This document shows positions 1 to 24,000 of a DNA stretch of 24,000 bases, one piece after another. Within the stretch, counting starts at the first letter, position 1. The number at the start of each line of letters is the position of its first letter. The position numbers were made by a program, and so were the translations under genes. The notes under the pieces were generated by a model. That model saw only the letters and a program-made list of their open reading frames with translations, had not been told where the DNA came from and did no database searches. Location: assembly GCF_000247605.1 (NCBI RefSeq), contig NC_016894.1, positions 1,515,732 through 1,539,731 on the forward strand, written 5' to 3'. Origin of the DNA: Acetobacterium woodii DSM 1030 (GTDB taxonomy: Bacteria; Bacillota; Clostridia; Eubacteriales; Eubacteriaceae).

Positions 1-1191
1 AAGTCATTGGCGGAAATAACCTATACTGGCGATACCCGGTTTCAGACCCTTAATGAGGAATTTGATCGTGTTTTGGGAGGCGGGATTGTTCCTGGTGGAA
101 TGATCTTGCTGGGCGGCGACCCGGGGATTGGGAAATCGACATTATTACTGCAAACAACCGAGACCTTGGGAAATCAGGGCTACAAAATTTTATATATTTC
201 GGGGGAAGAGTCCGAACAACAACTAAAAATGCGCGGGGAACGGATGGCGGTTAAGTCAGAGAACATTTTTTTCTTATCCGAAATTAATATTCCATATCTG
301 TTGACTGTGATCTTAGAAGAACGCCCGGATATCGTGATCATCGATTCAATCCAAACCATGTACAGCCCGGATATTTCATCAGCACCGGGAAGCGTCAGTC
401 AAATTCGCGAGAATACCGGGGCCTTAATGCAACTGGCTAAAAAAGATAATATCGCCATGGTGCTGGTGGGACATGTCACCAAAGACGGAGCCATTGCCGG
501 ACCACGGGTGTTAGAGCATATGGTTGATACGGTGCTTTATTTTGAAGGTGAAAAATATCATGCCTATCGGGTTTTGCGGGGGGTTAAAAACCGTTTTGGT
601 TCGACTAATGAAATCGGTATTTTTGAAATGACCCAAAAAGGACTGCAATCGGTTGTTAATCCTTCTGAAATGATGTTGGACAGCCGACCGGAAAATACCT
701 GTGGTTCAGTTGTGGTACCTTGCCTTGAAGGAACTCGGCCGCTACTGATTGAACTTCAAGGCCTGGTGTCAGCGTCAGGATTTGGAAATCCCCGCCGTAT
801 GGCAACCGGAATGGATTATAATCGGATGGTTTTACTGATGGCGATAATGGAAAAACGACTTGGCATTCAGTTACAGTCAGTGGATGCTTATATCAACGTG
901 GTTGGCGGGATTAAGGTTGATGAACCGGCGTTAGATCTGGGGGTCATTGCGGTGCTTTATTCCAGCCTGCGCGATTTTCAGATCCCCGGCGACTTAATGA
1001 TTTTAGGGGAAGTCGGTTTAACCGGAGAAGTCCGGAATATTCAACACATTGATAAACGGCTGATTGAAGGAAAAAAACTGGGCTTTAAGCGATGTATCAT
1101 TCCCAAAGGGAATAAAAAGGGGCTGAATGTGGCGGGAATGGAAATTCTTCCAGTGGATAATATCCGCGCAGCTCTGGATATTTTGTTATAA
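1..1191 (+). CDS. radA: DNA repair protein RadA, 5'-truncated by the window edge
   Basis: Frame 1 is open from base 1 and the N-terminal zinc finger is missing. It has Walker A GDPGIGKST, the RadA-specific KNRFG motif and a C-terminal Lon-protease-like region. Stop codon at 1189-1191. Confidence 0.95.
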   Translation, partial: KSLAEITYTGDTRFQTLNEEFDRVLGGGIVPGGMILLGGDPGIGKSTLLLQTTETLGNQGYKILYISGEESEQQLKMRGERMAVKSENIFFLSEINIPYLLTVILEERPDIVIIDSIQTMYSPDISSAPGSVSQIRENTGALMQLAKKDNIAMVLVGHVTKDGAIAGPRVLEHMVDTVLYFEGEKYHAYRVLRGVKNRFGSTNEIGIFEMTQKGLQSVVNPSEMMLDSRPENTCGSVVVPCLEGTRPLLIELQGLVSASGFGNPRRMATGMDYNRMVLLMAIMEKRLGIQLQSVDAYINVVGGIKVDEPALDLGVIAVLYSSLRDFQIPGDLMILGEVGLTGEVRNIQHIDKRLIEGKKLGFKRCIIPKGNKKGLNVAGMEILPVDNIRAALDILL

Positions 1192-1271
1192 ATAACAGGC
1201 GATTGAGCGCAGTAATATTGATTCACAGCGATAAACAAAAATTTATACTATCAATTTAACTAAAAACCATG

Positions 1272-1277
1272 TATAAT
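1272..1277 (+). promoter_or_regulatory. -10 hexamer TATAAT for the candidate sRNA
   Basis: Perfect TATAAT lies 6-7 nt upstream of the first base of the long-range helix (1283). There is no good -35; TTGATT at 1218-1223 is 20 nt away. Confidence 0.4.
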
Positions 1278-1282
1278 TAAAT

Positions 1283-1457
1283 TATCCCAAAGTGTTCGTT
1301 TTACTTTATTTTTGAACCTACATCAATACTCAGGGAGTCTGATTGTTCGTTAGCAGATGTTAGGCCTCATCATTTCAGTGGAAAACAGAACCTAAAGACA
1401 AGACACCCACCTAGCTTTCGCTAGGGCGTCAAAAATGGAGTACGACACGTTGGGATA
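1283..1457 (+). ncRNA. ssrS: Structured small RNA candidate, 6S RNA-like
   Basis: Positions 1283-1315 pair with 1429-1457 in a long interrupted closing helix: tatcccaa/ttgggata, gtgt/acac, cg/cg, then tact-tt-atttttga against tcaaaaat-gg-agta. There is an internal hairpin cctagc-tttc-gctagg at 1410-1425. The region is non-coding, has its own -10 upstream and a terminator right after it. The size and rod-with-bubble layout fit 6S RNA. Confidence 0.5.
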
Positions 1458-1478
1458 GCACCTATGGGTGCTTTTTTT
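1457..1478 (+). terminator. Intrinsic terminator of the sRNA candidate
   Basis: Stem agcacc/ggtgct (6 bp) with loop tatg, followed by seven T (1472-1478). Confidence 0.7.
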
Positions 1479-1482
1479 GTGG

Positions 1483-1510
1483 TTGTATTATTTTTTCGTT
1501 TTGGTACAAT
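1483..1510 (+). promoter_or_regulatory. Putative sigma-A promoter of ruvAB-queA
   Basis: TTGTAT (1483-1488), a 16-nt spacer, then the extended -10 TGgTACAAT (1502-1510). It lies downstream of the terminator and about 35 nt before the ruvA start. Confidence 0.5.
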
Positions 1511-1544
1511 AGGTAAAGCACGTTACAATTTTGAAGGAGCGTTT

Positions 1545-2147
1545 ATGTACGAATATATGATCGGAAGCTTGGAAGAACAAGCCATAGATTATGTGGTGAT
1601 TGACTTGAACCACATGGGATACAAGGTTAAGGTATCCGCCAATACCCTTAATGAGTTGCCAAATCTGCATTCGGAGGTTAAGCTTTTTCTTCATCAGGTG
1701 ATCAAAGAAGACGAAGTCTCATTATATGGTTTTGCGACCATTGATGAACGCGAAATTTTCCGGACCATGATCGGAATTTCGGGTATTGGGCCCAAAGCCG
1801 CGATGGGGCTTTTGTCTCAGTTCAGCCGGAATGAACTGATCGGTCATATTGTCAACGATGATCCCAAAAGCATTGCCAAAGCCCCAGGAATCGGTACTAA
1901 AACCGCAAGTCGGATTATTTTAGAGCTTAAAGACCGTTACAAGGATGTCGCGGTGGCAGATTTAAAAACGATTGGGATGCGGGTAAAAGATGATAATGTT
2001 ACCCAGGCGATCAATGGACTGGTCGGGTTAGGTTATAGCGTTGCCGAAGCATCCGAAATGGTGTCCTTGGTATTTGCACCAAATAGCAGTATCGAGGATT
2101 TAATCACCGGTGCGCTCCGATCGGCCAATCCACTGAAGGGACGGTAA
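1545..2147 (+). CDS. ruvA: Holliday junction helicase subunit RuvA
   Basis: The ORF-track entry 1464-2147 is trimmed to the ATG at 1545, which has GGAG 7-8 nt upstream. The 1464 extension would overlap the terminator and promoter. It has helix-hairpin-helix GIGPK and PGIGTKTA motifs and sits next to ruvB. Confidence 0.9.
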   Translation: MYEYMIGSLEEQAIDYVVIDLNHMGYKVKVSANTLNELPNLHSEVKLFLHQVIKEDEVSLYGFATIDEREIFRTMIGISGIGPKAAMGLLSQFSRNELIGHIVNDDPKSIAKAPGIGTKTASRIILELKDRYKDVAVADLKTIGMRVKDDNVTQAINGLVGLGYSVAEASEMVSLVFAPNSSIEDLITGALRSANPLKGR

Positions 2148-2150
2148 ACA

Positions 2151-3215
2151 ATGAAAGAACGAATCATCACCTCTGATTTTACGGAATTGGATGTGGAAAT
2201 CGAAAAAAATTTAAGGCCACAAGGTCTGGACGAATATATTGGACAGCAAAAGGTAAAAAAACAAATGAGCATCTTTATCAAAGCCGCTCAGAAACGAAAT
2301 GAAAGCTTGGATCATGTGCTCCTTTACGGACCGCCGGGGCTGGGAAAAACCACCCTGGCCAATATCATTGCCAAGGAAATGGGCGTTGGGATTAAAACCA
2401 CGTCAGGCCCGGCGATTGAAAAAGCCGGGGATTTAGCCGCGATTCTGTCGAGTCTAAAGGAAGGCGATATTCTTTTTATTGATGAAATTCATCGGCTCCA
2501 ACGATCGGTAGAAGAAGTGCTGTATCCGGCGATGGAAGATTATGCCTTGGACATCATCATTGGCAAAGGGCCGGGAGCACAATCAATTCGGTTGGAATTA
2601 CCGACGTTTACTTTGATTGGGGCGACCACCCGAGTTGGTCTGTTGACCTCACCACTGAGGGATCGCTTTGGGGTGATCCAGCGGTTGGAACTTTATAACC
2701 CCGAAGATCTGGCGACGATTATCAGGCGTTCATCGGGCATTATCGGCATTGAAATGGATGATGAAGGCGCCGTCGAGTTGGCCGTCCGATCGCGGGGAAC
2801 GCCACGAATTGCCAACCGACTGCTTAAACGAGTTCGGGATTATTGTGAAATCGAAGGGCGCGGGATTATCGATCTGCAGACCACCCGTGAGGCTCTCGAT
2901 CTTTTTGAAGTGGATGCTGTTGGTCTTGATGAAATTGATCGGATTATGTTAAAAACCATCGCCGAGAAATTTGATGGCGGCCCGGTGGGGATCGACACCT
3001 TGGCGGCGGCAATCGGCGAAGAAAAAAACACCATTGAAGAGGTTTATGAGCCTTATTTGATTCAACTGGGATTTCTTTCAAAAACACCCCGGGGTCGGAT
3101 GATTACCGGTCGCGGGTATAAACATCTGGGACTGGAAACATTAATGAATAACGTCTTGGATTTGCAGCAGCTAAAAATAAATTTTTATGATAATGAGGAA
3201 GAAATCGATGAATAA
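2151..3215 (+). CDS. ruvB: Holliday junction helicase RuvB (AAA+)
   Basis: Walker [10 protein letters not shown], Walker B ILFIDEIH, sensor-region [10 protein letters not shown]. It has a short acidic C-terminal extension. Confidence 0.97.
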
Positions 3216-4233
3216 AGCGGATTTTTATTATGATCTCCCGGATGAACTGATTGCTCAATGTCCGTTGGAAAAAAGGGATAATTCCCGATTGATGGTGATT
3301 AATCGCGAGCGTCAGTCCATTGAAGACCGGAATTTTTATGACATAGTTGATTATTTAAAACCGGGCGATTTAATGGTCATGAATAACACCAAGGTGTTGC
3401 CGGGTCGATTATTTGGCACCCGTGAAGACACGGGTGGAAAAGTTGAAATCCTGTTGCTTCGACATTTGTCTGAAAAAGATTGGGAAATCATGGTTAAACC
3501 GGGAAAACGCGCCAAAGTGGGCGCCCGAATTGTTTTTAGTGAAGCACTTAAAGGTGAAATAACCGGTACGACCGAGGGCGGATTGCGGATTATCAGTTTT
3601 GAATATCAGGGCGTATTTGAAGAAATTATTGATGCGATTGGTTTGATGCCAGTTCCCCCCTATATTCATGAAACCCTAAAGGATAATAATCGCTATCAGA
3701 CGGTTTATGCTAAACGTGAAGGTTCTGCGGCGGCACCAACGGCGGGGCTTCATTTTACGCCGGATCTGATTGAAAAGATCGAAAATATGGGCGTCGAAAT
3801 AGTTGAGGTTACTTTGCATGTGGGGATTGGGACCTTCCGTCCGGTGAAATGCGAGGTAATTGAAGAACATCATATGCATGAAGAATATTATGAAGTGTCA
3901 GAAAAAACGGCCAAAGCAATTATGCGCACAAAAGCAAATGGTGGCCGGGTGATTGCCGTGGGCACAACTTCGGTCAGAACGTTGGAAAGTAACGCCAAAC
4001 TTCATGATGGGGTGGTGAGAGCTTATACCGGCATGACAGATATTTTTATCTACCCGGGTTATGAATGGGAAATAGTGGATGCGATGATTACCAATTTTCA
4101 TTTACCGGAATCAACCTTGCTGATGTTAGTCGCCGCTTTTTATAATCGGGATGCAATCATGGCCGCCTATCAAACCGCAATCGACTGGAAATATCGTTTT
4201 TTCAGTTTTGGAGACGCCTTGTTTATTGAATAA
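3208..4233 (+). CDS. queA: S-adenosylmethionine:tRNA ribosyltransferase-isomerase QueA
   Basis: Start moved to the ATG at 3208 ([17 protein letters not shown] is the typical QueA N-terminus), with GAGGAA upstream. It overlaps the ruvB stop by 8 nt. Confidence 0.93.
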
Positions 4234-4299
4234 AAACGATGATCAACAATGAGAACGCGACAATCAGGTAAGAATGATTTAATTTTTAGCAGCTAATGA

Positions 4300-5445
<1,146 letters not shown>

Positions 5446-5463
5446 GAATGAAGGAGAATAAGA

Positions 5464-5820
5464 ATGGATTTTACATTAATTCTTCCTTTGATTTTAGTAC
5501 TTGTATTTTTTTATTTCTTTATTTTAAGGCCACAAAATAAACAACAAAAAGAAGTAAAAGAAATGCGATCAAGTATGAAACCGGGGGATGAAATTGTTAC
5601 AATTGGTGGATTTTATGGGATTGTTTATGCAATTGGCGAAGAAAACGTGACCATCGAATTATTGCCTGATTACCATAAAGCATTGATAACTAAATCAGCC
5701 ATTGCCCGGATTGTTACGGTTACCGAGACCGTTGCTGAAGATGACGATGATTTTGAAGAACTGGATGAAGAAACCGTTGTCGACGCAGAATTTGAAGAAG
5801 TTGAAGAAGAAAACAAATAA
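5464..5820 (+). CDS. yajC: Preprotein translocase subunit YajC with an acidic C-terminal tail
   Basis: An N-terminal transmembrane helix followed by [10 protein letters not shown]...[12 protein letters not shown], the YajC signature. It occupies the classic tgt-yajC position. Confidence 0.92.
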
Positions 5821-5847
5821 AAATTAATCTTGAAGGGAGTGAACAAT

Positions 5848-5994
5848 TTGAAACACATTAAAATCATTAAAGAAGGAAAACTCACTGACGTAAAAAACAG
5901 AGGATGTGGGGAATGTCAAACTTCCTGTCAGTCAGCGTGTAAAACTTCCTGTACCGTCGGAAATCAAAAATGCAAACAAACGACTGAAAAATAA
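5848..5994 (+). CDS. scfA: SCIFF (six-cysteine) ranthipeptide precursor, 48 aa, not in the ORF track
   Basis: TTG start with GGGAG 8 nt upstream. It translates to MKHIKIIKEGKLTDVKNRGCGECQTSCQSACKTSCTVGNQKCKQTTEK with six Cys. The core GCGECQTSCQSACKTSCTVGNQ matches the SCIFF family as I remember it. It lies immediately upstream of the cognate radical SAM maturase. Confidence 0.9.
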   Translation: MKHIKIIKEGKLTDVKNRGCGECQTSCQSACKTSCTVGNQKCKQTTEK

Positions 5995-6011
5995 TAACCA
6001 CGAGCCTGAGA

Positions 6012-6043
6012 GGGGCTGTCTCGCAAGAGATAGTCCCTTTTTT
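6012..6043 (+). terminator. Terminator/attenuator hairpin between scfA and scfB
   Basis: ggggctgtctc (6012-6022), loop gcaa, gagatagtccc (6027-6037). This is an 11-bp stem with two G-U pairs and a GNRA loop, followed by T6 (6038-6043). Confidence 0.65.
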
Positions 6044-6060
6044 CATGAAGAGGAGAAAAA

Positions 6061-7410
6061 ATGATCCATAAATATCAAAAAAACGGACTGAATATTGTTT
6101 TAGATGTCGATACCAGTACGGTATTAACGGTTGATGATCTGACCTATAACATCTTAAACCAATATGAAACAAAAACACGAGCTGAAATTATTGAATTTTA
6201 TCAGCATAAATATATGGTTGCAGAAATAAATGAATGTCTGGACGAATTAGACAAGGTAAAAAAAGAAGGGCTTTTATTCCGGGAGATCAACTATCAACGG
6301 GAAAATTATGCCAATGAAGATTTAATCAAAGCCTTATGTCTCCATGTCGCCCATGACTGTAATTTAAAATGTACCTATTGCTTTGCCGCTCAAGGCGATT
6401 TTGATGGTGAAAAACTATTGATGCCCCTCGAAGTGGGGAAAAAAGCAATTGATTTTATTATTGAACAATCCAAGAACCGGGAAAATCTGGAAATTGACTT
6501 TTTTGGCGGCGAACCGCTGATGAATCTGGATGTCGTTAAAGAACTGGTTATCTATGGCAATCAGATGGCGGTCAAAAACCATAAAAAGTTTAAATTTACA
6601 ATGACAACCAACGGTGTTTTATTAAATGCTCAAACCCGGGAATACCTCAATGAAACGATGGATAACATCGTTCTTAGCTTGGATGGACGCAAAGAAGTTA
6701 ATGATCGTATGCGTCAAACCGTTAATGACCAAGGCTCATATGATGTGATTATTGATAACATTAAAGAGATGGCCGAAATGCGGGGAAACAAAGATCATTA
6801 CGTGCGGGGAACTTATACCCATCATAATCTTGATTTTTCAAAAGACGTACAATTTTTGGCAAAACAGGGATTTACGAGTATTTCAGTGGAACCGGTAGTT
6901 GCCGAGGCCAGTCACGATTATGCGCTGACAGAAGCAGATTTACCAACCATTATCGACGAATATGACGCGCTCGCGTTAACTTATTTAAAACGGCATCAAG
7001 AAGATCTTAACTATAACTTTTTTCATTTTAATGTAGATCTTGATCATGGACCTTGTGTTTACAAACGTTTATCAGGTTGTGGGGCCGGTAAAGATTATGT
7101 GGCGGTTACCCCGGAAGGCGATATCTATCCCTGCCATCAATTTGTCGGGAATGAAGCTTTCAAAATGGGTGATGTCAATAGCGGCATTACCAATGGGGAG
7201 ATCAAGAAGATTTTTGACGCCGGCAACCTGATGGAGAAAGAAGCCTGTCAAACGTGTTGGGCTAAATATTTCTGCGGCGGCGGTTGTCATGCCAATGCTT
7301 ATAATTTTAACGGAACGATTATGAAACCCCATTTTGTCAGCTGTGAAATTGAACGTTGCCGGGTCGAAAATGCGATTATGATTTCAATTATTGAAGGCGA
7401 ACAGGCGTAA
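6061..7410 (+). CDS. scfB: Radical SAM/SPASM thioether-forming SCIFF peptide maturase
   Basis: CNLKCTYC (Cx3Cx2C, 6358-6381). C-terminal auxiliary-cluster cysteines are CGAGKD...PCHQF, CQTCWAKYFCGGGCHANAY and CEIERC. About 80 aa of N-terminal region precede the SAM core, which would fit a peptide-recognition domain. RBS GAGGAG upstream. Confidence 0.93.
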   Translation: MIHKYQKNGLNIVLDVDTSTVLTVDDLTYNILNQYETKTRAEIIEFYQHKYMVAEINECLDELDKVKKEGLLFREINYQRENYANEDLIKALCLHVAHDCNLKCTYCFAAQGDFDGEKLLMPLEVGKKAIDFIIEQSKNRENLEIDFFGGEPLMNLDVVKELVIYGNQMAVKNHKKFKFTMTTNGVLLNAQTREYLNETMDNIVLSLDGRKEVNDRMRQTVNDQGSYDVIIDNIKEMAEMRGNKDHYVRGTYTHHNLDFSKDVQFLAKQGFTSISVEPVVAEASHDYALTEADLPTIIDEYDALALTYLKRHQEDLNYNFFHFNVDLDHGPCVYKRLSGCGAGKDYVAVTPEGDIYPCHQFVGNEAFKMGDVNSGITNGEIKKIFDAGNLMEKEACQTCWAKYFCGGGCHANAYNFNGTIMKPHFVSCEIERCRVENAIMISIIEGEQA

Positions 7411-7480
7411 AATTTGGGAATAAGTGTGAGCGATCAATAATAAATGAGTAGCGGTCGCGAAAGGAATGTCTCATGGAGTT

Positions 7481-7509
7481 TTGACAAGAATAGATATTTG
7501 TGGTAGATT
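7481..7509 (+). promoter_or_regulatory. Strong sigma-A-type promoter of rho
   Basis: TTGACA (7481-7486), a 17-nt spacer, then TGgTAGATT (TG at 7501-7502, -10 at 7504-7509). Confidence 0.6.
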
Positions 7510-7526
7510 AAGATATCTACAAATAT
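7494..7526. promoter_or_regulatory. Imperfect inverted repeat overlapping the rho -10 and predicted start site (candidate operator)
   Basis: atattt-gtg-gtagat (7494-7508), spacer taagat, atctac-aaatat (7515-7526). Related ATATCTA/TAGATAT half-sites recur at 7491, 7513 and 7541. A perfect 10-nt palindrome agatatatct lies at 7537-7546. Confidence 0.3.
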
Positions 7527-7643
7527 AAAAATTCTCAGATATATCTACATTGATTACAAAAATCAATAAATACTTTAACATTAGAATTCTATTTAAATCA
7601 TCAAAACCACCCAAAACATTTAACTATCCATGGAGGCATAAAT

Positions 7644-9392
7644 TTGGAAAAGAAATCATTGGAAGACTTAACCGTTGTTGAATTACGCAAACAGGCGGAG
7701 CGTCTTGGCATCGAAAAAACCAGTCGACTTAAAAAAATTGAATTGATCGAGGCGATTGAAGAAAAACTTGAAAACGCGAAAGATCAAGGCGCACAAAAGC
7801 CGAATGACAAAAAGGAAAACGACGGATTGATAATTGAAAAAGAAACAACCGCAAAAAAACTGGACAAAAAAACGAGCAGTGAAAAAGGATCAAATGAAAA
7901 ACAGCCGCTGCCGACAAATCAACGGACCGTAAATGGGACAAACGGGAACAATACACGGTCACCGTATTATAAAATAAAAGACTCGATGGATAATGTCGTA
8001 GTGGTGGAAGGAAATCTGGAGATTTTACCGGAAGGATTTGGTTTTGTAAAAAACAAAGAGATGAAGACGAATGAAGAATTTGTTTACATCTCAGGGTCGC
8101 AAATACAAAAATTCAAACTCGAAACGGGCGATTTATTAAGCGGCAAGGTACGGCCACCAAAAACAGGCGAAAAATATTCGGCGATGTTATTTTTAGAAAA
8201 AGTTAACGGCACCAAAACGGCGGATATTATCCAAAAGATCAACAGCATGCTTTACGTTGATGAAAAAAAAGATCTGGAACGATTTAAAACCGCTCAGGAG
8301 GGAATTTTAGATGTCAATCCCGATGGCTTTGGTTTTTTAAGAACGAACCATTATCTGTCAGGGGATCATGATATTTATGTGGCCGCAAATCAGATTCGGC
8401 GCTTTAATCTTCGTACCGGCGACAAAATTGTTGGTAAAATTAAAATGTCCAGCGAAAATGAAAAATTTGATGCCTTATTGTATGTCGAAAAGGTCAATGG
8501 CGATATTCCAGAAAAAATTGCCAACCGTCCCCGCTTCGAACAACTGACGCCGATTTTTCCCGAAGAACGGATTGATCTGGAAACGACTCAGGACATAGTG
8601 TCAACCCGAATGATTGATCTGTTTTCACCAATGGGAAAAGGTCAGCGAGGTCTTATCGTAGCACCGCCTAAAGCCGGGAAGACCATTTTGCTCAAAGAAA
8701 TTGCCAACGGGATTACCACTAATCATCCGGAGATTGAATTAATCATTTTGTTGGTTGATGAACGACCGGAAGAAGTTACCGACATGAAACGCTCGATTGA
8801 TGCGGATATTGTCTATTCAACCTTTGATCAGCCCCCGGAAAATCACATTAAAGTGGCCGAAATTGTGTTGGAGCGTGGGAAACGATTGGTTGAGCAAGGT
8901 AAAGATGTCGTTATTCTGGTCGATAGTCTGACGCGTTTGACCCGTGGCAATAATCTGGTCGTGTCACCTTCAGGTCGAACTTTATCTGGAGGACTCGATC
9001 CGGAAGCCTTGTTTTTCCCCAAAAAATTCTTTGGTTCGGCACGAAACGTCGAAGAAGGCGGAAGTTTGACAATTCTGGCGACCGCCCTGGTCGATACCGG
9101 CAGCCGGATGGATGATATCATTTTTGAAGAATTCAAAGGCACCGGGAATATGGAACTACATCTGGAACGGGAATTAGCTGAACGACGAATTTTTCCGGCC
9201 ATTAATCTGAACCGCTCAGGAACTCGTCGTGAGGAAAAATTATTAACGACAGAAGAACTACGCGTCAGTTTTGATATTCGAAAACGCTACAAGGGAACAA
9301 CGGTTTATGATCTGACGGACAAGATTATTTCTATTTTGGAACGGACTAAAGACAATGAAGCTTTCATGAAAAAATTTATTGATAAAATTTAA
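7644..9392 (+). CDS. rho: Transcription termination factor Rho, long form with an N-terminal insertion
   Basis: TTG start with GGAGG 7 nt upstream. Rho_N-like helix region is at aa 8-42. There are two OB/CSD-like modules (aa 122-189 and 219-286). The ATPase core has PPKAGKT (Walker A) and VILVDSLTRL (Walker B). Confidence 0.95.
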   Translation: MEKKSLEDLTVVELRKQAERLGIEKTSRLKKIELIEAIEEKLENAKDQGAQKPNDKKENDGLIIEKETTAKKLDKKTSSEKGSNEKQPLPTNQRTVNGTNGNNTRSPYYKIKDSMDNVVVVEGNLEILPEGFGFVKNKEMKTNEEFVYISGSQIQKFKLETGDLLSGKVRPPKTGEKYSAMLFLEKVNGTKTADIIQKINSMLYVDEKKDLERFKTAQEGILDVNPDGFGFLRTNHYLSGDHDIYVAANQIRRFNLRTGDKIVGKIKMSSENEKFDALLYVEKVNGDIPEKIANRPRFEQLTPIFPEERIDLETTQDIVSTRMIDLFSPMGKGQRGLIVAPPKAGKTILLKEIANGITTNHPEIELIILLVDERPEEVTDMKRSIDADIVYSTFDQPPENHIKVAEIVLERGKRLVEQGKDVVILVDSLTRLTRGNNLVVSPSGRTLSGGLDPEALFFPKKFFGSARNVEEGGSLTILATALVDTGSRMDDIIFEEFKGTGNMELHLERELAERRIFPAINLNRSGTRREEKLLTTEELRVSFDIRKRYKGTTVYDLTDKIISILERTKDNEAFMKKFIDKI

Positions 9393-9404
9393 CATATAAA
9401 ATAT

Positions 9405-9433
9405 TTGATCTTTTAAGGAAAGTTTGATATAAT
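9405..9433 (+). promoter_or_regulatory. Putative sigma-A promoter of rpmE
   Basis: TTGATC (9405-9410), a 17-nt spacer, then TGaTATAAT (9425-9433). Confidence 0.6.
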
Positions 9434-9491
9434 GTCTCGGTTGATAAAATAACGATAAACAATTAAATAAATAAGAAACGAGGTGGATTCG

Positions 9492-9707
9492 ATGAAAGAA
9501 GGCATTCATCCAAATTACGGCAAATCAATAGTTAAATGTGCTTGCGGAAATTCATTTGAAACTGGTTCTATTAAACCAGAATTAAAAGTGGAAATCTGTT
9601 CTGCATGTCACCCATTTTTCACAGGGAAACAAAAACTTGTTGATGCTGGTGGACGTGTTGATCGATTTAATAAAAAATACGGTATTAAAAACGAGTCAGC
9701 AGAATAA
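9492..9707 (+). CDS. rpmE: 50S ribosomal protein L31, zinc-binding type A
   Basis: [10 protein letters not shown]-terminus with CAC...CSAC cysteine pairs. The ATG at 9492 has AGGTGG 5-6 nt upstream. The track's GTG at 9483 lies inside the RBS. Confidence 0.95.
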
Positions 9708-9714
9708 CAATAAG

Positions 9715-9744
9715 AAAAAGTCGGTTCTTGTAACCGGCTTTTTT
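9715..9744 (+). terminator. Intrinsic terminator after rpmE
   Basis: aaaaagtcggtt / aaccggcttttt arms with loop cttgt and T6 at 9739-9744. Confidence 0.8.
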
Positions 9745-9795
9745 CTTGTTCAAAGGCATCATGGTTGTTTTGACGAGTTGAGACGAGGTAAATAG

Positions 9796-10680
9796 ATGAC
9801 CATCAGAGAGATTTTAGATTATGGCCGGAAATTACTTTCCCAGGCCCAAATTGAATATCCCGGTTTAGAAGCCGAAATTCTTTTAAGTGGGATTTTAAAT
9901 AAGGACCGGGTTTATTTTTACACGCATCACCAAGAATTGTTGGACGCGATTAGTGAAGAGCACTATCGTCAGGCCATCAAGCGGCGGAGTCAACTTGAGC
10001 CGGTCGCTTATATTCTGGGGAAAAAAGAATTTATGGGGTTGGACTTTTTAGTCAATCGGCAGGTGCTGATTCCCCGGCCGGATACAGAACCAATGGTGGA
10101 ATATCTGATTGAATATTTACAGGCCAATTTTCCGGACGGTGCGAAAATTCTTGATTTATGTACCGGCAGCGGAGCGATTGGGATTTCAATTAAGCACTTT
10201 TATCAAAAAGGTCAAGTGGCGCTTAGTGACCTTTCGGAAGCGGCCTTAACCGTGGCCCGGGAAAATGCCAATCGTTTGGTAAATGGCGATCTTTCGCTTT
10301 ATCAAGGGGATTTATTGGCGGCGCTTCCGCAAGGTGAAACTTTTACGGTGATTGTTTCAAATCCGCCTTATATCAGGCAGTCCGAGATGAAACAGTTAGC
10401 ACCGGATATCATCGCTTATGAACCCCATCTGGCGCTTGATGGCGGCGAATCCGGTTTGGATTTTTATCGCCGCATTATTCGTGAGGCACCATTGTTTTTA
10501 AAAAAAAACGGTTTGCTGGCATTAGAAGTAGGGGATGAGCAAGCCGATGCGGTTGCCGCTCTTTTAGACCGGCAAGGTTATCATGAAATTAAAAAAATAA
10601 TGGATTTGGGCGGACATGTGCGGTGTTTAACCGGAAAATTTACAAAGACAAAGCCAATGGATAATAATAAATTGGGATGA
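9796..10680 (+). CDS. prmC: Release factor glutamine N5-methyltransferase PrmC (HemK)
   Basis: SAM-binding LDLCTGSGAIG, catalytic NPPY (VSNPPYI), RBS GAGGT upstream. Confidence 0.93.
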   Translation: MTIREILDYGRKLLSQAQIEYPGLEAEILLSGILNKDRVYFYTHHQELLDAISEEHYRQAIKRRSQLEPVAYILGKKEFMGLDFLVNRQVLIPRPDTEPMVEYLIEYLQANFPDGAKILDLCTGSGAIGISIKHFYQKGQVALSDLSEAALTVARENANRLVNGDLSLYQGDLLAALPQGETFTVIVSNPPYIRQSEMKQLAPDIIAYEPHLALDGGESGLDFYRRIIREAPLFLKKNGLLALEVGDEQADAVAALLDRQGYHEIKKIMDLGGHVRCLTGKFTKTKPMDNNKLG

Positions 10681-10705
10681 CGTCTCTAAAAAATTGTGAT
10701 AGAAT
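10677..10705 (+). promoter_or_regulatory. Putative promoter of the efp operon
   Basis: aTGACg (10677-10682), a 17-nt spacer, then TGaTAGAAT (10697-10705). Confidence 0.4.
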
Positions 10706-10756
10706 AACAAGATAAGATGAAAAGAAAAAATTAACATAAGCATAGCGGAGGTAAAC

Positions 10757-11314
10757 ATGGTTTCAGCAGGAGATTTTAAAAAAGGGGTAACGTTTGAAAT
10801 GGATGGTAACACATTTACGATCATCGAATTTCAACACGTAAAACCGGGTAAAGGGGCGGCGTTTGTTCGAACTAAAATTCGAAATGTAATTACTGGGGCA
10901 GTGGTTGAAAAATCATTCAACCCAACCGAGCGATATCCGAAAGCACAAGTGGAAACACGAGAAATGCAATATTTATATGAAGATGGTGGTTTATACTACT
11001 TCATGGATCAGGAAACCTATGAACAAATTCCTTTGAATTTGAATCAGGTTGAAGAAGCGTTAAAATACCTGAAGGAAAATGATATTGCAACAGTAAAATC
11101 TCTTAAAGGGACAGCATTCTCTGTTGCAGCTCCGAATTTTGTGGAGTTGGAAATTGTCAAAACCGATCCCGGTTTCAAGGGCGACACCGCAACAGGGGCC
11201 AATAAACCGGCTACCGTTGAAACCGGTGCGATTATTACCGTTCCTCTTTTTGTTGAACAAGGTGATGTGATTCGAATTGATACCCGTACGGGCGATTACA
11301 TGGAAAGGGTATAA
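10757..11314 (+). CDS. efp: Elongation factor P
   Basis: [16 protein letters not shown] loop carrying the modified Lys. 185 aa. RBS GGAGG upstream. Confidence 0.97.
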
Positions 11315-11316
11315 AA

Positions 11317-11748
11317 ATGAAATACATTAATGAAAAAGTGGCCTATACCAAAGGTTTAGTGGATGGTTTAGAATTAGACCAGGCATCTAATGAAGGTAAG
11401 GTTCTGGTTCAGGTGTTGGATATTCTTGAAGATATCGTTGATGCTTTGGATGGGATTACCGAAGCGCAGGAAGAACTGGAAGAATTTGTGGAAATGGTCG
11501 ATGATGATTTATCAGAACTGGAAGAATTTATTTTAGATGAAGATTTCGCTGATGATGAAGAATTTGAGTTTGATGATGAAGATTATTATGAAATCATTTG
11601 TCCCGAATGCGGAAATGTTTATATTACCGAATTTGATTCGTTTGAAAATAATTCAGTCGTTTGCCCGGAATGTGGAGCACCATTTATCCTAAATGAAGAA
11701 ATTTCGTGTTGTGGCGAAGATGGCTGTGATTGTCATCAGGAAATTTAA
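11317..11748 (+). CDS. Conserved hypothetical protein with a helical N-terminal domain, a poly-acidic linker and a C-terminal zinc ribbon
   Basis: Two CPECG knuckles (C95/C98, C116/C119) plus a terminal CCGEDGCDCH cluster. Residues about 50-90 are almost entirely D/E/F. It starts 2 nt after the efp stop. Confidence 0.75.
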   Translation: MKYINEKVAYTKGLVDGLELDQASNEGKVLVQVLDILEDIVDALDGITEAQEELEEFVEMVDDDLSELEEFILDEDFADDEEFEFDDEDYYEIICPECGNVYITEFDSFENNSVVCPECGAPFILNEEISCCGEDGCDCHQEI

Positions 11749-11765
11749 AGAACTCAGGTAATAAG

Positions 11766-12110
11766 ATGAAAACAGAAATGAAAAACAATCAGTCACCGGA
11801 TATCAATGACGAAATGATCGCTTCAATTGTCAGCTTAGCAGCGACAGGTGTTAACGGTGTGGAGCGTATTTCATTGAGAATCACCGATGAAATTATGGAT
11901 AAGCTGTTGCTGGCGTCTTCAATCAAAGGAGTCAAGATTGTTAGAAACCCGGAAGGTTTAATTATCTGGGTTTATATCATCACGGAACCGGGAGTTGACA
12001 TTATCAAGGTTTCGGAAGCGGTTCAGAAAAAGGTCAAAGTTGCGGTCGAGTCAATGACCGGTTTTCAGGTGTCAATGGTTAATGTCCGAATCGAAGGTTC
12101 AGGCATCTAA
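11766..12110 (+). CDS. Asp23/Gls24-family (alkaline shock) protein
   Basis: IASIVSLAATGVNGV is the typical Asp23/DUF322 N-terminal motif. Its position before nusB resembles B. subtilis yqhY. The start is chosen at the ATG at 11766; the track's TTG at 11730 lies inside the previous gene. Confidence 0.8.
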   Translation: MKTEMKNNQSPDINDEMIASIVSLAATGVNGVERISLRITDEIMDKLLLASSIKGVKIVRNPEGLIIWVYIITEPGVDIIKVSEAVQKKVKVAVESMTGFQVSMVNVRIEGSGI

Positions 12111-12129
12111 GGGGCGTAAGCCCCTTTTT
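12111..12129 (+). terminator. Short GC hairpin terminator
   Basis: ggggc-gtaa-gcccc followed by T5. Confidence 0.5.
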
Positions 12130-12158
12130 AAAGGATAAAAGGAATACGAGGAGTTCAC

Positions 12159-12575
12159 ATGAGTCGAAAAAAGGAACGGGAGTATGCTTTAAAAGGTATA
12201 TTTCAACTAGACTTTCACCCAGAACCAGGAGATTTTACCGAAAGTATCGCATTTTTTTTAGAGGACAATGAGCTGGATCTGAAGTATGGAAAAACTTTGA
12301 TCGACAATACCGAAGCTCATCTTGCCGAAATAGATAGTATTTTAGATGATTATCTAAAAGTTACCTGGAAAATTGACCGAATTCCCAAGGTTGAAAAATC
12401 AGTTTTACGTTTGGCGATTTGCGAATTGAAATATATGGATGAAAAAGTACCGTTTGAAGTAGTCATTAATGAGGCAATAGAATTAACTAAAAAATTCGGA
12501 GACGAGGATGGAAAAAATTACGTTAATGGTATTTTAAATAAAATTGTTAAGGATGAACTCAATGAGTGCCCTTAG
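12159..12575 (+). CDS. nusB: Transcription antitermination factor NusB
   Basis: 138 aa. REYALKGIFQ N-terminus and VINEAIELTKKFGDEDGKNYVNGILNK C-terminal signature. Confidence 0.93.
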   Translation: MSRKKEREYALKGIFQLDFHPEPGDFTESIAFFLEDNELDLKYGKTLIDNTEAHLAEIDSILDDYLKVTWKIDRIPKVEKSVLRLAICELKYMDEKVPFEVVINEAIELTKKFGDEDGKNYVNGILNKIVKDELNECP

Positions 12576-13524
12576 TCTTGGCATTGATACCAGTAATTAT
12601 ACAACTTCGGTTGCCTTAGTGGACGAAAATGAAAACATGATTTATAACAAGGGCATCCTATTGGAAGTGAAGTCAGGAGAAAGAGGACTTCGTCAATCGG
12701 ATGCTCTTTTTCAGCATGTCAAACATTTACCGGTGCTGTTTGAAGAGCTGGGGCAGCAGCGGGATATAAACGTTATTTGTTACTCCGAAAAACCGCGGTC
12801 GCTAGCAGACTCCTATATGCCGGTATTTCGCGCCGGTGAGTCGCTGGCCCGTTCGTTGGCCGCTAACTTGGGTGTCCCCAAGTTAGCGGTCAGCCATCAG
12901 GAAAATCATATTCGGGCCGCCCTTTATGGCAGCGGCTCGCCACATCTCGAAACAGTTTTCTGCGCGGTTCATTTTTCCGGCGGCACCTCGGAAATTCTTC
13001 TCGTCGAAAAGCAGGAGATCGGTTATCACTGTAGAATTATCGCCCAAACCCGGGATCTTAATGCCGGACAACTGGTTGATCGCATTGGGGTTTTGATGGG
13101 TTGTGATTTCCCGGCGGGGAAAGCCCTGGAAGTGCTGGCGAACCAGGCTGATATCACGAATAACGATCAAAAACTTGTAATCTCAACATCGCTCGAAGGA
13201 TGGGATTTTCATTTTTCGGGCCAGGAAAATCAGGCTAAAAGACATTTGGAAAATGGTGCCGATCACGGTTTGGTCGCTTATCTGGTTTTAAAATCGATCG
13301 CCAAAACACTGTCTAAAAGCATTGTGGGACTCAGTAAAAAATATTCCTTTCAAGCGGTTCTTTTTTCCGGTGGGGTGATGTCAAATCAGATCATCAAAGC
13401 GATTGCTGAAAAAGAACTGAAACTATCGGGGTTGTCGCTTTATTTCTCACCCGGAGAGTATTCCCGGGATAATGCCGCGGGTAATGCTTTAATGGGAATG
13501 GATTATTACAAAAAGATGAGGTAA
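12562..13524 (+). CDS. TsaD/Kae1-like ASKHA-fold protein (divergent paralogue, function unknown)
   Basis: LGIDTSNYTTSVA (compare TsaD GIETSCDET), an HxxxH metal motif (HQENH) and GGVMSN (compare GGVAAN). The ATG at 12562 has AAGGA 8 nt upstream. It overlaps the nusB stop by 14 nt. Confidence 0.75.
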   Translation: MSALSLGIDTSNYTTSVALVDENENMIYNKGILLEVKSGERGLRQSDALFQHVKHLPVLFEELGQQRDINVICYSEKPRSLADSYMPVFRAGESLARSLAANLGVPKLAVSHQENHIRAALYGSGSPHLETVFCAVHFSGGTSEILLVEKQEIGYHCRIIAQTRDLNAGQLVDRIGVLMGCDFPAGKALEVLANQADITNNDQKLVISTSLEGWDFHFSGQENQAKRHLENGADHGLVAYLVLKSIAKTLSKSIVGLSKKYSFQAVLFSGGVMSNQIIKAIAEKELKLSGLSLYFSPGEYSRDNAAGNALMGMDYYKKMR

Positions 13525-13529
13525 AGCAG

Positions 13530-14738
13530 ATGACAAATTCAAAAATACTCAGTGTTTCCGAGGTTAATAAATATGTCAAGACGCTCCTGGAATCCAACAG
13601 TCTGCTTAGAAATTTAGCAATCCAAGGCGAATTATCCAATGTCAGACGGGCGTCTTCGGGACATCTCTATTTTTCATTAAAAGATGCGGGCAGTAAAATA
13701 GATTGCGTGATGTTTAAAAATGCTGCCGTTGGGCTTAGTTTTTTGCCAAAAGAAGGACAAAAAGTGACCATTCGCGGAAGTTTTGGGGTATATCTACCTT
13801 ACGGACAATATCAAATTACTGTCCGTTCGATGGAACCGCAGGGGGTTGGTGATCTTTTTCAGGCTTACCTGGTGTTAAAAGATAAATTGGAAAAGCAAGG
13901 TTATTTTGACCCTGACCATAAGCAAAAACTGCCCGGAATCATTAGTCGGGTGGGTCTGGTCACTTCACCCACCGGTGCGGCAATTAAAGATGTGATCTCA
14001 GTCATTAAACGGCGTAATCCATTAATCGATATGGTGATCTATCCCAGCCCGGTTCAAGGCGATGAAGCTGCCCCGGCAATCATCAAGGGAATTCGTTATT
14101 TTAATCAGGTTCAATCAGTAGATGTTATTATCATCGGCCGTGGTGGCGGTGCTATCGAGGATTTGTGGGCATTTAATGATGAACGGTTGGCAAAGGTCAT
14201 TTATGATTCACAATTGCCGATTATTTCCGCCGTTGGTCATGAAATTGATTATACCATTGCCGATTTTGTGGCGGACTTGCGGGCGCCGACGCCATCAGGT
14301 GCGGCGGAACTGGTTGCCGAGGAAACGCTTGGCATGATTGAAGCAGTGATGTTGCAAAAAAAACGCCTGATCCAACTGATCGAAACGAAAATTTTAAAAA
14401 AACGCGCGGAACTTGAGCAGATGAGGCGAAGTTTAAAGCGGTTTCGACCTCGCGAACGGCTTGACGATAAGCGCATTCAACTGGATGCGATTCAGGATCG
14501 GATGATGCTGGCCATGAAAAATCAGATTAAAAATGAACGCTTGCAATTAAAAAATGTGCAAACCCGAATTACCGCAATGGATCCTGCTAAGGTGCAAAAA
14601 AAAGGTTATGTCCGAGTGACCGACGCCGCGGGTCTTTTAGTTGATTCGATAACCGGGTTAAAGATCGATCAACTTGTCACCCTCCATTTTGTGGATGGCG
14701 AGGTGGCAGCGAACATTCAATCCATAAAGGAGAATTAA
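13530..14738 (+). CDS. xseA: Exodeoxyribonuclease VII large subunit
   Basis: N-terminal OB-fold (GELSNV...SGHLYFSLKD), catalytic region GRGGGAIEDLWAFN and a C-terminal coiled coil. Confidence 0.95.
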   Translation: MTNSKILSVSEVNKYVKTLLESNSLLRNLAIQGELSNVRRASSGHLYFSLKDAGSKIDCVMFKNAAVGLSFLPKEGQKVTIRGSFGVYLPYGQYQITVRSMEPQGVGDLFQAYLVLKDKLEKQGYFDPDHKQKLPGIISRVGLVTSPTGAAIKDVISVIKRRNPLIDMVIYPSPVQGDEAAPAIIKGIRYFNQVQSVDVIIIGRGGGAIEDLWAFNDERLAKVIYDSQLPIISAVGHEIDYTIADFVADLRAPTPSGAAELVAEETLGMIEAVMLQKKRLIQLIETKILKKRAELEQMRRSLKRFRPRERLDDKRIQLDAIQDRMMLAMKNQIKNERLQLKNVQTRITAMDPAKVQKKGYVRVTDAAGLLVDSITGLKIDQLVTLHFVDGEVAANIQSIKEN

Positions 14739-14740
14739 GA

Positions 14741-14959
14741 GTGGCAGTTAAAAAACTCAAAAGTAAAATGAGTCGTCTGGAGACCATTGCAGAACTATTG
14801 GAAGAAGATAATCAGGAAATCGAAGCCTCCATGAAGTTATTTGCCGAAGGAATGAAACTGATTAAAGAATGCAGCGCTGATTTGGATACCATCGAAGGAA
14901 AAATAACGATCATGATTGATGGCGAAGAAAGCGAATTTGAGGGGAGCGTGGAAGTGTGA
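14741..14959 (+). CDS. xseB: Exodeoxyribonuclease VII small subunit
   Basis: GTG start with AGGAG 8 nt upstream. A 72-aa helical protein immediately after xseA. An alternative ATG at 14768 lacks an RBS. Confidence 0.85.
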   Translation: MAVKKLKSKMSRLETIAELLEEDNQEIEASMKLFAEGMKLIKECSADLDTIEGKITIMIDGEESEFEGSVEV

Positions 14960-15852
14960 ATGAGTTCAAGACCCTGTTAAGTAGCAAGGTTAGCGCAATA
15001 AATAGTGATCTTGAGATGGCTTTCGAACAAAATCTGGACACCCCGGAAGTGATTATTGAAGCCATGAAATACAGTCTTTTTGCCGGCGGAAAACGCCTGA
15101 GACCGATTTTAATGATGGAAACCTGCCGGGCCCTGGAGGGTGATGTTGAGTTAATTAAACCGCTTGCCATGGGGATTGAAATGATTCATACGTATTCATT
15201 GATCCATGATGATTTACCGGCGATGGATAACGATGATCTGCGCCGGGGGAAAGCGACTAACCACAAAGTTTATGGTGATGCAATGGCGATTTTGGCCGGC
15301 GATGGCCTGTTAAACTATGCCGCTGAAACGATGTTGGCGGGAGCTCATAACTTATCCGGCGACACCTTGGTCAATTATCTTAATGCGATGAAAAGTATTA
15401 TGGGCGCCGCCGGAATTCGAGGGATGATCGGTGGGCAGGTGGCCGATATGCTCAGTGAAAATAAGATCATTGATCTTGATGAAATGAACTATATTCATTT
15501 GCACAAAACGGCGGCCCTGTTAGAAGCTTGTGTTCAGAGTGGCTGTATTATTGCCGGCGCTGAACCGGCAACTCAGGGACGGCTGATCAGTTATAGTCAT
15601 CGCATTGGTCTGGCGTTTCAGATTGTTGATGACATTTTGGATATTGAAGGCGATGAAGTGGATCTTGGCAAGCCCATTGGCAGTGACGAAAAAAATCATA
15701 AGTCAACCTTTGTGTCGCTTTATGGTTTGGAGGCTTCAAAAATTCGGGTCACTGAACTTGAAACCGAAGCCATTGAACTGCTAAAACCGATTGGCCCAAG
15801 AACCGCTTTTCTATCGCAATTGGCAACCTATATTTGCCGACGTCGGAAATAG
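14956..15852 (+). CDS. ispA: Farnesyl/geranyl diphosphate synthase (polyprenyl synthetase family)
   Basis: GTG start overlapping the xseB stop (GTGA). Two aspartate-rich motifs: IHDDLPAMDNDDLRRG and VDDILD. Confidence 0.92.
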   Translation: MNEFKTLLSSKVSAINSDLEMAFEQNLDTPEVIIEAMKYSLFAGGKRLRPILMMETCRALEGDVELIKPLAMGIEMIHTYSLIHDDLPAMDNDDLRRGKATNHKVYGDAMAILAGDGLLNYAAETMLAGAHNLSGDTLVNYLNAMKSIMGAAGIRGMIGGQVADMLSENKIIDLDEMNYIHLHKTAALLEACVQSGCIIAGAEPATQGRLISYSHRIGLAFQIVDDILDIEGDEVDLGKPIGSDEKNHKSTFVSLYGLEASKIRVTELETEAIELLKPIGPRTAFLSQLATYICRRRK

Positions 15853-15923
15853 CTAAACGCTGAGACTAAAATTTTAGAAAATAGCTTTATAAATGAAAAT
15901 GGTACCCATGAAAAGAGGAGAAA

Positions 15924-16751
15924 TTGAAAGAACGTTTAGATAAACTATTAGTCAGCCTGAATTATTTTGATACCCGCGAACGCGCTAAAAAAGCAATTAT
16001 GGCAGGTCTCATCCAGGTTAATGGCCAGGTTAAGGATAAAGCCGGCGATCTGGTCGATCCCGCCGCGATCATTCTAATTAAAGGCAGTGATATGCCTTAT
16101 GTCAGCAGAGGTGGCTTAAAATTGGAAAAGGGCCTGGCTGTTTTTGAGATGCCGGTTGCTGGTAAAGTGATTATTGATATTGGCTCTTCAACTGGCGGTT
16201 TTACCGATTGTCTCTTGCAAAATGGGGCCGAAAAGGTTTATTCAGTGGATGTTGGTTATGGACAATTGGATTGGAAATTACGCAATGATCCACGCGTTGT
16301 TTCAATGGAACGGACCAATTTTCGTTATCTGACGACTGAGCATATTGCGGAGCCCGTTGATGCTACAGTGATGGATGTATCGTTTATTTCGATCACTAAA
16401 CTGATCCCGGCCATTAAACGGTTTATGAAACCCGGATCTAACGGGATCTGGTTAATTAAACCGCAGTTTGAGGCGGGGCGTGACCGGATTGGAAAAAATG
16501 GCGTGATTCGTGATAAAAAAATCCATGAAACGATTTTACATGAAGTGCTGATGGCGATTGAAAGCCAGAATATTACGATCAAAGGTTTAGATTATTCGCC
16601 GATCCAAGGCCCCAAAGGTAACATTGAATTTTTAGTTTTTATTGAAAATACCGAGCCGAAAGCAGCAGAAAATTGGTCGGCACTGATCCATTCGGTTGTG
16701 ACGATCGCCCATGAAAACTGCACAAAAAAGAAAGCACCGCTTGACGAATAG
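15924..16751 (+). CDS. tlyA: TlyA-family rRNA 2'-O-methyltransferase (S4 domain plus FtsJ-like MTase)
   Basis: TTG start with AGGAG upstream. ERLDKLLV S4-like N-terminus and DIGSSTGGFTD SAM motif. Confidence 0.9.
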   Translation: MKERLDKLLVSLNYFDTRERAKKAIMAGLIQVNGQVKDKAGDLVDPAAIILIKGSDMPYVSRGGLKLEKGLAVFEMPVAGKVIIDIGSSTGGFTDCLLQNGAEKVYSVDVGYGQLDWKLRNDPRVVSMERTNFRYLTTEHIAEPVDATVMDVSFISITKLIPAIKRFMKPGSNGIWLIKPQFEAGRDRIGKNGVIRDKKIHETILHEVLMAIESQNITIKGLDYSPIQGPKGNIEFLVFIENTEPKAAENWSALIHSVVTIAHENCTKKKAPLDE

Positions 16752-16764
16752 GATGTGAACAGCA

Positions 16765-17637
16765 TTGGAAACAGAATTAAAAAAGTTTAATGAAATTGGC
16801 ATTTATTTGAATATGGATAAGCCGGATAGTCAGGTTCTGGCCGAAAAGTGTATGGACTACCTGATTGCTCATGGCTTTAAAGTGGCTCTTTTAGAGGGGC
16901 AAATACGTTCTTCTCATAATCAGGTTAATTACTATTCCAAAACGCTTTTTTATCGAAAACCGGATTGTATTCTGGTGCTTGGCGGGGACGGAACACTGTT
17001 ATTTGTAGCTCGAAAAGTTTGTTTTTATGCCATTCCGATTTTTGGCATAAACCTCGGCAAACTGGGCTTTTTAACCGAAGGCGAAGCGGCTAATTACGAA
17101 GAAACGCTCAGTAATTTAAGCTCCGGAAACGCCTATATTGAAAAACGGATGATGTTGAGCTGCAGCATTAAAAAGCGCAACGAAAGTGCCTGTTTTTATG
17201 TTGCCTTAAACGATGTGCTGATTAAAAGTCGCGGTTTTCGCATGATGGATATCGAGGCTAAAGCCAATGGTTCAACGATTGATAAGTTTCGCGCTGATGG
17301 TTTAATTATAGCAACACCGACAGGTTCAACCGGTTATTCACTAGCCGCCGGCGGGCCAGTGGTTTCACCGGCAGCTAATGTGATGATTCTCAACCCGATT
17401 TGTCCCCATCGTCTTCATGACCGCTCGTATATTCTGCCCGAAGACGAAGTAATTAATCTGGAGTTTGGCGATCGGGAAAAAGACATCATGGTGACCTTCG
17501 ACGGGCAAACAACGGTCTCAATCACCCCGGAAGATACGGTCAAAATAAAAAAAGCCAGTTATTGCACCCGGCTGATCCGACTCAACAATATGAGTAGTTA
17601 TGATCGCTTAAGAGTAAAGCTTTCCTGTGAATATTAG
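16765..17637 (+). CDS. nadK: NAD kinase
   Basis: GGDGT motif (VLGGDGTLL) and ATPTGSTGYSLAAGGP motif. TTG start keeps the conserved IGIYLN first strand. An alternative ATG at 16813 is possible. Confidence 0.9.
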   Translation: METELKKFNEIGIYLNMDKPDSQVLAEKCMDYLIAHGFKVALLEGQIRSSHNQVNYYSKTLFYRKPDCILVLGGDGTLLFVARKVCFYAIPIFGINLGKLGFLTEGEAANYEETLSNLSSGNAYIEKRMMLSCSIKKRNESACFYVALNDVLIKSRGFRMMDIEAKANGSTIDKFRADGLIIATPTGSTGYSLAAGGPVVSPAANVMILNPICPHRLHDRSYILPEDEVINLEFGDREKDIMVTFDGQTTVSITPEDTVKIKKASYCTRLIRLNNMSSYDRLRVKLSCEY

Positions 17638-17667
17638 GAACGGGGCGCTATCAAAGGAGGGGAAAAA

Positions 17668-18117
17668 ATGAAAGTATCCAGACAACTAAAAATTATTGAA
17701 ATCATCGAAAATAACTTTATTGAAACCCAGGAAGAACTTGCTCAGGCCTTAAAAGATTCAGGTTTTGCAGTGACGCAAGCGACGATTTCCCGGGATATTA
17801 AAGAGTTAAAATTGATTAAGGTCAGTAACCATGATGGCATTCAACATTATGCACCGCTTAAAGACATCGGCACTATTTATAATGAACGCGTTACGGCAGT
17901 GTTTAAGGAGTCCGTCTTAACGATTGATTATGTCGAAAATACGGTTGTTTTGAGAACCCTTCCGGCGATGGCTCAAGCGGCGGCCCTGGCGATTGATTCG
18001 ATGGACTGGTGTGAAATTGTCGGAACAATTGCTGGTGACGATACTATTTTTGTCCTCGTCCGTAATCGCGACATGGTTGGTGAAGTCGTGGGCAAATTCA
18101 AGAAGTTAATGAAATAG
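17668..18117 (+). CDS. argR: Arginine repressor
   Basis: Winged-helix N-terminus (TQEELAQALKDSGFAVTQATISRDIKEL) and C-terminal GTIAGDDTI arginine-binding motif. Confidence 0.95.
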   Translation: MKVSRQLKIIEIIENNFIETQEELAQALKDSGFAVTQATISRDIKELKLIKVSNHDGIQHYAPLKDIGTIYNERVTAVFKESVLTIDYVENTVVLRTLPAMAQAAALAIDSMDWCEIVGTIAGDDTIFVLVRNRDMVGEVVGKFKKLMK

Positions 18118-18127
18118 GGAGGGCTCT

Positions 18128-19867
18128 ATGCTGAGAAATCTCATTGTTAATGATTATGCTTTGATTGACCATTTAGCGGTGGATTTTGACCCCGGACTTA
18201 ATGTGATTACCGGGGAAACCGGAGCCGGAAAGTCGATTGTGATCGATGCTTTAACGCTGGTGCTGGGAAATCGCGGGAATAAAACAAATATTCGTCAGGG
18301 TAAAAATAAAATGACGGTCCAAGGACTCTTTGAAGTGGGAGAACAAACCCGCCTGATTGGGAAATGCCAGGAATTTGGCATCCCCATGGACGATGGTCAA
18401 TTAATTCTGATTCGCGAAATGGATGACCACGGCCGTAATATTTGTCGTGCCAATGGTTTAATTATAACGGTGGCCCAATTAAAAACAATTGGCGATGAAC
18501 TCATCGATATTCATGGTCAACATGAGCATCAATCGTTGTTTAAACGGGAAAATCATCGACAGTTAGTTGATGCTTTCGGGGGCGAAAAAAGTCGTAAATA
18601 CCTGGAACAGACGGCTACTTATGCGGCTGAAATCAAGCGCATCAAAGCACAGATTGATGAACTGGAAATAAATGAACGGGAATTGGAACGGGAAAAAGAA
18701 ACCCTGCAGTTCGAAATTCGTGAAATTGAAGCGGCAGCGTTGATTGTTGGCGAAGATGTGGAACTGGAAGAAGAAAAACGTATTTTAGAAAACAGAGAGC
18801 GGCTGTATTTTAATGTCAGTCGGGCCCATGAATTGCTAAGTGGCGAAAATGCCATCCAGAATCCGTTAATTGATACCATCGGAATATTGCTTGAAACAAT
18901 TGCCGAAATTGCTAAAATTGACAGTAATTTTGAGGCGAAACTCGAAAGTGTCAATGGCTTGTTTAGTGAAGCGGAAAGTCTTTCATTTGAATTGCGTTCT
19001 TATCTCGAAGATATGGAATATAACTTGGGTGATCAGGATGAAATTGAAACCAGACTGGCGTTGATCGCTAAACTAAAACGAAAGTATGGTCATGATATTA
19101 CGGAGATTCTTAATTATGCCGATGAAATAGGCCTGCGCTTGAAAAATCTATTAAATCGCGACGAAAGGTTGCAATCCAGTTATCAAGAATTAAGCGGCAT
19201 TCAAGATAAATATTATAAAATTAGTGATAACCTTTATAAATTGCGTTTAAAAACCGCCGGAGCCCTTAAAAAAGCTTTGGAAAAAGAATTAGGTGAGTTA
19301 GCGATGGAAAAGGTTCAAGTTGAAATCTCAGTTGAACATGACCCGAAACGGATTGCTGCCGCGGGACAAGATACCGTTGAGTTTTTAATTTCGGTTAATC
19401 CCGGGCAACAGCCAAAACCGCTGGGAAAAGTTGCTTCCGGTGGGGAAATATCAAGAATTATGCTGAGTTTAAAGAGTATTTTAGGGGGCTTGGATGGTAT
19501 TGAAACGATGGTTTTTGACGAAATCGATACCGGTATTAGTGGCCGAACCGCTCAGGTCGTGGCAGAAAAGATCCAGGCGCTCAGCGTGACCCCGCCAACG
19601 GGCCGACAAATTATCTGTATTACGCATCTGCCACAAATTGCTGCGATGGCAGATCAACATTATATGGTTGAAAAACGATCAATTAACGATACCGTCGAGG
19701 TTCGTTTTGTGCCACTGGACGAAAAGGGTAAAAAAGAGGAACTTTCACGGATGCTTGGCGGTGCTCAAGTTACGCAAAAAACCTTTGAACATGCTCAGGA
19801 AATGCTGGAACTAAGCCAAAACATAAAAAAATCAAAAAAAATTAAAGAGAGCAAAATATTATCTTAA
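18128..19867 (+). CDS. recN: DNA repair protein RecN (SMC-like)
   Basis: Walker A GETGAGKS, long coiled-coil centre, signature SGGEISR, Walker B MVFDEIDTG. Confidence 0.96.
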   Translation: MLRNLIVNDYALIDHLAVDFDPGLNVITGETGAGKSIVIDALTLVLGNRGNKTNIRQGKNKMTVQGLFEVGEQTRLIGKCQEFGIPMDDGQLILIREMDDHGRNICRANGLIITVAQLKTIGDELIDIHGQHEHQSLFKRENHRQLVDAFGGEKSRKYLEQTATYAAEIKRIKAQIDELEINERELEREKETLQFEIREIEAAALIVGEDVELEEEKRILENRERLYFNVSRAHELLSGENAIQNPLIDTIGILLETIAEIAKIDSNFEAKLESVNGLFSEAESLSFELRSYLEDMEYNLGDQDEIETRLALIAKLKRKYGHDITEILNYADEIGLRLKNLLNRDERLQSSYQELSGIQDKYYKISDNLYKLRLKTAGALKKALEKELGELAMEKVQVEISVEHDPKRIAAAGQDTVEFLISVNPGQQPKPLGKVASGGEISRIMLSLKSILGGLDGIETMVFDEIDTGISGRTAQVVAEKIQALSVTPPTGRQIICITHLPQIAAMADQHYMVEKRSINDTVEVRFVPLDEKGKKEELSRMLGGAQVTQKTFEHAQEMLELSQNIKKSKKIKESKILS

Positions 19868-19931
19868 CATTTCACGTGTTATTGGATAAAATAAAGATTG
19901 TTAAAAATATATTTATTTAAGGAGCTATAAA

Positions 19932-20501
19932 TTGGAAAGAACAGTACCAATAGGATTATCAAACAAGCACATTCATGTTTCACAGGCAGATTTAGAGGCG
20001 TTATTTGGCAAAGGTTACCAGTTAACACCAATGAAAGATTTATCTCAACCGGGACAATACGCAGCTGAAGAAAAAGTAGATATTGTCGGACCGAAAGGAA
20101 CTTTAAAAGGCGTTCGTATTTTAGGACCTGTTCGACCGGAAACACAATTGGAAGTTTCAATTGGTGACGGCTTTTGTTTAGGGATAAAAGCACCGCTTAG
20201 AAACTCAGGCGATATTGCCGGAACTCCAGGGGTAAAAATTATCGGACCAGCGGGAGAAATCGAAATTAAAGAAGGCGCAATTGTTGCGGCTCGTCATATT
20301 CATATGAGCACTGAAGAAGGCGCTGCTTACGGCTTAAAAGATAAGGACGTTGTTTGCGTTAAAATGGATGGCCCACGAGGTTTGACATTTGACAATGTAT
20401 TAGTTCGAGTCAGCCCGAATTTTAAACTGGATATGCATCTTGACGTTGAAGAAGGAAATGCTGCTGGGGCTAAAAACGGTCAAATCGCTACCATTCTGTA
20501 A
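19932..20501 (+). CDS. pduL: Phosphate propanoyl/acyl-transferase PduL
   Basis: TTG start with AAGGAG 8 nt upstream. Duplicated PduL repeats: SNKHIHVSQADLEALFG and AARHIHMSTEEGAAYG. There is no N-terminal extension before the first repeat. Confidence 0.88.
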   Translation: MERTVPIGLSNKHIHVSQADLEALFGKGYQLTPMKDLSQPGQYAAEEKVDIVGPKGTLKGVRILGPVRPETQLEVSIGDGFCLGIKAPLRNSGDIAGTPGVKIIGPAGEIEIKEGAIVAARHIHMSTEEGAAYGLKDKDVVCVKMDGPRGLTFDNVLVRVSPNFKLDMHLDVEEGNAAGAKNGQIATIL

Positions 20502-20503
20502 TA

Positions 20504-21292
20504 ATGATTGCACCTAACCCAATCGCATTTACCGCATTCGGTTTTGAAATAAGATGGTATGGGGTTTTAATTGCTTCAGCGCTTGTAATTGGACTATTGA
20601 TTGCGATCAGACGAGCACCTAAATATGGGCTTGATCCCGACTTCATTTTGGATTTCTTTTTGTATATGACGCCCGCGGTGATTATTGGAGCCCGGCTTTA
20701 TTATGTCTTATTCAGTTCTGATTTAGACGACTACCTGGCGCATCCGGCCGAAATTCTGGCCACCTGGCATGGCGGTCTGGCGATTCATGGTGGCATCATA
20801 GCCGGTGTAACAGTAGCACTCATTTTGTGTAAGGTTAAAAAGATCAGTTTTTTTGCTTTGGCCGATGTGATCATTCCGGGGTTGCCATTAGGACAAGCTA
20901 TTGGGCGATGGGGAAATTTTTTCAATCAGGAGGCTCATGGAGTCCAAACCGATTTACCATGGGCGATCACGGTAAATGACGCAACATTAGGGTTAATAAA
21001 AGTTCATCCGACTTTTTTATATGAATCAATTTGGGATTTTCTGATTTTTGGTTTTCTCTTTTTCTATGAGGATAAAATTAAAAAGGTTGATGGCGAGTTG
21101 TTGTTTGTCTATCTGGGGTTATACTCCATCGGGCGCTTTTTTATCGAAGGATTAAGAACCGATAGTCTGATGTTTATGGGACTGCGGGTAGCACAACTTC
21201 TTAGTTTGGCATTAGTGGCGGTTGGCGTTGGTGGCGTTTGGTATTTGCGTAAAAATAGTGTTCGTTTTAATAATTCATTAATTAAAAACTAA
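20504..21292 (+). CDS. lgt: Prolipoprotein diacylglyceryl transferase
   Basis: Polytopic membrane protein with IRWYGVLIA, GGLAIHGG and GRWGNFFNQE signatures. It starts 2 nt after the pduL stop. Confidence 0.95.
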   Translation: MIAPNPIAFTAFGFEIRWYGVLIASALVIGLLIAIRRAPKYGLDPDFILDFFLYMTPAVIIGARLYYVLFSSDLDDYLAHPAEILATWHGGLAIHGGIIAGVTVALILCKVKKISFFALADVIIPGLPLGQAIGRWGNFFNQEAHGVQTDLPWAITVNDATLGLIKVHPTFLYESIWDFLIFGFLFFYEDKIKKVDGELLFVYLGLYSIGRFFIEGLRTDSLMFMGLRVAQLLSLALVAVGVGGVWYLRKNSVRFNNSLIKN

Positions 21293-21324
21293 CACGATCA
21301 TTTTAAAAATGATCGTATAAAAAG

Positions 21325-21358
21325 AGACTGTCATTGATTTATGGCAGTCTTTTTTTTA
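21325..21358. terminator. Intrinsic terminator after lgt, possibly shared with convergent comM
   Basis: agactgtcat / atggcagtct 10-bp stem (one G-U pair), loop tgattt, T8 on the + strand. An A-rich run on the 5' side gives a weaker U-tract on the - strand. Confidence 0.75.
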
Positions 21359-21432
21359 TTCCCAGGATAATTTTATAAAAAAAGCTGTTTTGAGATACCT
21401 GGTGATGGTTTTTATTTTGATCTGTTATTCAA

Positions 21433-22959
21433 TTAAAACTGCTTAGTCATGCCACGATATTGAATCGCTTCCGATAAATGTGTGACAGAAATTGTGTCAG
21501 CGTCATCCAAATCGGCAATCGTTCGGGCCAGTTTTAAAATGCGATGGTAACCCCGGGCACTTAGTTTCATTTTGGTGTAGACTTTTTCCATCAGATTTTT
21601 TTCAGCCGCACCAAGTTGGCAAAAAATTTCCAATAGTTTAGGTGTAAGTTGGGCATTATAAAAAATATCCAGATCCTGATAACGTTTGTTTTGCCGTTCG
21701 CGGGCGGCATCAACCCGTTTTTTGATGGTTTGAGAGCTTTCGCCCTTTGGTTTGATCTGTAATTCGTCATAGCTAATGCTAGGAATTTCAATAAAGATAT
21801 CCAGCCGGTCCATTAGCGGGCCGGAGATTTTCCCCTGATAGTTTTTAATTTGCTGGGGGGTGCAAAGACATTCGTGGACAGGGTCAGTAAGATATCCACA
21901 AGGACAGGGATTCATTGAAGTAATTAAGGTAAAACTGGCCGGAAAGGTCAGGGAAGCATTAACCCGGGAAATTGTGACTTCCTGATCCTCCATTGGTTGG
22001 CGCAGTACTTCCAGTGCCGATTTTTGAAATTCAGGTAACTCATCAAGAAAAAGAACCCCTAAATGAGCCAGGGAAACTTCACCGGGTTTAGGAATCCGGC
22101 CGCCGCCAACTAATGACGTTTTAGAAATAGTATGATGAGGCGAACGAAAAGGTCGTTGATTCATGATGGCATTATTTTTTAACAGTCCGGAAATGCTGTG
22201 TATTTTAGTAATTTCAAGCGCTTCATCAATGGTTAGATCCGGCAGGATGGAAGAAAAACCTTTTGCCAACATCGTTTTACCGGAACCGGGTGGGCCGCTC
22301 ATCAGGACATTATGGCTACCGGCAGCGGCGATTTCAAGGGCGCGTTTGGCCAGATCCTGGCCACGAATATCAGAAAAATCAATGGCATGACTGCTTTTTT
22401 CAAGTGTCAGGATCGAACGGAGATCGACTTTAAAGGGTTCAATAATTAATTCGTTTTTTAAAAAAGCGGTTGCTTCATTAAAATCTTTGAGGGGGATAAC
22501 ATCAACATCCTGTACAACGGCCGCTTCATAGCGGTTGTCAAAGGGCACTAAAATATGTTTAATACCGGCTTCTTTTGCCGCCAGCACCATTGGCAATACG
22601 CCGTTGACACTACGGATCTCGCCGCTTAGCGATAATTCGCCAATAATCAGATAATCTTCGGGATGATCCCAGTTAAGCTGCTCTGAAGCGTTTAAAATAC
22701 CCAGTGCAATGGCCAGATCAAAAGCCGGGCCTTCCTTTTTTAGATCAGCCGGAGCAAGATTAATGGTGATCCGTTCCATCGGATATTTATAGCCATTATT
22801 TTTGATCGCGGAAAAAACACGATCCTTCGATTCCTTGATTCCGATGTCGGGCAGACCAACCAGTGAATATGTCGGCAAACCTCGGGAAATGTCAATTTCC
22901 ACAGTAATAATAACGCCGTTTACTCCCAATAACCCGCAACTTTTTAACTGTGATAACAT
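21433..22959 (-). CDS. comM: YifB/ComM-family Mg-chelatase-like AAA+ ATPase
   Basis: 508 aa. N-terminal Lon-protease-like domain, Walker A GPPGSGKT, Walker B LFLDELPEF, C-terminal ChlI-like region. RBS GGAGG on the - strand (22966-22975). Confidence 0.93.
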   Translation of the reverse strand: MLSQLKSCGLLGVNGVIITVEIDISRGLPTYSLVGLPDIGIKESKDRVFSAIKNNGYKYPMERITINLAPADLKKEGPAFDLAIALGILNASEQLNWDHPEDYLIIGELSLSGEIRSVNGVLPMVLAAKEAGIKHILVPFDNRYEAAVVQDVDVIPLKDFNEATAFLKNELIIEPFKVDLRSILTLEKSSHAIDFSDIRGQDLAKRALEIAAAGSHNVLMSGPPGSGKTMLAKGFSSILPDLTIDEALEITKIHSISGLLKNNAIMNQRPFRSPHHTISKTSLVGGGRIPKPGEVSLAHLGVLFLDELPEFQKSALEVLRQPMEDQEVTISRVNASLTFPASFTLITSMNPCPCGYLTDPVHECLCTPQQIKNYQGKISGPLMDRLDIFIEIPSISYDELQIKPKGESSQTIKKRVDAARERQNKRYQDLDIFYNAQLTPKLLEIFCQLGAAEKNLMEKVYTKMKLSARGYHRILKLARTIADLDDADTISVTHLSEAIQYRGMTKQF

Positions 22960-23300
22960 ATAAAGTTTACCTCCATTTTATTAAATGTATTATACAAGAA
23001 ATAAAGCTAAAAATATAGAGAAAATATTTAACTGATTTTCATAAAAAACAAGATTTTTTGGCTTTTGTTTACGGGTGAAAACTTAAAAACTATCGCTAAA
23101 ACTTAACATATGTCAATTTGTTCAATAATAATTGCAAATTGATAATTTAAATAGAAAATAAAACGCTTGACTATTGCTATTATTGAGTACGGGGAGTATA
23201 ATAAACAAAAATAATTAAAACACAAAACGTAAAAACGCAAAAAATACGAAAATAATCAAAACGATCGGCAGCAGTGCCAAAAACCGAGAGGGGATAATCG

Positions 23301-24000
23301 ATGCCTGATACGACAGATCAATTTGAAGATGAGTTTGAAATAGATTTGCTTAAGCTGATAAAAGCACTTTGGCATAAAGCCTGGTTAATTGTATTATTTG
23401 CTTTGTTAGGTGGCGGCTTGGTATTCATTTATACTTATTTCTATGTTGAACCACTTTATAAGTCAAGTGCTCAAATGTACGTTAATAATAGTTCTCTTTC
23501 TTTAGATTCCGCAGCCCTCAGTATCACAAGTGGTGATATTTCAGCCTCCAAAAGTCTCGTCCAAACATATATTGTCATTCTCAAATCCCGACAGGTGCTT
23601 GAAGAAATTATCAGAAAGGCCCAATTGGATTTAACCTATGAAGAGTTAAGTGCCATGATATCAGCCGGATCGGTTAGTTCAACGGAAGTTTTTGAAATTG
23701 TCGTGACCGATACCGATCCCTATCGCGCCGAAAAAATTGCCAATACCATTGCTGGCGTATTGCCTGAAAAAATCAGCAGTATTGTTGAAGGAAGCTCTGT
23801 CCGAATTGTTGACTACGCGGTAATTCCCGCGGCGAAAAGCAGCCCCAGTTTGATTAAAAATTCTTTAATAGGAGCTTTAGTTGGTGCTCTTATCTGTGCC
23901 GGTGTGATTATTGTCTTAGTCTTAAAGGACACCATCATCAGAGATTACGATTACCTGAATACCAGCTATGAAGACATCCCGTTACTGGCCATCGTCCCGG
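23301..24000 (+). CDS. Wzz/CpsC-type polysaccharide chain-length determinant (tyrosine-kinase modulator), 3'-truncated by the window edge
   Basis: ATG with GAGAGGGG 7 nt upstream, and the frame stays open to base 24000 (absent from the track because it has no stop). N-terminal IDLLKLIKALWHKAW followed by a transmembrane helix, then a second transmembrane helix preceded by PAAKSSPSLIKNSLIGALVGAL (the proline/glycine-rich Wzz motif). Confidence 0.85.
   Translation, partial: MPDTTDQFEDEFEIDLLKLIKALWHKAWLIVLFALLGGGLVFIYTYFYVEPLYKSSAQMYVNNSSLSLDSAALSITSGDISASKSLVQTYIVILKSRQVLEEIIRKAQLDLTYEELSAMISAGSVSSTEVFEIVVTDTDPYRAEKIANTIAGVLPEKISSIVEGSSVRIVDYAVIPAAKSSPSLIKNSLIGALVGALICAGVIIVLVLKDTIIRDYDYLNTSYEDIPLLAIVP

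Follow-up and report, generated by a model that had tools for sequence, protein, structure and literature searches.

The genome of Acetobacterium woodii DSM 1030 carries, in the midst of housekeeping genes, a short TTG-initiated open reading frame (ORF) rich in cysteine, followed by a gene for a radical SAM enzyme. We asked whether the two form a precursor and maturase of the SCIFF ranthipeptide family, how such a pair might be expressed, and what its surroundings imply for the role of the mature peptide, using a 24,000-nucleotide stretch of contig NC_016894.1, termed here the window, whose numbering is used throughout. We are highly confident that the locus is a canonical SCIFF ranthipeptide cassette of A. 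woodii DSM 1030, with the expression, chemistry, and fate proposed below. The pair is already known, as both genes are named in RefSeq for this organism. The features of the locus are collected in Table 1.

Table 1. Features of the SCIFF locus and its neighbors, in window coordinates
Feature	Position	Strand	Evidence
tgt (tRNA-guanine transglycosylase), upstream neighbor, same orientation	4324-5445	+	TIGR00430, 567 bits
yajC (Sec translocon accessory subunit, acidic C-terminal tail)	5464-5820	+	TIGR00739, 88 bits (cutoff 44.2)
scfA ribosome-binding site, AAGGGAG	5833-5839	+	Direct reading; 8 nt before TTG 5848
scfA, 48-aa SCIFF precursor	5848-5994	+	TIGR03973, PF13165, RefSeq identity, purifying selection
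Terminator-like hairpin and T6	6008-6043	+	Folding and recurrence among SCIFF spacers
scfB ribosome-binding site, GAGGAG	6050-6055	+	Direct reading; 6 nt past the T-run
scfB, 449-aa radical SAM/SPASM SCIFF maturase, thioether forming by homology	6061-7410	+	TIGR03974, NF040492, CteB 5WGG, WP_014355692.1
ScfB N-terminal domain, approximately residues 1-88	6061-6324	+	Alignment with the CteB N-terminal domain, which binds the leader (RRE type)
Radical SAM cluster motif C100-X3-C104-X2-C107	6358-6381	+	PF04055, PF13353; family alignment
SPASM region, auxiliary-cluster C332, C340, C358, C396, C399, C405, C409, C428	7054-7344	+	TIGR04085, PF13186
rho, downstream neighbor	7644-9392	+	NF006886, 668 bits

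The precursor gene and its maturase

The original prediction described a 48-codon ORF with a TTG start and a ribosome-binding site (RBS), all six cysteines of which fall within residues 20 to 42, and its coordinates, sequence, and translation agree with this description. The translation reads (M/L)KHIKIIKEGKLTDVKNRGCGECQTSCQSACKTSCTVGNQKCKQTTEK*, with cysteines at positions 20, 23, 27, 31, 35, and 42; the leader spans residues 1 to 19 and the Cys-rich core residues 19 to 42 (GCGECQTSCQSACKTSCTVGNQKC). In a mechanical ORF list, the same frame begins at TTG 5830, giving a form of 54 aa, which was rejected, as homologues carry 19 to 20 residues ahead of the first Cys. Because TTG 5830 is without an RBS and alignments to the SCIFF models begin at residue 2 of the 48-aa form, TTG 5848 appears to be the better start. 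An antisense ORF of 98 aa (5882-6178) overlaps the spacer together with scfA and the first part of scfB; antisense ORFs within scfB recur in 63 loci and were treated as shadow ORFs of a conserved gene.

The assignment of the two genes as SCIFF precursor and maturase held when they were compared with curated HMMs. ScfA scored 74.5 bits with TIGR03973 (cutoff of 50) and 81 bits with the Pfam SCIFF model PF13165 (cutoff of 27), and its sequence is identical to the RefSeq protein "six-cysteine ranthipeptide SCIFF [Acetobacterium]." It fits the family pattern of six cysteines in about 45 residues with the core GCGECQTSCQSACKTSCTV(G/A)NQxC, its core matches the consensus of 79 homologous loci without a difference, and no other small ORF of the window has six cysteines in 30 residues. 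When the 23-codon core was compared with these 79 loci, 1036 synonymous and 87 nonsynonymous codon differences were counted, and per-codon counts placed 64 of the 87 at the variable positions 19 and 22; judged from these differences, scfA is under purifying selection.

The enzyme likewise proved to be as predicted, a 449-aa radical SAM protein with a CX3CX2C motif and a SPASM-type C terminus, encoded on the same strand 66 nt downstream. ScfB is 100% identical to A. woodii WP_014355692.1, scored 624.8 bits with TIGR03974 (cutoff of 425), and aligned over its full length, from residue 1, with crystallized CteB (5WGG; E = 4.6e-160). C100, C104, and C107 of the radical SAM motif are invariant across the family alignment and common to CteB. 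The SPASM domain (TIGR04085, 71.4 bits; PF13186, 25.9 bits) displays the seven-Cys motif for two auxiliary [4Fe-4S] clusters, C340-X12-G353-X4-C358, C396-X2-C399-X5-C405-X3-C409, and C428, plus C332; all eight cysteines are invariant in the 12-sequence family alignment and are found in CteB too, so that ScfB retains 12 of the 12 family-invariant cysteines. Some close homologues are listed with PF05402 (PqqD), a model that gave no significant match to the ScfB of the window. Assignment to other enzyme types was rejected, since every model for an orphan "not_ScfB," PapB, QhpD, or CcpM enzyme remained under its cutoff, including NF047865 for PapB (288 bits) and TIGR03906 for QhpD (259 bits).

Could the small ORF nonetheless be a product of chance, and the enzyme an orphan of the "not_ScfB" type with another substrate? 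That scfA is short, starts with TTG, and lies under default ORF-length thresholds would suit this explanation, which we regard as extremely improbable, as it is refuted by the HMM scores over curated cutoffs, by the strong excess of synonymous differences, and by synteny. The "not_ScfB" exception model NF040492 gave 522, far under its cutoff of 855, and the RBS of scfA is a good one. Moreover, in 79 of the 80 best-matching loci, scfB has the peptide gene immediately before it, the exception being cut by a contig end; this synteny sample is dominated by Lachnospiraceae, and proportions derived from it describe the sample and are not a census. No evidence in the analysis contradicted the identification of the pair.

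Predicted cross-link chemistry

The closest known system is CteA/CteB (thermocellin) of Clostridium (Acetivibrio) thermocellum, for which structures 5WGG and 5WHY are available. CteB combines a leader-binding domain at its N terminus with a radical SAM core and a SPASM domain that carries two auxiliary clusters, and ScfB has the same layout, its leader-binding domain being putative. The core of CteA is identical to that of ScfA, including the CKTSCT context pointed out in the original prediction, which was found here as C31-K-T33-S-C-T36. The A. woodii leader, however, is one residue shorter than that of CteA: its first Cys follows 19 residues instead of 20, a length shared with the other four Eubacteriaceae loci. 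After the sixth Cys, ScfA carries Lys where Glu is usual (73 of 79 loci), and the genomic flanks of the two pairs differ.

In CteA, the cross-link joins Cys32 to Thr37 or Thr34 within the CKTSCT segment, the acceptor being disputed, with Thr37 reported in vitro and Thr34 in E. coli, and the SCIFF cross-links found so far amount to one of up to six possible (PMC8326336). The Tte1186a/Tte1186 pair from the thermophile Caldanaerobacter subterraneus subsp. tengcongensis belongs, like the A. woodii pair, to the SCIFF family; the product of Tte1186 has just one Cys-Thr thioether, whose donor Cys binds auxiliary cluster 1 (PMC10177961, PMC8326336). The chemistry of SCIFF maturases and the role of their clusters have been described (PMC8326336, PMC8172795, PMC10177961), and the earlier placement of SCIFF among the sactipeptides, with C-alpha linkages, has been superseded in the literature by the ranthipeptide class (PMC8326336, PMC8172795). 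PapA/PapB (freyrasin) and QhpD are related radical SAM/SPASM systems that form thioethers on non-alpha carbons, but their substrates and chemistry are different from those of ScfB: Cys is joined to Asp C-beta in repeats of a CX3D motif, or the cross-links are formed inside a protein subunit.

Because ScfB shares 53% identity with CteB over 444 aligned positions, with all 12 conserved cysteines in common and all cluster ligands conserved, and because the step is known for CteB and Tte1186, we infer that ScfB forms a thioether on ScfA. The leader of ScfA would be bound by the N-terminal domain of ScfB, which would cleave SAM at the [4Fe-4S] cluster of the CX3CX2C motif and abstract a hydrogen from a Thr side chain; auxiliary cluster 1 would hold the fourth Cys, whose sulfur would then be joined to the Thr carbon, yielding a Cys-S to Thr-C-gamma thioether. 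The predicted cross-link of the A. woodii peptide thus connects C31 with T33 or T36.

A hairpin between scfA and scfB and the proposed expression of the pair

The yajC stop codon lies 27 nt before scfA, and in agreement with the original prediction of no terminator after yajC, neither direct reading nor a scan found a hairpin or terminator in this gap. A scan for promoter-like sites on the + strand detected none from 5603 to 6925, and inside yajC it gave only a weak consensus match (5575-5603). Given the 27-nt gap, cotranscription of scfA with yajC is plausible, and scfA would most likely be transcribed as the final close-packed member of the codirectional ruvA-ruvB-queA-tgt-yajC block. Downstream of scfB, no convincing terminator was found (7400-7650 folds with z = -0.75, and the scan gave no match there); rho starts 233 nt past scfB, with a promoter-like site of its own at 7481-7509. 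An Rfam scan returned nothing in or near the cassette, the sole match in the window being a 6S RNA elsewhere.

A feature overlooked in the original prediction is a strong hairpin with a T6 tail inside the 66-nt spacer between scfA and scfB. It begins 13 nt past the scfA stop codon, and its core stem is formed by 11 bp between GGGGCTGTCTC (6012-6022) and GAGATAGTCCC (6027-6037), closed by a GCAA tetraloop and followed by T6 at 6038-6043. The centroid structure has an energy of -24 kcal/mol (z = -4.3), and none of 200 shuffled sequences folded equally well, while a consensus terminator scan did not list it. When the spacers of other SCIFF loci were folded, a hairpin with a T-tail at -10 kcal/mol or better was present in 59 of 77, compared to a mean of 2.5 of 77 in dinucleotide shuffles; the position of the hairpin is conserved across these loci and its sequence is not.

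By folding and comparison, the structure is best described as terminator-like, and it is a complication for simple coexpression of scfA and scfB. It is probably an attenuator or a 3'-end stabilizer of the scfA transcript, and because comparable hairpins recur so far above the shuffled expectation, the conserved spacer structures point to an attenuator that sets the ratio of precursor to enzyme. Most scfA transcripts would probably end at, or be stabilized by, the hairpin and its T6. Since the scfB RBS sits 6 nt after the T-run, there is no room after the hairpin for a promoter of scfB's own, and scfB is probably expressed from the fraction of transcripts that read through; the hairpin and its conservation suggest that this arrangement would provide precursor in excess over enzyme.

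Stem-loops directly after the precursor gene are familiar from other RiPP operons, such as sboA-albA for subtilosin and nisA-nisB for nisin, where the short precursor transcript becomes abundant and the modification genes are reached by limited read-through. The SCIFF hairpin is alike in its position after the precursor gene, but is so far a prediction from folding and recurrence. To our knowledge, such an element has not been described for SCIFF, and the open-access literature that we searched made no mention of a SCIFF attenuator.

Housekeeping flanks and the role of the mature peptide

The location of the pair between tgt-yajC and rho was verified by NCBIfam matches to the neighbors. The original prediction had considered this context unusual for a RiPP, which is true of RiPPs in general; for SCIFF, housekeeping flanks are the norm, and we rejected the idea that they are a peculiarity of the A. 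woodii locus. Among the 80 best-matching genomes, the SCIFF pair is found in the gene string ruvAB-queA-tgt-yajC-(DUF3792)-scfA-scfB-secDF-recJ-relA. In 49 of the 69 loci with enough flank, secDF starts less than 500 nt after scfB, and of 54 loci, 41 have a gene for a DUF3792/TIGR04086 small membrane protein immediately before scfA and 9 have yajC there. Acetobacterium has kept the upstream half of this string, lost secDF and DUF3792, and gained rho, which occupies the place held by secDF in most SCIFF loci; secDF is absent from the window. Lachnospiraceae loci have lost tgt-yajC with scfAB intact, and in other Eubacteriaceae, secA lies two genes downstream.

This recurrent proximity to yajC, DUF3792, and secDF, together with the nearby secA of other Eubacteriaceae, raises the possibility that the embedding is functional, such that the mature peptide would act on the Sec holo-translocon or the membrane, or be handled by them, and would therefore be coregulated with translocon accessory genes. 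In the open-access literature searched, no paper named SCIFF and SecD together or mentioned the secDF linkage, searches for YrzE, DUF3792, and TIGR04086 yielded nothing relevant, and the A. woodii accession numbers gave no match. We consider the functional reading of the embedding unlikely. Bacillus and other Firmicutes that lack SCIFF likewise conserve the string ruvAB-queA-tgt-yajC...secDF-recJ-relA, and if that is so, the pattern follows simply from an old insertion site that was inherited vertically. In addition, scfAB persists intact where one or the other flank has been lost, as in Lachnospiraceae on one side and Acetobacterium on the other, and the genes downstream would tend to be uncoupled from scfA by the conserved hairpin that follows it. 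The pair would then be an ancient insert, passed on vertically, in the yajC-(DUF3792)-secDF string of translocon accessory genes in Clostridia, with a conserved attenuator hairpin behind its precursor gene. Similarly doubtful is the proposal that the mature peptide of such an insert is a housekeeping factor linked to the Sec translocon or to membrane physiology, and neither a signal nor an antibiotic.

As the original prediction had stated, no transporter, leader protease, or immunity gene was found in the neighborhood of the pair, which is typical of SCIFF. Their absence bears on whether the cassette makes a secreted antimicrobial peptide, a bacteriocin like many sactipeptides, given that the radical SAM thioether RiPP superfamily includes subtilosin, thuricin, and ruminococcin C (PMC8326336). 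Such a function is very unlikely here, as the core peptide is also invariant across orders of Clostridia, the opposite of diversifying bacteriocins. The presence of at most one SCIFF copy per species (bioRxiv 10.1101/2025.02.12.637840) was likewise counted against it, and reviewers have argued in the same direction (PMC8326336).

The statement in the original prediction that the role of the peptide is unknown is partly outdated, although its physiological role is still thinly documented. As cited in reviews, disruption of scfAB in C. beijerinckii altered sporulation and agr expression (Chen et al. 2020, via PMC8102284, PMC8326336, and PMC7778980), and knock-outs in two clostridia led to the proposal of quorum-sensing-like regulation (Chen et al. 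2020, Biotechnol J). No other in vivo functional evidence for the SCIFF family appears in these accounts, and that study concerns genera other than Acetobacterium; its pairs belong to the same family as that of A. woodii but to a different order (Clostridiales sensu stricto). Because leader protease, exporter, and immunity genes are absent beside the pair and the knock-outs, as reviewed, point to a cell-density type of regulation, the mature product is most likely a physiological or regulatory peptide and not an antibiotic, this being the least certain step of our proposal.

antiSMASH-type pipelines call thousands of "ranthipeptide" clusters. With both of its genes already named in RefSeq, the A. 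woodii locus has little value as a discovery. Its value as a pointer is modest: SCIFF is among the most conserved RiPPs known, with a core that is invariant across orders of Clostridia and one copy per genome, and two comparative observations, the fixed place between yajC/DUF3792 and secDF and the conserved hairpin between precursor and maturase, narrow how its role may be tested. A. woodii, a genetically tractable acetogen that keeps only the yajC side of the string, would offer a clean system for examining a housekeeping role of the peptide in Sec or membrane physiology.

Identity and conservation of the SCIFF pair

The original prediction described a 48-codon, TTG-start gene with a ribosome-binding site (RBS), whose product holds six cysteines between C20 and C42, followed 66 nt downstream by a 449-residue radical SAM enzyme with a Cx3Cx2C motif and a SPASM-type C terminus, and the sequence matches both descriptions. 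Translation of scfA, the SCIFF precursor peptide gene, yields MKHIKIIKEGKLTDVKNRGCGECQTSCQSACKTSCTVGNQKCKQTTEK, with cysteines at residues 20, 23, 27, 31, 35, and 42; no other small ORF in the 24-kb window carries six cysteines within 30 residues. A 54-residue form from a mechanical ORF list, starting at an upstream TTG at 5830, was rejected as no RBS was present there, and the start at 5848 is preferred because the SCIFF profiles match the 48-residue form from its second residue onward. In the maturase ScfB, the radical SAM motif is formed by C100/C104/C107 and the SPASM motif reads C340-X12-G-X4-C358 ... C396-X2-C399-X5-C405-X3-C409 ... C428.

Coordinates of features in the window, all in window numbering
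Feature	Coordinates	Strand	Description
6S RNA (ssrS, RF00013)	1281-1460	+	68.4 bits (gathering threshold 46.4); between radA and ruvA
scfA	5848-5994	+	TTG start; AAGGGAG RBS 8 nt upstream; direct reading
Terminator-like hairpin and TTTTTT	6008-6043	+	Folding of the 66-nt scfA-scfB spacer
scfB	6061-7410	+	449 aa; 66 nt downstream of scfA
rho	7644-9392	+	582 aa; TTG start
Small four-Cys ORF	9471-9707	+	Between rho and prmC
"CD1247 N-terminal domain-containing protein" gene	11317-11748	+	After efp; NF045650, 82.5 bits

The TIGR03973/TIGR03974 comparison proposed in the original prediction placed both products above the curated cutoffs, identifying a SCIFF pair: ScfA scored 74.5 bits against TIGR03973 (cutoff 50) and 81 bits against Pfam SCIFF PF13165 (cutoff 27), and ScfB 624.8 bits against TIGR03974 (cutoff 425). 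Among solved structures, ScfB matched over its full length CteB, the SCIFF maturase of Clostridium thermocellum (5WGG/5WHY; E = 4.6e-160; 53% identity), and both enzymes have every one of the 12 cysteines that do not vary in an alignment of 12 family members. PapB, QhpD, CcpM, and other families were rejected, with ScfB well below their cutoffs. Exact-sequence look-up found ScfA identical to the RefSeq entry "six-cysteine ranthipeptide SCIFF [Acetobacterium]" and ScfB identical to AFA48089.1/WP_014355692.1, which places the window in the chromosome of A. woodii DSM 1030; both genes are already annotated publicly. The precursor is indeed absent from the ORF track, as had been stated, but this reflects an ORF-length threshold rather than a gap in knowledge. 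The 90%-identity protein cluster of ScfB also has four 47-residue members, two of which carry FtsW/RodA-type names (one from Dermatophilaceae), which looks like a clustering artefact of the collection and not biology.

We then compared 80 genomic loci encoding ScfB relatives, the best 80 matches, mostly from Lachnospiraceae. A same-strand SCIFF gene was found directly upstream of scfB in 79 of them, the remaining locus being cut by a contig end, and in none of these 79 did scfA lie on the opposite strand or downstream of scfB. A single locus of the set, from a Romboutsia metagenome-assembled genome (L029, 6246-10368), has the two genes 2.6 kb apart, an HD-domain gene and murJ (TIGR01695, 377 bits) being inserted between them. 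Across the 79 loci, 18 positions of the 23-codon core CGECQTSCQSACKTSCTVGNQxC do not vary, and per-codon counts gave 1036 synonymous versus 87 nonsynonymous differences to the window, with 64 of the latter at two variable positions (19 and 22); the encoded peptide is under very strong purifying selection. That scfA is a chance ORF, or ScfB an orphan enzyme, is excluded by the profile scores, the synteny in 79/80 loci, the synonymous excess, and the score of ScfB against NF040492, an exception model for an ScfB-like orphan class (522; cutoff 855). The window and four other Eubacteriaceae loci (L002-L005) have 19 residues before the first cysteine versus 20 elsewhere, their leader ending in ...KN[KR]GCGEC versus the usual ...KKGGCGEC, and the residue after the sixth cysteine is Lys or Gln in Eubacteriaceae versus Glu in 73/79 loci. 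Judged by these alignments, the shorter leader and Lys/Gln form a small lineage signature of Eubacteriaceae SCIFF peptides.

Cross-link chemistry and role of the family

In vitro, CteB and its Caldanaerobacter subterraneus subsp. tengcongensis homologue Tte1186 each introduce a single thioether between the fourth cysteine (Cys32) and Thr37, whereas co-expression of CteB with its peptide CteA in E. coli gave a Cys32-Thr34 S-C-gamma link, the finding that founded the ranthipeptide class (PMC8326336; PMC8172795; PMC10114670). Selenocysteine EXAFS showed that, prior to cross-linking, the donor residue is bound to an iron in auxiliary cluster 1 (PMC10177961). The CKTSCT context named in the original prediction is present, and its C31, T33, and T36 are the A. 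woodii counterparts of the published cross-link residues.

The role of the mature peptide had been called unknown, which is partly outdated: Chen et al. (2020), as relayed in PMC8326336, PMC8102284, and PMC7778980, disrupted SCIFF genes in C. beijerinckii and C. ljungdahlii, saw sporulation genes go down and the agr locus go up, and took SCIFF to participate in quorum sensing. Reviews argue that near-universal occurrence in Clostridia speaks against an antimicrobial role (PMC8326336), and a pangenome preprint reports that SCIFF clusters are conserved from one clostridial order to another and that no species has more than one (bioRxiv 10.1101/2025.02.12.637840). The physiological rather than antibiotic role suggested for the A. 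woodii pair agrees with current opinion; with an invariant core, a single copy, and export and immunity genes absent, the cassette is unlikely to be a bacteriocin.

Chromosomal setting of the SCIFF pair

The co-directional order in the window is radA, 6S RNA, ruvA, ruvB, queA, tgt, yajC, scfA, scfB, rho, rpmE, prmC, and efp, with nusB, xseA, ispA, tlyA, and nadK farther downstream and not contiguous with efp. The 6S RNA ends at a terminator-like hairpin (1457-1472) followed by T7, and the 5' end of the listed RuvA ORF (1464-2147) is set too far upstream, given that matching to the RuvA model begins at residue 28. By eye, the four-Cys ORF looks like a zinc-ribbon form of ribosomal protein L31 (rpmE). 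The ORF at 11730-12110, next after the CD1247-type gene, had no NCBIfam match. Rho carries two tandem cold-shock-like RNA-binding domains (residues ~118-188 and ~218-286; 40% mutual identity, E = 9e-22); Rho_N and a polar linker rich in K/N/T/E come before them.

Every ORF lying no more than 6 kb from scfB in any of the 80 loci was assigned to a cluster, and cluster representatives were annotated. Of 69 loci with enough flank, 49 have secDF (or secD and secF) beginning no more than 500 nt downstream of scfB, usually followed by recJ and relA. The gene directly upstream of scfA encodes a DUF3792/TIGR04086 small membrane protein in 41/54 (e.g., L051, 6302-6676; L036, 8326-8718) or is yajC in 9/54. 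Eubacteriaceae, Peptoniphilus, Romboutsia, Anaeromonas, and several further Clostridia have the complete block ruvA-ruvB-queA-tgt-yajC ahead of the pair. From these counts, the SCIFF string reads ruvAB-queA-tgt-yajC-(DUF3792)-scfA-scfB-secDF-recJ-relA, of which separate lineages lost one or the other flank. Most Lachnospiraceae keep secDF, fused and directly after scfB, without tgt-yajC; Acetobacterium keeps tgt-yajC, and neither DUF3792 nor secDF was found anywhere in the window. Acetobacterium and its relatives among the Eubacteriaceae lack the DUF3792 gene and have yajC right next to scfA. Downstream of scfB, rho is shared by two Acetobacterium-like loci (L001 and L002); in other Eubacteriaceae, this place is taken by hpf, an unknown gene, and secA. 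In seven loci (L006, L007, L008, L027, L029, L030, and L036; among them a Thermohalobacteraceae metagenome-assembled genome, Anaeromonas, Alkaliphilus, and Romboutsia) a gamma-carbonic-anhydrase-like gene (NF050158, 198 bits, under the cutoff of 250) directly follows scfB; in six it lies between scfB and separate secD/secF, and L029 had no secDF match.

The context had been called unusual for a RiPP, which holds for RiPPs in general but not for SCIFF, as housekeeping flanks are the norm across these 80 loci, and it is a family trait that no protease, exporter, or immunity gene accompanies the pair. Recurrence of yajC, DUF3792, and secDF as neighbours suggests a functional link of SCIFF to the Sec translocon, but we consider this unlikely: either flank can be lost, and the same gene string exists in Firmicutes without SCIFF. 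An inherited old insertion site is the simpler explanation. No open-access paper mentioning SCIFF and SecD together was found.

Transcription and the scfA-scfB hairpin

A gap of 27 nt (AAAATTAATCTTGAAGGGAGTGAACAAT) separates the yajC stop from the scfA start, leaving no space for a terminator or a complete promoter, in line with the earlier remark that no terminator follows yajC. A consensus scan of the + strand from 2605 to 6383 found no terminator-like site, although it also missed the 6008-6043 hairpin, the region's strongest by folding, probably owing to a stem that extends into the T-tract; caution is therefore needed with its other negatives, which do not amount to absence. The genes upstream are tightly packed (ruvA-ruvB, 3 nt; ruvB/queA, overlapping; queA-tgt, 90 nt; tgt-yajC, 18 nt). 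Given these gaps and the scan, it is plausible that scfA is co-transcribed with the upstream housekeeping genes, as originally proposed; a promoter inside yajC, where a weak match lies at 5575-5603, may drive it instead. In other loci the gap upstream of scfA is typically 70-130 nt (median, 94.5), which might accommodate a promoter; the very tight yajC-scfA packing is thus a Eubacteriaceae trait. Neither consensus scan nor folding revealed a convincing terminator after scfB, and rho has its own promoter-like site (7481-7509, TTGACA-17-TAGATT with upstream TG). By direct reading, the rho leader (7411-7643) contains AGATAT(A)TCTACA-like motifs at ~7511-7522 and ~7538-7550 and a related inverted copy at 7492-7507, candidates for an operator or a leader structure; as a whole, the leader folds no better than shuffles.

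The core stem of the scfA-scfB hairpin pairs GGGGCTGTCTC with GAGATAGTCCC around a GCAA tetraloop, with a centroid energy of -24 kcal/mol (z = -4.3; 0/200 shuffles fold as well), and 6 nt separate the end of its T-run from the scfB RBS. Scanning the + strand from 5603 to 6925 revealed no promoter-like site, so scfB presumably depends on read-through. Among the 77 loci whose scfA-scfB spacer measures 40-400 nt, 59 have a hairpin at -10 kcal/mol or lower with a directly adjoining T-rich tail, versus a mean of 2.5 (maximum, 5) in dinucleotide-preserving shuffles; at -15 kcal/mol, the numbers are 42 and 0.25. The sequences are unrelated across lineages (GGGGCTGTCTC... in Acetobacterium versus AAGCAGCG...CGCTGCTT in many Lachnospiraceae), a pattern that argues for selection on structure. 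We predict that the hairpin acts as an attenuator or 3'-stabiliser, which would provide abundant precursor mRNA and limited maturase mRNA; such a design after the precursor gene is known in other RiPP operons.

Altogether, the original finding is accurate and its interpretation essentially right: the locus, part of a well-known genome, is a textbook case of a SCIFF cassette and is already annotated, with a context typical of its family. What is gained here is a conserved terminator-like hairpin between precursor and maturase and a quantified picture of the position of SCIFF in clostridial chromosomes.
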